A stretch of 64,000 nt of DNA, from the NCBI RefSeq assembly GCF_030651595.1, contig NZ_JAUSCH010000004.1, positions 74,026-138,025 on the forward strand, written 5' to 3'. Shown here piece by piece: positions 1-64,000 of the stretch; positions within the stretch are counted from its first letter, which is position 1; each line of letters begins with the position of its first letter. The DNA comes from Candidatus Oleimmundimicrobium sp. (lineage in GTDB: Bacteria > Actinomycetota > Aquicultoria > UBA3085 > Oleimmundimicrobiaceae). Both the position numbers and the translations under genes were made by a program. The notes below the pieces were generated by a model. That model was not told the DNA's origin and did not search any database. It worked only from the letters and a program-made list of their open reading frames with translations.

Positions 1-921
1 ATGGTGACAATTGACCCCCAATCACCCGATATAGCACAAGGGGTGAATTGTGCTTATGAAGAGAGAGTCGGGAAAGCTAACGATAATAACTTAAACGATG
101 TTGGAGCAGGGGACCAAGGCATGATGGTTGGATATGCGTGCAAGGAAACCCCAGAGCTTATGCCTATGCCAATCATGCTTGCTCATAAACTTGCGCATAG
201 GTTAGCAGAAGTTAGAAAGTCTAAAATACTTCCTTATTTAAGACCTGATGGTAAAACTCAAGTAACTATGGAGTACGAAGACGGGAAGCCGCTTATGGTT
301 AACACGGTTGTTATAGCTGCTCAGCATCGACCAGATGTTGAAGTGGACACAATTTTAACACCGGACATAATTGACCATGTATTAAAACCTGTCATACCTG
401 AAGATTATATTGATTACGACAACGTTAAGATTTTTATCAATCCTACCGGAAAATTTGTATTGGGTGGCCCCTCTGCAGATACAGGATTAACTGGAAGAAA
501 AATTATAGTTGACACATATGGTGGAGCAGCAAGGACAGGTGGAGGTTGTTTTTCCGGTAAAGACCCAACCAAAGTGGATAGGTCCGGTCATTACATGGCT
601 CGTTATATAGCAAAGAATATAGTGGCAGCGGAGTTGGCCGACAAATGTGAGGTTCAATTGGCGTACGCTATTGGGGTTGCACGTCCTGTGTCAATTATGG
701 CTGAGTGTTTTGGAACTGCTAAAATTGATCCCAATAAAATTGAGGAACTAATAGGTGAATATTTTGATTGTCGACCGGCTGCAATAATAAATAAATTTGA
801 TTTAAGAAGGCCAATTTACAAAAAAACAGCATGCTATGGTCACTTCGGGCGGAACGATAAGGATTTTGCGTGGGAAAAAACCGACATGGCCGATGTTTTA
901 AGGAAAGAAGCCAATTTATAA
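1..921 (+). CDS. metK: S-adenosylmethionine synthetase, C-terminal ~300 aa (5' end lies upstream of window)
   Basis: ORF translation carries MetK central and C-terminal motifs ([25 protein letters not shown]). No start codon in window. Confidence 0.9.
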
Positions 922-1245
922 ACACAATAACCTGGCTAGTGGAACTATATACTTAGATTAAGTTAGGTAAACTTATATGCGAGTGAAAACCTTAAGCTAA
1001 ACAAAGAAGGCTTAATTTAATGAATATATCTTGAGCTCTTTTGAAGTTTTTGGTGAAAAATCTCCTTTTAATGTAAAAAGGCCGGACTGAAAAAGTTGCA
1101 AAAAATTCAAACCGGCTTCAATGATGTTTTTAACGTGGGGCTTAAAAAGAATTGATGGCCTTATTGTTAATAATATAAACATTTTTCTTATAATTTGCTA
1201 AACTTGAGGTTAATAGGGGATGTAAAAGAATGAAAGGAGTATAAA

Positions 1246-1599
1246 GTGTTTAAGGGTAAAGAATCAAAAACAGTTACTAAAAATTCAAAAGCTACAATCA
1301 ATAAAACTTTTGTTGGCCAACAACCAAAAATTTTCAATCGCGAGAAGCAAGAATATGCTCAGTTAATGAAATTTATAGCTATATCAAAACAAATTATCGA
1401 TGAAAATTTCAGTGTTGATAAAATAGCAGAAAAAGTTTATCAATGGCTAAAAAAATATTATAAAAATAAAGAGAAAGTGCTTTTAAAATTAAACAATCAA
1501 GAACAAAAAATTCTTTTAAATAATCTAAAAAAATCGGATTCAGAAGAATGTAAAAGATTGGCGTCAATAATCGAAATTGAAACGCGAATATCCAAATAA
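1246..1599 (+). CDS. hypothetical small lysine-rich protein
   Basis: 117-aa ORF with GTG start 6 nt after an AAAGGAG RBS. No recognisable domain. Confidence 0.45.
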   Translation: MFKGKESKTVTKNSKATINKTFVGQQPKIFNREKQEYAQLMKFIAISKQIIDENFSVDKIAEKVYQWLKKYYKNKEKVLLKLNNQEQKILLNNLKKSDSEECKRLASIIEIETRISK

Positions 1600-1663
1600 A
1601 TCATCGACGCCTTGTTTCCACAAAGCATTATATTGTGATATGAACTTTTTTGGGGAGGTTTCA

Positions 1664-2056
1664 ATGAATGTTGCAGAAGAGCTTTTAGGCTCGAAAGTTA
1701 GGGCTAAATTGCTTGAAGTTATATTTTTAAATCCTGAAACACATTATTACGGCAGACTTTTACAGAAAATTACCGGCTTAGATCATAAAGCGATATGGAG
1801 AGAGTTAAATATACTTGAGAAAACAGGTGTTATAAAATCGGAGAATGATGGCCGATTAAAAAGATATAGCGTAGTTTCTTTTCATGGTTCAGAAGATCTT
1901 GCAAATTTTATACTTAAATCAAGTGGCAAATTAAGGACAACAAAGAAACGATTACAAAGTGGAGCAAAGGTAAAAACTAATAAGACTCAAGGGGAGCTAC
2001 CTATAAAATCCCCCAAAAAAATAAAACAACTCACATTTGAATTAAATAAGGTTTAA
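1664..2056 (+). CDS. hypothetical protein, possible winged-helix DNA-binding
   Basis: ORF 1577..2056. Internal ATG at 1664 is preceded by a GGGGAGG RBS. The helix-turn-wing-like segment LLQKITGLDHKAIWRELNILEKTGVI is suggestive only. Confidence 0.4.
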   Translation: MNVAEELLGSKVRAKLLEVIFLNPETHYYGRLLQKITGLDHKAIWRELNILEKTGVIKSENDGRLKRYSVVSFHGSEDLANFILKSSGKLRTTKKRLQSGAKVKTNKTQGELPIKSPKKIKQLTFELNKV

Positions 2057-2076
2057 CCGAAAGTTTAGGTGAGAAT

Positions 2077-2859
2077 TTGAGTTCAAAGATAGGCATTATC
2101 GGTGGAAGCGGAATATATGAAGTTAAGGAATTACAGAAAAAAAAAGAGGAAAAAATAAAGACTCCATATGGAGAAATTTTGGTTTCTCATGCCAAGTGGG
2201 GAGATAGCGATCTTTTTTTCCTTCCAAGGCATGGCAAAAATCACAAAATTCCTCCTCATAAAGTAAATTATAGAGGGAATATATACGCGTTAAAACTTTG
2301 TGGCGTTGATAGAATTTTGTCAACTTCTGCATCTGGAAGCTTAAACAAAAAAATAAAACCCGGTGAAGTAGTTTTTATAAATCAATTTATTGATTTTACA
2401 AAAAGTAGACCCTCTACCTTTTTTGATGAGGGTGATGTTTTCCATGTTGATATGAGTGAGCCGTATTGCCCTGAGCTACACAATCTTTTCATTAAAGTTG
2501 CAAGTGAATTAGATATGAAATTCCACCCCGAGGGAACTTATTTATGTACGGAAGGCCCTAGATTTGAAACGCCGGCTGAAATAAAAGCATTTAAAATAAT
2601 GGGGGCTGATGTTGTAGGTATGACTAATGTTCCTGAGGTTATCCTTTCGAGAGAAGCAGAAATTTGTTATGCAAGCGTTGCGGTTGTGACAAATATGGCC
2701 GCTGGAATTGAGCAAAACAAACTTACCTCAGATGAAGTGTCGCAAGCAATGCAAGAGATGTCTCAAAGTGTTATTGAGCTTATCTTAAAGGTCATCAAAG
2801 AAATTCCAGCGAGAAGAAATTGCGCTTGTCGCAATGCTTTAAAAGGTTCTAAAATGTAA
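2077..2859 (+). CDS. mtnP: S-methyl-5'-thioadenosine phosphorylase (purine nucleoside phosphorylase family)
   Basis: TTG start after an AGGTGAG RBS. The N-terminus IGIIGGSGIYEV and PNP/MTAP family motifs (e.g. TxxPEV, GMTNVPEV) are present. Confidence 0.8.
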   Translation: MSSKIGIIGGSGIYEVKELQKKKEEKIKTPYGEILVSHAKWGDSDLFFLPRHGKNHKIPPHKVNYRGNIYALKLCGVDRILSTSASGSLNKKIKPGEVVFINQFIDFTKSRPSTFFDEGDVFHVDMSEPYCPELHNLFIKVASELDMKFHPEGTYLCTEGPRFETPAEIKAFKIMGADVVGMTNVPEVILSREAEICYASVAVVTNMAAGIEQNKLTSDEVSQAMQEMSQSVIELILKVIKEIPARRNCACRNALKGSKM

Positions 2860-4174
2860 TTCCTTTAAGCTTCTTTGAAAACAATCGAGCTTTGTTTAAA
2901 ATCTTTTCTTCGTTACAGGTCAACAAATTGCAGTTTTCGACGATTATTTTGCCATCGATTATAACCGTATCAACATCTGAACCTTTGGCGGAATAGGCAA
3001 GTTGTGAGTGTGCATCATAGAGGGGGACCAAGTGGGGTTTATTCGTGTCAAGCAGAACAATGTCAGCTTTTTTATTTATTTCCAATGAACCTATCTCTTT
3101 GTCGAGTCCGAATGATTTAGCGCCTCCCATTGTTGCCATCCATAGTGCTTGTTTTGCGCTTATTACTGTTGGGTCTTTTCTTGCAATTTTATGAAGTCTT
3201 GCAGCTGTTTGTATTTCGCCAAACATGTCTAAATCATTATTGCTTGCGGCTCCGTCGGTTCCCAGTCCTACCGTTATTCCCATCTTTAAAAGGTCAGGAA
3301 CAGGGCAAATTCCTGTTGCAAGTTTCATGTTACTTTGCGGGTTGTGGATGACTCCGGTTTTAGCCTCTTTTAATATTTCCATATCTTCCCTCGAAATCCA
3401 ATTAACGTGAGCCGCGCTAGTTTTTTCTGAAAGGACAGTTAAATCATTTAAATATGCTACGGAGGTCATCCCTTTTTCGGAAATTATTTTTTCATTTTCC
3501 CATTTTTCTTCGGCAAGATGTATTTGAAGAGGCACATCGTATTCTTTTGACATCTCAGCAGCTTGTTTAAGCAACCCAGAAGAGCATGTGTAGGGAGAAT
3601 GAGGCATAACTGCGGCCATAAGACGACTGCTTCCTTTTAAGCTTTCTATAAGCTTTTGTGCATTCTTTAAACCTTCTTCGGGTGATTTGCTGACTGGGGT
3701 TGGAAAATCGAGTAGGGGAACTCCAAGAATAGCCTTAATTTTAACATCTTCTAAAACTTCAGCAGCCACATTAGGTAAAAAGTACATATCACAAAAAGTT
3801 GTTGTTCCGCTTTTTAACATCTCTATTGCTGCGAGCTTTACGGCATTTCTAATGAATTCAGCATTTACGTATCGTGATTCAGCAGGCCAAATATGGTTTT
3901 CTAACCATTCTTTTAAAGGGAGATCATCAGCAAGTCCTCTAAAATAAACCATTGCAGCGTGTGTGTGCGCGTTTATCAAACCAGGAATAGCAATCTTATT
4001 TTTTGCAGAAACCGTTTTCCGGGCTCTATAAGCTTTGATTACATCCTCATTTTTTTCGATGTCAACAATTTTGCCGTCATCTATGGCTATTCCCGCATTT
4101 TCAATTACTGAGAAATTTTTATCAACGGTTACAGCCAAGCATCCTGAAATTAATAGATCAATTTGTTTTGGCAT
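2849..4174 (-). CDS. mtaD: 5-methylthioadenosine/S-adenosylhomocysteine deaminase (amidohydrolase superfamily)
   Basis: 441 aa with the amidohydrolase HxH metal motif (INAHTHAAM) and overall MtaD/Tm0936-like layout. Sits divergent-adjacent to mtnP. Confidence 0.7.
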   Translation of the reverse strand: MPKQIDLLISGCLAVTVDKNFSVIENAGIAIDDGKIVDIEKNEDVIKAYRARKTVSAKNKIAIPGLINAHTHAAMVYFRGLADDLPLKEWLENHIWPAESRYVNAEFIRNAVKLAAIEMLKSGTTTFCDMYFLPNVAAEVLEDVKIKAILGVPLLDFPTPVSKSPEEGLKNAQKLIESLKGSSRLMAAVMPHSPYTCSSGLLKQAAEMSKEYDVPLQIHLAEEKWENEKIISEKGMTSVAYLNDLTVLSEKTSAAHVNWISREDMEILKEAKTGVIHNPQSNMKLATGICPVPDLLKMGITVGLGTDGAASNNDLDMFGEIQTAARLHKIARKDPTVISAKQALWMATMGGAKSFGLDKEIGSLEINKKADIVLLDTNKPHLVPLYDAHSQLAYSAKGSDVDTVIIDGKIIVENCNLLTCNEEKILNKARLFSKKLKGITF

Positions 4175-4216
4175 TTTGCCTCCATTTAAATGATTTTAAA
4201 ACAAAATAAAAAATTC

Positions 4217-5101
4217 TTACAAAACTTCGAGACTTACGTAACACAGACCTCTGCTTGGAGAATAAATTTTTGAAAAAGCTGTCTTCGATAAATCAATAAC
4301 CCTGCCCCGCGCATATGGACCTCTGTCAATTATTTTTACGGTTACTTGCTGGCCGTTTAAAAGATTTGTAACTCTTACCATTGTTCCTTTGGGAAGAGTT
4401 TTATGGGCAGCAGTTAATCCTGGAATATTATACCAGCTTGCCCAGCCCTTTTCGCAATTTTTTGTAGAATTTACGGGTTTTTCCAAGATTGGCACACTTT
4501 TTGGTGGTTTAATATATGTTTTTAAGTTTGAAAGAGCTATCTTTTCTTCGTTTAGTTCTTTCTTTAACTTTAGTTTCAGTTCGTTGGTTTGGGTCACCAA
4601 TTTTTCCTGTTTTTCATAATTTTCTTGCAGTTTACTTAATTGTAATTGAATTTCTGATTTTGAAAGTTGGAATTCTTTTATTAGTTTAGCGTCTTTTTTT
4701 GAGATATTAATTAAGGCATTAAGAGTAAAAAAGAAGTCGTGAACATTATTGTTATTAAGAAGAGTCATTGCCGGTAAAAAATCATTTTGTTTGTAAAGGA
4801 TTACAATTCTTGCACTTAGTCCATCTACTGATTTATTAAGATCACCCTCAGCATCGTTAAGACGGGTTTCAGTTTCAACCATTTCATTTTGAGATTTTAT
4901 AAGATATAACATTGCTTCGTTGTATTTTTTTACGGTTTTGTCCAGTTGTCCTTCAATTTTTTTTGTATCAAGTTTTAATTTTTTAGTTTCTTCATTTTGA
5001 ACTGCTAAAATTGTTGTCGGGGTTAAGCTTAAAATAATAATTAAAATAGTTGCCGAATAAAAAACTTTGGCTGGAAAATTTTTTGAGGAAAGTAACTTCA
5101 A
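4217..5101 (-). CDS. secreted coiled-coil protein with C-terminal RlpA-like/3D (double-psi beta-barrel) domain
   Basis: N-terminal hydrophobic signal/TM segment, a long coiled-coil region, and a C-terminal CEKGWASWY...GTMVRVTNL..VTVKIIDRGPY segment typical of the RlpA/3D DPBB fold. Confidence 0.6.
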   Translation of the reverse strand: MKLLSSKNFPAKVFYSATILIIILSLTPTTILAVQNEETKKLKLDTKKIEGQLDKTVKKYNEAMLYLIKSQNEMVETETRLNDAEGDLNKSVDGLSARIVILYKQNDFLPAMTLLNNNNVHDFFFTLNALINISKKDAKLIKEFQLSKSEIQLQLSKLQENYEKQEKLVTQTNELKLKLKKELNEEKIALSNLKTYIKPPKSVPILEKPVNSTKNCEKGWASWYNIPGLTAAHKTLPKGTMVRVTNLLNGQQVTVKIIDRGPYARGRVIDLSKTAFSKIYSPSRGLCYVSLEVL

Positions 5102-5168
5102 ATTAGTCTCACCCCTTGAATATCATAGGGCACAAATTTAAGAAAAATTATAGCATAGATGATAAGAT

Positions 5169-7679
5169 TTGGAAGAATTGTTAAATGGTATAGATTTAAA
5201 AAATTTTATTTATGATTGCGTAGAGGTTAAATTGTCTAAAAAAATTGCTCAAATAATCATCGATATCCCTGTTAAAAATGTAGATCGTCCCTTCGAGTAT
5301 TCAGTACCATCAAACATCGAGGGAAATATTAATATCGGCTCCTCGGTATTGGTTTCTTTTGGGTCACGCCTGCAGTTAGGTTATGTTGTCGGTTTTCTTG
5401 AAAAACCCACTGTAAAATATTTAAACCCAATTCTCGATTTGATAGAGAAAGAACCTATCTTTGATAAAAATATGATAAATTTGTGCCGTTGGATTTCGGA
5501 ACATTATTTATCGACTTTAAGTGAGTCCTTAAAACTTATTTTTCCTCCAGGAAGACTTAGACGGTTGCAGCAAGTTTTAATTTTGCAAGATGAGGTGGGA
5601 AAAAAATTACCCACGGAACGTCAAAAAGAGTTTGTAAGTTTTCTCGAAAAAATGGGAGGAGAGGTTCCTCTTAATAAAATTCGAAAACGTTACCCGGTTG
5701 GCTTATCAAGTTTAATTGGGAATCTTGAAAAGAATGGTTTTTTAAAGAAAAAATATGTAATTTCTAAGCCCCGAATTAATACAAAAATAGAAAGGTATGC
5801 TGCTTTAAATCCTTCAATAGATGATCCGAAAAATTTAATTGCTTCCTTAGGCACAAGAGCACCTAAACAAAAAAAACTGATAGCGCTTCTTTTAGAAGAA
5901 AAAAGCATGCCGGTACATAAACTTCTTTCAATTACAGGTAGCTCGCATCAGTCTTTAAAATCTCTAACAAAAAAGAAAATTGTGGTCCTGAGCGAAAAAC
6001 CGACATTCAGAGAGTCAGATTTCTTTTATCCCGAAAATTTTTCTCTTCCCATTCAATTGACCAACGAGCAAACTAAAGCGCTTAAGCGAGTAAAAGAGGC
6101 CATTAATAAAGAGATGTATCATGTTCAACTTTTACAAGGGGTAACCGGTAGCGGAAAGACTGAAATCTATTTGCAAGCTATAGTTGAAGTTTTAAATAAA
6201 GACAAGACGGCCATAGTTCTTGTTCCCGAAATTGCCCTAACTCCGCAAACGGTTCATAGGTTTCGCTCTCGTTTCGGTGAAGCAGTTGCGGTTCTTCATA
6301 GTGGCCTTGGACTTGGTGAACGGTTTGATCAATGGGAAAAAGTTAAACACGGGAAATGCAACATTGTTGTTGGTGCACGCTCTGCTCTTTTTGCACCTTT
6401 AAAAAATTTAGGGCTTATTGCTATCGATGAAGAGCACGAAATTAGCTATAAGCAAAATAGTAATCCTCGTTACCATGCAAGAGATGTCGCTAAAAAATTG
6501 GCCAAATTAAACAATGCTTTATTAATCTTAGGGAGTGCTACACCAAGCATAGAAAGCAAACATGAAGCCGAACAAAAAAACTACGAACTTCTTAGATTAA
6601 CTAAAAGAGTTAAAGATATAAAATTTCCACAAGTTGAGATAGTCGATATGAGAGAGGAGAGCTCAAAGGAAAATTTTGGGATATTTAGCCCAACGCTCCT
6701 TACCGAAATGGAGAAATGCATATCTTCTAAGAAAAAAATGATACTTTTTTTAAATCGACGCGGTTATGCTAACTTTATTTTGTGTAGAGATTGCGGCTTT
6801 GTTTTAAAGTGCAAACGATGCGATGTTTCATTAGTCTATCATTTTAATGACAAAACAATGCGTTGCCATCACTGTGGTTATACTGTTTATTTTTCAAAGC
6901 TATGTCCTAATTGCAAGGGGCATCGAATAGGGTATTTTGGTTTAGGAACACAACGCGTTGAGAGCGAAATTAAAAAAATTTTCCCTGATGTGCCTTTAAT
7001 CCGCATGGATGCGGATACGACTACGAAAAGAGATTCCCACCGTAAAAAATTAATCGAGTTTGAAAACTTAGATGTGGGAATACTTTTGGGAACCCAGATG
7101 ATTGCAAAAGGGTTAGATTTTCCGGATGTAACGTTAGTTGGCGCAATAAACGCTGACACGGCTCTACATTTACCGGATTTTAGGGCGAGTGAGCGAACTT
7201 TTCAATTATTAATGCAATTGAGTGGCAGGGCAGGTCGAGGGGGATTTCCTAGTAAGGTAATCATACAGACCTACTGTCCTGATTCATACGCAATTTCTGC
7301 AATAGAAAAGTACACATATGATGAATTTTTTAAAGAAGAAATAAAAACAAGAGACGAGCTTAGCTATCCTCCATTCTCTCAATTAATTAACATTTTGTTC
7401 TTGGGTAAAGACGAAAAAAAAGTAATTGAAGAAGCTTATTCATTTAGCGATACTTTCACCAAAACCGGTGAAAAAAAATGGTTGAAGAGTTCTTTGGGTC
7501 CGGTGCCGGCGCCACTTTCAAAAATTAAAAACAAATATCGCTGGCATATGATTTTAAAAACTACTAATTCTGTTGAGGCGGCCAATTTTTTAAGAGAAAA
7601 TTTAAAAACTTTGATTTCAAAGAAATATGCAAAAGATGTTAATATATTAATAGACGTAGATCCGATTTGGACGTTATAG
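5169..7679 (+). CDS. priA: primosomal protein N' (replication restart helicase PriA)
   Basis: Walker A GVTGSGKTE, DEEH box, Cys-rich zinc-binding region (CRDCG...CKRC...CHHCG...CPNC). An alternative TTG start near 5232 is possible. Confidence 0.9.
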   Translation: MEELLNGIDLKNFIYDCVEVKLSKKIAQIIIDIPVKNVDRPFEYSVPSNIEGNINIGSSVLVSFGSRLQLGYVVGFLEKPTVKYLNPILDLIEKEPIFDKNMINLCRWISEHYLSTLSESLKLIFPPGRLRRLQQVLILQDEVGKKLPTERQKEFVSFLEKMGGEVPLNKIRKRYPVGLSSLIGNLEKNGFLKKKYVISKPRINTKIERYAALNPSIDDPKNLIASLGTRAPKQKKLIALLLEEKSMPVHKLLSITGSSHQSLKSLTKKKIVVLSEKPTFRESDFFYPENFSLPIQLTNEQTKALKRVKEAINKEMYHVQLLQGVTGSGKTEIYLQAIVEVLNKDKTAIVLVPEIALTPQTVHRFRSRFGEAVAVLHSGLGLGERFDQWEKVKHGKCNIVVGARSALFAPLKNLGLIAIDEEHEISYKQNSNPRYHARDVAKKLAKLNNALLILGSATPSIESKHEAEQKNYELLRLTKRVKDIKFPQVEIVDMREESSKENFGIFSPTLLTEMEKCISSKKKMILFLNRRGYANFILCRDCGFVLKCKRCDVSLVYHFNDKTMRCHHCGYTVYFSKLCPNCKGHRIGYFGLGTQRVESEIKKIFPDVPLIRMDADTTTKRDSHRKKLIEFENLDVGILLGTQMIAKGLDFPDVTLVGAINADTALHLPDFRASERTFQLLMQLSGRAGRGGFPSKVIIQTYCPDSYAISAIEKYTYDEFFKEEIKTRDELSYPPFSQLINILFLGKDEKKVIEEAYSFSDTFTKTGEKKWLKSSLGPVPAPLSKIKNKYRWHMILKTTNSVEAANFLRENLKTLISKKYAKDVNILIDVDPIWTL

Positions 7680-7744
7680 TTCAGAAGATGAAATAAGATC
7701 TTGAAATAATTTTTTTGCAATATTTTAAATGACGGAGGTTTGTT

Positions 7745-8236
7745 GTGACAGTTTTAAAAATTAGAGAATTTGGAGATCCTGGGCTTAAAGAAAAATGTCA
7801 CAAGATCGTCGTTGGAAAACAAAACCTAAACGAGCTTATAAAAAACATGGCGGATACGATGTATGGTGCGCCCGGAGTTGGGCTTTCTGCTCCTCAAGTG
7901 GGGATTTTGGAACAATTGTTTATTTATGATGTAGGTGACGGCCTTCAGGTTTACATAAATCCTAAAATTGTTGCTGTGGAAGGTGAAGATATAGACGAAG
8001 AGGGCTGTCTAAGCATTCCAAATATTCAAGTTCCGGTGAAAAGGGCCAAAAAAGTGAAAATTTCAACTTTAAACGCGAAGGGAAAGAACGTCACATTTGT
8101 GGCAGATGGTTTATTGGCACGAGTCATTCAACACGAGATAGACCATTTAAACGGGATACTTATTCTCGACAAAACAGACGTTGCAAATAGAAGGAATGCT
8201 TTAATGGAGCTTAGCAAAAAGATTGAGATAGATTAA
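7745..8236 (+). CDS. def: peptide deformylase
   Basis: GTG start after a GGAGG RBS. Motifs GVGLSAPQVG, EGCLS and HEIDHLNG are present. Confidence 0.9.
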   Translation: MTVLKIREFGDPGLKEKCHKIVVGKQNLNELIKNMADTMYGAPGVGLSAPQVGILEQLFIYDVGDGLQVYINPKIVAVEGEDIDEEGCLSIPNIQVPVKRAKKVKISTLNAKGKNVTFVADGLLARVIQHEIDHLNGILILDKTDVANRRNALMELSKKIEID

Positions 8237-8237
8237 A

Positions 8238-9182
8238 GTGGAGGAAAATTTGAAAATTATATTTGCCGGAACTCCAAAGTTCGCATTGCCATCTTTAAAA
8301 ACTTTATTAAATTCTCACCATGAAATAATCGCAATAATAACTCAACCGGATAGACCAAGAGGAAGGCATTTAAAATTAATGGCTTCACCCATAAAAAAAA
8401 TGGCAATTAGTTATAAAATACCAGTATTTCAGCCATTAACCCTAAATAATGAGGAGTTTAAAGAAAAAATAGTTGAACTTAAACCTGATATAGTTATAGT
8501 GGTTGCTTTTGGGCAATTAATTCCTCAGTGGTTACTTAACTTACCGAAATATGGGTGTGTAAATGCTCACGCATCTCTTTTGCCAAAATATCGTGGAGCG
8601 GCTCCAATTCAAAGAGTTATTATGGATGGTTCTTCTGAAACAGGTGTAACAACCATGTTTATGGATAACGAGCTTGATACAGGCGATATATTGTTGCAAA
8701 CAAAGGTATCTATCTCTGATGATGAAACCGCCGGAGAGTTGCACGACAAGCTCGCCGAGCTAAGTTCCAATTTACTTTTAAAGACCATTGACGGCCTTGA
8801 TGCGGGAACCATTAAACCGATAAGGCAAAATGATACTGAGGCCAGTTTTGCTCCAAAAATTAAAGACAATGAAACCAAAATTAATTGGGGCAATTCTGCC
8901 GAAAAAATTAGAAATATTATTCGTGCATTAAATCCAACTCCCGGGGCACACACTCTCTTTAAAGGTAAACGGTTAAAAATTTTTAAAGTCGAGACAGTTT
9001 CCCCAAAAAACCATTTCCCCCCGGGGACAATTAGCGAAGTGGAAAAGAATATTGGTTTTATGGTTAATGCTTCAGATAAGGCCCTTTTGATTCTCGAAGT
9101 TCAACCTGAAGGTAAAAGAATTATGGCTGCCAATGAATTTTGTAAAGGCCATAATCTTAAAAAGGGAGACAGGGTCGAGTAA
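8238..9182 (+). CDS. fmt: methionyl-tRNA formyltransferase
   Basis: Formyltransferase N- and C-terminal domains, including the HASLLPKYRGAAPI motif. The def-fmt arrangement is the usual one. Confidence 0.9.
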   Translation: MEENLKIIFAGTPKFALPSLKTLLNSHHEIIAIITQPDRPRGRHLKLMASPIKKMAISYKIPVFQPLTLNNEEFKEKIVELKPDIVIVVAFGQLIPQWLLNLPKYGCVNAHASLLPKYRGAAPIQRVIMDGSSETGVTTMFMDNELDTGDILLQTKVSISDDETAGELHDKLAELSSNLLLKTIDGLDAGTIKPIRQNDTEASFAPKIKDNETKINWGNSAEKIRNIIRALNPTPGAHTLFKGKRLKIFKVETVSPKNHFPPGTISEVEKNIGFMVNASDKALLILEVQPEGKRIMAANEFCKGHNLKKGDRVE

Positions 9183-10522
9183 TGATTATATCAGCTAGAG
9201 AGTTAGCCCTAAATGTTATTTATAAAGTTCACACGGATAAAGGTTTTGTAAATCCTCTTCTATCTAAAGCTTTTACAAAAAGCAAATTATCACGTTTAGA
9301 TAAAGCTCTTACAACAGAGCTTGTATATGGAACGCTGAGAATGGAAGGTTCGATTGATTGGATTATTTCTCAGTTTTCTTCCAGAAAAATTAATGAAATT
9401 TCTCCTAAAGCACTCGATATTTTGAGACTTGGAGTTTACCAAATTTTTTATTTAGATAAAATCCCCGCTAGGGCGGCTATTGATGAATCCGTAAAACTTG
9501 CTAAGAAAAATTTTCATCAAGGAATTGCAAACTTTACAAACGGGATTCTTCGCGAAATAGAGCGGAACAAAGATAAAATAATCTACCCCAAAAAGGAAGA
9601 TGATTTAGTAACTTACATTTCCATAAAATATTCCCACCCTAAATGGCTGGTCCAAAAATGGATAAGGGAGATGGGGCCGGAGGAGACAGAGGATTTATGT
9701 AAGGAAAACAACGTGAGGCCAAAACTTAAACTACGAACAAACCTTCTAAAAAATACGGCCAAAAAATTGGCAAATTTGCTTAAAAAGAAAGGTATTACAA
9801 CTTTTCCAAGTGATTTATTACCTGAGGGTTTGGTAATTGCTGACGGATTGAATTTAGATGAATTAGAGGAATTTAAAAAGGGTCTTTTCTTCGTTCAAGA
9901 CGAAAGCTCAATGGTGGTTTCTCATGTTTTAAGTCCTCAAGAAGGTGAAACTGTCTTAGACATATGTGCTGCTCCTGGAGGGAAAACAACCCATTTGGCC
10001 GAGATTATGAAGAATAAAGGACTAATTATTGCCATCGATATTAATTCGGCGCGGTTGTGCCTTCTTGAACAGTCATGTAAAAGAATGGGTTGTGAAATAG
10101 CTTCTATTGTTGAGCTTGATGCGTTAAAGCTGGATAAGTTATTGCGTAAGCCGGTGGATAAGATCTTGCTCGATGCTCCTTGCTCGGGTTTGGGGGTATT
10201 AGCGCGAAGACCGGACGCGCGGTGGAGAAAAAATTCGCAACAAATCCGTGAACTTGCTATCTTACAACAAAAATTGCTCGAATCCGCCGCGCGTTTTCTT
10301 AAATGCGGGGGCAGGTTAGTTTATTCGGTTTGCACTATTTCAAATGAGGAAACACTTGATATAATTACTAATTTTCTTGATACTCATTCCGAATTCGAGC
10401 TTGAAGATATAAACGACCGGTTACCGAAACAATTAAAAACTGGAGATAAATGGATACAATTTTTACCGCACAAACACAAAACCGATGGAATGTTTATTGC
10501 AAGTTTAATTAGAATTAAATAA
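9182..10522 (+). CDS. rsmB: 16S rRNA (cytosine967-C5)-methyltransferase RsmB/Sun
   Basis: NusB-like N-terminal region, a SAM-binding motif (DxCAAPGGKT), the catalytic PCSG motif, and a def-fmt-rsmB context. Confidence 0.85.
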   Translation: MIISARELALNVIYKVHTDKGFVNPLLSKAFTKSKLSRLDKALTTELVYGTLRMEGSIDWIISQFSSRKINEISPKALDILRLGVYQIFYLDKIPARAAIDESVKLAKKNFHQGIANFTNGILREIERNKDKIIYPKKEDDLVTYISIKYSHPKWLVQKWIREMGPEETEDLCKENNVRPKLKLRTNLLKNTAKKLANLLKKKGITTFPSDLLPEGLVIADGLNLDELEEFKKGLFFVQDESSMVVSHVLSPQEGETVLDICAAPGGKTTHLAEIMKNKGLIIAIDINSARLCLLEQSCKRMGCEIASIVELDALKLDKLLRKPVDKILLDAPCSGLGVLARRPDARWRKNSQQIRELAILQQKLLESAARFLKCGGRLVYSVCTISNEETLDIITNFLDTHSEFELEDINDRLPKQLKTGDKWIQFLPHKHKTDGMFIASLIRIK

Positions 10523-10593
10523 CTGTGTATCTTAAGCAACGTTGAAGATTGTTTGGTTCAATGTTAAAATTTAACAAATTTATTCACAAAGGA

Positions 10594-11265
10594 ATGATGA
10601 TGAGAAAAGTTAAGATTGCTCCGTCAATATTATCGGCAAATTTTATAAAACTCGGAGAGGAAATAAAGCTTGCCGAGAAGGGCGGCGCCGACTACATTCA
10701 CGTTGACGTAATGGATGGTCACTTTGTCCCAAATATTACAATTGGGCCCCAAATTGTCAAATCCTTAAACAAAGAAACATCAATTCCTTTAGATGTTCAT
10801 TTAATGATAGAGAATCCAGAATTTTTTATTGATGATTTTGTTTCTGCTGGGGCCGATATGATATCGGTGCACGTGGAAGCTTGTACCCATCTTCACCGGA
10901 TAATTCAAAAGATAAAGTCATTTCCAAACGTAAAAGTAGGAGTAGCTTTAAATCCAGCCACTGCCCTCACCAGTTTAGTAAACATCTTAGATGAAATTAA
11001 TTTTGTCGTAATTATGTCGGTAAATCCGGGTTTTGGTGGCCAGAAGTTTATCCCGCAGACGATTGAAAAAATTAAGCTCTTGAAAAATATTATAAATGAG
11101 AGAAACATTCCTGTAGAAATTGAGGTTGATGGTGGAGTTAATGTTGAAAATGCGAATGAGATATTTAAAGCCGGAGCTGATATATTAGTGGCAGGCTCCT
11201 CGGTTTTTTGCAAAGATGATGCAAAGAAGGCCATTGCGGATTTACGAAAAGCGGCTACGGCTTAG
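10594..11265 (+). CDS. rpe: ribulose-phosphate 3-epimerase
   Basis: ORF 10549..11265. The likely start is the MMMRKVKIAPSILSANF methionine cluster after an AAGGAA RBS. Rpe motifs HVDVMDGHFVPN and HLM are present. Confidence 0.85.
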   Translation: MMMRKVKIAPSILSANFIKLGEEIKLAEKGGADYIHVDVMDGHFVPNITIGPQIVKSLNKETSIPLDVHLMIENPEFFIDDFVSAGADMISVHVEACTHLHRIIQKIKSFPNVKVGVALNPATALTSLVNILDEINFVVIMSVNPGFGGQKFIPQTIEKIKLLKNIINERNIPVEIEVDGGVNVENANEIFKAGADILVAGSSVFCKDDAKKAIADLRKAATA

Positions 11266-11315
11266 TTGCGCTAACTGTTTTTATTTGGTAAAGTACTAAC
11301 TAAATTTATATAATC

Positions 11316-11452
11316 TTCGAGAAAGGGTGACCTCAGAATTTATCTGGGGAATTCCCAACCGGCGGTAAAGCCCGCTAACCCCGCAAAGATTGTGGGGCCG
11401 ATTCGGTGAAATTCCGAAGCCGACAGTACAGTCTGGATGAGAGAAGATCTAT
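11316..11452 (+). ncRNA. FMN riboswitch (RFN element) in the rib operon leader
   Basis: Sequence reads GGGTGA...ATTCCCAACCGGCGGTAAAGCCCGC...GGGGCCGATTCGGTGAAATTCCGAAGCCGACAGTACAGTCTGGATGAGAGAAG. This matches the conserved RFN core and sits immediately upstream of ribD. Confidence 0.85.
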
Positions 11453-11460
11453 TGGTTAAA

Positions 11461-11487
11461 CCAAGGACTTTTCTCCTTGGTTTTTTT
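11461..11487 (+). terminator. riboswitch expression-platform terminator
   Basis: Hairpin CCAAGGActtttcTCCTTGG followed by T7, lying between the RFN aptamer and the ribD start. Confidence 0.7.
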
Positions 11488-11501
11488 AATTTTCAGAGGA
11501 T

Positions 11502-12596
11502 ATGATGGAATATTTAGATAATATTTATATGAAACGAGCAATTAAAATAGCAGAAAAGGGGAGGGGTCGCACAAGCCCAAACCCAATGGTCGGTGCAGTT
11601 ATTGTAAAAAATGGTGTTATCATTGGAGAAGGATATCATGCCTGGGCCGGTGAGCCACATGCTGAAATAAATGCTCTAAAAAGTGTAAACGAAACATTGG
11701 AGGGTTCAACGTTATATGTAACCCTTGAGCCTTGTTGCAACTACGGGAAAACACCCCCTTGCACAGAGGCAATAATATCATCCAAGATAAAAAAGGTGAT
11801 TATTGGTCTAACGGACCCAAATCCAAAAGTTAATGGCAAAGGGATTGAAGAACTTAGAAAAGCACAAATTGAAACTGAAGTAGGACTGTTTAAAAAAGAA
11901 ATAGCAAAACAAAATGAAGTTTATATTAAATACGTAACCACTAAAAATCCTTTTATATTGATGAAAATGGCAATTAGTTTTGACGGAAAAACAACATCAA
12001 AAAATGGTCAAACAACTAAGATTACTGACGAAAAATCAAAAAAATATGTTCATGGATTGCGGGATAAATATGATGCAATTATGGTGGGCATAGGTACGGT
12101 TTTGGCAGATGACCCAATGCTGACAGCACGCTTAGATAAAAAAGAGGGCAGAAACCCTTTACGCGTCATTGTCGACAGTAAAGCAAGACTTCCCTTAAGC
12201 TCGAAAATTGTAAAGACAGCCGATAAAGTGCTCACTTTGTTAGTAACAACAAAAGGAGCCCCATTGGATAAATTAAAAGCTTTAAGTGAAAAAAAAGTTC
12301 AGATTCTAACGATACCCAATAAAAAGGATAAAGTTGATTTAAAATTTCTCCTCGAAGAACTTGGTAGGCGAGAAATTACAAGTGTAATTTTGGAAGGCGG
12401 GCCAAGATTGGTTTCATCCGCTCTAAGGGAGGAGCTGGTTGATAAGATGGTTTTTCTTGTGGCTCCAAAAATAATTGGTGGAGAAAGTTCACTTGATTTT
12501 GTTGCTGATAAAGAAATTTCATTTAACTTTAATTTTGAGAACCCTAAATTACTCGGGAAAGATTTATTAATTGAGGCGTACCCGGGGATTAATTAA
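11502..12596 (+). CDS. ribD: bifunctional diaminohydroxyphosphoribosylaminopyrimidine deaminase / 5-amino-6-(5-phosphoribosylamino)uracil reductase
   Basis: CMP/dCMP deaminase zinc motif (HAEINAL, PCxxC) plus a C-terminal RibD reductase domain. Confidence 0.9.
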   Translation: MMEYLDNIYMKRAIKIAEKGRGRTSPNPMVGAVIVKNGVIIGEGYHAWAGEPHAEINALKSVNETLEGSTLYVTLEPCCNYGKTPPCTEAIISSKIKKVIIGLTDPNPKVNGKGIEELRKAQIETEVGLFKKEIAKQNEVYIKYVTTKNPFILMKMAISFDGKTTSKNGQTTKITDEKSKKYVHGLRDKYDAIMVGIGTVLADDPMLTARLDKKEGRNPLRVIVDSKARLPLSSKIVKTADKVLTLLVTTKGAPLDKLKALSEKKVQILTIPNKKDKVDLKFLLEELGRREITSVILEGGPRLVSSALREELVDKMVFLVAPKIIGGESSLDFVADKEISFNFNFENPKLLGKDLLIEAYPGIN

Positions 12597-12623
12597 CCAA
12601 TAAACTTTATAGATGGTGGTGTA

Positions 12624-13271
12624 ATGTTTACAGGAATCATAGAAGAGCTGGGGAAGGTACGGTCATTTCGAAAATCTGGGAATGCTTGCTCAATTAAAGT
12701 TTTTGCCCCGATTATAAGCAAAAATATTAAAATAGGTGACTCTATCGCAGTTAATGGAGTCTGCTTAACTGTTATAAAACAACACAAGGATGGCTTAGAA
12801 GCGGACATCATGCCAGAAACTTTGAAACAAACAAATTTAGGCACGATGAAACAAGGTGAGATGGTAAATCTTGAAAGGGCTGTAAGACCATCTGATCGAT
12901 TAGGTGGTCACATCGTCTCCGGTCATATAGATGGGGCAGGAAAAATAATTTCAAGCAACCGGGACAGAAACGCTATTATTTTAAAAATTAAAACAGAATC
13001 TCAAATTATGGAGTTTGTTGTGCCAAAAGGCTCAGTTGCAATTGATGGAGTCAGTCTTACGGTAACAAGTGTTTTAAAGAATTCGTTTTATGTCTCAATT
13101 GTTCCACATACTGCGGAAACAACAACTTTAGGCTTTAAAAAACGAGGAGAATCTGTAAATTTAGAAACCGATATAATGGCAAAGCACATTAAAAAGTTTT
13201 TTAACAAACAAAAGGAAAATATCGACACTGAAATGCTTAAAAAATTTGGATACTTAAAGGGGAGATATTGA
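12624..13271 (+). CDS. ribE: riboflavin synthase (alpha subunit)
   Basis: MFTGIIEE N-terminus and duplicated lumazine-binding repeats (VNGVCLTV / IDGVSLTV). Confidence 0.9.
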
Positions 13272-13272
13272 A

Positions 13273-14478
13273 ATGGTGTTTAGTTCAATCAAAGAGGCCT
13301 TAAAAGACATAAAAAACGGAAAACCGATAATTGTATGTGATGATGAAAATAGAGAAAATGAGGGAGATTTTATTGTTGCCGCTGAAAAGGTGACTCCAGA
13401 AATAATAAATTTTATGGCAAAACACGGACGTGGGCTTATCTGCATGCCTTGTTTAGGCGAGAGACTCGATGAACTTAAAATTCCCTCAATGATAAAGAAC
13501 AATACATGCACAAATGAAACAGCTTTTACGGTTTCAATTGGAGCGAAGAATAAAATTACAACTGGAATATCTGCTTATGATAGGGCGGCTACAATTCTTG
13601 CAGTTGTTGATCCAAAAACAACTTCTGCCGAGATCTCAATGCCTGGACATGTTTTCCCGCTTCGAGCAAGAAAAGGCGGGGTGCTTGAGAGAGCGGGTCA
13701 TACGGAAACCGCTGTTGATTTGGCAAAAATAGCTGGACTTTATCCTGCTGGAGTTATCTGTGAAATCATGAATGATGACGGAACAATGGCAAGGCTTCCA
13801 CAATTAAAAAAAGTGGCTGAAGAATTTAGCTTAAAAATGATAACGGTGGCCGATTTAATTAAATATCGTCGGCAAACCGAGAAATTAGTTGAAAGAGTCG
13901 TGGAAATAAATTTACCTACGAGATTTGGTAAATTTAGGGCAGTAGCTTTTAAGAGTTTAATAGATAACGAATGCCATGTTGCTCTTATAAAAGGGGAGGT
14001 GAGCGGGAAAAAAGATGTGCTTGTCAGAGTTCATTCTGAATGCCTTACAGGTGATATATTTCATTCATTGAGATGTGATTGTGGTAGTCAGTTAGAAATC
14101 GCCCTTAAAAAGATTAACGATAACGGAGAAGGTGTCCTGCTTTATATAATTGGACAAGAGGGCAGGGGAATTGGGCTGATAAATAAATTAAGGGCTTATG
14201 AGTTACAAGAAAGAGGAAAAGATACTGTAGAGGCTAATGAATATCTCGGGTTCCCCCCAGATTTAAGAGATTATGGCATTGGAGCCCAAGTGCTAGTTGA
14301 TTTAGGGCTGACGACTATTCGATTAATGACTAATAATCCGAAAAAAATTGTGAGCTTAGAAGGTTATGGTTTAAAAATAACAGAAAGAGTTCCTTTAGAG
14401 ATAATTCCCAATAAAGAAAATGTTAAATATTTAAAGACAAAAAAAGAAAAAATGAACCATTTATTAGATAATGCCTAA
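13273..14478 (+). CDS. ribBA: bifunctional 3,4-dihydroxy-2-butanone-4-phosphate synthase / GTP cyclohydrolase II
   Basis: DHBP synthase N-terminal half ([10 protein letters not shown]) and GTP cyclohydrolase II C-terminal half (CxxGxxxxSLRCDCG). Confidence 0.9.
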
Positions 14479-14498
14479 AAATTCCAAGGAGGAATGTT

Positions 14499-14963
14499 AT
14501 GAAAAGCTATGAAGGAAAATTGATTGCTAAAAACTTAAGATTTGGAGTTATTGTAAGTCGATTTAACGAATTTTTAACCACCAGACTATTAGATGGAGCC
14601 ATAGACGCTCTCAAACGACATGACGTAAATCTTGACGATGTTGAGGTCGCTTGGGCGCCTGGCTCATATGAAATTCCACTTGTTGCAAAAAAAATGGCCG
14701 GTTCTGGAAAATATGATGCGATAATTTGTCTGGGAGCAATAATTAGAGGAGACACTCCTCATTTTGAGTATGTAGCCGGTGAAGTTACAAAAGGAATAGC
14801 TAAAGTTGGACTAGATTCGGAAATTCCGGTAACTTTTGGAATTATTACATCCAATGATTTAGAGCAAGCAATTGAACGCGCCGGGGCAAAATCGGGCAAC
14901 AAAGGCTGGTCAGCAGCATTAGCAGCCATTGAAATGGCAAATTTAATTAAAAAAATGGCTTAA
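14499..14963 (+). CDS. ribH: 6,7-dimethyl-8-ribityllumazine synthase
   Basis: 154 aa with lumazine synthase family features (e.g. [20 protein letters not shown]). Confidence 0.9.
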
Positions 14964-15044
14964 TAAACATAGCGATAAGAATGAACAGGTCAGTCAAGTA
15001 TAATCTCAGAGAAATGAGAATTAGCATAATTATTTGTGGTAAGA

Positions 15045-15073
15045 GTAACTTTTGGCAATCTTTTTCGTTTCTA
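15045..15073 (+). promoter_or_regulatory. candidate ECF-type (autoregulated) promoter GTAAC-N16-CGTT
   Basis: GTAAC at 15045-15049 and CGTT at 15066-15069 with a 16-nt spacer, directly upstream of the ECF sigma factor gene. This follows the AAC-N16/17-CGT pattern of ECF promoters. Confidence 0.35.
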
Positions 15074-15081
15074 AATAAGGA

Positions 15082-15657
15082 ATGGTGAATGTGTCCCAAG
15101 ATGACAATTTAAAGCATATTGTTGAAGAATCAAAAAAGGATCCGGAAGCTTTTGTTAAAGTTTATGATTTGTTTTTTAATAAAATTTACGGCTATGTCTA
15201 CTATAAAGTGGGCAGTGTGGAGGACGCAGAAGATATAACGGAACAAGTTTTTTTAAAAGCTCTTGTGGCTATCGGGAAATTTAAATGGGAAGGCGCTTTT
15301 TTTTCATCATGGCTTTTTAAAATAGCGCACAATCAAATAGTTGATTATTTTAGAGCTCGAGCAAAAACAGTAAACAACAAAACAGTAAACAACATACCTG
15401 ACGAACAAATGGATAAAATTCCGGATAAAGGGGAGTGTTTAGAAAGGATAGTTGAAACAAAAATGTCGTTAAGTTATATACAAAACGAAATCCTTAAATT
15501 AACAAAAGAGCAGCAAGACGTGCTTATTTTAAAATTTTTAAGTGGTTTTTCCAATATGGAAATAGCTAAGTTTCTTAACAAGACAGAGGGAGCGGTAAAA
15601 GCCCTTCAACATAGAGCGTTAAACTCCTTAAGAAAAATTTTAAAGGAGAGATATTAA
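15082..15657 (+). CDS. RNA polymerase sigma factor, ECF (sigma-70 region 2 + region 4) family
   Basis: 191 aa with sigma-70 r2 and r4 regions and an HTH at the C-terminus. Its stop overlaps the start of the next gene (TAAATG). Confidence 0.8.
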   Translation: MVNVSQDDNLKHIVEESKKDPEAFVKVYDLFFNKIYGYVYYKVGSVEDAEDITEQVFLKALVAIGKFKWEGAFFSSWLFKIAHNQIVDYFRARAKTVNNKTVNNIPDEQMDKIPDKGECLERIVETKMSLSYIQNEILKLTKEQQDVLILKFLSGFSNMEIAKFLNKTEGAVKALQHRALNSLRKILKERY

Positions 15658-16611
15658 ATGAATCGGAAATTTGACGAGGCTTTAAATAATTGCATAAAGT
15701 TAATAAAAAACGGGGAAGAAGATATTGATGGATGTTTGGCAAAATATCCTAAATATAGTCAGAAATTAAAACCACTCCTCAGTACTTTTGTTGCTTTAAA
15801 AAATGTGCCAAAACCAAAATCATCGGCTCAATTTAAACAAACGGCTAGGTCAAGGTTATTAGAACAAGCAAAATTAATGAAAAGATCTTCTTTTTTCATT
15901 AATTTTGCTAAACCTAAGAAGTTTTCTTCAGCAATGCCAGTATTTCTTCAAGTGGCAGCTGCCATTCTTATCGTTGTCCTTTTAAGTGGGGGAACAGTTA
16001 TGGCGTCGGCAAGTAGTTTGCCCGGAGATTTGCTTTATCCTGTTAAAATTGCAACTGAGGAAGTTCAACTTTTTCTTACTTTCAACAAAACAGCCAAAGC
16101 TGAGTTGCACTTAAAATTTGCCGAAAAGCGTTTGAATGAAATCAAAGCTATTGATCAAGATGAAATTGATGTTAATCTCGACAACATTGTAAGCTCTATG
16201 ACTAAGCATTTAAATAAAGCTATGAATTTAACGAATGAGATGCAAGTTGAAGAAAGAGGGGAAGCACTCTTAAAAATATTGTATTTTATTCAACACGAGG
16301 AACCATTGTTGCAACAAGTTGCAAATAAAGTATCAAGCAAAGAAGGAAATGCTTTGAAAAATGCCATTAAGGCAACCTTAGAAGATAATTTTAACAATGA
16401 ACTTAGATTTAAAAACTCGAAAACATTAATTGAGATTGAAAAAGAAGAGAAAAAAGAAAAAGAATTTGGCGAAACTCAAATCGAGACAAAAGATAATTTA
16501 AAGAACGACCTGAGCGATGACAATAACGATGGCAGTAGCTCTTTTGATTTAGAACAAAAAGATGGTGCTAATGATGAAGATGATTTCGAGAAAAAAATTC
16601 AGAAAAGATAA
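15658..16611 (+). CDS. putative anti-sigma factor / membrane protein (single TM, acidic C-terminus)
   Basis: Translationally coupled to the ECF sigma gene. Cytoplasmic N-terminal ~100 aa, one TM helix (VFLQVAAAILIVVLLSGGTVMA), then an extracytoplasmic domain. Confidence 0.55.
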   Translation: MNRKFDEALNNCIKLIKNGEEDIDGCLAKYPKYSQKLKPLLSTFVALKNVPKPKSSAQFKQTARSRLLEQAKLMKRSSFFINFAKPKKFSSAMPVFLQVAAAILIVVLLSGGTVMASASSLPGDLLYPVKIATEEVQLFLTFNKTAKAELHLKFAEKRLNEIKAIDQDEIDVNLDNIVSSMTKHLNKAMNLTNEMQVEERGEALLKILYFIQHEEPLLQQVANKVSSKEGNALKNAIKATLEDNFNNELRFKNSKTLIEIEKEEKKEKEFGETQIETKDNLKNDLSDDNNDGSSSFDLEQKDGANDEDDFEKKIQKR

Positions 16612-16750
16612 ATCTTTAATTGGGAGTTAAGATTTTGAGCGCTGATGTCGATAATTATAATTGAGAGCCCCGAGGTTGCTGGGTGAGACTTGTAAAGAGT
16701 TAAATTGTAAAAGACCCTATGACAACCCCAAAGGGTTCTCTTTTTATGCG

Positions 16751-17011
16751 CTAATTTTTATTTGCCGATTTATTTTTAGACGAACTACCAGAAGGCGGTT
16801 CTTTTTTTATTTGAGATTTAGTTTTTGTCTGTTTCTTTTTCGAATCTGTTTTATAAAAACCCGTACCTTTAAAAATAATTCCTGCTGGATGATAAATTTT
16901 TTTAGTTTTTCCTCCACAAAGATTGCATTTAATTTCAAACTCTTCGTTTATCCCACGAATTACCTCAAAGCAGTTTCCGCACTTTTCGCATTTATAGTCG
17001 TAAATAGGCAT
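16751..17011 (-). CDS. FmdB-family zinc-ribbon protein
   Basis: MPIYDYKCEKCGNCFEV...CNLCGG CxxC...CxxC motif. The internal start at 17011 has a TGAGGT RBS, whereas the long ORF start at 17077 lacks one. Confidence 0.7.
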   Translation of the reverse strand: MPIYDYKCEKCGNCFEVIRGINEEFEIKCNLCGGKTKKIYHPAGIIFKGTGFYKTDSKKKQTKTKSQIKKEPPSGSSSKNKSANKN

Positions 17012-17444
17012 ATATTTTAACCTCATTATTATAATATAAGTCCCAAGTAACCGCTCTGTTGATTTTTTTAAGTTCATCTCTTCCGGTACGCGGGCTTCCT
17101 TGCCAAAAAAGCAATTTAGTTACCATGTACTTTCTAAGACAAATAAAAAACCAATTTGCAAGCTTCTTGGGACTTAATTAAATGTTATCAGTTAGTCGAG
17201 AAAAGTCAATAAATTACTTTTGGGAGAGGCTATAAAACATGATTAAAACAGGCTTCCAATTCTTCAAAGTAAATTTATTTTAGCAAGATAATCTGCGAAT
17301 ATTTAGTAAGTATTATAGTTAAACAATGGTTCTTGTGATAAAATTAATTAGTTAATTAAAATGTATATGATAATTTTTAATTACGTGGAGGAATAGTTGG
17401 TTTTTTGTAGAATTATTAATTATAAGGTATCGCGGGAGTAAATA

Positions 17445-19445
17445 GTGGATTTTAAAAACAAATTAATAGAACAAAAAGAATTTAACGCAATTCTTTCTAG
17501 TATTGCTGATGGAGTAATACTAACTGACCTTGAAGGAAGGGTTGTCCATTTAAGTCAGTCTGCTGAAAATATGTTAATGATTGAGGCAGATGAAGTTTTA
17601 GGAAAATGTATATCTATTTCTACTTTACTAGGGAAAGAAAGCCAAAGTGAAAAAGGTCTGGCTTTTTGTTGGGAAGAAAAGAACTGTAATGAAAAAATTT
17701 GTCCGGTTCACTCTAAAGACAACCCTCGTTGTTGGACAGTTTCAAATACCTGTCCTAATGGTGTTACACAAGGAACTTTTAGAGAGAAAATAAAACATTG
17801 CCAGACCTGCGAAATATTTAAACGAAATTCAAAAATACTTGAAGAACCAGCAGTAACAATGGTTAGTGAATTGGTAATAGATGGACCTCACAAAAAAATT
17901 CTTCAAATTAAAACAAATCCCGTTGTTGACGAGAGGGGAAATTTTCTTGGATTTGTAAGGACCTTGCACGATATTACGTTTCAACGAGAAATAAACACCA
18001 TGAAAGACGAATTTGTTTCAACAGTGTCACATGATTTTCGCATCCCATTAACCTCGATAAAAGGTTACGTTGACCTTATTCTCGATGGCGAAGCTGGAAA
18101 ATTTAATGATATGCAAAAAGAATTTCTGACAATTGTAAAACAAAACAGTGATCGCCTCATCAGTATGATTAATGATTTCTTGGATATCTCGAGAATCGAA
18201 TCTGGGAAGATGAATTTTGATATTAAACCCGAAAATATAAAATCAATGATTCATGACGTTGTTAGTACTTTTCAGAGATTTATTAACGAGAAAAAGATGG
18301 AAATTGAAATAAAAGTTCCTGATAAGTTGCCGAATATTTTAGCTGACCACGATCGAATAATTCAAGTTCTTAATAATTTAGTGAGTAACTCAATTAAATA
18401 TACTCCCCCTAATGGTAAGGTTGTAGTGGAAGTTTGTGAAAAAGGAAATTACATTGTTGTTTCAATTTCCGACACAGGAGTTGGAATTTCTACTAAAGAC
18501 CAAGAGAAATTGTTCACAAAGTTTTATCGAGTAGATAGCTCGCTTATTCAAGAAACCGGCGGGAGCGGTCTGGGTTTATCAATTTGTAAAACTATAATTG
18601 AGCGGCATGGCGGAAAAATTTGGGTAGAAAGTAAAGAGGAGAAGGGCAGCAAGTTTAGTTTTTCGCTGCCAGCTTTAAAGGTAGAAGTCAAACCAGAACT
18701 AATAAAACAAGGGATGAGGATTCTTGTTGTTGATGATGAACCCGATATTTCTAAATTGATTCAACTTTATCTTGAAAAAGAAGGATATTACGTGATTAAG
18801 GCTTTTGATGGAGAAGAAGCCGTTAAAATGGCCAGAAAAGAACATCCGGACCTTATTACGTTAGATATTATGATGGGCAAGATAAGTGGGTTTGACGTTT
18901 TAAAAGAACTAAAAGAAGATGCTCATACGGCTTCTATTCCCGTAATTGTTTTATCGGTTATTTTAGATGAAAAAAAAGGATATCGGTTGGGTGCATCCGA
19001 CTATCTTCCTAAGTCGGTTGATAGAAAAAAACTTATTGAAAGTGTTAATCGATTAGTTGGCAGAACTAATCAGCCTCAAAACGAAAAAATGGTTTTAGTT
19101 GTCGATGACGATAAAGATATTTCAAGTTTTATTGAATTCAACCTTAAGAAAGCAGGTTTTAAGGTAATTAAAGCTTTTAATGGAGTTAAAGCCCTTGATA
19201 TTTTAAAGAAAGAAAAGCCCGATCTTATGCTTCTTGATCTCAGAATGCCTGAAATGGATGGCTATGAGGTAATGGAAAGAATAAAGAACAATAAAAAGTT
19301 ATCTAAGATTCCTGTCATTATTATGACCGCTTACGATTTAGATCGCGAAAAAACCGAAATTTTAAATTTGGCTATTGATAAAATTTCAAAACCTTTTTCC
19401 ATGAGAATGCTCACGTCAAAAATTAAAGAAACTTTAAAAAAATGA
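17445..19445 (+). CDS. hybrid sensor histidine kinase: PAS with Cys-rich insert, HisKA, HATPase_c, REC, REC
   Basis: GTG start after a GGGAG RBS. HisKA H-box STVSHDFRIPLT, HATPase N/G boxes, and two receiver domains (ILVVDDEPD...LDIMM; VLVVDDDKD...LDLRMP). The Cys-rich block lies at aa ~75-124. Confidence 0.85.
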   Translation: MDFKNKLIEQKEFNAILSSIADGVILTDLEGRVVHLSQSAENMLMIEADEVLGKCISISTLLGKESQSEKGLAFCWEEKNCNEKICPVHSKDNPRCWTVSNTCPNGVTQGTFREKIKHCQTCEIFKRNSKILEEPAVTMVSELVIDGPHKKILQIKTNPVVDERGNFLGFVRTLHDITFQREINTMKDEFVSTVSHDFRIPLTSIKGYVDLILDGEAGKFNDMQKEFLTIVKQNSDRLISMINDFLDISRIESGKMNFDIKPENIKSMIHDVVSTFQRFINEKKMEIEIKVPDKLPNILADHDRIIQVLNNLVSNSIKYTPPNGKVVVEVCEKGNYIVVSISDTGVGISTKDQEKLFTKFYRVDSSLIQETGGSGLGLSICKTIIERHGGKIWVESKEEKGSKFSFSLPALKVEVKPELIKQGMRILVVDDEPDISKLIQLYLEKEGYYVIKAFDGEEAVKMARKEHPDLITLDIMMGKISGFDVLKELKEDAHTASIPVIVLSVILDEKKGYRLGASDYLPKSVDRKKLIESVNRLVGRTNQPQNEKMVLVVDDDKDISSFIEFNLKKAGFKVIKAFNGVKALDILKKEKPDLMLLDLRMPEMDGYEVMERIKNNKKLSKIPVIIMTAYDLDREKTEILNLAIDKISKPFSMRMLTSKIKETLKK

Positions 19446-19461
19446 GAAGCTGGTAAAGACA

Positions 19462-19868
19462 ATGGATAAAAAAAGATATTAGTTGTTGATGATGATTTAA
19501 ACATATGTCGCTTAATTAAATTTAAATTAACTAATAAAGGTTATGAGTTAATGGAAGCGCATAATGGAGAGGACGCATTAATAAAAGCGGTTCTTTTTAA
19601 ACCGGACTTAATTTTGCTTGACGTGATGATGCCCAAAATGAACGGCTGGGAAGTTTATGGAAAATTAAAAGAACACGCGGAATTAAAAGAAATTCCAGTA
19701 ATAATGGTAACAGCAGTAAGCCAGTTAGATGAGTCATTTGAAAATATTAATGCGCAAAACATTAAAGGATATATAAAAAAGCCCTTTGATTTTTCAGAAC
19801 TGATAAAAACAATAGAAAAGAACTTAGGACAAGCAGTTGACGGTAGTCCATTCGGCAGCCTAAGTTAG
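19462..19868 (+). pseudogene. CheY-like single-domain response regulator, interrupted by a homopolymer (A7) frameshift
   Basis: ATG at 19462 reads MDKK then hits a stop. With one extra A in the A7 run (19468-19474) the frame becomes MDKKKILVVDDDLNICR... continuous with ORF 19551..19868 (REC domain, LLDVMMP, KPFD). Confidence 0.6.
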
Positions 19869-19892
19869 AACAGGTAAAACAGGAGAGACTGC

Positions 19893-21914
19893 ATGAAGAA
19901 AGTTGATAACAATATAGCCGAAGCTATCCTTCTAAGTACGGCAGATGGATTAATTGCTTTTGATAAAGATGACAAAATAATTTTATTTAATCCTGTAGCT
20001 GAGCAAATATTGGGGGTTAAACAAGAAAAAGTTATCAACAAACCAATTAAAATGTCGGGTTTACTGGGAATAAAGAGATTAGATAAAGCTGAGGAACCAT
20101 TGAAGTGTTGGGAGTATTTTGGATGCAAACATAAAAAATGCTCAGTATGCAATAAAAAAATTACCCGTTGTTGGCTTTATTCAAACACTTTTTGCAAAGG
20201 CACCTTTAAGGGAACATTTAAAGATAAGATTGATGAATGCAGAGAATGCGAGTTTTTCAAGTTAAATTCAAAAAGAGTAGAAGAAACAGGTATAGCTTCT
20301 GTCGAACAAGCTATCACTAATGGGTCTAACCGTAAAATTATACAAATCAAAACCAGTTCGATTTTAAATAAAAACAATGAATTTTTAGGTTATGTTAAAT
20401 CAATACGCGACATAACTGCTGAGAAAGAAATTTCTCAGCTGAAAAACGAGTTTATTTCCACTGTTTCACACGAACTTCGAACGCCACTTACCTCAATTAA
20501 AGGTTATATTGATCTTCTTTTAGAGCAAGAGGCCGGCAATGTTAATCAAACACAGCGAGAGTTTCTGTCTATAGTGAAGCAAAACAATGATCGTCTTGTT
20601 GTTTTAATCAATGATTTGCTGGATATTTCAAAAATCGAATCGGGTCGAGTACACCTTAGAATTAAAAGTTATAATTTAGCTGAAATTTTAGCAGAAGTTG
20701 TTAATACTTTTAAAACACTTGCAAATCAAAAAAAACAAATTATAAAACTCCGTATTTCAAAAAATTTACCTAAAATTGCCGCAGACAGAGATAAGATGTC
20801 GCAGGTTATGGCCAATCTCATAAGTAATGCAATAAAGTATACGCCAACTGGCGGAACCATAAAGATTGGAACAAAGCGCAACGACTCCAGGGTTGAAATC
20901 TATGTAACCGATACAGGAATTGGAGTATCTCCAGAAGATCAAAAAAATCTTTTTACAAAGTTTTTTCGCGTTGACAATTCACTTACTCGTGAAATTGGAG
21001 GAACCGGTTTAGGGTTATCTATTTGCAAGAAAATAATTGAGTTACATGGCGGGAAAATTTGGGTAGATAGCGAACTAGGCAAGGGGAGCACCTTTACTTT
21101 ATCTATACCTATTTATGAAATAATTGAAGAAGAAAAAACTAAGAGAAACTTAAGTAAATTCCTTAAAAAAGGATTTAGGAAGGGTAAAAAAATTCTTGTG
21201 GTAGACGATGAACCTGAAATTGCAATGTTGCTTCAAATTTATCTCGAAAAAGAGGGGTATAGCGTAATAAAAGCATTTAGCGGTGAAGAAGCGCTGGAAG
21301 TTGCAAGACAAGAAAGCCCGGATTTAATTACTCTAGACATAATGATGGATAAAATGGATGGATTTGAAGTGCTCCGAGAGTTAAAAGATAAGTCGGACAC
21401 GGCCAATATTCCTGTTATTGTTCTTTCTATTGTTTCCGATGAGTACCGGGGGATAAAACTTGGAGCAGTAGATTATCTTACAAAACCAATTAATATTGAA
21501 AAGTTATCTAGGACAGTGAGCAATGCCCTTCGGTCTTCTGCCGGAGCTTCAAAAAAGGTTTTAATAGTAGATGACGATAAAGACCTTGTTGGGTTAGTTC
21601 AAGAAATACTTAACAATCAGGGTTATAATACAGTTGTTGCTTATGATGGCTTAGAAGGGATTATTGCCGCAAAAAAGGAACAGCCCGATCTCATTCTTTT
21701 GGATATAAAAATGCCCCAGTTAAATGGTTATGAGGTTGTGCAGAAACTTAAAAAAGCAAAGGAAACCTCCAAAATCCCAATTGTCGTTATGACAGCTTAC
21801 GAATTTGACAAAACTAAGACTGAAATATTAAGCTTGATAGAACAGCAAATTTCAAAACCATTTTCAGTCGATATGATATATTCCAAAATTAAAGAAGTAT
21901 TAAAAGAGGTATAA
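19893..21914 (+). CDS. hybrid sensor histidine kinase paralog: PAS with Cys-rich insert, HisKA, HATPase_c, REC, REC
   Basis: Same architecture as 17445..19445, with roughly half the residues identical by eye. Cys-rich block at aa ~72-122, H-box STVSHELRTPLT, two REC domains. Confidence 0.85.
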   Translation: MKKVDNNIAEAILLSTADGLIAFDKDDKIILFNPVAEQILGVKQEKVINKPIKMSGLLGIKRLDKAEEPLKCWEYFGCKHKKCSVCNKKITRCWLYSNTFCKGTFKGTFKDKIDECRECEFFKLNSKRVEETGIASVEQAITNGSNRKIIQIKTSSILNKNNEFLGYVKSIRDITAEKEISQLKNEFISTVSHELRTPLTSIKGYIDLLLEQEAGNVNQTQREFLSIVKQNNDRLVVLINDLLDISKIESGRVHLRIKSYNLAEILAEVVNTFKTLANQKKQIIKLRISKNLPKIAADRDKMSQVMANLISNAIKYTPTGGTIKIGTKRNDSRVEIYVTDTGIGVSPEDQKNLFTKFFRVDNSLTREIGGTGLGLSICKKIIELHGGKIWVDSELGKGSTFTLSIPIYEIIEEEKTKRNLSKFLKKGFRKGKKILVVDDEPEIAMLLQIYLEKEGYSVIKAFSGEEALEVARQESPDLITLDIMMDKMDGFEVLRELKDKSDTANIPVIVLSIVSDEYRGIKLGAVDYLTKPINIEKLSRTVSNALRSSAGASKKVLIVDDDKDLVGLVQEILNNQGYNTVVAYDGLEGIIAAKKEQPDLILLDIKMPQLNGYEVVQKLKKAKETSKIPIVVMTAYEFDKTKTEILSLIEQQISKPFSVDMIYSKIKEVLKEV

Positions 21915-21933
21915 ATTAAAAGAGGTATAAAAA

Positions 21934-22308
21934 ATGTCAAAAGGTAAAATTTTAGTTGTCGACGACGAACCAGACATCTCTAATTTAATTAAATTTACCT
22001 TAGAGAGAAGGGGATATAAGATTATCTTAGCCAAAAATGGGCAGGATGCAATGAATATAGCAAAAAAAGAACAACCTAAATTAATTTTACTTGATGTGAT
22101 AATGCCAGTTATCAATGGATATGAAGTATGCAGGTTACTAAAAGAATGTGCTGAAACAAAAGATATTCCGGTTATTATGTTATCGGGGAAAACTCAGAAA
22201 ACAGAGATAGAACATGGATTAAAGGTGGGGGCTAATAATTATATTTGCAAGCCTTTTAGCCCTAAAGAATTTGCTAATACCATTGAAGAAATTTTTTCAA
22301 AAAATTAA
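21934..22308 (+). CDS. single-domain CheY-like response regulator
   Basis: 124 aa made of a REC domain only (ILVVDDEPD, LLDVIMP, KPF). No output domain. Confidence 0.85.
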   Translation: MSKGKILVVDDEPDISNLIKFTLERRGYKIILAKNGQDAMNIAKKEQPKLILLDVIMPVINGYEVCRLLKECAETKDIPVIMLSGKTQKTEIEHGLKVGANNYICKPFSPKEFANTIEEIFSKN

Positions 22309-22435
22309 AAATGTTAAAAATGCACACTATAGGTTGCTAAGCTCGTTTTAAATAGACAAAGCCAATAGAAGAAGTTTTTAATAAAAGAATAATTGTCACA
22401 TAAACAAAAGGCAAATTAAGACAAGGACGTTAAGA

Positions 22436-22882
22436 ATGGCCATAGATGAAACAGAAACATGGAAAAAAAATATCACACCAATATTTCCCTGGATTTTGCT
22501 GTTAATCGTTACAATAATCACACTATCCATCATAACTACTTCATTTAATGAGAATCCTAAAAATACCCAAGAAGCTGGGGTTGAAAAGAGCAAAGAAGTT
22601 AATTTAGAGGCGGAAGAGGACGATGAAATTACAGAAACAGAGAAAATCTCCGTTTCTGACAATAATGACCAAAAATATATTGGCAAAATAAGGATTCTTC
22701 TAAACGACCTAAATCTAAGAGATGAACCATCTATAACAGCGAGTGTGATAAAACAACTTAAAAAAGATACCATTTTTTTTGTAATTTCAGATGAAAATGG
22801 TTGGTATAAGATCACAGATGAAAAAGAAACGGAAGGTTATGTGGCCTCATCTTCTAAATATGTTGAATTAATTGAGGAATAA
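22436..22882 (+). CDS. membrane-anchored protein with C-terminal bacterial SH3-like domain
   Basis: N-terminal TM segment (IFPWILLLIVTIITLSIITT), an acidic linker, and a C-terminal SH3b-like segment (GKIRILLNDLNLRDEPS...GWYKI...GYVASSS). Confidence 0.5.
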   Translation: MAIDETETWKKNITPIFPWILLLIVTIITLSIITTSFNENPKNTQEAGVEKSKEVNLEAEEDDEITETEKISVSDNNDQKYIGKIRILLNDLNLRDEPSITASVIKQLKKDTIFFVISDENGWYKITDEKETEGYVASSSKYVELIEE

Positions 22883-22886
22883 GTCT

Positions 22887-23183
22887 ATGAAATCATTTGG
22901 TAGGGCGGATGAGTTTTATAGGGTTAAATTAATAACACTTTCAGAGACCCAGCCTGAAGAATTCGATTGGAAAGAAGATGTCCTTTATAGAAATCCGCCA
23001 AAAGAATTTACAGTATCTAATGAAATAGAATATCTGGTTATGATAGTTGATAAAAATACGGGTGAAAGTCATCACTCGTATTTTTATAAATTTAAACCAA
23101 AAGCTCAAAAAAAATTTGAGCTAATAAAGAAAGATTTAAAAGAGCTGACAAAAATGCAATTTCAAAAAAGATATCATATTTAA
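22887..23183 (+). CDS. hypothetical small protein
   Basis: ORF 22872..23183. ATG at 22887 follows a GAGGAA RBS. No recognisable domain. It contains copy 1 of the 22-bp repeat. Confidence 0.4.
   Translation: MKSFGRADEFYRVKLITLSETQPEEFDWKEDVLYRNPPKEFTVSNEIEYLVMIVDKNTGESHHSYFYKFKPKAQKKFELIKKDLKELTKMQFQKRYHI
22914..22935. repeat. 22-bp direct repeat copy 1 (TTTTATAGGGTTAAATTAATAA)
   Basis: Exact 22/22 match to the copy at 23364..23385, 450 bp downstream. Confidence 0.8.
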
Positions 23184-23363
23184 AAATATAACGTATGCCT
23201 AAATGTAGAAGTGAAAAAGTGAAAACAAGTGATATATAAAAAGATGGCTTAGTTTACATAAGATATATTATCAGGCCTAAAATTAAACATTAAAATACTT
23301 CTCTTGGTCTCCCCCTGTGGCAAATATGTCAACTAAACCCAGTAAAAGAATTATTACTGAAAA

Positions 23364-23385
23364 TTTTATAGGGTTAAATTAATAA
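23364..23385. repeat. 22-bp direct repeat copy 2 (TTTTATAGGGTTAAATTAATAA)
   Basis: Exact match to 22914..22935. A 14-bp core GGTTAAATTAATAA recurs at 25132..25145. Confidence 0.8.
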
Positions 23386-23552
23386 TTAAATTAAAGTTTT
23401 CAAATACCCGTGCTGTTTTAGTATTACTAATCTCTCTCTTTTTTTTCTGATATCACTTTTATTTGTAAAATTGCAAACTCTCTCTTTTTATTACAAATAA
23501 GCTAGCGTGTTTAGTGTATTTAGCTGGTTAGACGCTCTGAGAGGCCGTTTAA

Positions 23553-23580
23553 GCGGTTTTTATTGCATTAACAATACTTG
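23553..23580 (+). terminator. candidate rho-independent terminator in convergent spacer
   Basis: Hairpin CCGTTtaAGCGG followed by TTTTTATT. On the minus strand the same hairpin has no U-tract after it, so it acts only in the plus direction. Confidence 0.4.
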
Positions 23581-23613
23581 GGCTATACGGGTAACTCTTA
23601 ATTTTCTAAACTA

Positions 23614-24642
23614 CTATAAGCAAACAAGAGATTGACAGAGATCTAATTGCTCTCTTGTCCCAATAACAATTAAAATATCGCCCTCATTTATCTTTATTGA
23701 TGTCGACGGGTTTGTGTTATAGCTTCCGTTTTTCTTGATAGCTAATACAAGGACTCCTGTTTTGTTTCTAATATTTGCTTCTTCGAGAGTTTTGCTTGCT
23801 ATGCTTGAGCCACTTTTTACTTCAAGTTCTTCCAATTGAAATTTTAAATCCTCACCATGGGTAACTATGTCCAGATAATCAGAAGTTATCGGTTTAATCA
23901 CTAGAGCCGCCATTCTTCTTCCGCCAATTATTGCAGGCGATATTACTCTATTTGCCCCAGCTTTTTTTAATTTTTCCTCTGATTCCTCAAAGTTTGCTCG
24001 TGCAACGATAAAAATGTTTGGGTTTAAGGCTCTTGCGGAAAGTGAAACAAAGACATTGTCAGCATCTGTATCTACAGCTGCAATTAATCCTTTTGCTTTA
24101 GCAATACCGGCCAATTCCAATACCTTGTCGTTTGTAGCATCTCCTTCAACAAATAATAAATTTTCTTCGTCAAGCTCGAAGATGGCCTCAGGATTATTTT
24201 CTACTACAACAAAAGGAATTTTTGTTTTCTTAAATTCTTTGACAACTTGACTGCCAACCCTCCCGTAACCACAGACAATATAGTGATTTTTTAAACTTTC
24301 AATTTTCTTTTTCATCCTTTTCTCCCCCACTATTCCTTTTAAATGACCTTCAACTAAAAATTCAATAGTTGCGCCTAAAGCATATATTCCCGTGCCAACG
24401 CCGCCAACTATTAAACACAGGGTAAATATTTTACCGGCTGCAGAGAGGGGCGCAACTTCGCGAAACCCAACTGTTGAAATTGTAATAATTGTCATGTAGA
24501 GGGCATCAAATAATGACCACCCTTCTATTGATGAATAGCCAAATACGCCTGAGATTAACACAATAAAAAAAATAATCAGAGCCAATCTTAACCTGGAAAC
24601 TATATTTAAATTATTATGGTATTTATATTCCTGTACTCCCAA
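23614..24642 (-). CDS. two-TM potassium-channel-like protein with RCK (TrkA-N/TrkA-C) domains; non-canonical filter TVGFRE
   Basis: Two TM helices flank a pore loop TISTVGFREV. The cytoplasmic region carries a Rossmann motif GYGRVGSQV (TrkA-N) and a TrkA-C domain. Confidence 0.7.
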   Translation of the reverse strand: MGVQEYKYHNNLNIVSRLRLALIIFFIVLISGVFGYSSIEGWSLFDALYMTIITISTVGFREVAPLSAAGKIFTLCLIVGGVGTGIYALGATIEFLVEGHLKGIVGEKRMKKKIESLKNHYIVCGYGRVGSQVVKEFKKTKIPFVVVENNPEAIFELDEENLLFVEGDATNDKVLELAGIAKAKGLIAAVDTDADNVFVSLSARALNPNIFIVARANFEESEEKLKKAGANRVISPAIIGGRRMAALVIKPITSDYLDIVTHGEDLKFQLEELEVKSGSSIASKTLEEANIRNKTGVLVLAIKKNGSYNTNPSTSIKINEGDILIVIGTREQLDLCQSLVCL

Positions 24643-25054
24643 ATCCGTTACTTCCCCTTATAGTGCTGTCAAGTTCAGAAACCACTTTAAAAGAAGGAGT
24701 TTCTACTTTTTGTATTACCAGCTGACAGATCTTGTCTCCTTTTTTTACGGCGAAAGTCTCTTTTTTGTCTGTATTGATGGCAATTACACATATCTCGCCC
24801 CTATACTTTGAATCAATCAAACCAGGCGTATTTAATATACTGAGCCCGTGTTTAATTGCCAAGCCGGAGCGTGGCTGAACAAATCCAGCATATCCACCGG
24901 GTATTGAAAGGGCAATTCCTGTGGGGACAAGAACTCTTTCACCCGGTTTTATATCGACATCGATTCTACTAAACAAATCGCAGCCAGCGTCGCCATCGTG
25001 TGCCGGTTTGGGTGTTTGTAAGTCCTTATCTAAAAGTTTAAGTTTTATTTCCAT
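24623..25054 (-). CDS. dut: dUTP diphosphatase (trimeric dUTPase)
   Basis: Five dUTPase motifs are present (AGCDL, RSGLA, GLIDSKYRGE, GDKICQLV, RGSNGFGSTG). The start at MEIKLK (25054) follows a GGGAGA RBS. Confidence 0.85.
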   Translation of the reverse strand: MEIKLKLLDKDLQTPKPAHDGDAGCDLFSRIDVDIKPGERVLVPTGIALSIPGGYAGFVQPRSGLAIKHGLSILNTPGLIDSKYRGEICVIAINTDKKETFAVKKGDKICQLVIQKVETPSFKVVSELDSTIRGSNGFGSTGI

Positions 25055-25089
25055 TAAAATATCTCCCATTAAATAATATTTATTAATTT

Positions 25090-25821
25090 TTACCCGCGTA
25101 ATTCTGTCGGTACAAAACGAAGGCATTCCTCGGTTAAATTAATAAGCAGTTCTCTTTTGTATGGCTTTGTTTCCATCAATTTTGGGTCTAATGTTACTTT
25201 GGGATTATACTGTTGTAAATAATAGTGCTGCGCTTTTCGGTTGCCCAAATATTGAGCTATTTCAATTACATCTTCTTTTTCGGCTAGTTTAGGAACTACC
25301 GTAGTTCTGAATTCATGAGAAATGCCTGAATTTACTATTAAATCGATGCTTTTTTTAATTTTTTCGATATTGACGCTGACGCCAGCTGCTTTTGAATATT
25401 TTCTGAAGCTTGACTTAACATCCATTGCAATATGATCAACTAATTCTTCTTTAATCAATCGGGAGAGAACCCGAGGCCGGGTCCCATTGGTATCCAGTTT
25501 TACTGAATAGTCCATCTCTTTTAATATGGATAAGAAATCTTCTAATCCATATTCTATGGTAGGTTCTCCCCCGGTGATTATCACACCATCAAGCCACTTT
25601 TTCTTTGTTTCCAGATGTTGCCTTACTTTTTCCCACGAAAGCAAAGATTGTTTTTTTGGAGAAAGCACAAGTTCCGGGTTGTGACAAAAAGGACATTTAA
25701 AGTTACATCCTCCAACAAATAAAACGCATGCAACCCTCCCCACCCAATCAAGCATGGTAACAGGAACTATTCCCCTTAATTCAATTGATGAACTTTCTAA
25801 ACAGGAACTTACTTTTAACAT
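25090..25821 (-). CDS. nrdG: anaerobic ribonucleoside-triphosphate reductase activating protein (radical SAM)
   Basis: CNFKCPFCHN radical-SAM cluster motif. The ATG abuts the stop of the upstream grx-like gene (TAAATG coupling). Confidence 0.85.
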   Translation of the reverse strand: MLKVSSCLESSSIELRGIVPVTMLDWVGRVACVLFVGGCNFKCPFCHNPELVLSPKKQSLLSWEKVRQHLETKKKWLDGVIITGGEPTIEYGLEDFLSILKEMDYSVKLDTNGTRPRVLSRLIKEELVDHIAMDVKSSFRKYSKAAGVSVNIEKIKKSIDLIVNSGISHEFRTTVVPKLAEKEDVIEIAQYLGNRKAQHYYLQQYNPKVTLDPKLMETKPYKRELLINLTEECLRFVPTELRG

Positions 25822-26064
25822 TTAAGACACATTTCTAAGCTCATCAATATTTGGGATAACACCCAACCAAGATTTCATTTCTTTTCCAATTTCATCCGTT
25901 ACGACTATTGACGGAGCAGACATCACTCCATAAAAAGCAGCTTCAGCTAAACCATTAACTTCACCAATATCATAAAGTTCTACATCATTAAGCTGAGCGG
26001 CTAGCGCTTTGGCCTCCGGACACTTTGGGCAGTCCGCTTTCACAAAAAGTTTTATTTTCATCAT
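25822..26064 (-). CDS. glutaredoxin/thioredoxin-like small redox protein (CPKC active site)
   Basis: 80 aa (MMKIKLFVKADCPKCPEAK) with a strong AAGGAGGT RBS. It sits between nrdD and nrdG, consistent with an NrdH-like reductant role. Confidence 0.7.
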   Translation of the reverse strand: MMKIKLFVKADCPKCPEAKALAAQLNDVELYDIGEVNGLAEAAFYGVMSAPSIVVTDEIGKEMKSWLGVIPNIDELRNVS

Positions 26065-28177
26065 TATTACCTCCTTCTAAATTAGTTCGAATTCTATCTT
26101 TGATTTCAGCAACTTTTCCCTTATTCCACGTGGAAACCTTTGAAAAGTATCCAACAATTCTAGTGATGCCATAAACGTTATCTGAATCACAAAGAGGACA
26201 ATTTTTTAAAAGCCCCCTAGAGGTTTTGCAGCAATTATTACAAACTGTAAATTCAGGACTAAACGCAATTTGGGAAGCATTGGTATTTTTAAATGTTTTT
26301 ACCACAAAACTCTTTATTGCAGCTGGGTCCGGTTCATGCTCGCCAAGCCATATATGCACTATTGCTCCAGCTTCAATTAAAGGATGAAAGAGACTTTGTT
26401 TTTCAACTCTTTCAATATAATCAACCTCTGCATCAACAGCAATGTGAACACTATTAGTGTAATAGTACTCGCCATTTTCAAGACTTCCCTTGATAACTTT
26501 TCGTGTTTGGCGAGGATAATATTTCATATCTAATTTTGCTAATCTATATCCGCTCGATTCGGCAGGAGATTCTTCAAGTATCATATTGATTCCATATTGT
26601 TCAGATAAATTTTTGCACTTTAAGTTCATATGAGAAATTACTTTTAATCCAAACTTTAAAGCTTCATCGGATTCATGAAGTTGTTTACCTGTATGAGCTT
26701 CAACCATTTCATTTAGCCCAAGGAGACCTACTAAATAAGTTAATCGTTCAATTTTTAAATATGGATCACCGTCTTTAGACGCACTCAGCATTGCAAGTGG
26801 ACCATTTTTACCAAGATCAAGCAGACTTTTTATAAACTCCTTTTTTTGTAAGTGTGCTTTTGCAACAAGTTCAATGGCTTTATCGATCTCCATAAAAAAC
26901 AGTTGATCATTATCTTGTGCTTTATAAGCTATTCTTGGCAGGTTAATCGTTACATTTTGAAGTGCGGAAAAACGCATTTTTTCAGGAGTTTTTGTTTCTT
27001 TTAAATCTGAACCTTTCAGTCTCAGTTTTAACCGGCAACACTGTGAAACAGTTACTTCGTCTCCTCTATCGAAAACAAAGTAAGTAATTCCTTGTTTACT
27101 TGCTAATTTACAAGCTAAATCTAAGAATTCTTCATGCCCTTCAGTTTCAAAAAAGTCTTTGTTTATGTGAAGTAATGGTTTAGGAAAGACAAAAGTTTTA
27201 CCCACAGCATCGCCTTCCAGATAAATCTCAAACATGGCTTTTAAGAACATCTGAGCTTCTTTTTCGTATTCCTTATAAGTTTTACCCGTAAATACTCCTC
27301 CCGGGCCAACAGCTTTTGTATCTCTAAAATGAGCGGGTATATTCCAGTAAAGATTAAAGTCAGTAAATACAACCTGAGAACCTCTTGCGCCAGCCAATTG
27401 ATTAAATTCGTAAATTAACATTTGAGCTAATTGCTTTATTTCATCATATGACCGGCCAACCATATAAGGAGCAAAAAACATATTTACAGCTTCCCACCCA
27501 ATTGCACCGGCATAATGTGACTGTAACGAAGAGGCCATTTTCACCATATGTCCTATAAGAACTTCGGCATGTTTGGCTGGTTTTGAAGAACTGGTAATAT
27601 TGGGAAGGCTTAGGCCATATTTTTTAATATATTCAAGTGAGTGCCCTCCGCAATACGGCCTCACAATAAAACCAAGGTCATGAATATGAATGTCTCCTAC
27701 AAGGTGGGAAAGTGCCACATCTTCGCTATATACTCGTCTCAACGCAAACTCTTTAAGAATCGATTCGGCAATGGTTAAATTTATCGATTCCGGATTATGT
27801 GTCGTATTGCTGTTCTCTTTGTTTGGATTAAAGATGATTTGTTCAACATCATACATCGGAAGACCCAAGTGAGAATGTTTCTTGTGTGCAATAGTAAGGC
27901 CGCGTTGTATTAATTCAATGTCAATAAGTTCTCTAATAATACTCGTTGTTACCTCAGAAAGATTGCTGTTTAAAATCTTTTGCTCAACAACATCGGCAAT
28001 TCCCTTAGCTAACTCGCTAGCTAAGTTAGTCTCTTTGATCAGGGATTCTATTATTTTCTCTTTGTTCCAGCCATTTATTTCCTGTTGTGATGCTGTGCTT
28101 ACCAACAGTGCGATATCTGTGGTATCATCTGGTCTATCCGGCAAATTTTTTATTACACTGATTACTCTTTTCGACAT
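25988..28177 (-). CDS. nrdD: anaerobic ribonucleoside-triphosphate reductase, class III
   Basis: Glycyl-radical motif RIVGYFS preceded by a CxxC...CxxC zinc ribbon. Start MSKRVISV at 28177 follows a GGAGGA RBS. The 3' end overlaps the grx-like gene by ~77 nt. Confidence 0.85.
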   Translation of the reverse strand: MSKRVISVIKNLPDRPDDTTDIALLVSTASQQEINGWNKEKIIESLIKETNLASELAKGIADVVEQKILNSNLSEVTTSIIRELIDIELIQRGLTIAHKKHSHLGLPMYDVEQIIFNPNKENSNTTHNPESINLTIAESILKEFALRRVYSEDVALSHLVGDIHIHDLGFIVRPYCGGHSLEYIKKYGLSLPNITSSSKPAKHAEVLIGHMVKMASSLQSHYAGAIGWEAVNMFFAPYMVGRSYDEIKQLAQMLIYEFNQLAGARGSQVVFTDFNLYWNIPAHFRDTKAVGPGGVFTGKTYKEYEKEAQMFLKAMFEIYLEGDAVGKTFVFPKPLLHINKDFFETEGHEEFLDLACKLASKQGITYFVFDRGDEVTVSQCCRLKLRLKGSDLKETKTPEKMRFSALQNVTINLPRIAYKAQDNDQLFFMEIDKAIELVAKAHLQKKEFIKSLLDLGKNGPLAMLSASKDGDPYLKIERLTYLVGLLGLNEMVEAHTGKQLHESDEALKFGLKVISHMNLKCKNLSEQYGINMILEESPAESSGYRLAKLDMKYYPRQTRKVIKGSLENGEYYYTNSVHIAVDAEVDYIERVEKQSLFHPLIEAGAIVHIWLGEHEPDPAAIKSFVVKTFKNTNASQIAFSPEFTVCNNCCKTSRGLLKNCPLCDSDNVYGITRIVGYFSKVSTWNKGKVAEIKDRIRTNLEGGNNDENKTFCESGLPKVSGGQSASRSA

Positions 28178-28205
28178 AAGCAAATCCTCCCATAATATAA
28201 TTTTT

Positions 28206-28652
28206 TTACTGTAGCTTTTCAAGTTCAGCCATAAACTCATCTATATCTTTAAACTCTCTATAAACCGACGCAAACCGAATATAAGCAACCTTGTCTATCT
28301 TTTTCAGATGTCTTAAAATCATCTCTCCCAGCTCTTGAGATGAAATTTCGTATTTAAATTCATTTTTGAGTTGTGTTTCAATATCCGATACCATTTTTTC
28401 AAGCCTTGATGCTGTAACATGCCTTTTCACTGTTGCTCGGCCCAATCCGGCAATTAGTTTTCCTCGATTAAACGGTTCGCAAGTTCCATCTTTTTTTATG
28501 ACTGTAAGCGGAATTTCTTCTATTCTTTCAAATGTTGTAAATCGCTGAGAACATTTAACGCATTCCCGTCTTCTGCGAATTGCATCATCGGAATCTGTTG
28601 CTCTTGAATCAACTACTCTGGTGTCTAAACTTCCGCAAAATGGGCACTTCAT
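28206..28652 (-). CDS. nrdR: transcriptional repressor NrdR
   Basis: MKCPFCGSLDTRVVDSR zinc ribbon plus an ATP-cone domain. The start at 28652 is preferred over the upstream ATG. Confidence 0.85.
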   Translation of the reverse strand: MKCPFCGSLDTRVVDSRATDSDDAIRRRRECVKCSQRFTTFERIEEIPLTVIKKDGTCEPFNRGKLIAGLGRATVKRHVTASRLEKMVSDIETQLKNEFKYEISSQELGEMILRHLKKIDKVAYIRFASVYREFKDIDEFMAELEKLQ

Positions 28653-28675
28653 GCTTTTCCACCGTTTCTCCACAA

Positions 28676-28701
28676 TCTATCCACAATATATTGTGGATAG
28701 A
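28676..28701 (-). promoter_or_regulatory. NrdR box: perfect 26-bp palindrome TCTATCCACAATATATTGTGGATAGA
   Basis: The core CCACAATATATTGTGG matches the NrdR-box consensus (acaCwAtATaTwGtgt). It lies 24 bp upstream of the nrdR start, and a second weaker box-like CTATATATAG sits at 28715-28724. Confidence 0.75.
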
Positions 28702-28826
28702 TTTCATAGAAATTCTATATATAGTATGTATTATCGGCAACTACTTGAAATTTGTACAGCTTTTTTTAATTTTTTTTTAATTTTGTATCTCTTGCCTACC
28801 ATAATAGCCTTAAAAATTTTTTAAAC

Positions 28827-28840
28827 CGAACGGATGTTTG
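28827..28840 (+). promoter_or_regulatory. LexA (SOS/Cheo) box CGAACGGATGTTTG overlapping the lexA -35
   Basis: Matches the Gram-positive CGAACnnnnGTTCG consensus with one mismatch. It overlaps TTGCAT (-35) and lies 17 bp from TATAAT (28861-28866), immediately upstream of lexA. Confidence 0.65.
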
Positions 28841-28892
28841 CATATAAATTATTCTACTGTTATAATTTTTTAAAAAGTTAAAGGTGGTATTG

Positions 28893-29516
28893 GTGAATAA
28901 CAAAAAATCTCTTACTAAAAGACAACAGCAAATACTTGATTTTATTTTGGCCGAAATCCATAAAAAAGGATATCCCCCATCTGTACGTGATATTGGCAAA
29001 GCTGTTGGTCTTTCATCAACCTCAACCGTTCACAGTCATCTCTCATCGTTAGAAAAAAAGGGATATTTACGTCGAGATCCAGCTAAACCAAGAGCTATCG
29101 AAGTTCTTGGTTTTAGAGAAGCGGAAATCGGGCTTCCCCCAAGTAAAATTAGAAGTGTTCCGGTTGTTGGTCGAATTGCGGCGGGCACACCGCTTTTAGC
29201 CGAAGAAAATATCGAAGATACCTTTCCTCTTCCTGCTGATATGGTTAAAGACAATGCATTCATCTTAAAAACAAAAGGCGATAGCATGGTTGGTGCTGGA
29301 ATATTTGAAAATGATTATCTGGTTGTAAGACAACAATCTACCGCGCAAAATGGTGATATAGTCGTTGCCTTGCTTGGAGAAGAAGCAACTGTCAAAAGAT
29401 TTTACAAAGAGAAGGACAGGATAAGACTTCAACCTGAAAATCCGGCTATGGAACCGATATTCAGCCAAGATGTAATTATTCTAGGTAAAGTAACTGCTCT
29501 GTTGCGACTTCTTTAA
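28893..29516 (+). CDS. lexA: LexA repressor
   Basis: N-terminal wHTH ([12 protein letters not shown]), Ala-Gly cleavage site, and S24 peptidase Ser/Lys residues (GDSMVGAGI...KRF). GTG at 28893 follows an AAAGGTGG RBS. Confidence 0.9.
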
Positions 29517-30811
29517 ATTATTTGTTCGATGTTTTTATTTTCCCTTAAAAATTTTTTAAATCCGAGTAGGTAAATTTCTGGAATTTCAATCACTAAAATA
29601 TTCCCGTCTGAAAATTTTTTCTTTGAAATGACCCTTCCTAATTGATATACCTTTTGAAAAATTTTGTTTTCATTGTAGGGTATTTTTAAAGTAATCTTCA
29701 CAGCATTTTGAGTTATAATTTCGTCAATTTTCTTAAGTAAAATTTCAATATTTAAATTTTTAAGTGCGGAAATATACAGCGCATCGGGAAATTTTCTTTT
29801 TATCCTTTTTAGTAATCTTTCGTTAATAGCATCTATTTTATTAAAAACATTTATTTGTGGTTTTCCGGTTGCCCCTATATCACTTAAAATATTTTCAACT
29901 GCCGCTATCTGTTCTTCCATCATCGGAGAACTTAAATTTATTACATGCAAGATTAAATCTGTTTCCCTAATTTCATCTAAAGTTGATTTAAATGAAGCTA
30001 TTAATTGATTGGGAAGATTGCTGATAAACCCAACCGTATCCGAGATAACTACTTTCTGTTTGCTTGGAAGAATAAGTTTTCGTGAAGTAGAATCCAAGGT
30101 GGCAAACAATCTATCTTTAACAAGGACGTCAGCACTGGTTAAAACATTTAAAAGAGTTGATTTGCCCGCGTTGGTGTAACCGACAATTGATATAAGAAAA
30201 ATTTGATTTTTCTTGCGTTGTTTCCTTTGCAAAGAACGTCTTTTGTCGAGTTCTTCAAGTTCCTTTTTTAAGTGTTGGATTCTTTGGTTAATCTTTCTTC
30301 TATCAACTTCAAGTTTTGTTTCGCCTGGGCCGCGTGTTCCGATTCCCCCACCCAACCTTGAAAGTTCCATGCCTTTTCCTTTTAATCTAGGTAATCTATA
30401 GTTTAATTGAGCCAGTTCTACTTGAAGTTTTCCTTCGTTGGAGTGAGCGTGTCGAGCAAAAATATCTAAAATAAGAGCAGTTCGATCGATAATTTTTAAG
30501 TTAATTATTTCTTCTAAATTACCCTGCTGGGAAGGCGTTAGGTTATTATTAAAAATAATAGAAGTTGCTCCCAGCTTTTTAGACAGATTTGCTATTTCTT
30601 TTGCTTTTCCAATACCGATATAGGTTTTTGGATGGGGTTTTTCGCGTTGTTGAATTAACTTCCCCACAACTTTTGCTCTCGCGGTTGCCGAAAGTTGTTC
30701 TAACTCCCGAATAGAATCCTCAATTTCCCAAATTTTTTGACTTGGTTGCTGAAGCGTAACTAAAATAACTTTTTCTTTTAGGGTTTGCTGTGCTCCGTTA
30801 AACGATTTCAT
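29513..30811 (-). CDS. hflX: GTPase HflX
   Basis: HflX N-terminal domain plus a G domain ([19 protein letters not shown]). Confidence 0.85.
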
Positions 30812-30829
30812 AACACCTTATTAAATTAA

Positions 30830-31987
30830 TTATAATGAGTTCTCGATGCGTTTTAATGCTTCGATTAATCGATCATCCTTAACACTCAAAGAAATCCTTA
30901 CATAGCCCTCGCCCGAGGGTCCGTAAGCATTCCCGGGGGAAATAACCACTCCAGCACTTTCCAAGATGTGGGTCGCGAAACTTGCAGAAGTATATTTATC
31001 CGGAACTCTGACCCAAACATATATAGTTGCTTTGGGAACTGTAAACCCTAAATTCATCTTTCTTAAAGCTTCAACCACCATATTGCGGCGCTTTGCATAT
31101 AAAGAACATATCTGTTTAACACAATCCTGAGAACCTTCGAGGGCCGCTATTCCAGCATATTGAATGGCGTTAAAAATACCTGAGTCAACATTGGTCTTAA
31201 CTCTTCCCAATGCTTCAATGCCCATTTTATTCCCAATAGCAAAGCCAATTCTCCAACCTGTCATATTGTAAGTTTTTGACAACGACTGAAATTCAATTCC
31301 AACATTTTTTGCCCCTGGAACCTCTAAAAAGCTTGACGGAACATATCCATCATAAGCAATTTCAGAATAAGCATTGTCGTGACAGACTAATATGTCGTAT
31401 TTTTTTGCAAAAGCAACAACTTCCTCAAAAAATTCAAGCGACGCTGTCGCTGAAGTTGGATTATTTGGGTAATTTATAAACATTATCTTTGCCCTTCTTG
31501 CAACTTCCTTATTAATTTTTGTTAAATCAGGCAGATAATTATTTTTAGAAAGAAGGGGCATGTAGTAAGGCTTTCCGCCTGCTAAAATTGTCCCTACTTT
31601 ATAAACAGGATAACCTGGATCTGGAATTAACGCTATGTCTCCGGGATCTATAAATGCTAAAAATATATGCGCTATCCCCTCTTTTGAGCCAATTAAGGGT
31701 AAAATTTCCGAATCGGCCTCAAAGTTCAAGTTGAACCTGTTTTTACAAAAATTGGCAATTGCTTCTCTAAATCCAGGCATTCCGAAATATGATGGATACC
31801 TATGATTTTCAGGGTTACGCGCTTGCTCACAGAGCATATCTATTATATGAGAAGGTGTTGGCTCAACAGGGTCACCAATACCCAAACTAATCACATCAAC
31901 TCCTTCAGCCCTTTTTTGAGCTATTTTTTTATCAATTTCAGCAAATAAATACGGTGGTAAATTTTTAATTCGTTGTGCTTGTTTCAA
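30830..31987 (-). CDS. dapL: LL-diaminopimelate aminotransferase (class I PLP aminotransferase)
   Basis: Class I aminotransferase with PLP-lysine motif [14 protein letters not shown] and the N-terminal [12 protein letters not shown] segment typical of DapL. It is adjacent to dapF. Confidence 0.6.
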
Positions 31988-32859
31988 TTACAGTCCTCCT
32001 GGTTTAAGTAAATTTTTCCGGTAAATATTTCTTTAGCGGGGCCTATCATTGAAACATCATTATTCATAATTTCTATTTCAAGATCTCCCCCTAAAAGATG
32101 GACTGAAACTCGTTTTTGAGTTAATCCGAGCTTATTAGCTGCAACTACGGTTGCACATGCCCCTGTGCCACAGGCTAAAGTTTCGCCAACTCCTCTTTCC
32201 CATACTCTTAGTTTTATTTCACTTTTGTTAACAACTTGCGCAAATTCTACGTTTGTTTTATTTGGAAATATTTTCATGTTTTCAATTTTTGGTCCAATAA
32301 TATCTATCGGAACATTAGAAACGTTCTTAACAAAAATTACACAATGGGGATTGCCCGTCGAAACACAAGTAATTTTAAGTTTTTGACTATCAACCTCAAT
32401 TTCTTCATCAATAAGCTCTTTTTTTTCAATATTTATGGGAATATCAATCGCTTTAAAAGAGAAATTCCCCATATTGACCTTGGCGCCTGCAACTTCCTTG
32501 TTGTTAAAGATTAATTGAACATCTTTTATTCCACCCGGCGTTTCTATGCTAACGGTATCTTTAGTAATCAAACATTGATCATATAAAAATTTTGCAAAAC
32601 AACGGATTCCGTTACCGCACATTTCGGCCATGGTCCCATCTGAGTTATAAAAAAGCATAAAAAACTCCGCTTTGGAACTCATCGGAGGCCTAACAAGTAT
32701 CACTCCATCCGCCCCTATTCCAAAATGCCTGTTACAAAGCCAGCGTATTTTTTCAGGATTCAGCTCAATTATTTTTTTTAAATCGCTAATTAATATAAAA
32801 TCATTGCCTGCTCCTTGTGATTTTATAAATTCCAAAACTTTATTCACTTTTCCTCCCAA
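31984..32859 (-). CDS. dapF: diaminopimelate epimerase
   Basis: Two DapF repeats with catalytic Cys motifs (EMCGNGIRC and LACGTGACA). Confidence 0.85.
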
Positions 32860-33796
32860 AATCTAAATTATCTATAATTTCGTTCACAATCAACGATTGT
32901 TCCTTCCCGTCAGTATCTATCCACTTTATTCTTTTATCGCGTTTAAACCAGGTAAGTTGCCTTTTTGCAAAATTCTTTGTTCTTTGTTTAATTAATTCTT
33001 TAGCTTCGTCTAAGACAATTTGACCATTTAAATAACGGATTATTTCCTTGTATCCAAGCGCTTGAAGAGCTGTTGTGGATTTTAATTTACCAGACGAAAC
33101 TAATTTTTCGACCTCTTCAACCAGTCCGTTTTTGAACATTTGTTCAACTCGTTTATCTATCTTAGCATAAAGTTTTTCACGATTTAAATTTAGTCCAAAA
33201 ATTTTTACATTATAAAGCGAGCTCTCTTTTTCCCAATTTTTGTGATAGTCTGCGTATGATTTACCCGTAATGTTAACTATTTCAAGAGCGCGTATTAACC
33301 TTCTAATGTTATTTGGATGGATTTTTTTAGCTGCACTGGGATCAAGTTTTGATAATTGTTTGTGGAGAGATTTTGGGTCATCTTTAGCTTGTTTCTCTAT
33401 ATCTTGACGAAAAGTAGACTTCAGTGTTCCTTTGGGGAAACCAAGCTCATCGATTACAGCTTTTATATATAAGCCGGATCCACCAACCAGTATTGGCAGT
33501 TTGTCTCTCTGAAGGATGCTGAAAATTGCTTTACGAGCTAATTTCTGATATTCGGCCACACTAAAATTTTCAGTTGGTTCCGCAACGTCTATGAGATGGT
33601 GCTTGACTCCTTGCATCTCGTCAGAACTTAGCTTTGCCGTTCCAATAGACATTCCTTTATAAACCTGCATTGAATCGGCAGAAATAATTTCGCCATTATG
33701 CTTTTTAGCCAGTTCAATGGCAATTTTGCTTTTACCAACAGCTGTTGGGCCGACTATGACGAGAACTTTTTCCTTAATTGTTTCATCTATTTTCAC
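32840..33796 (-). CDS. miaA: tRNA dimethylallyltransferase
   Basis: P-loop GPTAVGKS followed by IPT-family motifs (DSMQVYKGM). Confidence 0.9.
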   Translation of the reverse strand: MKIDETIKEKVLVIVGPTAVGKSKIAIELAKKHNGEIISADSMQVYKGMSIGTAKLSSDEMQGVKHHLIDVAEPTENFSVAEYQKLARKAIFSILQRDKLPILVGGSGLYIKAVIDELGFPKGTLKSTFRQDIEKQAKDDPKSLHKQLSKLDPSAAKKIHPNNIRRLIRALEIVNITGKSYADYHKNWEKESSLYNVKIFGLNLNREKLYAKIDKRVEQMFKNGLVEEVEKLVSSGKLKSTTALQALGYKEIIRYLNGQIVLDEAKELIKQRTKNFAKRQLTWFKRDKRIKWIDTDGKEQSLIVNEIIDNLDFGRKSE

Positions 33797-33838
33797 GGTT
33801 CAGTGTTATACCATCTTTCAAAAATTAGATCTCTTTAA

Positions 33839-35035
33839 TTAATTGAGTGCTTCAACTAATTTATCGACAATAATTCGGGCAATTTCCCTCTTTGTCATGC
33901 AGGGTAAAGCATCCGGTTTACCTTTCTTGCCAATGATAGTGATTTCATTAACGTCTTCCCCGAAACCAATTCCTGGTTTTGAAATATCGTTTGCAATAAT
34001 TAAATCAAGATTTTTTTCTTCAAGTTTTTGTTTTGCGTTTTTTATTAAATTCTCAGTTTCTGCGGCAAAACCTATTAATATTTGTCTGTCCTTTATTTTA
34101 CCTAATTCCCCAATGATGTCCGAGTTACGTTTTAATTTTAAATTAAAAGTAGTTGCCCCGTCTTTTTTTATTTTTTTTGTAGATATTTTACATGGACTAA
34201 AATCAGCAACCGCTGCCGACATGATAACCGCATCACATTTGTCGAAGTATCTCAACACTTCGCGGTGTATATCTAAAGCGGTGTTTACCGATATTAAATT
34301 GACATTTTGAGGAATCGGTAAACACGTAGGGGTACTTATAAGTGTTGTTTTTGCCCCTCGTTTTATCAATTCATTTGCAATTGCGTACCCTGTTTTGCCG
34401 GAGGATTTATTGCCTATAAACCTAACTGGATCAATTGGTTCTCGTGTCCCACCTGCCGTAACTATGATTGAGTAATTTTCAAGATCTTTGCCTCTAGCCA
34501 ACTCAAACTTAACAGCTTCAACAATAGATTCAACTTCTGCTAATTTGCCTATCCCCTCTTCACCGCAGGCCAATTTGCCATATGCCGGTTCGATTATTCT
34601 ACAACCAAGACTTTTTAATTGATTTAAACTTTTCTGAGTCACCTCGTTTAAAAACATCTTGTTATTCATTGCTGGGGCAAAAATTATAGGTACGTTTGCG
34701 GCAAGGATTGTGGTTGAAAGAAGGTCGTCTGCCACTCCATTAGCTACTTTATTTATAATATTACCGGTTGCAGGAGCAACTAAAATAATATCGGCTTCAT
34801 CGCTAAGCGAAATGTGATATATATCTTTTTCAGAATTTTCTTTAAATAGTTCAATTGCGACCGGTTGATTTGTTATTGTTTTAAAAGTCAATGGAGTTAT
34901 AAATTTTGTGGCAGCTGAAGTCATTACTACTTTTACTGTGGCACCATCTTTAATTAATTTTCTTGCTATCTCAATTGCTTTATAAGCTGCAATACTTCCA
35001 CTTACACCGAAAATAATTGTTTTTTCTTTAAGCAT
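33839..35035 (-). CDS. coaBC: bifunctional phosphopantothenoylcysteine decarboxylase / phosphopantothenate-cysteine ligase
   Basis: N-terminal flavoprotein domain plus C-terminal DFP/CoaB domain, 398 aa. Confidence 0.85.
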   Translation of the reverse strand: MLKEKTIIFGVSGSIAAYKAIEIARKLIKDGATVKVVMTSAATKFITPLTFKTITNQPVAIELFKENSEKDIYHISLSDEADIILVAPATGNIINKVANGVADDLLSTTILAANVPIIFAPAMNNKMFLNEVTQKSLNQLKSLGCRIIEPAYGKLACGEEGIGKLAEVESIVEAVKFELARGKDLENYSIIVTAGGTREPIDPVRFIGNKSSGKTGYAIANELIKRGAKTTLISTPTCLPIPQNVNLISVNTALDIHREVLRYFDKCDAVIMSAAVADFSPCKISTKKIKKDGATTFNLKLKRNSDIIGELGKIKDRQILIGFAAETENLIKNAKQKLEEKNLDLIIANDISKPGIGFGEDVNEITIIGKKGKPDALPCMTKREIARIIVDKLVEALN

Positions 35036-35078
35036 TAGATTACCTTACATCCAGCTAAATATTTAAAACAAATTTTTA

Positions 35079-35324
35079 TTATTTAATTCCGTCTTTTAAA
35101 CGCTTATAAGTTACTTTTCCTTCGACAATTTCTTTGAGAGCAATATCCAAGGGTTTATATGACTTAAGTTTTTCATTAGCCGGAGCTAAAGCATCTAAGC
35201 CCATTCTGTAATCAGAGCTAAGTAATTCATTTATCTGCCTGGCTCGTTTTGCAGATAATATAACCAGCGTATATCTGCTGTCAACTTTTTCAAGTAAATC
35301 GTTGAGATTTGGACATAATAACAT
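35079..35324 (-). CDS. rpoZ: DNA-directed RNA polymerase subunit omega
   Basis: 81 aa with the RpoZ signature (YTLVILSAKRARQI), in a gmk-rpoZ context. Confidence 0.8.
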   Translation of the reverse strand: MLLCPNLNDLLEKVDSRYTLVILSAKRARQINELLSSDYRMGLDALAPANEKLKSYKPLDIALKEIVEGKVTYKRLKDGIK

Positions 35325-35344
35325 TCTTTTAATTCCTCCAAATA

Positions 35345-35929
35345 TTATAAAATTATAGTAGTTTTTTTTCTTCGTTCTTGTTCAATAATTTTTACAAGTT
35401 TTTCAGTTGTTTTTTTTAAATCTTTATTTACTATTACATAATCATATTTATTCGCAAACTTCATTTCAATTTTAGCTATATTTAAACGGTGTTTAATATC
35501 TTCTTCTCCCTCAGTTTTTCTATTGATTAATCTTTCTCTTAATTCTGCAAAGGAAGGTGGCTTTATAAAAATTAAAATCGAGTTAGGGATCTTCCTCTTG
35601 ATTTTTAATGCTCCCTGAACATCAAGCTCAAGAATTACATCATTTCCGTCTCGAAGATGATCCCTAACCGTGTCTTTAAGTGTTCCATATTTTTTAGAAT
35701 GAACAGTTGCCCACTCTAAAAACTCATCATTTTTTATTTTCTTATCGAATTCCTCTTCGGATAAGAAATAATAATTTAAATCTGGTCGCTCGCCGACCCG
35801 CTTCTTTCTAGTGGTTGATGAAACCGATAGTTCAATATCATCAAACTTTTTCATTATTTCTGAAATTAACGTTCCTTTTCCTGTACCCGAAGGACCAGAA
35901 ATTACAAATAATTTTCTATCAGCTTTCAT
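35345..35929 (-). CDS. gmk: guanylate kinase
   Basis: P-loop GPSGTGKGT and guanylate kinase family motifs. Confidence 0.9.
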   Translation of the reverse strand: MKADRKLFVISGPSGTGKGTLISEIMKKFDDIELSVSSTTRKKRVGERPDLNYYFLSEEEFDKKIKNDEFLEWATVHSKKYGTLKDTVRDHLRDGNDVILELDVQGALKIKRKIPNSILIFIKPPSFAELRERLINRKTEGEEDIKHRLNIAKIEMKFANKYDYVIVNKDLKKTTEKLVKIIEQERRKKTTIIL

Positions 35930-36237
35930 TAAGCAAGTTCTTTAGTTAGTTGCTCTTTTTGACGAGACCCAAGTCCAGCAATTCTCCTTGTGCTGCTAAT
36001 TTTTAATTGCTCCATAATTTTTTGGCTTCTTACTTTACCGATTCCCGGAAGTGAATTTAACAAATCTAAAACCTTCATTCTTCCAACAATAGGGTCTGAG
36101 GATTTGTTTAAAACCTCACTTAACGAAACGTTCCCTTTCTTGATTTTTGCCTTTAGCTGCGCTCTCTTTTGACGAGTTTCAACAGCTTTTTTTAATGCTG
36201 CCTTGCGATCAGCGTCAGAAAGTTGTGGTAATGCCAT
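35929..36237 (-). CDS. mihF: actinobacterial-type integration host factor (mIHF-like HhH DNA-binding protein)
   Basis: MALPQLSDADRKAALKKAVETRQKRAQLK...LPGIGKVRSQKIMEQLKISSTRRIAGLG closely parallels mycobacterial mIHF, and the mIHF-gmk-rpoZ gene order is conserved. Confidence 0.7.
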   Translation of the reverse strand: MALPQLSDADRKAALKKAVETRQKRAQLKAKIKKGNVSLSEVLNKSSDPIVGRMKVLDLLNSLPGIGKVRSQKIMEQLKISSTRRIAGLGSRQKEQLTKELA

Positions 36238-36273
36238 AATGTTTCCTCCTTTAGTTTTTTAACTACCAGCGAT

Positions 36274-36302
36274 ATTATACATATAACTTTTTAAGATGGC
36301 AA
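36274..36302 (-). promoter_or_regulatory. sigma-70-type promoter for the mihF-gmk-rpoZ-coaBC operon
   Basis: On the minus strand this reads TTGCCA-N17-TGtTATAAT (extended -10), followed by an AAGGAGG RBS and the mihF ATG. Confidence 0.5.
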
Positions 36303-36354
36303 CCATTAACCTGCTTAAATAAAAATTTTTTCTATTTGCATATTTGCATAAAAT

Positions 36355-36960
36355 TTATACACTATGTAATCCTCTGCTTCCCGGGCTCGATAAAGGTATC
36401 TTTTTTTTGCAAAGAGGGCATTGTTTTGGCTCGTAAGATGATGCGGAAATTTTAGCAAGCGAATGAACCGACCCTGTAAAATTTTTTTTCTCACCCCTAT
36501 CAACCAAGCATGTTATTCCCACAACTTCTGCATTAAAATCATTTACTAAATCGACAATCTCTTTAATTGAGCCACCTTTGGTAATAACATCATCAACGAT
36601 TAAAACTTTTTCGCCTTCGCGAATTCGAAAACCTCTTCTCAGAACCATCTTATCTCTTACTCTTTCTGCAAATATAAATTTTTTGTCTAAGGCTTGAGCA
36701 ACTGCAAATCCGAGAACTATACCACCCACGGCCGGCGCCGCAACAACATCAATGGGCAAATCAAAATATGGCTCACTCATAGCGATAGCAACTCGATTAG
36801 TGAATGATGGGTATTCAAGCACTTTCATACATTGTATATAGGTATCACTATGATAGCCTGACGATAATTTAAAATGGCCGGTCTTTAATGCCCCATAACT
36901 TTTTAATGCTTCTAATAATTCTTCTCTCTCAATCACCTTTTTTAACCCCCTCGATTTCAT
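36355..36960 (-). CDS. pyrE: orotate phosphoribosyltransferase
   Basis: PRTase PRPP-binding motif (KVLIVDDVITKGGS). Confidence 0.9.
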   Translation of the reverse strand: MKSRGLKKVIEREELLEALKSYGALKTGHFKLSSGYHSDTYIQCMKVLEYPSFTNRVAIAMSEPYFDLPIDVVAAPAVGGIVLGFAVAQALDKKFIFAERVRDKMVLRRGFRIREGEKVLIVDDVITKGGSIKEIVDLVNDFNAEVVGITCLVDRGEKKNFTGSVHSLAKISASSYEPKQCPLCKKKIPLSSPGSRGLHSV

Positions 36961-37654
36961 TTAATATTTTTTTGGCCTTAATTTTGGGATTTTCATCTTT
37001 AATAATCGGCCTGCCAATTACCACATAATTTGCCCCAGCAGCTATGGCCTCCGAAGGAGACATTACTCTTTTTTGATCTATTGCGGCTTCACCTTTTGGC
37101 CTTATTCCCGGAACAACAATTATTTTATCTTTCCCAATGGCCTGTCTTAAATCTAAAATTTCATTAGGCGAAGACACCACTCCGTCTAAACCGGCCTTCA
37201 TGGCCATAGTAGCAAGATTAACCACTTGCTCATTAACCTTTTTTTTAATTCCCATATCTGTTAGGTCATTATTGTCTAAACTTGTTAAAATTGTAACGCC
37301 TAAAATCGCTGGTGGGCTTATTTTTAACCTTAACGACTCTTCTTTTGTTGCTTCTGCGGCCCATTTCATCATATTAAAGCCTCCTTGGGTGTGAATTGTA
37401 AACATGCCAACACCCATCTTGACAATTTCTCTACAAGCTCCAGCAACTTGATTGGGTATATCGTGAAGCTTTAAATCCAAAAAAACATTAGCTCCTGTTT
37501 CTTTAATTGCTTTTACTACACCGGGCCCTTCCGCCAAAAAAAGCTCTAAGCCAACTTTAAATAAATCAACTTGATCTTCAAGTTGATGGCAAATTTTTAA
37601 AGCTTTGTCTTGTGATGAAACATCAAGCGCCACAATTAAAGGATTTTTTTTCAT
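36929..37654 (-). CDS. pyrF: orotidine 5'-phosphate decarboxylase
   Basis: OMPdecase motifs (IVALDV, DLKLHDIPN). Confidence 0.9.
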   Translation of the reverse strand: MKKNPLIVALDVSSQDKALKICHQLEDQVDLFKVGLELFLAEGPGVVKAIKETGANVFLDLKLHDIPNQVAGACREIVKMGVGMFTIHTQGGFNMMKWAAEATKEESLRLKISPPAILGVTILTSLDNNDLTDMGIKKKVNEQVVNLATMAMKAGLDGVVSSPNEILDLRQAIGKDKIIVVPGIRPKGEAAIDQKRVMSPSEAIAAGANYVVIGRPIIKDENPKIKAKKILNEIEGVKKGD

Positions 37655-38571
37655 ACTTTCACTTGCCCCACTATATCTGATATATCACTAATATCTTTTA
37701 TTGTTAAAAATTCTTCGAGTTCTTCTATTAGTTTAATTGTAGCTTCCGGGTCTATAAAATTGGCAGTTCCAACAGCTACTGCTTTTGCTCCTGCCAGGAA
37801 GAACTCCAACGCATCATAACAATTCATTATACCGCCCATACCAATTATCGGAATATTTATTGCTTTCGATATCTTCCAGACCATCCCCACCGCAACGGGC
37901 TTTATAGCTGGCCCAGATAAGCCACCTACAATATTTGCAAGCTGCGGTTTAAATGATTGGGGATCGATAGCCATTCCTAAAATTGTATTTATTAAAGATA
38001 CGGCATCAGCTCCCGCGTCTTCAACACCCTTGGCAATTTCGTCAATATTACCAACATTGGGAGACAATTTAACAATAAGCGGAAGCTTTGTTGTCTTTCT
38101 GACTGCTGAGGTTAATTTTATAGCTGATTTGACATTTAAGCCAAAAGATAATCCGCCGGACTTTACATTTGGACATGAAACATTAAGCTCAATGCCTTTT
38201 ACCACATCTTTCTCTGAAAGTTGTTCGACAACGGCAACATATTCTTCAATCGTGTTTCCGGCTACATTAACTATTACCGGTACATTAAATTTTTTAAGAA
38301 ATTCCAAGTCTTCGGCAATAAAATTTTTGACACCTTTATTTTGAAGTCCTATTGAATTTAACATTCCACAAGGGGTTTCATAAACGCGCGGTCCAGGATT
38401 TCCCGTTTGTTTTTTAAGAGTTACCCCTTTTGTTACAATTGCGCCAAGTTTTGACAAATCAATAAAGTTTGAATATTCCAATCCACTTCCAAATGTACCA
38501 GACGCAGTCATTACTGGATTTTTCATTTTAATTCCGGCAATTTCTACCCTTAGGTTTGGTTTCAAATTCAT
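37651..38571 (-). CDS. pyrD: dihydroorotate dehydrogenase 1B, catalytic subunit
   Basis: Class 1 DHOD TIM-barrel motifs (ASGTFG, catalytic Cys in NVSCPN). Confidence 0.9.
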   Translation of the reverse strand: MNLKPNLRVEIAGIKMKNPVMTASGTFGSGLEYSNFIDLSKLGAIVTKGVTLKKQTGNPGPRVYETPCGMLNSIGLQNKGVKNFIAEDLEFLKKFNVPVIVNVAGNTIEEYVAVVEQLSEKDVVKGIELNVSCPNVKSGGLSFGLNVKSAIKLTSAVRKTTKLPLIVKLSPNVGNIDEIAKGVEDAGADAVSLINTILGMAIDPQSFKPQLANIVGGLSGPAIKPVAVGMVWKISKAINIPIIGMGGIMNCYDALEFFLAGAKAVAVGTANFIDPEATIKLIEELEEFLTIKDISDISDIVGQVKV

Positions 38572-38577
38572 ACCTTT

Positions 38578-39354
38578 CTAATCCCAAATAATTTCAGAAG
38601 CATCAAAGACTGGTCCGTCGGCGCAAACCCGCTTATAACCATTTATAGTGTTACAAACACAAGAAAGACAGGCTCCTATTCCACAAGCCATCCGTTCTTC
38701 AAGAGATATAAAACAAGGTACCTTATTTTGCTTCGCAATTAAAGCAACTTGTTTCAACATTGGTTCCGGCCCGCAGGCAAAAATCGTATCAGGTTTTTTG
38801 CTCTGCTTTAAGTAATCTAAGAGCAACTCAACAGTCGTGCCCTTTAACCCAAGACTACCATCATCTGTTGAGTAATGAATTCTATCAGCAATCTTTTCTT
38901 GTAACGAAAAATCAATAACTTTTTTATAATTGGCAAAACCAATTAACATATCAAAAATGATTTCTGTCGAATAAAGTTTCTCCGCCAAAAAAGTCAGGGG
39001 AGCAATTCCTATTCCACCCGATACAAGGAGCACTTTTTTGCAATTATTGGAAAGTTTAAATCCATTGCCAAGAGGGCCAATTATATCTAAATAACTATTA
39101 ACTTCAGCTTCAGCAAGCGACTCGGTCCCCTTGCCAACAACTTGAAAAAGAATTTCAAAAGTCTCCTTGCTTGCTTGTCTGTACACGCTGAAAGGCCTTC
39201 GTAAAATAAAACTCTTTCCTTTTCCGCATTCAACATGCACAAATTGACCCGGGATTGCACTCGATGCAATTTCCGGGCACAAAAGCGACAACTTAAAAAT
39301 ACTCGGCGCTACCTGTTCTTTATTTAAAATTTTAGCTTTCACATGAGCCATCAA
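38578..39354 (-). CDS. pyrK: dihydroorotate dehydrogenase electron-transfer subunit
   Basis: FAD/NAD-binding fold and a C-terminal 2Fe-2S Cys cluster (CGIGACLSCVC). Confidence 0.85.
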   Translation of the reverse strand: MMAHVKAKILNKEQVAPSIFKLSLLCPEIASSAIPGQFVHVECGKGKSFILRRPFSVYRQASKETFEILFQVVGKGTESLAEAEVNSYLDIIGPLGNGFKLSNNCKKVLLVSGGIGIAPLTFLAEKLYSTEIIFDMLIGFANYKKVIDFSLQEKIADRIHYSTDDGSLGLKGTTVELLLDYLKQSKKPDTIFACGPEPMLKQVALIAKQNKVPCFISLEERMACGIGACLSCVCNTINGYKRVCADGPVFDASEIIWD

Positions 39355-39466
39355 TTAACACCAGCGTTATAATAATTTTGAATTTCCTTAGCGTCAACCT
39401 ATCCATCTTTTCTAAGCTGCAAAATAGCTTCTTTTTTACGTTTACTTATCTGGGTCTTCGTTAATT

Positions 39467-40759
39467 TTAAACAATTAGCCTTCTGTTTTCGACAACTACA
39501 TTTCCTTTAACAATTAAATAGTCAGCTGCTCCATTAAGCTCCCAGTTATTAAAAGGTGAATTTTTGCTTTTAGACAGGAAGGTATTTGTATCAATCTTAA
39601 CTTTAGCCTCACTATTTATAATTGTAATATCTGCATCGCTTCCAATAGATAGTGTCCCTTTGTCTATATTTAAAATTTTGGCGGGCATAACTGTTAATTT
39701 AGAAATAAGATCCGATAAATTCAATATATTTTTTCCTACAATTTTGGTTAACATTAGAGGCAGAGTAGTTTCCAATCCAATCATACCAAAAGGAGCAAGC
39801 GCAAACTCAACATTCTTTTCGTAAATTGCGTGTGGGGCATGGTCGCTCGCAATAGCATCTATCACGCCCTCTGATAGTGCCCTGTTAAGAGCTTCTAAGT
39901 CATCCTTCCCTCGCAACGGCGGATTAACCTTATAGTTGGTATCATACTCAAGCAGTGTCTCGTCCGTTAAGATTAGGTGATGAGGTGCCGCATCACAAGT
40001 AATTTTTAAACCCCGTTCTTTCGCTTCTTTAATCATTCTAATCGACCCTTTAGTGCTAACATGGGTAAAATGAATTTGAGCATTTGTGAGTTCGGCTAAT
40101 ATTATGTCTCTCGCAATTGAAACCTCTTCAGCTGCTGACGGTATTCCTTTTAATCCCAGAATTGTCGAGTAATAGCCTTCATTGACTTGACCTCTTTTGG
40201 ATAATTCTTGGCACTCCGGGTGTGAAATTAACGAAATGTTAAACATCTTGCTATACTCAAGAGCCCGGCGCATAACTTCACTATTTTGTACGCAATTACC
40301 GTCATCAGAAAAAGTTATCGCACCCGAACTTTTAAGTATTGCCATTTCTGCTAATTCTTTGCCCTCGAGCTTTTTTGTTATAGCTGCCACAGGATAAACA
40401 TTAATTAAACCTACTTTTCTTGCCGTTTCAAGTATCATTTCCGTAACTGCCGGATTATCATTTACAGGTTCCGTGTTTGGCATACACGCAATTGAAGAAA
40501 AACCTCCCACCGCAGCAGCCTTACATCCACTTTCAATTGTTTCTTCATCTTCTCTTCCCGGTTCTCTTAAATGAACATGCATATCAATTAGCCCGGGTGA
40601 AACAATTTTTCCTTGAGCGTCAATTATTTTATGACCATTAGCTTTTATATTTTTTCCGATGGATGCTATCTTCCCGTCTTCTACTAAAACGTCTAAAACA
40701 TCATCGATGTTATTTGCAGGGTCAATTACTCTCCCCTTTTTAATTAGTAATTTTTTCAA
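39467..40759 (-). CDS. pyrC: dihydroorotase
   Basis: Amidohydrolase motifs (DMHVHLREPG, SDHAPH). Confidence 0.9.
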   Translation of the reverse strand: MKKLLIKKGRVIDPANNIDDVLDVLVEDGKIASIGKNIKANGHKIIDAQGKIVSPGLIDMHVHLREPGREDEETIESGCKAAAVGGFSSIACMPNTEPVNDNPAVTEMILETARKVGLINVYPVAAITKKLEGKELAEMAILKSSGAITFSDDGNCVQNSEVMRRALEYSKMFNISLISHPECQELSKRGQVNEGYYSTILGLKGIPSAAEEVSIARDIILAELTNAQIHFTHVSTKGSIRMIKEAKERGLKITCDAAPHHLILTDETLLEYDTNYKVNPPLRGKDDLEALNRALSEGVIDAIASDHAPHAIYEKNVEFALAPFGMIGLETTLPLMLTKIVGKNILNLSDLISKLTVMPAKILNIDKGTLSIGSDADITIINSEAKVKIDTNTFLSKSKNSPFNNWELNGAADYLIVKGNVVVENRRLIV

Positions 40760-41681
40760 ATTCTCCGCCTCCTAGTAAAACATAAAGCACGGCCATTCTA
40801 ACTGCTACACCGTTAACAACCTGATCTGTAATAACAGCTTGTGGCATATCTGCAACTTCGTAAGAAATTTCGATTCCCCTATTCATCGGGCCCGGATGCA
40901 TTATTAAAACATTTTTTTTGGCTTTTTTGAATCTATTAAAATTTAAACTGTATAAATTTGTATATTCCCGTATGGATGGGAACAAACTTTCCGTTTGTCG
41001 CTCCAATTGAATTCGCAACATATAGATAATGTCGAATTTACCGATAACTTTATCAAAATCGTATTCAACCTTTGCTCCCATGGCCTCTGCTTCCATGGGA
41101 ATTAATGTTGGAGGGCCAACGAGAGTGACCTTTGCTCCCATTTTAGTTAAGGCTAGCGTATTTGACCGAGCGACCCTACTATGAGCAATGTCTCCGACAA
41201 TTCCTACATGAAGACCGTTAATTCTACCAAGCTTTTCTTTAATGGTATACAGGTCAAGCAATGCTTGAGTAGGGTGTTCGTGAGCTCCATCACCAGCGTT
41301 TATTACATTAGCGTTAATGTTTTTAGCAAAAAAATGAGGAGCTCCAGCCGAAGGATGTCTAATAATAACCGCATCAGCTCCAAGCGCCTCTATTGTTTTT
41401 GCAGTATCCCTAAGGGACTCACCTTTAGTTAAACTACTGTTCTTTGCGGAAATATTTACGACATCAGCGCTCAATCGTTTTGCTGCTAATTCGAAGGAAA
41501 TTCTTGTTCGTGTGCTAGGTTCGACAAATAAATTTACAACTGTTTTTCCGCGTAAGGTAGGAACTTTTTTAATATCACGAGCTAATATCTCTTTGAAAGA
41601 TTCTCCCAACTCGAGAATACATTGGATCTCTTCCTTTTTTAGTCCTTTAATGCCAAGTAAATCTTTTTTCTCAAATGCCAT
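40740..41681 (-). CDS. pyrB: aspartate carbamoyltransferase catalytic subunit
   Basis: STRTR and HPxQ motifs; 313 aa. Confidence 0.9.
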   Translation of the reverse strand: MAFEKKDLLGIKGLKKEEIQCILELGESFKEILARDIKKVPTLRGKTVVNLFVEPSTRTRISFELAAKRLSADVVNISAKNSSLTKGESLRDTAKTIEALGADAVIIRHPSAGAPHFFAKNINANVINAGDGAHEHPTQALLDLYTIKEKLGRINGLHVGIVGDIAHSRVARSNTLALTKMGAKVTLVGPPTLIPMEAEAMGAKVEYDFDKVIGKFDIIYMLRIQLERQTESLFPSIREYTNLYSLNFNRFKKAKKNVLIMHPGPMNRGIEISYEVADMPQAVITDQVVNGVAVRMAVLYVLLGGGEFEKITN

Positions 41682-41693
41682 TTAATCCTCCGT

Positions 41694-41720
41694 CAAAAAA
41701 ATCCTCACTTTAAATGAGGA

Positions 41721-41721
<1 letters not shown>
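41694..41721 (-). terminator. intrinsic terminator / PyrR attenuator hairpin between pyrR and pyrB
   Basis: On the minus strand, AATCCTCAtttaaagTGAGGATT is followed by U7. It overlaps the pyrR stop codon. Confidence 0.6.
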
Positions 41722-42278
<557 letters not shown>

Positions 42279-42292
42279 TTAATCTCCTGAAT

Positions 42293-42405
42293 AAAAAAAA
42301 TACCCTCCGATATCATTAAAGGTAAGGTATTTCGTTAAACTTTTCTAAATTATTTTTTTTCAAATCACTCTGCTCCTTCCTGATCTCTCGGGACCAGTTT
42401 AAAGG
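42293..42405 (-). promoter_or_regulatory. PyrR-binding leader attenuator (binding loop + terminator)
   Basis: The minus-strand RNA contains GGUCCCGAGAGAUCAGGAAGGAG, resembling the PyrR-binding loop UCCAGAGAGG. A hairpin (42300-42338) and U8 follow, just upstream of the pyrR RBS AGGAGA. Confidence 0.55.
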
Positions 42406-42554
42406 TTAAGTTATATTATCAATTTTATTGTGTAATGTCAACAGATAGCATTAACCTTAATTTTTGACCTATTTTTAGTTACTTGTTAACTTTTGTATTT
42501 ATCAATCATTCAATCAATAAACCCTAAAAACTCGCACCTTATAGTCGTGTTTTT

Positions 42555-43421
42555 TTATTTAAGCTCAATCATTTCAATAGAAGAAGTTTCGCAATCCAGA
42601 AACAAAAGTCGATTCCTTAAGGGTTTCCCAATCTTTAAAAGAATTTTAACAACCTCTTGAGCTTGAAGAGCGGCAACTAACACTGGGGTAACAACTGGAA
42701 TACCTAAAGATACCTCCACCCCTCTTTCTTCTTTTCGAAAGAAGCTGTCAATTAAATCCAACCCGGGGTCTTCGGGAAAGATAGTGGATATTTCTCCAAT
42801 AAAACCTGCAATTGCACCATGTATTAAAGGAATTTTTAATTCTTTAGCGGCTTTTTGAAGAGCCAAACGCGTAGAAAAAGTATCCAAAGCGCTAACTATT
42901 ACATCACTATCCTTTAAAATTTTCTTAAATTCCTTTTCGCCGGCTTTTATTTGATAAGGGCAAACTTTGACAGAGGAATTAATTTTAGCCACTCTCTTAA
43001 TAGAAGATATAGTTTTCTCTTCTCCAATATTTTCTTCGGTCACTAAAAGCTGCCTATTTAAGTTGCTTTCCTCAAAAATATCTCCATCAATAACCAGTAT
43101 TCGGCCAACTCCAAAGCGGGCCAAAAGCTCAACAACGGTTCCTCCTAAACCACCTAACCCCACTACGGCAACTTTTGATTTAAGTAGTTTAATTTGACCT
43201 TTGATGTTAATTGTTCCAATATTACGCAAATATCTTCGAGGAATAGTTTCATTTTCAAGAGCCATAATTTCAACTTGATAACCATAAAGATTAAATGAGA
43301 TGGCAATTTTTTGCACCTCTTTAAGAGAAATGCTGTTTACCAGGGTCCCATTCGATACTTTGATCTTTTTAAAATGTTTTTTTATCTCAATAATAATTTT
43401 TTCTTTTCCATGGTCATCCAT
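42555..43421 (-). CDS. ThiF/MoeB-family E1-like adenylyltransferase with ~55-aa N-terminal extension
   Basis: Nucleotide-binding motif VVGLGGLGG and the RYLRNIG segment typical of ThiF/MoeB. No rhodanese domain or CxxC zinc motif. Confidence 0.75.
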   Translation of the reverse strand: MDDHGKEKIIIEIKKHFKKIKVSNGTLVNSISLKEVQKIAISFNLYGYQVEIMALENETIPRRYLRNIGTINIKGQIKLLKSKVAVVGLGGLGGTVVELLARFGVGRILVIDGDIFEESNLNRQLLVTEENIGEEKTISSIKRVAKINSSVKVCPYQIKAGEKEFKKILKDSDVIVSALDTFSTRLALQKAAKELKIPLIHGAIAGFIGEISTIFPEDPGLDLIDSFFRKEERGVEVSLGIPVVTPVLVAALQAQEVVKILLKIGKPLRNRLLFLDCETSSIEMIELK

Positions 43422-43444
43422 ATTTTTTCGCCTTATTTTCTTTG

Positions 43445-43696
43445 CTATCCTCCTCCAACTGGTGGGAAGAGAGCCACTCTATCTCCATCTTGAAGCACTT
43501 GCTTTGAATCAGCGTTTCTCCCGTTAATTATTATTATATGAACATCCTTTTCGGGAATATTAAATTTATTTAAAAGACTTGCAATCGTTGTCCCCTCCTC
43601 AATCTCTACAGTTGAAAATTGAGGAATCTTGTTTTTTTCGGCATATTTTATAAGTGTGGCGTAAAACCGCAATTCTATTTTCATTTTATGCCTCAA
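43445..43696 (-). CDS. MoaD/ThiS-family sulfur-carrier protein (C-terminal GG)
   Basis: 83-aa beta-grasp protein ending ...ALFPPVGGG, adjacent to the ThiF-like E1. Confidence 0.7.
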   Translation of the reverse strand: MRHKMKIELRFYATLIKYAEKNKIPQFSTVEIEEGTTIASLLNKFNIPEKDVHIIIINGRNADSKQVLQDGDRVALFPPVGGG

Positions 43697-43702
43697 TTTT
43701 AG

Positions 43703-43732
43703 AAAAAGGCCTGGCGTACGCCAGGCCTTTTT
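43703..43732 (-). terminator. hairpin AAAAAGGCCTGGCGtaCGCCAGGCCTTTTT between AOR and the MoaD-like gene
   Basis: A perfect 12-bp GC-rich stem flanked by an A-run and a T-run gives a bidirectional terminator signature. Confidence 0.7.
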
Positions 43733-43736
43733 CTCT

Positions 43737-45467
43737 CTAGTCTTCGTGCACGCTGTCTAAATCTTCGTTGGAAACATCAAACACCGTGTTGTGAGGCGGC
43801 AGCTTCTCCTTGGTCATAAAGAGAGGTAATCTATCATGTGCCTTGGTAAAACCAACCCTCTTATTGAAGTCCCGCTCCGTCTGAAGCACTTTTTTGCCCA
43901 GTTTCGTTACATCATCACCTGTAAGTTTCAAACCATACATAGCATTCAGCATATCAACTACAGCTGGATTAGCACGTTCATTTGTGAGGGTTGCAAAAGC
44001 AACAAAGAGACATAGCCCTGTGCAGTCAGTCGCGGCAGTTGCAACCTGAAAGGCCTTGGAAAGATCCGCTTTTCCTTTTGGATCCAGCGGGTCAACTTTC
44101 CCGCCACACCCGGCAATCTCCATAGCTATAACGTAACCGGCAGTGTGGTCAGCGCCCATCGGAGATGTGGCGTAAGTAACTCCTGTGCCCTTCGTGGCCC
44201 TTGGGTCGTAAGCAGGCATTCCCTGTCCTTTAACCTGGGGCACACGTTCAATGCCATAGACTTTTCCGAGGCAAGTACAACCGCTCCCCACAATTTTTCC
44301 TAAGGGAGATCCTTTTTCGGCCTCTTTAAGAAGGTTGATAGCGCCTTCCCCGTCGCCGAAAGAAATTATTCCGGCCTCCATGGCCACTCCGATTGTGTCA
44401 CCCATCTCTATGGTATCCAACCCGATGTCATCACAGAGTCTGTTTAGTCGGGCAACGATGTCGAGGTCACCAATACCACAGTTGGCCCCCAAGGCCCAGA
44501 TACTCTCGTACTCAAAACCACCGGTTATTTCAGTTCCATCCTCAAGTTTGTAAACGTTGGAGCAGTCAATTATGCAACCCGGTGAACAAGGATGGGTGGG
44601 ATTTCCTTTTCTCTTAAGGATGATCTCCCTCATCGTTTCCCCACTGATATTATTTGCTTCCTCAAAACGGCCGCTGGAGAAATTTTTTGTAGGAAGCGCT
44701 CCGGCTTCGTTTAGGATATTGATGAGAATAGCCGTTCCGTAAAGAGGTAGCCCTTCACCGCTAATTGAGTCTTTTTTAAGGGTATCGGCAAAAACCTTGG
44801 CTGCCTTGTTAAAGGAATCTTTATCTTTAATGTTGACTCCTGGCGCGTCTGTTCCGTCAACCACAATGGCTTTTATCCCCTTGGAGCCCATTACCGCACC
44901 AAGCCCTCCTCTTCCAGCTTGCCTGGTTGGAACGCCATCAATATCAGTAACCGAAATATTGGCCGCGGCCATCTTGGCTTCACCAGCCGGGCCTATGCAA
45001 GCAATAGCTACTTTCTCGCCATATTTTGCCCGCAGCTTTTCAACGGCGTTATATACCAGTTCGTTCTTTAATTCGTTAGACGGTTTAAGAGTAGCGCCAT
45101 CTTTATTGACCAATAAAACATAAGATTCGCCATCTTTCGCCTTGCCTTCGATAATTATCCCCGCAATCTGTAATTTGGCGAGTCTTACGCCCAGCGTTCC
45201 TCCAACGTTTGATTCCTTAATCCCTCCGGTAAGAGGACTTTTTGCCCCAAAAGAAACCCTACCCGAATTCGGGCAATTTGTCCCTCCCAATAAACCAGGG
45301 GCAATCACTAACTTGTTTTCTTCACCCAACGGATGACATAATGGATTTACTTCTGCCGCCACTACGGCTGAAGTAAATCCTCGTCCGCCCAGTCCATCAT
45401 ATTCCTTGGAAACATCCTCCAATTTTACTTCTTTTTTTGTTAGATTAACCCTTATTATTTTTGACAT
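43737..45467 (-). CDS. aor: tungsten-containing aldehyde:ferredoxin oxidoreductase (AOR family)
   Basis: 576 aa with the AOR N-terminal domain and 4Fe-4S / pterin-ligand Cys motifs (CSPGCIIDC...CxxxGxC region). Confidence 0.8.
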   Translation of the reverse strand: MSKIIRVNLTKKEVKLEDVSKEYDGLGGRGFTSAVVAAEVNPLCHPLGEENKLVIAPGLLGGTNCPNSGRVSFGAKSPLTGGIKESNVGGTLGVRLAKLQIAGIIIEGKAKDGESYVLLVNKDGATLKPSNELKNELVYNAVEKLRAKYGEKVAIACIGPAGEAKMAAANISVTDIDGVPTRQAGRGGLGAVMGSKGIKAIVVDGTDAPGVNIKDKDSFNKAAKVFADTLKKDSISGEGLPLYGTAILINILNEAGALPTKNFSSGRFEEANNISGETMREIILKRKGNPTHPCSPGCIIDCSNVYKLEDGTEITGGFEYESIWALGANCGIGDLDIVARLNRLCDDIGLDTIEMGDTIGVAMEAGIISFGDGEGAINLLKEAEKGSPLGKIVGSGCTCLGKVYGIERVPQVKGQGMPAYDPRATKGTGVTYATSPMGADHTAGYVIAMEIAGCGGKVDPLDPKGKADLSKAFQVATAATDCTGLCLFVAFATLTNERANPAVVDMLNAMYGLKLTGDDVTKLGKKVLQTERDFNKRVGFTKAHDRLPLFMTKEKLPPHNTVFDVSNEDLDSVHED

Positions 45468-45746
45468 GCCATGCCTCCTTTTTCCTAATAAACCACCTAA
45501 AAAAATTTGTTCTAAAATTCAAATTATCTAAGACTAACCACTTTCCTAAAAAACAAAACTGAACTCGGAGCACTTAGTTTAATTTTAATCCTTTCATATT
45601 GAAAAATATTCTTAATAGATTTATCGGCACAACCCAATAAATTCTTTATTTTTTTAAAGAAAGCGAAAATGTTTCCCATAAAACAAACTATTACCGCAAA
45701 CAAGTCAGACAACATACCTTCTTAAGCAAACAAAAAACTGAAGTTA

Positions 45747-46043
45747 TCAATATCTTACCTGAAATTCTTCAAACTCACCCTTATAACCTTCCTTCTTAAC
45801 CTTAACATTAGTTACCTTAGCTGAGGGCGGACCTTGATATACCAAATCAATAACTTTTTTAACATCTTTTTCTTCACCTTCCAAAATCATTTTAACCGAG
45901 CCGTCAGACGCGTTCTTTACCCAACCAATTACTTTATTGTTTTCGGCAATCTCCTTGGTATATGAACGAAAATACACTCCTTGAACCTTTCCGGTAACTT
46001 TTACATAAACACAAACTTTTGCCATATTTTCACCTTGAAACAT
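45747..46043 (-). CDS. acyP: acylphosphatase
   Basis: VxVxGxVQGVxFR and GWVKNxxDGSV motifs. Confidence 0.85.
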   Translation of the reverse strand: MFQGENMAKVCVYVKVTGKVQGVYFRSYTKEIAENNKVIGWVKNASDGSVKMILEGEEKDVKKVIDLVYQGPPSAKVTNVKVKKEGYKGEFEEFQVRY

Positions 46044-46129
46044 TTACATTTTATAGTTTCAACTATTCACTCTTGTTGATTGATAATAATGATTAAAACT
46101 TTTAATTAACGCCTGCTGATTTATCGCTA

Positions 46130-47536
46130 TTACTTATATCGATTAACGGTAAACCTAAATAGCTCAACTTGTTCATCAGGGTTAATGCACGCTTTTTGCC
46201 TGGCTATATCAACTTGTTTTTTGGCGGTTTCAATACCTTCAATATCCGGTAATAGAAGACCTGTTCTGAACCCTGACCTCACAATGACTCCATATTTTTT
46301 AGGATTTAAATAACTTTCATCCGGAATTAATTCAGAGGGATTTAAAATATCAACTGAATAGGTTAAATTGGTTAATTCAGATTCGGTAAGAGGAGAAAAT
46401 CTTGGATCAGAGGTCGCTGCTTGTGCTGCATTTTTTATAATTTCTTCTGCAATATTTTTTTGGCAAGGGAAAGTCGTGCCTACGCAACCCCTAAGTGTCT
46501 TACCACGCTTTATGCTTATAAAAACCCCTGCTTTTTTATTTAAAAGTTCTTTAGTCAAGTCGTTTGGTGGATTTAACATCTTTCCTTTTTTTATATAATG
46601 CTCAACCGCACTACGAGCTAACTTTACGGGATTGCTCTCTTTTTTTCTAAGTTCCTTTATTCTTGCAGATTCTTCAGCCATTATCTTTGTTAAAAAACTC
46701 TTCTCTTTATCTTCTTCAACTGGCGTAACCATGGCAACCATATAACCCACACCAAAAGGTCCTTCGTATGACAATACTTGCGACTTAGTCCTCCATCCAT
46801 CGAAAACTCCGCCTAAAGTTATGAAAGAACGCAATCCACATTCTCCGGCATCTTCAATGAGAGCTTTATCGATTTTAAGCAATTCTTCAAAAGCACCTTT
46901 CTCGATTATTTTCTTAACCTTTAAGTCGAAGTCTATACCTCTTGGACTATATCCAATCGGAGCAGAAGGGGTAAGCCTATGTGAAAGATCGCCACTTGCA
47001 ATAAAAGCGACTTTTTTATTTAATTTTTTAGCAGCTCTTTGAACAGCTATGCCCAACTGATAATGTTTTAAATAACTTAGGTATGAAATAGACAATGAAA
47101 CTATGGGAACCTCAAATTTTTTTCTAAAATAATACAACGGAACCAATACTCCGTGGTCAAGTTCCTCAAGATATTTATATCTCTCACTCCCCAAATCAAC
47201 CATAGGTATGTCCAAATTAACAGCTTCCTCAATTGTGAGGTTTGCCATCTTCAGATCATTCTCAATATTAAATTTTAGAGAAAATTCCCCAAATTGGGCA
47301 AAAGAACCTTTAAGTTCAGGGGATGTCTTTACTGCTATTGCATCGGAAAAAGCGGGGCTATGCGGAGATATAAAAACTAATATATCGGGATTTAAAGAAG
47401 CTACTTTCTCTGCCATTTCATGCATGGCTTTTTGAGTGGCCTTTATTTTTAATAAACTATTTCCGCCAATTTCAGGTATCAATATTGGCGGATGAGGCGT
47501 TATGTAACCAATTATAATAGACATGAAGTCCTCCAC
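46130..47536 (-). CDS. fusion protein: Memo1-like (AmmeMemoRadiSam system protein B) N-terminal domain + AMMECR1 (protein A) C-terminal domain
   Basis: N-terminal ~270 aa resemble the class III extradiol dioxygenase / Memo family (IITPHPP...HSP...DLSHRL). C-terminal ~190 aa form an AMMECR1 domain (RGCVGT). Confidence 0.7.
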   Translation of the reverse strand: MEDFMSIIIGYITPHPPILIPEIGGNSLLKIKATQKAMHEMAEKVASLNPDILVFISPHSPAFSDAIAVKTSPELKGSFAQFGEFSLKFNIENDLKMANLTIEEAVNLDIPMVDLGSERYKYLEELDHGVLVPLYYFRKKFEVPIVSLSISYLSYLKHYQLGIAVQRAAKKLNKKVAFIASGDLSHRLTPSAPIGYSPRGIDFDLKVKKIIEKGAFEELLKIDKALIEDAGECGLRSFITLGGVFDGWRTKSQVLSYEGPFGVGYMVAMVTPVEEDKEKSFLTKIMAEESARIKELRKKESNPVKLARSAVEHYIKKGKMLNPPNDLTKELLNKKAGVFISIKRGKTLRGCVGTTFPCQKNIAEEIIKNAAQAATSDPRFSPLTESELTNLTYSVDILNPSELIPDESYLNPKKYGVIVRSGFRTGLLLPDIEGIETAKKQVDIARQKACINPDEQVELFRFTVNRYK

Positions 47537-47544
47537 TCACATGA

Positions 47545-48855
47545 CTATACAAGCTCCCCTTTTAAAGACCAAGAACGTGCCTCTTTTATCTTAACTCTTA
47601 CCAGCTTGTTAATCAACGATGGCCGGCCTAAAAAATTGATCACTTTGTTAGTTCTGGTTCTACCCGTTAAAACATCACCATTCTTCTTGCTCAAACCCTC
47701 AACCAAAACTTCAACTTCATCCCCAACAAAAGATAGATTACATTTAAGACTGTTTCTGTTTTGTACCTCTAAAAGCCTGTTAAATCTATCCATCTTAACT
47801 TCATCTGTAATTTGATTTTTCATTTCAGCTGCTTTCGTTCCTTCTCTTGGTGAATAAATAAACGTAAAGGCATTATCAAACTTTGCTTGTTTAACAACAT
47901 CAAGTGTATCCAGAAAATCTTCTTCTTTTTCTCCTGGAAAACCAACCATTATGTCAGTTGTTATGCTGCAGGATGGAACAATTTCATAAATTTCTTCAAC
48001 AAGATTCAGGTAGCTCTCTTTTGTATATCCTCTTCCCATAGCTTTTAAAACATTGTCTGAACCAGCTTGAATCGGAAGATGCACGTGTTCACAAACCTTT
48101 TCGCGTTCAGCAAGAGCTAAGATTACATCGTTGTTAAAATCACGCGGATGGGAGCTAATAAACCTAATCCTCTTAATTCCCTCGATTTTATTTAATCTTT
48201 TTAAGAGTTCAGCAAATCGTAGTTTATTGTAAATATCTCGTCCGTACGAATTTACATTTTGGCCGAGCAAGGTTATTTCTAAAAATCCTTCATCGGCTAG
48301 TTTTTCAACTTCGAAAACAATATCTTCAAATGGTCGGCTCATCTCCCTTCCCCGCACATAGGGAACGATACAATAAGAGCAAAAATTGTTACATCCGGTT
48401 GATATACTTACCCAAGTCCTAACAAGATTTTTACGTTCAATGGGAAAAATTTTGAGCTCGTCGCGTGGAGCCCGTAAAATTTCACAAACAACCTTCTTAT
48501 TCTTCGCTTTCTCGATAAGGTTTGGAAGACTTGCAATATTGTGTGTTCCAAAAACCACATCAACGTGAGGTAATATTTTTTGCAGATTTACCCCCTCTTT
48601 TTGAGCAACACAACCACCCACTGCAATTATTAACTCTTTTTTCTTTTCTTTAAGCGATTTTAACGAGCCAACAACTCCAAAAAGTCTATCTTCAGCAGAC
48701 TTACGTACACAGCAGGTATTAAAGACCACAATATCTGCGTCATTTATATCCTTTGCCCATTTGTAGCCGCAAGATAGAAGTAAACCGGCAATCTTTTCGG
48801 AATCATGTTTATTCATCTGACAACCATATGTCACTATAAAAAACTTTTTATTCAT
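47545..48855 (-). CDS. miaB: tRNA-2-methylthio-N6-dimethylallyladenosine synthase (radical SAM MTTase with TRAM domain)
   Basis: MTTase N-terminal domain (TYGCQMN), radical-SAM motif CNNFCSYC, and a C-terminal TRAM domain. Confidence 0.8.
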   Translation of the reverse strand: MNKKFFIVTYGCQMNKHDSEKIAGLLLSCGYKWAKDINDADIVVFNTCCVRKSAEDRLFGVVGSLKSLKEKKKELIIAVGGCVAQKEGVNLQKILPHVDVVFGTHNIASLPNLIEKAKNKKVVCEILRAPRDELKIFPIERKNLVRTWVSISTGCNNFCSYCIVPYVRGREMSRPFEDIVFEVEKLADEGFLEITLLGQNVNSYGRDIYNKLRFAELLKRLNKIEGIKRIRFISSHPRDFNNDVILALAEREKVCEHVHLPIQAGSDNVLKAMGRGYTKESYLNLVEEIYEIVPSCSITTDIMVGFPGEKEEDFLDTLDVVKQAKFDNAFTFIYSPREGTKAAEMKNQITDEVKMDRFNRLLEVQNRNSLKCNLSFVGDEVEVLVEGLSKKNGDVLTGRTRTNKVINFLGRPSLINKLVRVKIKEARSWSLKGELV

Positions 48856-48982
48856 CTCTTCACCAAAAACAGTAGTTTAACAGGAAAATTATATCATAAA
48901 TTAATTCTAACCAAACCCACCGAAATTAATTAAGAAAATGATGTTTTAGTGGAAGAATAGTTAGTAAATAGCTATTAACAAA

Positions 48983-49792
48983 TTAAGCCTTTAACTTTTT
49001 CAAATCATCAACAATTGAGTCAGGAACATTGATCGAACCAATAAGCAATTCTCTGCTTAATCCATGACAATCTGATCCGCCGGTTACTATTAACCCAAAT
49101 TTATTCGCCATTTTTTTGTATTTTCGAGTTTGAGCACTATTATGTCTGCTATGATATGCTTCTAACCCTTGAAGACCCGCCTTAACAAAATTAGGAATAA
49201 ATTCATCAACTTTTGAAACACCAGGATGCGCCAGTACTGGTATTCCTTTGACTTTTTTTATAATTTTTATAACTTCTTCCGGAGTATATATGCTTTTTTT
49301 AATATAACATGGCCCTTTTTTGCCTATATATTTATTAAAAGCCTCTTGAATATTGTCAATGTAACCTTTTTCTAACATGGCCTTAGCCAAATGTACCCGC
49401 CCCACCGCAGTACCATCTCGGGTGTACTTGAGAACGTCTTTTAATAAGATGTCTAGGCCTATCTTTTGAAGGCGCTCAACCATTTTAAGAGCTCTTTCAT
49501 ATCTTGCTTCACGTAAATCTTTAAGATGTTTTTTAAACCATATATGTTCGTAATCAATACAGTATCCGAGAATGTGTATATCCTGACCGTCTAAATCTGA
49601 GCTTAGTTCGATGGCAGGAATTACTTCTACCCCCAACCGATTACCTTCTTTAATGGCTGGTTCAATCCCATCAACATTGTCGTGGTCGGTAATCGCGATT
49701 GCTCTTAACTTGAGTTTGGCTGCAAGCATAACAAGTTCCTCGGGCGTATAGGTTCCATCTGAAGCTGTGCTGTGTAAATGAAGGTCTATCAT
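48983..49792 (-). CDS. PHP-domain metal-dependent phosphoesterase (TrpH/YciV-like)
   Basis: MIDLHLHSTASDGT motif, 269 aa. Confidence 0.75.
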   Translation of the reverse strand: MIDLHLHSTASDGTYTPEELVMLAAKLKLRAIAITDHDNVDGIEPAIKEGNRLGVEVIPAIELSSDLDGQDIHILGYCIDYEHIWFKKHLKDLREARYERALKMVERLQKIGLDILLKDVLKYTRDGTAVGRVHLAKAMLEKGYIDNIQEAFNKYIGKKGPCYIKKSIYTPEEVIKIIKKVKGIPVLAHPGVSKVDEFIPNFVKAGLQGLEAYHSRHNSAQTRKYKKMANKFGLIVTGGSDCHGLSRELLIGSINVPDSIVDDLKKLKA

Positions 49793-50014
49793 TTTTTAAT
49801 AAACTGGGCTTCGTTAATTTTAAAATATTTCTAATGAAGCATCCTTACCGTAGCTCAATCAATGGCTTGGATTTCAGTCTCCCCTTTCTCGTGAATTATT
49901 ATTGATAATGTTTGCCCACAGAGTTTGAATTAGCCTCAAAAAAACCTTTAATACCCTTATGTTTCCTTTTTTATTCTATAACAAACAAGCATCAAATTAG
50001 AGTAAATTATCACC

Positions 50015-50068
50015 GTCCACAGGGCCGGTGGCTTTCCTGCCCCCGGTGAGGTCGGTATCTTGCCGACT
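50015..50068. other. GC-rich structured island (two nested hairpins) in an AT-rich 390-bp intergenic region
   Basis: Sequence CACCGtccacaGGGCcggtggctttcctGCCCcCGGTG forms a first nested hairpin, followed by GTCGGtatcttgCCGAC. A T-rich tract then runs on the plus strand. Confidence 0.3.
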
Positions 50069-50182
50069 TAAATTGGTTCTGGATTTTATTTAAATTTTTA
50101 CTCTATCGTAAAATTATCAAATTAAATACCATATCATTTTTGTTTTCACTTAAAAATGTTTTTTTCCTGCTTAAAATCAAAC

Positions 50183-51292
50183 TTATTCTTCCCCTTCAAC
50201 TTCCAATACGATTTTTATTTGATTTTTTTCCCTCAAAATTTTTGGAGGGTTTTTTAAATATAAAAAATATTTTTTACCTATTTTGCCAAACTCTTCTTCC
50301 ACCAAACAAGATAGCTTGTCTAAATCATCTTTTTGAATATATTTTACGAGGTTTGATGGATAGTTGAAATTGGCGTTAGTTGATAATTTAATCTCTCTCT
50401 TTTTGCCCTTTTTAAATAAAGCTGAATATAAGTCATCAAGGGGTTCTACATCTCCACTAAAAATTCGGTTAACATTTCGTTTAGATACATCCAGGCCATA
50501 ATAATCATTCGATGTCTCTGCAAGAACGTTCACGCTTCCAATGCAACCAAGGCATTGCCAGAGAGGCAAGCTTCCTTTTTCAAAATTTTCAAGAAATACT
50601 GCCTTGCCACCTTTATTTGAATTTAATAAATTTTGACTTAAATAATACATTGTCGCTAAAACTTGAGTTGGAAAACCAAAAAAAACCTTTATTTCTTGAT
50701 GTTCAATACAAAACTCAACCAGTAACCTTAAAATATTATGAGGCCCTTTAGTAACATGGGCTTCTCCATGGCGTATTTTTATTACAGGTAATGTAGATTG
50801 GTCTTTGCGTTCTGGGAGTTTTGTGGTATCTATGTTGACCTTAATAATGCTTCCTCTGTTGGCCGCGGACATTACAACATTTATTTCTTCTGTGTTATTT
50901 TTTATGGCATACAATGCCATTCCGCGACCATGAATGCCATATTTATCTGTAACGATACTATCTAATTTGGAAGTAACCCGTGGCTCAAAAATTTTCGGTA
51001 CTAAATTAGATGGAATTCCACATCCATCGTCTACGATAACAATATTCCTATCATTTTTTTCTTTATGAAAAGCAATAAATATATTTTTACAACCCGCGTC
51101 TCTAGAGTTACGGATAAGTTCCACTACAACATCTTCGACCGAGCGTATATCATGTTTTGCTTGTCTTTTTTCCGCTTCGCTTATATTTAAGCGAACAAAA
51201 CCATTTCCTAAATATTCCTCAACTTTTTGATATTTGTCCCCGGTAACTCCCTCAATGAAATTTATTAATTCATCTGTTTTTTTTGAAGACAA
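50183..51292 (-). CDS. GHKL-superfamily ATPase-domain protein of unknown function
   Basis: Bergerat-fold boxes are present: N box ELIRNSRDAG, G1 box VDDGCGIP, G2 box YGIHGRGMA. No HisKA or other known domain, and the C-terminal ~200 aa are unassigned. Confidence 0.6.
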   Translation of the reverse strand: MSSKKTDELINFIEGVTGDKYQKVEEYLGNGFVRLNISEAEKRQAKHDIRSVEDVVVELIRNSRDAGCKNIFIAFHKEKNDRNIVIVDDGCGIPSNLVPKIFEPRVTSKLDSIVTDKYGIHGRGMALYAIKNNTEEINVVMSAANRGSIIKVNIDTTKLPERKDQSTLPVIKIRHGEAHVTKGPHNILRLLVEFCIEHQEIKVFFGFPTQVLATMYYLSQNLLNSNKGGKAVFLENFEKGSLPLWQCLGCIGSVNVLAETSNDYYGLDVSKRNVNRIFSGDVEPLDDLYSALFKKGKKREIKLSTNANFNYPSNLVKYIQKDDLDKLSCLVEEEFGKIGKKYFLYLKNPPKILREKNQIKIVLEVEGEE

Positions 51293-51312
51293 GGCTACCT
51301 CACAAAAATCAG

Positions 51313-52851
51313 TTATTTAGCGTATTCTGTTGCCCTTTGCTCACGAATTACCGTGACCTTGATTTGTCCAGGATATTCCATCTCAGCTTCTATTTCCTTG
51401 GCAATTTCTTTAGCAAGCAAAGCAGATTCCGCATCATCTATTTTTTCAGGCTTCACCAAAACTCTAACTTCTCGTCCGGCTTGCATAACAAAAGATTTTT
51501 CAACACCCTTGTGCGAATCTGCTATCCTTTCAAGATTTTCTAATCGCTTGATATAACTTTCAAGAGTCTCTCGCCTAGCACCTGGCCGAGCAGCAGAAAT
51601 TGCATCTGCTGATTGAACAAGGACAGCTTCAATAGTTTTAGGTTCAACGTCTAAATGGTGCGCCTCTATTGCATGGCAGACCGCTTCTGATTCTTGAAAC
51701 CTTTTGGCTAAATCCGCGCCAATAACAGCATGAGAACCTTCCACCTCATGATCGATTGCTTTACCAATATCATGTAAAAGTCCTGCTCTTTTTGCCAGCT
51801 TTACGTCTGTCCCAAGTTCAGCAGCCATAACCCCCGCTAAATGACAAACCTCAATTGAGTGCATTAAAACATTTTGGCCATAGCTTGTTCTATATTTTAA
51901 CCTTCCAAGTACTCTAATTAACTCTGGATGTAAATTCTGAACATTTGCGTCAAAGGCAGATTGCTCTCCCACCTCTCTTATTTTTGTTTCCACTTCTTGT
52001 TTGGCCTTCTTATACATCTCTTCAATTCGCGCTGGATGTATCCTACCATCAGCTATTAATTTTTCAAGTGCAATTCTAGCAATTTCCCTTCTTACTGAAT
52101 CAAAACAAGAAATCACAACAGCTTCAGGTGTATCGTCTATTATTAAATTGACACCAGAGACATTCTCAAAAGCTCTGATGTTTCTTCCTTCACGCCCTAT
52201 TATCCGCCCTTTCATCTCATCACCCGGTAGAATAATTGATGATACGGTAGTTTCAGCCACATGATCCGCCGCGCAACGCTGAATAGCCAAAGAAACAACA
52301 TTCCGAGCCCTCTTTTCGGACTCTTCTCGAGCTTCACTTTCAATGTTTCTCACCATTAAAGCGGCATCGTGTCTTGCATCATCTTCCACTTTTTTTAATA
52401 ACATATTTTTTGCCTCTTCAACCGACATTTTTGCAATTTCTTGCAGCATCTCTTTTTGTTTGCTAATAACTTCTTTTAAATCGGTTTCAAGAACTTCGAT
52501 TTTCTTTTTTCGTTCGATTAAACCCTTTTCTTCTTGGTTTAAATCTTCTCGTTTCTTCTCAAAGATCTCTTCTTTTTGAGTAAAACGCGATTCCATTCTT
52601 TGTATTTCTGCACGGCGCTCCCTAATTTCCCTTTCAGCTTCCGTCCTCATAGAGTGAATTCCATCCTTAGCTTCAAGGATAGCTTCCTTTTTCTTTGTTT
52701 CAGCTTCTTTGTTTGCTTCAAGAATTATCTTTTTTGCCTCTGCTTCAGCAGAATCAATTCTTGTTTCCGCTAAATATCTTCTTAGAAAAAAACCCGCGAC
52801 TACGCCTAATATGCTGAATATTAAAATTAGTAAAATGTATGTTATTGGCAC
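51313..52851 (-). CDS. rny: ribonuclease Y
   Basis: N-terminal TM helix, coiled coil, KH domain, and HD domain ([17 protein letters not shown]...LLHDIGK). GTG start follows an AAGGGGGAT RBS. Confidence 0.9.
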
Positions 52852-52885
52852 TTTAAAATCCCCCTTTTTTAAGATTAAAAATAAA

Positions 52886-52910
52886 AAAACCGAGCGTTGC
52901 TCGGCAAATT
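52886..52910 (-). terminator. hairpin CCGAGCgttGCTCGG + U-run (minus strand), 35 bp upstream of the rny start
   Basis: Minus-strand RNA reads AAUUUGCCGAGCaacGCUCGGUUUUUUU, a canonical intrinsic terminator shape sitting in the rny 5' region. Confidence 0.55.
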
Positions 52911-53122
52911 AAAATTTACTTAGTTACTTTATAAAAAAATTTCTATTTTTAAAATTTTTAAATACATTGATTAAAATAAATTTTAATTTTTAATCTAAAA
53001 TCTATATCAATCAAGAAAGAAATTTTATAAGTAAATTAACCGCCGAAACAACAATTAATAAATCAATTTATTTTTAATATTATTACATATTAATTAATAA
53101 TATTATTAAACGCTATACAATG

Positions 53123-53623
53123 TCAATCTATAAAAAAATCATGATCCAATAATTTCTCGCATGTTCTTCTTAAAATATTAGGTCTAAAACCCTTACTTGC
53201 CAAATAATTATAAAGCCTTCTTTTTTTAGTATCGTCATTAAGTCTCTCGTATTTCTTTAATTGTTTTCTTGCCACCTCAAAAACTATTTTTTCCTCTTCT
53301 TCCTCGGGGTAGATACTATTAAGTTCTTTTTCAATTAAGTTCGCATTAACTCCCTTTAGAAGCAGTTCTGATTTTAATCGATTTCTACTTAACGATTTAC
53401 CTTCTTTTCTAGACTCAATCCAAATTCTAGCAAATAATAAATCATCTAAATAGCCAAAATTTTCGAGATATTTTATAACTTTCTCAATAAGTTTTTGACC
53501 ATAACTTTTTCGTTTTAAATAATCAACTACCTCTTTAGTGCTTCGAGGCCTATATTTAAGATAGTTTAGGGTTTTGTTTATTGCCCCCTTCTCCTCATCG
53601 GAAAAGGTTTTTTCCTCAAACAA
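53123..53623 (-). CDS. recX: regulatory protein RecX
   Basis: Three-helix repeat RecX family, located directly downstream of recA. Confidence 0.8.
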   Translation of the reverse strand: MFEEKTFSDEEKGAINKTLNYLKYRPRSTKEVVDYLKRKSYGQKLIEKVIKYLENFGYLDDLLFARIWIESRKEGKSLSRNRLKSELLLKGVNANLIEKELNSIYPEEEEEKIVFEVARKQLKKYERLNDDTKKRRLYNYLASKGFRPNILRRTCEKLLDHDFFID

Positions 53624-53625
53624 CG

Positions 53626-54669
53626 CTATGCCTTTACCTCTTTCTTATCTTTTTTATCTTTTTTATCAACTTTTTTTCCATTTTCAACTAATCCTACAGC
53701 AATTTTAACTTTTTCTTCTATCTCGTTGGCTATTTTAGGATTTTCTATTAAAAACTGTTTTGCGCTTTCTCTGCCTTGACCCAATCTCTCATCATTGTAC
53801 GTATACCAAGCTCCGCTTTTATTTGCTATTCCATGTTCAATCCCCATATCTAATATGTTACCTTCTTTTGAAATTCCCTTACCATAGATAATGTCAAATT
53901 CGGCTTTTTTAAAAGGAGGGGCTACTTTATTTTTAACCACTTTTGCCCTGACTCGATTTCCAATGATATCTAACCCCTGCTTTATCGATTCAATTCTTCT
54001 GATATCTATTCTAATCGTGGCGTAAAACTTAAGCGCTCTTCCGCCTGAGGTTGTTTCGGGATTCCCGAACATTATGCCAATCTTTTCTCTCAGTTGGTTT
54101 ATAAATATAACAACGGTTTTCGACTTACTGATGGCACCGGACAGCTTTCTGAGAGCTTGCGACATTAATCTTGCCTGAAGGCCCACGTGTGAATCTCCCA
54201 TCTCCCCCTCAATTTCAGCCCGAGGAACCAATGCCGCAACGGAATCAATAGTTATAATATCAACTGCTCCACTTCTTACAAGCATCTCGGTAATTTCAAG
54301 CGCTTGTTCGCCTGTATCGGGCTGAGAAACAAGCAAATTCTCTACGTCTACGCCCAAATTACGAGCATAACCTGAATCAAGAGCATGCTCGGCATCAATA
54401 AAGGCTGCCACCCCACCATTTTTCTGTGCCTCCGCAATAATTTGTAATGCCAAAGTAGTCTTGCCGGAAGCTTCGGGTCCATATACCTCAATAATTCTTC
54501 CCCTGGGAACACCTCCGATACCCAAAGCAATATCTAAGGCTAAAGAGCCAGTAGGAATTGTTTCGTAATCGAGCCTTGTCGGATGATCCCCGAGCCTCAT
54601 AATAGCGCCCTTCCCATATTTTCTTTCAATTTGTTCCTTTGCCAATTCTAAAACTTTTTCGCGCTCCAT
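53626..54669 (-). CDS. recA: recombinase RecA
   Basis: Walker [10 protein letters not shown] and RecA L1/L2 loops. Start [10 protein letters not shown] at 54669 follows a GGGAGGA RBS. Confidence 0.95.
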
Positions 54670-54706
54670 TTTTCCTCCCAGAATCATATTTTTCTAAAAT
54701 TTTATA

Positions 54707-54720
54707 CGAACTAATGTTCG
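54707..54720 (-). promoter_or_regulatory. LexA (Cheo) box CGAACTAATGTTCG upstream of recA
   Basis: Perfect match to the CGAACnnnnGTTCG consensus, ~38 bp upstream of the recA start codon. Confidence 0.8.
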
Positions 54721-54723
54721 ATG

Positions 54724-55287
54724 TCAATCCGTTTTCAGTTTTAATTCTAAAATTTTTTCATATACCGGCCCTTGAGACATCAAGCTGCTTCTTAAAAGAG
54801 AGATGTTACTAACTTCTACTCGACTTTCCGAAAAACCTTTCGCCTCTATTTTTTCAAAAAATTTCTCAACATTATACAAATTTTTTAATCTCGCAAATGT
54901 AATGTGAGGAAAAAATATCTTTTCGTCTTTAGCAAAACCAATTTTAGCAAAATTTTCCTCTATCGCTTGTTGCAATTTAACTATATTCTCTCCCCCGCTC
55001 TTTATCCCAACCCAAAGAACACGAGCTCTTTTAATTGAAGGAAAGACCCCTAAACCATTTATGTAAAAATCGAAAGGACTAAATTTTTTAAGAGAATTTT
55101 TAAGACCAGATTCAATTTCCGGTAGTAATTCCTCCTCACAATTTCCTAAAAATTTTAAAGTTATATGAAGATTTTCCTCCGATACCCATTTAACATCTTT
55201 TATTTCCTTGTGTGTTTCGTTTTTAAACCAAGCCATCTCATGCTTAAGGTGGCTTGGGAGTTCTAATGCCACAAACAATCTCAACAT
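54724..55287 (-). CDS. thpR: RNA 2',3'-cyclic phosphodiesterase (2'-5' RNA ligase, LigT/ThpR)
   Basis: Two HxT/S motifs (HITLKFLG and HITFARL). Confidence 0.8.
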   Translation of the reverse strand: MLRLFVALELPSHLKHEMAWFKNETHKEIKDVKWVSEENLHITLKFLGNCEEELLPEIESGLKNSLKKFSPFDFYINGLGVFPSIKRARVLWVGIKSGGENIVKLQQAIEENFAKIGFAKDEKIFFPHITFARLKNLYNVEKFFEKIEAKGFSESRVEVSNISLLRSSLMSQGPVYEKILELKLKTD

Positions 55288-56546
55288 AAAATTAATTCCC
55301 CTTTATTTTTTAGCAAAAACGACCTAATAATTTCCAATGCTTTTTGAGAAGCTTCCCATTTTATTTCTTCCCTTAAACCAGAAAGCTGAAATTTACCACA
55401 ATAAGTATCTTTTTTGCTCCACAAAGCAATAAAAACAGTCCCAACAGGTTTGTCCTTACTTCCACCAGCCGGGCCGGCTATTCCGGTAAGTGCCACCGAT
55501 ATATCAGTATCGCAAATTTGAGCTACTCCCTTGGCCATTGCTTTTGCGGTTTGAGAACTTACGGCTCCATAATTTTTTAAAATTTCCCTGGGTACACCAA
55601 GAACAGCACTCTTAACATCGTTGTTATACGAAACAATTCCGCCTTGAAAATAATCAGAGCTTCCGGAGATGTTAGTTATACGATTTGAAAGTAGCCCTCC
55701 CGTACAAGATTCGGCAACAGAAAGAGTTTGTTTGCGTTTCCTCAAAAGCTCGCCAATCACTTTTTCTAAAGTCTCTTCATTTACTTCAAAAACATAATCA
55801 CCAAGATTCTCGCGAATCTTTTTTTCAGCTTCAAGTAAGACTTCGCGAGTAAAAACAGGTTTTCCTTTGACAGCAATTTGTATATTTACCTCACCAGGGT
55901 GAGGTAACAGGGAAACAGTTAATTTTTCATCTGCTAATAGCTCCTCGATCTTTTTTTGAATCTCAACCTCACTTAACCCACACACTTTAAAGGTAGCAAT
56001 ATCTATAATTTCACCGCAATTAACTCTTTTTTTAAGATAAGGAACGACCGCTCTGTGAAACATTTCCTTCATTTCAGTGGGAACACCCGGCAAAGCTAAA
56101 ATAATTTTCTTTCCAATCTCGATAATTAGTCCGGGGGCCGTACCTAAGGTGGGAATTATAGGAACAGCACCCTCGGGAAGATATGCCTGTTTTAAAACAA
56201 TTTCCGGCATAGGCCTTTTTAAATTAAAATATCGCTTTTTAATTAAATTTGCCGAATCATTGCTTAAAAAAAGTTTCTTTCCTGTATGTTTAGCAATAGC
56301 ATCCCTGGTTAAATCATCAGCCGTTGGTCCCAAACCACCCGTTATTATTAATAAGTCAACCCGATTAAGCGACTCCTCTATAGTTGAAGATATCATTTTT
56401 ACGTCATCAGGAACACTCAATATACGCTTAGCTTCAATTCCAATTTTTCCTAGTTCTCTGGCAATATAATAAGAATTTAAATCCAAAGATAAACCCAATG
56501 TTATTTCTGAACCTATTGTTAAAATTTCACAATTCACTCGGCTCAC
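55281..56546 (-). CDS. cinA: competence/damage-inducible protein CinA (MoCF-binding + CinA C-terminal domain)
   Basis: The IGSEITLG... MoCF domain and CinA C-terminal domain are present. The ORF extends to 56624, but a GTG start near 56537-56546 fits the CinA N-terminus better. Confidence 0.8.
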   Translation of the reverse strand: MSRVNCEILTIGSEITLGLSLDLNSYYIARELGKIGIEAKRILSVPDDVKMISSTIEESLNRVDLLIITGGLGPTADDLTRDAIAKHTGKKLFLSNDSANLIKKRYFNLKRPMPEIVLKQAYLPEGAVPIIPTLGTAPGLIIEIGKKIILALPGVPTEMKEMFHRAVVPYLKKRVNCGEIIDIATFKVCGLSEVEIQKKIEELLADEKLTVSLLPHPGEVNIQIAVKGKPVFTREVLLEAEKKIRENLGDYVFEVNEETLEKVIGELLRKRKQTLSVAESCTGGLLSNRITNISGSSDYFQGGIVSYNNDVKSAVLGVPREILKNYGAVSSQTAKAMAKGVAQICDTDISVALTGIAGPAGGSKDKPVGTVFIALWSKKDTYCGKFQLSGLREEIKWEASQKALEIIRSFLLKNKGELILC

Positions 56547-57072
56547 GCCCCCGCACCATCCAGATATCGATTGATTTAATAAAGTAATCAATTCCAGAGT
56601 AAAACGTAAAGAAAATTGCCACAATTAATATCACATACGTCAACAAGGTATTTGGCAAAACAATCAATGCAATAACCATCACAATTTGACTAATGGTTTT
56701 TAATTTTCCCCAAATGCTTGCGGCAATAACCTTGTTTTCCGCAATAGCCATAAGTCTTAAGCCGGAAACTAAAAATTCTCTGGCAATTATGGCCGTTGCA
56801 ATCCATGCAGATAAAAGATTTAAATCAACTAAAGAAATTAAAGCGGCTGAAATTAGCAATTTATCGGCCAGAGGATCCAGAAATTTTCCAAAAACTGTAA
56901 CAAGGCCTTTTGAGCGCGCAATGTAACCATCTAAACCATCAGACATGGCTGCCACTATAAATATCCCAATAGAAATCCAGTTACCGTATTTGATGTTTGA
57001 GAGCAAAAATGCCATGAATACAGGAATTAATAAAATCCTTAAAATCGTAATTTTGTTAGCTGTGTTTAACAT
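56527..57072 (-). CDS. pgsA: CDP-diacylglycerol--glycerol-3-phosphate 3-phosphatidyltransferase
   Basis: CDP-alcohol phosphatidyltransferase motif DGxxAR...G...DxxxD, multi-TM. Confidence 0.85.
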   Translation of the reverse strand: MLNTANKITILRILLIPVFMAFLLSNIKYGNWISIGIFIVAAMSDGLDGYIARSKGLVTVFGKFLDPLADKLLISAALISLVDLNLLSAWIATAIIAREFLVSGLRLMAIAENKVIAASIWGKLKTISQIVMVIALIVLPNTLLTYVILIVAIFFTFYSGIDYFIKSIDIWMVRGREPSEL

Positions 57073-58397
57073 TCAACTTCACCCACCAAATCATATCCAT
57101 CAACTCCCACTATTTTTGCCGAAGCAAAGGTTCCGGTTTTAAGAGTTTTTTCTTTGTTGTTTTTTATATAAACAAGACCATCAATATCAGGCGACTGATA
57201 TTGATTTCTACCTAAGAACACTGCATCCGATTCAAAAGACTCAATTAAAACTTTCATTTCTTGCCCTTGATGTCTTCTATTTTTTTCAAAAGCTATTGAA
57301 TCCTGTAAAGTAGTTAATTGATGATAACGTTCTCTTTTTATTTTGTTAGAAACTTGGGAAGGTAAGGTGGCCGCTTTTGTTCCCTCTTCGGCAGAAAATT
57401 CAAACACCCCGATATAATCAAGTTGAGCCAATTTTGTAAAATCGAGCAATTCCTCAAAATCTTTATCTGATTCCCCGGGGAAACCTACAATTAAAGAACT
57501 TCTAATAACCAGATTGGGAAGATGCCCTCTTATTTTTTTTATTAAATCTAAATAATCATCAACAGAACCTTTGCGCCCCATTATATTTAATATTTTTTTG
57601 CTTGAGTGTTGGAATGGCAAGTCAATATAATGACACACTTTGGGATTGTTTGCCATAACCGCAAGCAACTCTTCTGAAAAACCACTGGGCTGAATATATA
57701 TTAATCTTATCCAGTCAAGTTGCTCTATTTTTGAAAGTTTTAAAATTAATTCAGGTAATTTTCTTTCGCCGTATATATCAACGCCGTAATCGCTTGTGTC
57801 TTGGCCAACGAGGATAATTTCCTTAACTCCCTTACTTGCTAAAAATTTTGCCTCCTCAACTAATTTGTTTATTGGAAGACTTTGATAATTCCCTTTTATA
57901 GAAGGTATCGCGCAATAAGTGCATTTGTTGTTGCATCCATCTGATATTTTTAAATAAGCATAAGGCAAAAGAGGCTCTATTCGTTTAAGCTCCTCCTTGA
58001 CATATGCTAAAGGTTTACTCACTTCAACGAGGCGTTTTCCGCTGGTAAATTCGTTAATCTCCTCCGGAATTTTTGATAAATTATTCACGCCCAAAAGAAT
58101 ATCAATCTCCGGAATCTCCTTGAACAATTCATCGGGGTATCTTTGAACCAAACATCCCACAACAATAAGTACTTTACATATTCCTTCTTTTTTATAGCAA
58201 GCATACTCAAGTATTGTTTCTATGGATTCTCGTTTAGCGAATTCAATAAAGCCACATGTATTTATTATTATAACGTCGGCTATTTTTGGGTTAGAGACTA
58301 AATTATAGCCAAAACTAAGAAGCTCGCCCTTTATATGGTCAGAATCTACTTCGTTTTTGGGACAACCAAGCGTAATAACCATTATATTTAAACCCAA
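57066..58397 (-). CDS. rimO: ribosomal protein S12 methylthiotransferase RimO
   Basis: MTTase N-terminal domain (ITLGCPKN), radical-SAM CNNKCTYC, and TRAM domain. Confidence 0.8.
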   Translation of the reverse strand: MGLNIMVITLGCPKNEVDSDHIKGELLSFGYNLVSNPKIADVIIINTCGFIEFAKRESIETILEYACYKKEGICKVLIVVGCLVQRYPDELFKEIPEIDILLGVNNLSKIPEEINEFTSGKRLVEVSKPLAYVKEELKRIEPLLPYAYLKISDGCNNKCTYCAIPSIKGNYQSLPINKLVEEAKFLASKGVKEIILVGQDTSDYGVDIYGERKLPELILKLSKIEQLDWIRLIYIQPSGFSEELLAVMANNPKVCHYIDLPFQHSSKKILNIMGRKGSVDDYLDLIKKIRGHLPNLVIRSSLIVGFPGESDKDFEELLDFTKLAQLDYIGVFEFSAEEGTKAATLPSQVSNKIKRERYHQLTTLQDSIAFEKNRRHQGQEMKVLIESFESDAVFLGRNQYQSPDIDGLVYIKNNKEKTLKTGTFASAKIVGVDGYDLVGEVEC

Positions 58398-58408
58398 CTT
58401 CTTACCCC

Positions 58409-58906
58409 CTATCTATAATTTTGAAATTGCAGAGGGATTGAAAAATCGGAGGACTTAACTAAAGCAATTGCTTCTTGAAGCTGGTCTTTATTTTTGCCAA
58501 AAACCCTTAATTTATTATCCTCAATTTGTACTTTAACTTTAATCTTTTTTTCCTTAATGAATTTATTTATCTTTTTTGCAATTTCCTGCGATATCCCCTG
58601 AACGATATCAAACTTTTGTCTAACCCTACCACTAATTGCAGGTTCAACTTTGCCAGCACTCAAAGCTTTTAATGAAATTCCCCGTTTAACAAATTTTTGC
58701 TTTAATACATCTGAAATATTTTTAAGGACAAAGTCGCTCTCTGCAATGATGACTATTTCACTTTCTTTTTTATTTAAGATAACCTCGCTGTAACTTTTTT
58801 TAAGATCATACCTCGTTTTAATTTCTTTAATTGTTTGATTAATCGCATTATCTACTTCTTGCATATCAATTTCGGATACTATATCAAATGAATTTTCTTT
58901 TGCCAT
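58409..58906 (-). CDS. yajQ: YajQ-family (UPF0234) nucleotide-binding protein
   Basis: MAKENSFDIVSEIDMQEVDNAINQ N-terminus is diagnostic for the YajQ family. Confidence 0.8.
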   Translation of the reverse strand: MAKENSFDIVSEIDMQEVDNAINQTIKEIKTRYDLKKSYSEVILNKKESEIVIIAESDFVLKNISDVLKQKFVKRGISLKALSAGKVEPAISGRVRQKFDIVQGISQEIAKKINKFIKEKKIKVKVQIEDNKLRVFGKNKDQLQEAIALVKSSDFSIPLQFQNYR

Positions 58907-58921
58907 ACAATCAACTCCTGA

Positions 58922-59692
58922 TTATTTTGATGTAAACGTTTTTTCCTCTAAACCGATTCCTAATTCCCCGAGCAACTCTCCGTCCTTTTCTATTTGAACT
59001 AATTGCCCGTTGCCACTTTTTATGATCACCGACCCCTTAGCTATCCACTCTTTAAACTCACCTTTTTCCAATATTCTTTCCAAAACTTTTTCTCCGTCAA
59101 CAAATACACGCAACCAAACTGTATCAAGCGCCGTCACTTTAATTTTAAATTCTTCTCCCGTAAGGTTAGGCGCCTCGTTAGGAGCAAGCACGTCGTTTGC
59201 AGGTTGTTTAGCATCCTCTATCGCGGATTCTTCCTTAGGCGGTAAAACTTCTTCTAAAGGAACTTCGTTTTTTTCCTTCGCCCCAGGAACAACTTCAGAT
59301 CTGCCTCGTAATGCTCGTGCTCCCAAAACAATGAGGGTAATTAATATAAAAATTCCTACCACAAAAAAGACAAAATTTAATCTTCGACGCATATACACAC
59401 TTGTTTTATTAAAATCAAGATATTTTTCTTCTTGCTGTCTTAATGATTCTCCATATCCGCTTTCGTACTCTTTAATAAGAGGATTGCTGTCTATTTTTAA
59501 AAAAGAGGCGTAAGTTCTAATAAAACCCTTAACATAAGGACTACCAGGAATAATACCAAAATTGTCGTTCTCAATTGCTTCAAGATAACGTTTTCTTATT
59601 TTGGTATTATTTTCTACATCTTTTAGGCTTATTCCCAGTTGTTCCCGTCTATTTTTAAATATTTTTCCTATTGAACCCACTTTAATCTCCAA
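58922..59692 (-). CDS. rodZ: cytoskeleton protein RodZ-like (HTH_XRE + TM + DUF4115)
   Basis: N-terminal XRE HTH (LGISLKDVENNTKIRKRYLEAIE), a single TM helix, and a C-terminal RodZ domain. Confidence 0.7.
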   Translation of the reverse strand: MEIKVGSIGKIFKNRREQLGISLKDVENNTKIRKRYLEAIENDNFGIIPGSPYVKGFIRTYASFLKIDSNPLIKEYESGYGESLRQQEEKYLDFNKTSVYMRRRLNFVFFVVGIFILITLIVLGARALRGRSEVVPGAKEKNEVPLEEVLPPKEESAIEDAKQPANDVLAPNEAPNLTGEEFKIKVTALDTVWLRVFVDGEKVLERILEKGEFKEWIAKGSVIIKSGNGQLVQIEKDGELLGELGIGLEEKTFTSK

Positions 59693-59793
59693 CTCTTAAA
59701 CAGCAACACCTTACTATCTTAATTGTTGCTTATATAATTCATCAACACATTAACGTTTCCTTTTAATTTAAAAAGTTAATTTAAATTAACTTT

Positions 59794-61962
59794 TTATTTC
59801 TTTTTCATTTTTTCTAAATCTTCTTTAGTAAGCAATACTATCCGCGGCTTACTCCCCTCTGACGAACCAATAATTCCTCTTTCTTCCAGAATATCAATTA
59901 ACCTTGCAGCTCGAGTATATCCTATCCGCAAACGTCTTTGAAGCATAGATACTGAAGCCATTCCAACCAAAACAACAAGTTCCATTGCATCATCAAAAAG
60001 ATCGTCTTCGTAATCGCCTAATGAAAATTTAGGTTTTTTGCTTTCCAGGACCTCTTTTTGGTAGGCCGGCTGTGATTGTTTCTTTATAAAATTCGTGACC
60101 AATTCCACCTCTTGTTCGGTAATAAAAGCGCCTTGTAATCGGACGAGCTTGTTTGATTGAGAGGTCATAAAGAGCATGTCCCCCTTGCCCACTAATTTAT
60201 CCGCCCCGGCACCATCGATAATAACTCTCGAATCCACCTGTGACGACACAGAAAAAGCTATCCTTGAAGTTATGTTTGCTTTGATTAACCCGGTAATAAC
60301 ATCAACCGAAGGCCGTTGCGTTGCAATTACAAGATGAATTCCAACTGCTCTGGCTAATTGAGCTAAACGACATATTGAATCTTCAACTTTCCCCGGCGCA
60401 ACCATCATCAAATCAGCTAATTCATCTATAACAATGACAATATAGGGCATGTGGTCATCTTTGTTTTTCAATTGCGCATTATAGCTATCAATATTCCTCG
60501 TTCCTTGCTCAGCTAAAAGCCCAAGTCTGTTCTCCATTTCTTTTACAGCCCAAACTAAAGCATGTGATGCTTCTTTAACATTAGATATAACCGGAGTTAT
60601 CAAATGAGGGATTCCATTGTAAAGGTTTAGCTCTATTCTTTTTGGGTCAATCAGTATCATCTTTACTTGATCGGGCCGGGCTCGAGCTAAAAGAGAGATT
60701 AAAATACAATTTACACATACGCTCTTACCGCTTCCCGTAGCCCCGGCAATTAAAAGATGAGGCATACCCCCAAGATCAGCCACCACTGAATTACCCGATA
60801 TATCCTTACCCAGACAAATCTTCAAAATTTCATCTGATTGAGCTTCATTGCTAACCAGGATATCTCCAAGGGTCACAAGCTCTCTTTGCTTGTTCGGAAC
60901 TTCAATTCCCACTGCTGATTTACCTGGAATAGGAGCTAATATTCTAATGTCAGGAGAGGCCAAGGCCAAAGCAATATCATCAGCCAAGCTAAATATGCGA
61001 TTAACCTTAACTCCAGAGGCCAGATGTATTTCATATAATGTTACCGTCGGACCTTTTACAACCTTATCAATTGACGCATCAACTCCAAAGTTACTTAATG
61101 TCCTTTCCAGAATTCTTACGTTTTCTTTAACATCTTTTTTTAATTGTGGGCCCTTTGAAATTGTTCTTTTTAAAAGAGCGGGAGACGGAAGCTGGTATTT
61201 TCCTATCTCAATCTTGGGTGTTTCAATTTTTATTTCAGTTGTTTTCTGAGATGCAAAATTATTTGCTTCTTCAGAAGATATCCTTGTTTTGGCCTGGGTT
61301 TCTTTGTTGTTTAAACTTAGTTGCTCATAAAAATTCAGCTTTTTCTCTTCTGAAAAGTCTAAATCAGCTTGCCTATCGTCAAAAAAAACTTTATTTTTAG
61401 TTTTAAATTTTAGGCTAAATAGTGCTTTTACGCTTTTAACTAAGAAGGAAAGCTGTTGCAAAATAGAAATACCTGTGAAAATCACAATTCCAATAACAAG
61501 TAGAGCTATAAGAACTATATAAGCACCAATATTTCCCAGAAGAAATCTTAAAACATAGGTAAAAGTTGCACCAACATAGCCTCCACATGAAACAATATAT
61601 TCAAAACTAAACTCTTGAGATGGCGGCGTATTTAAATGAATTAAGGAAATGGTACTGATAAAGGAAATGGCAAGTCCTAAGCCAGTTGATTCCACATTTA
61701 CTTTAATGTTTTTTTTTGCGAAAAACGAAAAACCCCACACTGTAAGAAAGACAGGAATAATATATCTTCCCATGCCAACCGAGTATTTAAGCCCCTCTAC
61801 AACATATTTACCTATTAATCCCCTATCTCCGGCGAAAAGACTTATCATTAAAATTGCAGAAAGTGCAAACAGAGCCACACCGTAAACATCACTTAAATTC
61901 TCTTTGTTTTTTTTATTTTCTACCAAAGTTTTTCTTTTTTGATTAGCCATACCTCTCTCCAA
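59794..61962 (-). CDS. ftsK: DNA translocase FtsK/SpoIIIE
   Basis: N-terminal TM segments, linker, motor domain with Walker A GATGSGKSV, and a gamma winged-helix domain. Confidence 0.9.
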   Translation of the reverse strand: MERGMANQKRKTLVENKKNKENLSDVYGVALFALSAILMISLFAGDRGLIGKYVVEGLKYSVGMGRYIIPVFLTVWGFSFFAKKNIKVNVESTGLGLAISFISTISLIHLNTPPSQEFSFEYIVSCGGYVGATFTYVLRFLLGNIGAYIVLIALLVIGIVIFTGISILQQLSFLVKSVKALFSLKFKTKNKVFFDDRQADLDFSEEKKLNFYEQLSLNNKETQAKTRISSEEANNFASQKTTEIKIETPKIEIGKYQLPSPALLKRTISKGPQLKKDVKENVRILERTLSNFGVDASIDKVVKGPTVTLYEIHLASGVKVNRIFSLADDIALALASPDIRILAPIPGKSAVGIEVPNKQRELVTLGDILVSNEAQSDEILKICLGKDISGNSVVADLGGMPHLLIAGATGSGKSVCVNCILISLLARARPDQVKMILIDPKRIELNLYNGIPHLITPVISNVKEASHALVWAVKEMENRLGLLAEQGTRNIDSYNAQLKNKDDHMPYIVIVIDELADLMMVAPGKVEDSICRLAQLARAVGIHLVIATQRPSVDVITGLIKANITSRIAFSVSSQVDSRVIIDGAGADKLVGKGDMLFMTSQSNKLVRLQGAFITEQEVELVTNFIKKQSQPAYQKEVLESKKPKFSLGDYEDDLFDDAMELVVLVGMASVSMLQRRLRIGYTRAARLIDILEERGIIGSSEGSKPRIVLLTKEDLEKMKKK

Positions 61963-61963
61963 T

Positions 61964-62764
61964 TTATCTAATTAAAAGAAACGCTGCTCCCACAAACCAA
62001 CAATAATACGCAAAAATCGTGAGTCTTCCCTTTTTCAAATAATTTAATAGGTACTTAATACACAAATAACCGCTTACAGCAGCCGCCAAAAAACCCGCTA
62101 ACAAAGGCATGCTTTTTTGCTCTCCGTACAAACAAATAAAATCACCTGTTTTTAAAATAACCGCGCCTAAAATTATCGGTATCGCCAACAAAAACGAAAA
62201 TCTTGCCGCGGAATCTCGGTTTAAACCCCTAAAAAGACCGGCGGCGATTGTTGCCCCTGAGCGAGAAATCCCGGGAGCTATAGCGCATCCCTGAGCCAAC
62301 CCTATTATCAGGGTATCAGAAAGGCTTATATCATCCAAAACCCTGAGTTTTTTTGAGGCCGCTTCGCTTATCCACAAAAAAGTCCCGGTTACCATTAAAA
62401 GCAAAGAAACAGTTAAAGGATTTGAAAAAAGTCCCTCGAAAAAGTCTTGAAATAGCAATCCTATAAAAATAGCCGGAATTGTGCCGATTATTATCAACCA
62501 AGCCAGCTGGCATTCCGGTTTTTGCCGCGCCGTTTTTTTCTTAAAGCCATTAACAAACGCGATAAATAACTCCGAGATTTCACTCCTAAAAAAACAAATC
62601 ACAGCCGTCAAGGTACCCAAATGCAACATTACATCAAAACTCAAATCAGGCTGCGCCCATCCCATTAAATCTGGTATTAAAACTAAGTGTGCCGAACTGC
62701 TTATTGGAGCAAATTCTGTTATACCTTGCACGATTCCTAATATAACAGCTTGGAAAAGACTCAA
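61964..62764 (-). CDS. uppP: undecaprenyl-diphosphatase
   Basis: BacA/UppP family 8-TM protein (ISRSGATI motif). Confidence 0.85.
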   Translation of the reverse strand: MSLFQAVILGIVQGITEFAPISSSAHLVLIPDLMGWAQPDLSFDVMLHLGTLTAVICFFRSEISELFIAFVNGFKKKTARQKPECQLAWLIIIGTIPAIFIGLLFQDFFEGLFSNPLTVSLLLMVTGTFLWISEAASKKLRVLDDISLSDTLIIGLAQGCAIAPGISRSGATIAAGLFRGLNRDSAARFSFLLAIPIILGAVILKTGDFICLYGEQKSMPLLAGFLAAAVSGYLCIKYLLNYLKKGRLTIFAYYCWFVGAAFLLIR

Positions 62765-62776
62765 AATTTTACACCT

Positions 62777-64000
62777 CTATGCCTCGATGATAACCGGCAT
62801 AACCATTGGGCGCCGCCGCGTTTTGTTATAAAGAAACTTATTTAAATCTTTTGTTATTATTGATTTTAATACAGCTTTGTCTGTAACTCCTTCAAGAGCG
62901 GTTTTTGATAAAGTTTCTTCAACTTTTACTATTGCTTCATCAATAAGCTCTTTTGTTTCTTTAACATAGACAAAACCCCGCGATATAACATCCGGCCCTG
63001 CAATTATTTCGGCACTTTGTTTGCTTATCCCAACAACTACAATAAAAACCCCATCTTTTGAAAGAAGTCGTCGGTCTCTCAGCACAACGTCTCCTATATC
63101 CCCAACCCCTAAACCATCGACAAAAACATCACCCGAAGAAACTCTTCCGGCTTTTTTGGCTCCTGACTCATCAAACTTTAACACATCACCGTCTTCACAA
63201 ATAAAAATATGATCTGCCGGTATGCCAGTTTGTTCTGCCAAATTGGCATGGTGCCTAAGATGTCTATATTCACCGTGGATTGGGATAAAATATTTAGGCT
63301 TAACTATATTGATTATAAGCTTGAGTTCCTCTTGAGCTGAATGTCCCGATACGTGAACACCTGAAATTTGCTCATAATAGGCCTCGGCACCAGATTTATA
63401 AATTTGATTTATGATTCTAGATACTGACCTCTCGTTACCTGGAATCGGCGATGCGGATATTACCACAGTATCTTTAGTCTGCATTTTTACTTGTTTATGG
63501 TCGTTTGAAGAAATTCTTGCCAAAGCTGATAATGGCTCTCCTTGGCTTCCCGTGCATAGTACAACAACTTTACTGGGGGGATATTTTTCAATCTCTCTAA
63601 CATCTATTAATATATCCTCTGGCATTTTTAAATATCCAAGCTCTGAGGCTATTCGCGCGTTATCTACTATACTTCGCCCCGATACCGCCAGCTTCCGGCC
63701 AACCTTTACAGTCACATCCACTATCTGCTGAATACGGTGAAGGTGCGAAGCAAAAGTTGCAATAATTATCTTCTGCTCAGCATCTTCAAAAATTTTAAGC
63801 AAGTTAGCGCCAACAGTTTTTTCGGGAAGTGTGTAACCGGGGGTTTCCGCGTTTGTACTATCGGATAATAACGCCAGTACTTTTTTTGGACCCAAAGATA
63901 CTAGTTTTTGAAGCTCCATGGGTCTTCCATCAACTGGAGTTTGGTCTATCTTGTAGTCTCCGGTATGAACAATTAAACCCAAAGGAGTCTCGATAATTAT
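62777..64000 (-). CDS. rnj: ribonuclease J, C-terminal ~400 aa (5' end beyond window edge)
   Basis: Beta-CASP and C-terminal domain motifs (IHTGDYKID, SDSTNAE, HVSGHSAQEEL, IPIHGE). The N-terminal metallo-beta-lactamase motifs lie outside the window. Confidence 0.85.
   Translation of the reverse strand: MIIETPLGLIVHTGDYKIDQTPVDGRPMELQKLVSLGPKKVLALLSDSTNAETPGYTLPEKTVGANLLKIFEDAEQKIIIATFASHLHRIQQIVDVTVKVGRKLAVSGRSIVDNARIASELGYLKMPEDILIDVREIEKYPPSKVVVLCTGSQGEPLSALARISSNDHKQVKMQTKDTVVISASPIPGNERSVSRIINQIYKSGAEAYYEQISGVHVSGHSAQEELKLIINIVKPKYFIPIHGEYRHLRHHANLAEQTGIPADHIFICEDGDVLKFDESGAKKAGRVSSGDVFVDGLGVGDIGDVVLRDRRLLSKDGVFIVVVGISKQSAEIIAGPDVISRGFVYVKETKELIDEAIVKVEETLSKTALEGVTDKAVLKSIITKDLNKFLYNKTRRRPMVMPVIIEA

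Follow-up and report, generated by a model that had tools for sequence, protein, structure and literature searches.

Two histidine kinases encoded in tandem in Candidatus Oleimmundimicrobium sp. (K1 and K2) each carry a cysteine-rich block inside a PAS sensor domain, and the locus raises the question of what this block is and what it might allow the kinases to perceive. The window is the whole stretch of DNA analysed, 64,000 nucleotides long (NZ_JAUSCH010000004.1:74026-138025), and coordinates are counted from its first nucleotide.

The kinase pair and its locus

K1 and K2, both cytoplasmic hybrid histidine kinases, form an old tandem pair, and their open reading frames are present exactly where the initial annotation placed them. 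The genes of the locus are:

17445..19445, + strand: K1, hybrid histidine kinase of 666 amino acids with a GTG start (open reading frame and Pfam domains)
19462..19868, + strand: single-domain (CheY-like) receiver gene between the kinases, with a frameshift in the A7 run at 19468-19474
19893..21914, + strand: K2, hybrid histidine kinase of 673 amino acids, a paralog of K1 that shares its domain order (open reading frame and Pfam domains)
21934..22308, + strand: single-domain (CheY-like) receiver gene 3′ of K2 (Pfam Response_reg 100.4 bits, full length)

Both proteins are classed as hybrid histidine kinases on the presence of HisKA (68 and 76 bits), HATPase_c (112 and 115 bits) and receivers (two Response_reg stretches per kinase) in a single polypeptide, and the Pfam domain order in each is PAS (N-terminal half), insert, PAS (C-terminal half), HisKA, HATPase_c, REC, REC. 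They are predicted to be soluble and cytoplasmic; K1 has no transmembrane segment (maximum hydropathy 1.22). K1 and K2 are 48% identical to each other over their full length, K1 is 79% identical to its L003 ortholog and K2 71% identical to its L001 ortholog, and the tandem pair with all seven cysteines of the insert is retained in three related genomes, which bears out the conservation that had been claimed for the cysteines.

In the receiver gene between the kinases, the ATG at 19462 gives MDKKRY followed by a stop codon, and the +1 frame gives KKILVVDDD... up to 19868; the Pfam Response_reg match of the listed open reading frame is limited to profile positions 27-110, and the gene is unbroken in L001 and L003 (137 and 149 amino acids). 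The receiver gene 3′ of K2 keeps its position in L001 and L003. Neither an Hpt domain nor a DNA-binding response regulator was found at the K1/K2 locus.

Assignment of the insert to the two-CW family

On the strength of profile matches, the insert of K1 and K2 is identified as NCBIfam NF045718, "two-CW domain", a catalogued family and not a new one:

17661..17828, + strand: two-CW domain of K1, residues 73-128 (NF045718 34.1 bits, E 2.6e-8, profile positions 3-78 of 80)
20097..20267, + strand: two-CW domain of K2, residues 69-125 (NF045718 37.2 bits, E 2.8e-9, profile positions 2-78 of 80)

The K2 score is above the curated cutoff of 35 bits and the K1 score falls 0.9 bit short of it; a family HMM built here gives 72.3 bits for K1 and 68.8 bits for K2. 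Every family member tested matches NF045718, and the two-CW name is already in use in NCBI annotation (P0176). A column-by-column comparison of about 160 domains places both CW dipeptides and seven cysteines of K1 and K2 in register with the family. The initial annotation could name no sensor module for the block and proposed that it was novel, a proposal made to depend on the outcome of HMM searches: Pfam has no model for the domain, in keeping with novelty, but the curated NCBIfam model matches the block, and novelty at the level of the family is refuted. The name of the NF045718 model is descriptive and has no function attached, and no relevant paper on the domain, NF045718 or Oleimmundimicrobium was found among the papers searched; the family is catalogued but functionally uncharacterised.

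The two-CW domain comprises about 55 residues, among which seven cysteines and two tryptophans are conserved, in the signature CWE-x3-C-x4-CP[AV]Y-x6-RCW-x3-GT-x-C-x4-QG-x-F-x2-K-x3-C-x2-C-[ED]-V-[FY]-K. The block of K1 reads C75-x5-C81-x4-C86-x2-H89-x6-C96-W-x5-C103-x15-C119-x2-C122, and that of K2 reads C72-x5-C78-x4-C83-x2-C86-x6-C93-W-x6-C101-x14-C116-x2-C119. Its location in both kinases was given correctly (the codon of K1 C75 is at 17667 and that of K2 C72 at 20106), and the spacing originally written C-W-x6/7-C is right if the tryptophan is counted in the spacer and one residue too long if read literally. The family residues are Cys75, 81, 86, 96, 103, 119 and 122 with Trp76 and Trp97 in K1, and Cys72, 78, 83, 93, 101, 116 and 119 with Trp73 and Trp94 in K2, which has an additional, lineage-specific Cys86.

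Six of the cysteines are invariant in the approximately 160 domains, and the remaining one is in some domains shifted by one residue, or serine with a new cysteine nearby, as expected of a ligand on a flexible loop; Cys5 is serine in three members. Cys5 of K1 lies one residue away from the family position ('TCP'); all three K1 orthologs have this form, and the displacement is also seen in a few other members. K2 lacks the family proline and tyrosine, having 'CSVC' instead of 'CPAY'. The column of the extra cysteine in K2 and of the histidine in K1, which had been read as a His/Cys swap typical of a metal ligand, is tyrosine in 69% of the family, histidine in 12% and phenylalanine in 6%, and it varies among orthologs (H, Y, Y, Y in the K1 set; C, Y, Y, H in the K2 set). 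Both residues are lineage-specific substitutions of the 'CPAY' motif, and the eight potential ligands originally counted are reduced to the seven cysteines that are conserved in the family domains and in all orthologs. A strict regular expression of the earlier motif matches only 16 of 150 sequences because it demands H or C where most of the family has tyrosine. Two proteins with cysteine-containing repeats (P0003 and P0006), which gave partial, repeated matches to the first two-sequence profile, were excluded as members and left out of the conservation counts as false positives that distort the percentages.

Nesting within the PAS fold

The typical members of NF045718 are standalone small proteins or have the domain at the N-terminus, whereas the copies in K1 and K2 are nested in a PAS domain, the halves of which are located as follows:

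17478..17630, + strand: N-terminal half of the K1 PAS domain (A-beta to E-alpha), about residues 12-62 (Pfam PAS; alignment to the K2 model)
17859..17978, + strand: C-terminal half of the K1 PAS domain (G, H and I strands), about residues 139-178 (alignment to K2 strands 136-173)
19920..20066, + strand: N-terminal half of the K2 PAS domain, residues 10-58 (Pfam PAS; AlphaFold secondary structure)
20298..20459, + strand: C-terminal half of the K2 PAS domain, strands 136-141, 149-158 and 164-173 with J-alpha helix 175-189

Both kinases exceed the gathering score of Pfam PAS (PF00989, 22.6 bits), K1 with 35.3 bits and K2 with 24.6 bits, but since the fold is split by the insert, only profile positions 2-47 of 113 are matched in K1 (residues 12-57) and 4-47 of 113 in K2. 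In the AlphaFold model of K2 (pLDDT 86), strands 19-24 and 28-32 and helices 34-40, 44-47 and 54-58 form the N-terminal half, and the order of elements is A, B, C, D, E, then the insert, then G, H, I, J, giving a five-stranded antiparallel sheet with flanking helices that is structurally similar to solved PAS domains. The J-alpha linker helix runs into the DHp domain. According to this model, the two-CW domain takes the place of the F-alpha region. A two-CW domain flanked in the same way by PAS halves recurs in P0017, P0122 and P0144, which belong to a distant lineage, and L012 has one embedded in a GAF domain.

The two-CW region is modelled with pLDDT 91-94 within the K2 kinase and 85.6 on its own, and its C116-x2-C119 pair forms a CxxC knuckle at a helix N-terminus. 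The domain is an autonomous module, as is evident from hundreds of standalone proteins of 60-120 amino acids together with the confident domain-only model; the original description of the insert as a conserved, autonomous, cysteine-rich unit is upheld by these homologs and by orthologs of 57-79% identity that keep the cysteines. All cysteines of the K1 and K2 sensors are within the inserted domain except C55 of K1; over the whole proteins, eight of nine cysteines in K2 lie within 48 of 673 residues, and seven of ten in K1 lie in the block. Searches of PDB sequences with two-sequence and 79-sequence two-CW profiles returned only noise, and no fold relative of the predicted two-CW structure was found in the PDB. 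An origin of the block by chance, low complexity or faulty annotation has a negligible probability: the P0003 and P0006 false positives counsel caution without supporting it, and it is contradicted by matches to the curated and family models with E-values between 1e-8 and 1e-22, by 920 homologous representatives, by the invariance of the cysteines in orthologs and by the confident fold prediction.

Distribution and fusion partners

The 920 two-CW representatives (clusters at 50% identity) were obtained by an exhaustive HMM search; a word-indexed search with residues 1-185 of K2 had returned no match, even though an ortholog of 62-71% identity exists (P0002); that null result is a failure of sensitivity and not an absence. 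The members are standalone proteins of 60-120 amino acids or fusions to HisKA, GGDEF, MCP, HD-GYP and STAS outputs (34, 17, 5, 4 and 2, respectively, among 104 proteins scanned). Some proteins contain tandem double copies of the domain, others consist minimally of a two-CW domain, a linker and GGDEF or HisKA, with no other input domain, and 30 of 142 domains lead directly into a HAMP-AS2-like signalling helix. In the window, as in L001, L003, L015 and L016, a Zn_ribbon_8 gene in divergent orientation adjoins two-CW genes; as a general functional partner it was rejected, being absent in L004-L014.

The domain occurs in Actinomycetota (Aquicultoria), Nitrospirota, Thermodesulfovibrio, Desulfobulbaceae, Desulfocapsaceae, Cloacimonadota, Chloroflexi, Thermodesulfobacteriota and Ca. 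Methanoperedens, that is, in Bacteria and Archaea of anaerobic type. A restriction to anaerobes is suggestive, the taxonomic sample being small and drawn with three-sequence alignment patterns biased to K1/K2-like sequences, and no census.

Proposed function as a metal-cluster sensor

The preferred reading, with a probability of roughly 0.5, takes the two-CW domain to be a cytoplasmic input module built around a metal cluster, probably Fe-S and possibly Zn, and to govern the kinase by way of the PAS sheet. Its cysteines would hold one or two metal centres, most likely an Fe-S cluster with four cysteine ligands and a second, three-cysteine site; seven cysteines do not fit cleanly to one or two standard four-cysteine sites. 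Disulfides are disfavoured because the proteins are cytoplasmic. O2, redox potential or NO might alter the redox state, the occupancy or the ligands of the centres, and the change in the cluster would be expected to move the PAS beta-sheet together with the J-alpha helix, because the two-CW domain is at the PAS site used by heme in FixL and DosP and by flavin in LOV proteins. This shift could switch autophosphorylation of the DHp/CA core, from which phosphoryl groups may then pass to the two internal receivers and to the neighbouring single-domain (CheY-like) ones.

In function, K1 and K2 are best compared with NreB, the oxygen-sensing kinase of Staphylococcus, in which a PAS domain binds an O2-labile [4Fe-4S] cluster by four cysteines (C-x2-C-x11-C-x2-C). 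Both systems are cytoplasmic PAS histidine kinases with a cysteine-rich sensor and a proposed metal-sulfur cofactor, but the four cysteines of NreB are in the PAS core, whereas those of K1 and K2 belong to a separate seven-cysteine domain at F-alpha with other spacing; the NreB pattern is absent from K1 and K2, as originally reported, and the kinases have no sequence relationship in this respect. FixL, DosP and Aer2 (heme-PAS) and the LOV flavin-PAS proteins hold an organic cofactor in an uninterrupted PAS domain, whereas in K1 and K2 an extra domain replaces F-alpha. Clostridial-type 2x[4Fe-4S] ferredoxins resemble the two-CW domain in size (about 55 amino acids), cysteine density and a Cys-Pro element; the inserts and 70 family members have no Pfam match to the Fer4 clan at E<=1, the motif CxxCxxCxxxCP is absent, and there is no fold match.

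That lack of a Fer4-type match would also suit a zinc module, with two Zn on seven thiolates, one of them bridging, or with Zn(Cys)4 plus Zn(Cys)3X. Such a module could be a rigid structural plug or a thiol redox switch like Hsp33 or RsrA, from which oxidants would release Zn, unfolding the insert and altering the PAS domain. A small domain with scant regular secondary structure and very high cysteine content is typical of zinc-stabilised folds, the CxxC knuckle at the helix N-terminus and the tolerance of serine at Cys5 are compatible with zinc, and some proteins have CZB or another zinc module next to the two-CW domain. Zinc is nevertheless the less likely reading: zinc ribbons and treble clefs usually have two CxxC pairs and not one, a plain zinc module would not be expected to have an anaerobe-type distribution, and the 'C-P' and 'C-W' contexts appear to resemble cluster-shielding environments. 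The 'C-x4-C-P' element with only one CxxC pair fits Fe-S better than classical zinc knuckles. The eukaryotic zf-CW zinc finger (PF07496) has nothing in common with the two-CW domain beyond the name and the occurrence of Cys and Trp, differs in the number and spacing of cysteines, and has no Pfam match at E<=1 to the inserts or 70 two-CW members.

Less probable still is a docking or dimerisation module, by which a standalone two-CW or Zn-ribbon protein would bind and regulate the kinase-borne copies. The standalone members are very numerous, tandem copies exist, and the Zn_ribbon_8 gene adjoins several two-CW genes, but the uneven occurrence of that gene makes the adjacency look like lineage synteny, the minimal fusions to GGDEF or HisKA leave the two-CW domain as the only input, and cofactor binding accounts for invariant cysteines better than an interface does.

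Just one Pfam family turns up repeatedly, and weakly, among two-CW sequences: DUF2769 (PF10967), which is small, cysteine-rich and also uncharacterised. Seven of 70 members match it, with a best E of 0.014, and K1 and K2 do not; every match being below the gathering threshold, kinship is no more than a lead.

Implications

To our knowledge, bacterial Fe-S signal sensors are few (FNR, NreB, SoxR, IscR, NsrR, WhiB-like, AirS). Each has been informative on the perception of oxygen and oxidants by cells. Two-CW domains are widespread, are linked almost exclusively to signalling outputs and are invisible to Pfam-based annotation, and the value of the discovery is in characterising the family, not in detecting it. 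The standalone members of 63-75 amino acids and the 190-residue sensor of K2 are simple, well-defined constructs for biochemistry, and the architecture of K1 and K2, with F-alpha replaced, together with the GAF nesting in another lineage, points to where and how the state of the domain is transmitted. More tentatively than the metal-cluster reading itself, the two-CW domain may represent a hitherto unstudied kind of metal-cluster sensor, its fold without counterpart in the PDB, with an Fe-S cluster and perhaps a second metal site. Anaerobic Bacteria and Archaea would then employ it as an exchangeable input of kinases, diguanylate cyclases, chemoreceptors and partner-switching proteins, one that could also function when nested at the cofactor position of PAS or GAF domains, and K1 and K2 would be a retained pair with differing redox or oxidant thresholds.

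The tandem kinases

The two neighbouring hybrid histidine kinases K1 and K2 occupy exactly the reading frames that the initial annotation had assigned to them:

17445..19445, + strand: K1, hybrid histidine kinase, GTG start, 666 aa
19893..21914, + strand: K2, hybrid histidine kinase, 673 aa

Their Pfam architectures are identical, consisting of a partial PAS domain (only the N-terminal ~45 of 113 profile positions are matched) followed by HisKA, HATPase_c and a pair of receivers. Neither protein contains a hydrophobic segment (19-residue hydropathy peaks at 1.2), and therefore both are predicted to be soluble and cytoplasmic. K1 and K2 are 48% identical end to end, versus 79% identity between K1 and its ortholog at L003 and 71% between K2 and its ortholog at L001 (loci in two other genomes), values that point to an old duplication of which both copies have been retained.

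The PAS domain of each kinase is interrupted by a 48-residue block that holds eight of the nine cysteines of K2 and seven of the ten of K1, spaced as C75-x5-C81-x4-C86-x2-H89-x6-C96-W-x5-C103-x15-C119-x2-C122 in K1 and C72-x5-C78-x4-C83-x2-C86-x6-C93-W-x6-C101-x14-C116-x2-C119 in K2. The initial annotation located these blocks correctly, but its spacer 'C-W-x6/7-C' is off by one if taken literally.

Between the kinases, at 19462-19868, is a gene for a CheY-like receiver that is frameshifted within an A homopolymer seven bases long (19468-19474): translation from the ATG at 19462 yields MDKKRY and a stop codon, and the +1 frame reads KKILVVDDD and onward through a full receiver domain. The corresponding gene is intact at L001 (137 aa) and L003 (149 aa). 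The frameshift is either a homopolymer sequencing error, a recent pseudogene or a slippage site.

Identity and extent of the insert family

The inserts of K1 and K2 match no Pfam family at E<=1. In NCBIfam, however, they match the model NF045718, 'two-CW domain-containing protein', over profile positions 2-78 of 80, with 37.2 bits (E 2.8e-9) for K2 and 34.1 bits (E 2.6e-8) for K1, where the curated cutoff is 35. The module was therefore already catalogued, contrary to the proposal that it resembles nothing defined, and its name is in use by the NCBI pipeline (for example, for the cluster-representative protein P0176). Full-text literature searches by name, by NF045718 and by descriptive terms turned up no publication about two-CW. 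The family, catalogued but unstudied, is not itself new; K1 and K2 are additions to it.

When 1.84 billion cluster representatives were searched exhaustively by HMMER with a profile of the K1 and K2 inserts alone, 920 proteins matched at E<=1e-3, of which 93 reached E<=1e-10. Of 150 hits examined further, two high-ranking ones, P0003 and P0006, were rejected as cysteine-repeat false positives; the other 148 proteins contain 158 domains: 73 of the 158 domains are N-terminal, 12 are C-terminal and 24 sit in proteins of <=150 aa, and ten proteins have two copies. Among 104 members, the Pfam partners are HisKA (34), PAS (~31), GGDEF (17), receiver (13), HAMP (11), GAF (8), MCP signalling (5), HD-GYP (4) and STAS (2) domains. 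A search with a 70-sequence family profile gave 702 matches, the majority of them standalone proteins of 60-120 aa with no Pfam domain. In named genomes, the domain is joined by a linker to GGDEF (L008, L009, L011) or to HisKA/HATPase (L005, L007) in proteins so minimal that it is the sole possible input domain. A motif 'GE.FN.M' ('[IL]GE.FNNMM..L') that resembles helix AS2 of HAMP follows 30 of 142 two-CW domains within 40 residues, and 'F.NP.L' precedes eighteen; carriers of the AS2-like motif include P0001, P0004, P0007, P0008 and P0010. This group appears to be a separate subfamily whose two-CW domain connects to a signalling helix. The placement, partners, standalone members, minimal fusions and AS2-like linkage show two-CW to be a self-contained input module for signal transduction.

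Sequence searches of the PDB with profiles of 2 and 79 sequences returned only noise (E of at least 0.27 and at least 2), with no chain matching two-CW, and a scan of 70 members found no Fer4, zf-CW or other real Pfam family at E<=1. The sole recurrent weak Pfam match, sub-threshold in 7 of the 70 sequences (best E 0.014), is DUF2769 (PF10967), a likewise uncharacterised small cysteine-rich family from anaerobes and archaea, which is a possible distant relative.

Conserved cysteines

Six cysteines (family columns 3, 9, 14, 24, 47 and 50) do not vary in ~160 true domains, and a seventh, in column 32, is present in ~95% of them. All seven are retained in the orthologs of K1 and K2. The seventh is shifted by one residue ('TCP') in K1, in all K1 orthologs and in P0010, P0104 and P0139. 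It is replaced by serine in P0022, P0129 and the second copy of P0007, the last of which has a new cysteine three residues ahead of Cys6; L013 and L014 also have serine at this position, with a new cysteine in the loop that follows. Near-invariant residues other than cysteine are both tryptophans, Pro15, Thr30, Gln37-Gly38, Phe40 and Lys43.

An eighth ligand had been proposed at K1 H89/K2 C86 on the grounds that a His/Cys swap marks a metal ligand. Family-wide, Tyr fills this column in 69% of domains, against 12% with His and 6% with Phe; the K1 orthologs of the three related genomes have Y,Y,Y there and the K2 orthologs Y,Y,H. Because the column is mostly Tyr and varies among orthologs, the conserved set of putative ligands is seven cysteines, not eight. 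K2 of the window is an outlier in which the family's 'CPAY' has become 'CSVC' (S84 at 20142-20144; C86 at 20148-20150), so that the family's Pro and Tyr are gone and a CxxC pair has arisen; its three orthologs retain CPAY or CPMH. The change may be neutral or may be a species-specific alteration of the putative metal site.

Nesting within PAS

Residues 1-190 of K2 were modelled with AlphaFold2 from a 70-sequence alignment (mean pLDDT 86; insert 91-94), with the following elements:

PAS N-terminal half: strands 19-24, 28-32; helices 34-40, 44-47, 54-58
Insert: helix 72-76; short turn 93-95; hairpin 100-105; helices 109-116, 120-129
PAS C-terminal half: strands 136-141, 149-158, 164-173
Long helix: 175-189, running into the DHp domain

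The canonical order of a PAS domain is A-beta, B-beta, C/D/E-alpha ... G/H/I-beta, J-alpha. The modelled elements of K2 follow this order, with the insert predicted to take the position of F-alpha, and K1 aligns colinearly. The nested layout is found again, as HAMP - PAS-N - two-CW - PAS-C, in P0017, P0122 and P0144, which form a group of their own that has diverged further. At L012 (4789-6414, a Nitrospirota MAG), the domain occupies aa 403-456 inside a Pfam GAF match stretched over aa 299-491, which indicates that two-CW can also be housed in a GAF scaffold.

Distribution and gene neighbourhood

A pattern scan over one genome per GTDB species, a small sample biased by its search patterns, found 14 loci. 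The three closest (57-62% sensor identity) are in uncultured Actinomycetota that include Candidatus Oleimmundimicrobium americanum (class Ca. Aquicultoria), and each of these genomes has the tandem K1/K2 pair. Farther carriers are Nitrospirota (including Thermodesulfovibrio and Ca. Magnetominusculus), Desulfobulbaceae, Desulfocapsaceae, Thermodesulfobacteriota, Cloacimonadota, Chloroflexi, a Bacillota MAG and the archaeon Ca. Methanoperedens. The distribution is anaerobe-type in every lineage sampled, but it is suggestive only, since so small and pattern-biased a sample is no census.

The genes follow one common order in the window, L001 and L003: ribH - ECF sigma - anti-sigma (DUF5667) - Zn ribbon - K1 - receiver - K2 - receiver - SH3 protein - K+ channel. 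In the window, the ECF-type sigma factor (Sigma70_r2 + r4) and DUF5667 anti-sigma-like protein (15082-16611) are just upstream of the kinases and downstream of ribBA and ribH. A Zn_ribbon_8 gene lies beside the two-CW gene, in divergent orientation, at the following places:

Window 16751-17077, - strand: small FmdB-type Zn_ribbon_8 gene (MPIY.YKC..CG)
L001 2925-3206 and L003 2848-3195: Zn_ribbon_8 genes of the orthologous loci
L015 4556-4774 and L016 4574-4798: Zn_ribbon_8 genes, each beside a standalone two-CW gene of a further Actinomycetota-type genome

As this neighbour is absent at the 11 other two-CW loci, its adjacency is probably lineage synteny.

On a larger scale, genes of the window converge: those between ~5.2 and 23.2 kb are on the + strand, and those beyond 23.6 kb on the - strand. 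GC skew flips sign at the switch, with a cumulative maximum near 24 kb, and ~23200-23600 looks like a replication-terminus-type switch point. Positions 44001-46000 have a G+C content of 0.44 versus ~0.35 elsewhere and coincide with a 576-aa ORF (43737..45467, - strand).

Possible function of the two-CW domain

The seven-cysteine module is autonomous, cytoplasmic and fused to signalling outputs. In FixL, DosP and LOV proteins, heme or flavin cofactors act at the PAS position that two-CW occupies in K1 and K2. The domain would bind metal through its cysteines, most likely as an Fe-S cluster on four of them with a second site formed by the other three: the cytoplasmic location argues against disulfides, there is just one CxxC pair, cysteines stand next to Pro and Trp, and the carriers belong to anaerobe-type lineages. 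The main rival is that the same cysteines form a zinc-thiolate switch in place of an Fe-S cluster; a docking module is a weaker one. The initial suggestion of Fe-S or Zn sensing remains reasonable. The state of the metal centre would be relayed by way of the PAS sheet and the J-alpha helix to the core of the kinase, and onward to its own receivers and the neighbouring CheY-like ones.

The nested-in-PAS layout of K1 and K2 is informative, and it is present in public genomes too. The two-CW domain, uncharacterised in function and without a structural analogue, matters as a widespread sensory domain.

Follow-up and report, generated by a model that had tools for sequence, protein, structure and literature searches.

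Hybrid histidine kinases that carry fused receivers and are accompanied by bare partner receivers are common; among them, the pair MA4377/MA4376 has been tested biochemically. In NreB-type oxygen sensor kinases, four cysteines hold an iron-sulfur cluster in a cytoplasmic PAS domain. In the Caulobacter kinase ShkA, REC1 is a c-di-GMP-binding pseudo-receiver, and the HPt protein ShpA carries the relay onward to TacA. ShkA is organized as DHp-CA-REC1-REC2, and the absence of an aromatic switch residue is a trait of receivers that serve as relay intermediates (PMC9981736). Pseudomonas aeruginosa RetS, which has two tandem receivers and no HPt domain, is a member of a multikinase network (PMC5992135; PMC8498467). 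Methanosarcina acetivorans MA4377, a kinase with two fused receivers, directly phosphorylated the single receiver MA4376 encoded downstream of it in vitro, and no intramolecular relay was seen (bioRxiv 10.1101/2021.03.04.434021).

The locus considered here lies in a 64-kb stretch of DNA from Candidatus Oleimmundimicrobium (Actinomycetota), hereafter the window, and comprises two soluble sensor kinases, HK1 and HK2, and two small receiver proteins without a DNA-binding part. The first-pass annotation had placed all four genes correctly, including the receiver ORF that separates the kinases (Table 1). This is a genuine yet rather ordinary bacterial signaling locus, the most distinctive feature of which is a six-cysteine sensor insertion inside the kinase PAS domains; the other point of note is a one-base frameshift in one receiver gene. 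Neighboring genes of the module are co-oriented and spaced 16-24 nt apart, suggesting co-expression. HK1 is 100% identical to a protein named 'response regulator [Candidatus Oleimmundimicrobium sp.]' by NCBI, and the taxonomic breadth of a protein search showed that the kinase family occurs widely among uncultured anaerobic Actinomycetota; a literature search on 'Oleimmundimicrobium' found nothing. A genome-collection scan with the sensor alignment ran on a generic H-box pattern, and the true relatives among the matches listed were loci L009, L010 and perhaps L061.

Table 1. Features of the two-kinase, two-receiver locus and its neighbors (positions in the window).
Feature	Positions	Strand	Description	Basis
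HK1	17445..19445	+	soluble hybrid histidine kinase, 666 aa; PAS with nested Cys-rich insertion - HisKA - HATPase_c - REC - REC	Pfam
HK1 Cys-rich insertion	17628..17840	+	residues 62-132, inside PAS fold	alignment, AlphaFold2, NCBIfam
HK1 catalytic core	18000..18674	+	HisKA aa 186-254 (phospho-accepting His196), HATPase_c aa 301-410	Pfam
HK1 fused receivers	18720..19430	+	REC1 aa 426-534, REC2 about aa 545-662	Pfam Response_reg
Receiver 1 (RECA, type b)	19462..19868	+	stand-alone receiver gene, one base short in A-run 19468-19474	sequence
HK2	19893..21914	+	673 aa, HK1 paralogue, same architecture	Pfam
HK2 parts	20103-20270; 20442-20645; 20784-21113	+	Cys-rich insertion (about aa 71-126); HisKA; HATPase_c	
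HK2 fused receivers	21192-21515; about 21549-21902	+	REC1; REC2	Pfam
Receiver 2 (RECB, type a)	21934..22308	+	intact stand-alone CheY-like receiver, 124 aa	Pfam, alignment
SH3b protein	22436..22882	+	single-pass membrane protein, C-terminal bacterial SH3 domain; conserved downstream neighbor	Pfam SH3_3/SH3_4
~98-aa conserved protein	22887..23183	+	function unassigned, no Pfam family; last gene before convergent dcd-nrdG-nrdD block	
ECF sigma factor and DUF5667 membrane protein	15082..16611	+	ECF sigma factor 15082-15657, DUF5667 protein 15658-16611; neighbors only, outside conserved module	Pfam

Pfam resolved each kinase into a partial PAS domain, HisKA, HATPase_c and two Response_reg stretches, in agreement with the original description of kinases that end in two receiver domains. 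HisKA and HATPase_c scored well over the Pfam cut-offs in both proteins, which places them in class I (E=6e-19 and E=2e-32 in HK1, with E=4e-50 for its two Response_reg stretches). The DTGxG, FxxF and GGxGLGL motifs are readable in the kinase translations, His196 of HK1 is invariant in a 36-sequence alignment and the DHp helix is strongly conserved throughout the family. All four fused receivers hold the acidic pair, the acceptor Asp, Ser/Thr and Lys, and the fused REC2 has no aromatic switch residue. No transmembrane segment was found in HK1, in which hydropathy over 19 residues peaks at 1.22.

The cysteine-rich insertion within the PAS domain of both kinases had been overlooked in the first-pass annotation. 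Some 70 residues long and nested within the PAS fold, it carries six cysteines that are invariant in the 36-sequence alignment (C75, C81, C86, C96 of an RCW motif, and C119 and C122 of a CxxC motif in HK1), with the spacing C-x5-C-x4-C-x9-C-x22-C-x2-C. An AlphaFold2 model (pLDDT 84.8) placed it between the PAS helices and strands beta3-beta5, and Foldseek matched the PAS domain to the WalK/VicK, LOV, DosP and FixL PAS sensors. The insertion resembles the 'two-CW domain' of NCBIfam (NF045718) at residues 75-129 of HK1 and 71-126 of HK2, with scores below the 35-bit cut-off (30.8 bits, E=3e-7, and 33.1 bits, E=6e-8, respectively), and 32 of the 36 family members matched this model at E<=1e-3. 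Like the NCBIfam domain, the kinase insertions share two CW motifs (C75-W76 and C96-W97 in HK1), whereas the matches in the window are shorter, covering about 55 residues where the model has 77 positions. C96 and W97 do not vary; of 120 homologues, 76 carry the first CW. A literature search found no paper on the 'two-CW domain', and searching solved structures with the insertion sequence gave no meaningful match. The module recurs in 1698 cluster representatives, and all ten carriers that were sampled are signaling proteins (GGDEF, HK, sigma-54 activator, GGDEF-EAL or HD-GYP). It is probably a metal or iron-sulfur site, with a cofactor that we infer, reporting redox state, oxygen or metal; alternatively, the cysteines could hold a structural zinc instead of acting as a sensor.

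The description of the partners as bare CheY-like receivers was correct insofar as Pfam detected Response_reg alone in both small ORFs, and it failed for receiver 1 in that this gene is not intact here. RECB (E=9e-29) is an intact stand-alone receiver with a complete D-D-D-S-Y-K set. The natural ATG of receiver 1, at 19462, is in another frame than the listed ORF (19551-19868, 105 aa), which lacks strand beta1 and its acidic pair. The A-run of this gene has seven A where eight are expected, shifting the frame at codon 5, and the stop (TAG at 19480) falls at codon 7. An eighth A would restore MDKKKILVVDDD, and the corresponding N-termini of relatives read MDKTKIL and MDKKKIL, the gene being intact in three of them. 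RECA holds the full D-D-D-(S/T)-(Y/F)-K set only once the frameshift is repaired. Programmed frameshifting at the A-run was considered and found unsupported: no stimulatory RNA structure was predicted downstream (z=0.28), the A AAA AAG heptamer does not have the phase that such a shift needs, and relatives have mixed AAG/AAA/ACG codons without a shift. Expression by slippage or by initiation at a rare ATA codon (19476) is possible.

Because of the one-base frameshift, the Rb gene (receiver 1) may be inactive in this genome, which raises the question of whether the first unit as a whole is decaying, with HK1 and receiver 1 redundant and being lost and only HK2 and RECB functional. The seven-A run was also found in an independent Logan assembly (two assemblies in all), HK1-clade kinases have K-S instead of the hallmark K-P in REC1, and related lineages are already without some receivers. 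Such decay is nevertheless quite improbable. Neither truncation nor motif loss is seen in HK1, and across several lineages its clade is conserved at 57-79% identity, while the K-S replacement, common to the whole clade, appears old and tolerated. Furthermore, the receiver 1 frame runs on from 19470, staying open for 132 codons past the shift, and after restoration the protein shares 59% identity with its intact orthologue at L002, which indicates that any inactivation is very recent or a read error.

The locus had been read as a direct tandem duplication of a kinase-receiver pair, and the kinases are indeed tandem paralogues, 48% identical over 664 residues (sensor about 40%, DHp 67%), whose clades separate with 100% bootstrap each. 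The receivers, 49% identical to each other, did not conform to this reading: profile typing, for which the leave-one-out margins were 25-65 bits, assigned receiver 1 to type b by 29 bits and receiver 2 to type a by 55 bits. Because these types are different and old, the locus is no simple doubling of a kinase and its receiver. Neither protein reached the 160-bit cut-off of NCBIfam NF045717 (DVU0259/DivK-like), receiver 1 scoring 83.6 when restored and receiver 2 scoring 74.0, and a literature search on 'DVU0259' found nothing. A kinase-Ra-Rb unit is seen at L006, L007 and L009, and a full six-gene tandem duplicate survives at L090. These loci show kinase-Ra-Rb as the ancestral unit, the tandem duplication of which is ancient. 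In the window each type is represented by a single receiver, with Rb following kinase 1 and Ra following kinase 2, a pattern that points to reciprocal loss; Ra would have disappeared after HK1 and Rb after HK2. That the duplication is instead an assembly artefact, a collapsed or doubled repeat, can practically be dismissed. The nucleotide comparison proposed in the first-pass annotation gave about 64% identity over the alignable core, which, together with the divergence of the proteins, already refutes it. The same four-gene order recurs in independent assemblies of relatives from other samples, so the duplication is real and old, and no point was found in favor of an artefact.

Absence of an HPt or output domain from the module, as originally claimed, was borne out, no Hpt, DNA-binding or enzymatic domain being detected in the four ORFs at E<=0.01 (Pfam), and neither an Hpt nor an output domain was found among the neighbors checked, nor an Hpt among the neighbors of eight related loci. 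Scanning the window for HxxKG returned a shadow ORF only, and matches of the kinases to the BarA, TorS and ArcB models end ahead of the HPt parts. No terminal response regulator carrying an output domain, and no further receiver or kinase, was found in the window. In addition, the FATGUY motif of intermediary receivers (PMC9981736) is missing from all six receivers.

Of the circuits that had been proposed, with an output elsewhere or through protein-protein interaction, the most plausible is one that works through the stand-alone receivers, and a phosphorylation network of two kinases and two receivers, without a transcription-factor output, is tentatively favored here at somewhat less than an even chance. 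HK1 and HK2 would be cytoplasmic soluble sensors, with the nested six-cysteine module as the likely metal or redox sensor. On signal, each kinase would autophosphorylate at its DHp His, from which Ra (RECB) and Rb (RECA) would receive the phosphoryl group directly, as MA4376 does from MA4377; the two fused receivers might compete for the same group, serving as a sink or attenuator within the kinase. The phosphorylated single-domain receivers, in which the Thr/Ser-Tyr switch is kept, would then provide the output by binding other proteins. Half of this proposed output may be missing, the Rb gene being frameshifted.

The lack of an aromatic switch residue in REC2, as in intermediary receivers (PMC9981736), may instead point to a multi-step phosphorelay, running from the kinase His to a fused receiver, to an HPt protein encoded elsewhere and on to Ra/Rb or an unlinked output regulator. 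Both fused receivers keep a full acceptor site, a point in favor of such a relay, and the inspection covered 64 kb of the genome, so an HPt may lie beyond it. The relay is unlikely, however, in view of the domain and motif searches above, the absence of intramolecular relay in MA4377 and the placement of the stand-alone receivers, always beside a kinase, which is the usual sign of direct partners.

Positions H+7, +8, +11, +12 and +15 of DHp alpha1, which we take from work on other kinases to determine partner specificity, are T, S, G, Y and L in all clades. HK1, HK2 and the single-copy ancestors do not differ at these positions, so the two kinases probably share their receivers and would differ mainly in what they sense or how sensitively. 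The near identity of the dimer-interface helices and the 67% identity of the DHp regions, together with the co-expression suggested by gene spacing, is also consistent with a RetS/GacS-type multikinase network, in which one paralogue would regulate the other through a DHp heterodimer or by draining phosphoryl groups and the fused receivers would be regulatory rather than a relay or sink. RetS, with a like receiver arrangement, uses several such mechanisms on GacS (PMC5992135; PMC8498467). This arrangement is distinctly improbable here, as both kinases retain every catalytic motif, so that neither looks like a dedicated inhibitor, and single-copy relatives have the same architecture without a partner kinase.

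A regulatory island shared with the flanking genes, as the first-pass annotation had envisaged, found no support. Only at L002 and L089, the closest relatives, does the ECF sigma/DUF5667 pair precede the module; it is absent at L004, L090, L006, L007 and L009, where PadR, PcsB-like hydrolase or other genes are found instead. The SH3b protein, with a transmembrane segment at residues 16-34 (hydropathy 2.54), did prove to be a more widely conserved downstream neighbor, with homologues at L002, L089 and L006. The following ~98-aa protein carries the motif FYRV...DW(K/R)DD(I/L)LY...LTKxQF and has homologues at L002, L003, L004, L005, L090 and L006, while a protein search gave two. Its structure model is poor (pLDDT 54.5) and consists of beta strands and one long helix. 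It was considered as a hidden HPt and rejected, having no conserved His-x-x-Lys-Gly, no Pfam family and a low-confidence model that is mostly beta. A far-reaching conjecture, which is probably wrong, is that the six-cysteine module is an uncharacterized metal-cluster (probably iron-sulfur) sensor of redox or oxygen and that kinase-Ra-Rb exerts lineage-wide control in uncultured anaerobic Actinomycetota, its output passing wholly via single-domain receivers to cell-envelope or division proteins (PcsB-like hydrolases, the SH3b protein, the ~100-aa protein) and not through transcription.

The locus offers a clean, compact case of module evolution, in which reciprocal loss of receivers appears to have come after the tandem duplication of a three-gene unit, the specificity positions of the kinases staying the same. 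It also provides a soluble way into an unstudied cysteine-rich sensory module present in ~1700 protein clusters of kinases, c-di-GMP enzymes and sigma-54 activators. Should this module indeed sense redox or oxygen, many signaling proteins of anaerobes would be annotated at once.

Among described systems, WalK/VicK kinases gave the best NCBIfam matches, at 293 and 299 bits against equivalog cut-offs of 725 or 680, and the best Foldseek matches of the PAS-DHp unit (9a5d_A, 4i5s). Relatives of the window kinases likewise adjoin PcsB-like hydrolase genes, whereas HK1 and HK2 have no membrane or extracellular domain, the locus has no OmpR-type WalR partner or DNA-binding regulator, and WalK has no fused receivers. 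NreB-type kinases share a soluble form, conserved PAS cysteines and occurrence in organisms where oxygen status matters; the window kinases, known here from cysteine pattern and PAS fold, differ in having six cysteines, another spacing and a 70-residue insertion. ShkA is also a soluble kinase followed by two receiver-fold domains, but in HK1 and HK2 the acceptor site is preserved in both receivers, and the locus has no linked HPt. RetS resembles them in its hybrid architecture, in which two tandem receivers occur without an HPt, and differs in its periplasmic sensor, its seven transmembrane helices and its target, the kinase GacS instead of cognate stand-alone receivers. In MA4377/MA4376, a kinase core is likewise followed by two receivers that keep the acceptor Asp, with a bare CheY-like gene directly downstream and no HPt. 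This likeness is one of architecture; MA4377 is membrane bound, with CHASE4-HAMP-PAS input and an adjacent Msr-type transcription factor, whereas the window, with no linked transcription factor, has two soluble kinases with cysteine-rich PAS input and two receiver types.

The two kinases of the module, HK1 and HK2, share 48% identity over 664 residues, the two small receivers, RECA and RECB, share 49%, and at the DNA level the copies are about 64% identical in their alignable core, the comparison that the first-pass annotation had proposed for dating the duplication and one that marks it as old. The annotation had also raised the possibility of an assembly artefact, which is excluded by this divergence together with independent assemblies and relatives from other samples. 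The contig was also assembled independently (Logan run SRR13727530), HK1 is 100% identical to an NCBI protein assigned to Candidatus Oleimmundimicrobium sp. (Actinomycetota, Ca. Aquicultoria, Subteraquimicrobiales), and the same four-gene order is found in the related loci L002/L003 (HK1 79% identical) and L089 (72%). In the kinase tree, HK1 and HK2 form separate clades, each with 100% bootstrap, and because the HK1 clade takes in the L004 and L090 lineages (57-58% identity), the duplication came before these lineages separated. L004 still has its second kinase in the long form.

The kinases are thus paralogous, as had been proposed, but RECA and RECB are not the duplicated partners that a tandem [kinase+receiver] unit would imply. 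More distant relatives (L006, L007, L009) encode a single kinase of ~780 aa that carries an additional PAS domain at its N-terminus, followed by two different stand-alone receivers, Ra (~123-130 aa) and Rb (~151-156 aa), the latter ending in a conserved KLRTxxDIM tail. A neighbour-joining tree grouped RECA with Rb and RECB with Ra, at moderate bootstrap support. Profiles trained on 14 receivers from other loci, leaving out the window, L002 and L089, assigned RECA to type b with a margin of 29 bits and RECB to type a with one of 55 bits; in leave-one-out trials all 14 training receivers were typed correctly (margins 25-65 bits), and the four receivers fused to HK1 and HK2 scored neutrally. L090 retains a full tandem duplicate of the three-gene unit (HK1-Ra-Rb-HK2-Ra-Rb), L004 has the order HK1-Ra-HK2-Ra-Rb, and the window, L002 and L089 have HK1-Rb-HK2-Ra. 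The simplest history is that kinase-Ra-Rb was duplicated in tandem and that reciprocal loss then left one receiver of each type here. The window lineage lacks the type-b tail of the distant relatives, K(E/Q)AKLRT(I/M)(V/L)DIM(H/K)(R/K)S, a possible docking peptide.

The four frames are closely packed on one strand, and because the gaps are only 16, 24 and 19 nt and no convincing terminator was found between the genes, they probably form one operon. Pfam searches found a partial PAS domain, HisKA, HATPase_c and two Response_reg stretches in each kinase, and Response_reg only in the small proteins, which bears out the annotation's description of kinases ending in two receivers and, apart from the interrupted RECA frame, of bare CheY-like partners. 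Its further claim, that the module encodes neither an HPt nor a DNA-binding or enzymatic output domain, also held: none was detected at E<=0.01 in the four ORFs, and NCBIfam matches to BarA, TorS and ArcB cover the kinase core and receivers only, ending ahead of the HPt parts of those models. The listed domains occupy every residue range of HK1 and HK2, and therefore leave no space for a hidden 100-residue domain. The system as encoded here is not a complete His-Asp-His-Asp relay, and no other kinases or receivers were seen in the 64-kb window. A phosphorelay through a remote HPt protein is considered unlikely.

The ECF sigma/anti-sigma pair and the SH3b gene on either side had been suggested as possible parts of the same regulatory island (surroundings in the table). 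For the ECF sigma/DUF5667 pair this was not supported, as the window, L002/L003 and L089 are the only loci with the pair, together with a zinc-ribbon gene, upstream of the module; in the others that place is taken by PadR and a PcsB-like hydrolase (NlpC/P60 or DPBB), or by unrelated genes. The SH3b membrane protein does recur (L002, L089, L006), as does a protein of ~100 aa encoded 3' of it (L002, L003, L004, L005, L090, L006), without exception co-directional with the module and immediately ahead of the convergent dcd-nrdG-nrdD block; such recurrence may reflect function or conserved synteny. Invariant residues of the ~100-aa protein include G5, F10-Y11-R12, W28, D31, L87-T88, F92 and Y96, and its structure model, at pLDDT 54.5, is too weak to be interpreted. 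In several relatives the kinase gene adjoins a PcsB-like coiled-coil hydrolase or an M23 peptidase, often with PadR, and these neighbours and the WalK-like core hint at a cell-wall connection. The zinc-ribbon protein is conserved in L002, L003 and L089; a 119-aa ORF opposite it (16661-17020, +) was rejected as its shadow. The intergenic stretch of 367 bp before HK1 (17078-17444) is markedly AT-rich (GC ~0.28 vs ~0.34 around it); sigma-70-like matches occur there on either strand, several of them and all weak, and none exceeds shuffled expectation. The first 15 kb of the window hold housekeeping genes, and the ribonucleotide reductase block, identified by synteny, is consistent with an anaerobic lifestyle.

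Features of the module, its surroundings and related loci
Feature	Locus and position	Strand	Remark
HK1	window 17445-19445	+	666 aa ORF
RECA, listed receiver ORF	window 19551-19868	+	Response_reg
HK2	window 19893-21914	+	673 aa ORF
RECB	window 21934-22308	+	124 aa ORF, Response_reg
~100-aa protein	window 22887-23183	+	no Pfam family; conserved downstream in five lineages
~100-aa homologues	L002 12515-12841; L004 13027-13329; L090 8557-8889; L006 12458-12769		
TrkA-type K+ channel, dCTP deaminase, anaerobic ribonucleotide reductase activase (radical SAM)	window 23614-28240	-	synteny with L001, L002
NrdD, probable	window, within 23614-28240	-	750 aa; synteny with L001, L002
Zn_ribbon_8 (FmdB-like) small protein	window 16751-17077	-	Lys/Ser-rich tail; between DUF5667 gene and HK1
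DPBB_1 protein	window 4217-5101	-	12 kb upstream of module
Cell-wall hydrolase/peptidase neighbours	L004 5742-6854; L090 785-1921; L006 5766-6806 (-); L007 11110-12015		
Tail-bearing type-b receivers	L006 9734-10189 and 10299-10799; L007 9724-10185; L009 12383-12853		

The first-pass annotation overlooked the sensor, a PAS domain with a nested cysteine-rich insertion. Pfam PAS matches in HK1 are limited to residues 12-57 (profile positions 2-47 of 113), after which the fold is interrupted. A confident AlphaFold2 model (pLDDT 84.8, pTM 0.77) places two strands of the PAS fold along with three short helices before the insertion (62-132), and further PAS strands (139-145, 151-161, 167-176) after it, the last leading into the DHp helix; Foldseek matched PAS domains of WalK, VicK, LOV, DosP, FixL and Aer2. 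Six cysteines (C75, C81, C86, C96, C119, C122) and W97 are invariant in a 36-member family alignment, P87 and R95 are nearly so, and the motif is present in 116 of the 120 best homologues. The insertion scores just under the NCBIfam 'two-CW domain' cut-off, with matches at E<=1e-3 in 32 of the 36 members; sequence search found no solved structure resembling it. A profile of the insertion alone retrieved 1698 cluster representatives at E<=1e-3 (566 at E<=1e-10), in which the module is N-terminal, internal or repeated; each of the ten carriers sampled is a signalling protein, and the module itself has no Pfam model. This six-cysteine, two-CW-like module is a mobile domain (clusters P0121-P0267), occurring in 2-4 copies in some proteins, making up whole proteins of 74-140 aa, and placed N-terminally in GGDEF, histidine kinase, sigma-54 activator, GGDEF-EAL and HD-GYP proteins. 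No transmembrane segment was found in HK1 or HK2, and we infer a putative cytoplasmic metal- or iron-sulphur-based sensor, the part of the module most deserving experiment.

RECA is interrupted in this genome. From its natural start at 19462 the gene reads ATG GAT AAA AAA AGA TAT TAG, with the receiver frame running from 19470; an eighth A in the run at 19468-19474 would give MDKKKILVVDDD. The gene is intact in L002 (ATG GAT AAG ACG AAA ATA) and L089 (ATG GAT AAG AAG AAA ATA), and the A7 run also appears in the Logan assembly, which was possibly built from the same reads. Because the frame is open for 132 codons and its restored product shares 59% identity with the L002 orthologue, either the gene was inactivated very recently, or the lesion is a read error or is bypassed. 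Programmed frameshifting at the A run found no support, there being no downstream structure and the slippery heptamer being out of phase. The 105-aa product of an internal ATG should, from what is known of receiver domains, not be phosphorylatable, because strand beta1 and the acidic pair are missing. Decay of the first unit, HK1 and RECA together, would fit the interrupted frame and sits poorly with its long open remainder; it is regarded as improbable.

The DHp helices are near-identical among HK1, HK2 and single-copy forms. Positions H+7, +8, +11, +12 and +15 of alpha1, which determine partner specificity in other kinases, are T, S, G, Y and L in all of them, and identity between HK1 and HK2 rises from ~40% in the sensor to 54% in the catalytic core and 67% in the DHp. 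Since the specificity positions are unchanged while the sensor regions diverge, shared receivers appear more likely than two insulated pairs: both kinases would feed Ra and Rb, which would account for the tolerated loss of one Ra and one Rb. Free receivers of the RECA and RECB types have every residue of the D-D-D-(S/T)-Y-K set, the aromatic switch among them. The fused receivers could be passive acceptors, a role that fits because REC2 lacks the aromatic switch and, in REC1, the acceptor Asp is not followed by the customary Pro (nor, in the HK1 clade, is the Lys); such features of intermediary receivers have been discussed (PMC9981736). Two sensors, shared stand-alone receivers, direct transfer and passive fused receivers make up the model that is tentatively put forward, at somewhat less than an even chance.

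By every feature tested, sequence comparison places the module among the class I hybrid histidine kinase systems that come with stand-alone receivers. NCBIfam did not assign it to the WalK/VicK or DVU0259 families, nor to the two-CW model at its curated threshold. The kinase family, common in uncultured anaerobic Actinomycetota by protein search, is itself uncharacterised; its architecture is already known and studied in RetS of Pseudomonas aeruginosa (PMC5992135, PMC8498467) and MA4377/MA4376 of Methanosarcina acetivorans. A multikinase arrangement of the RetS type would suit two kinases with near-identical DHp helices; it seems distinctly doubtful. The model of direct transfer to shared receivers has its closest counterpart in MA4377, which has the same kinase and single-receiver architecture and in vitro transfers directly to MA4376, with no intramolecular relay (bioRxiv 10.1101/2021.03.04.434021).
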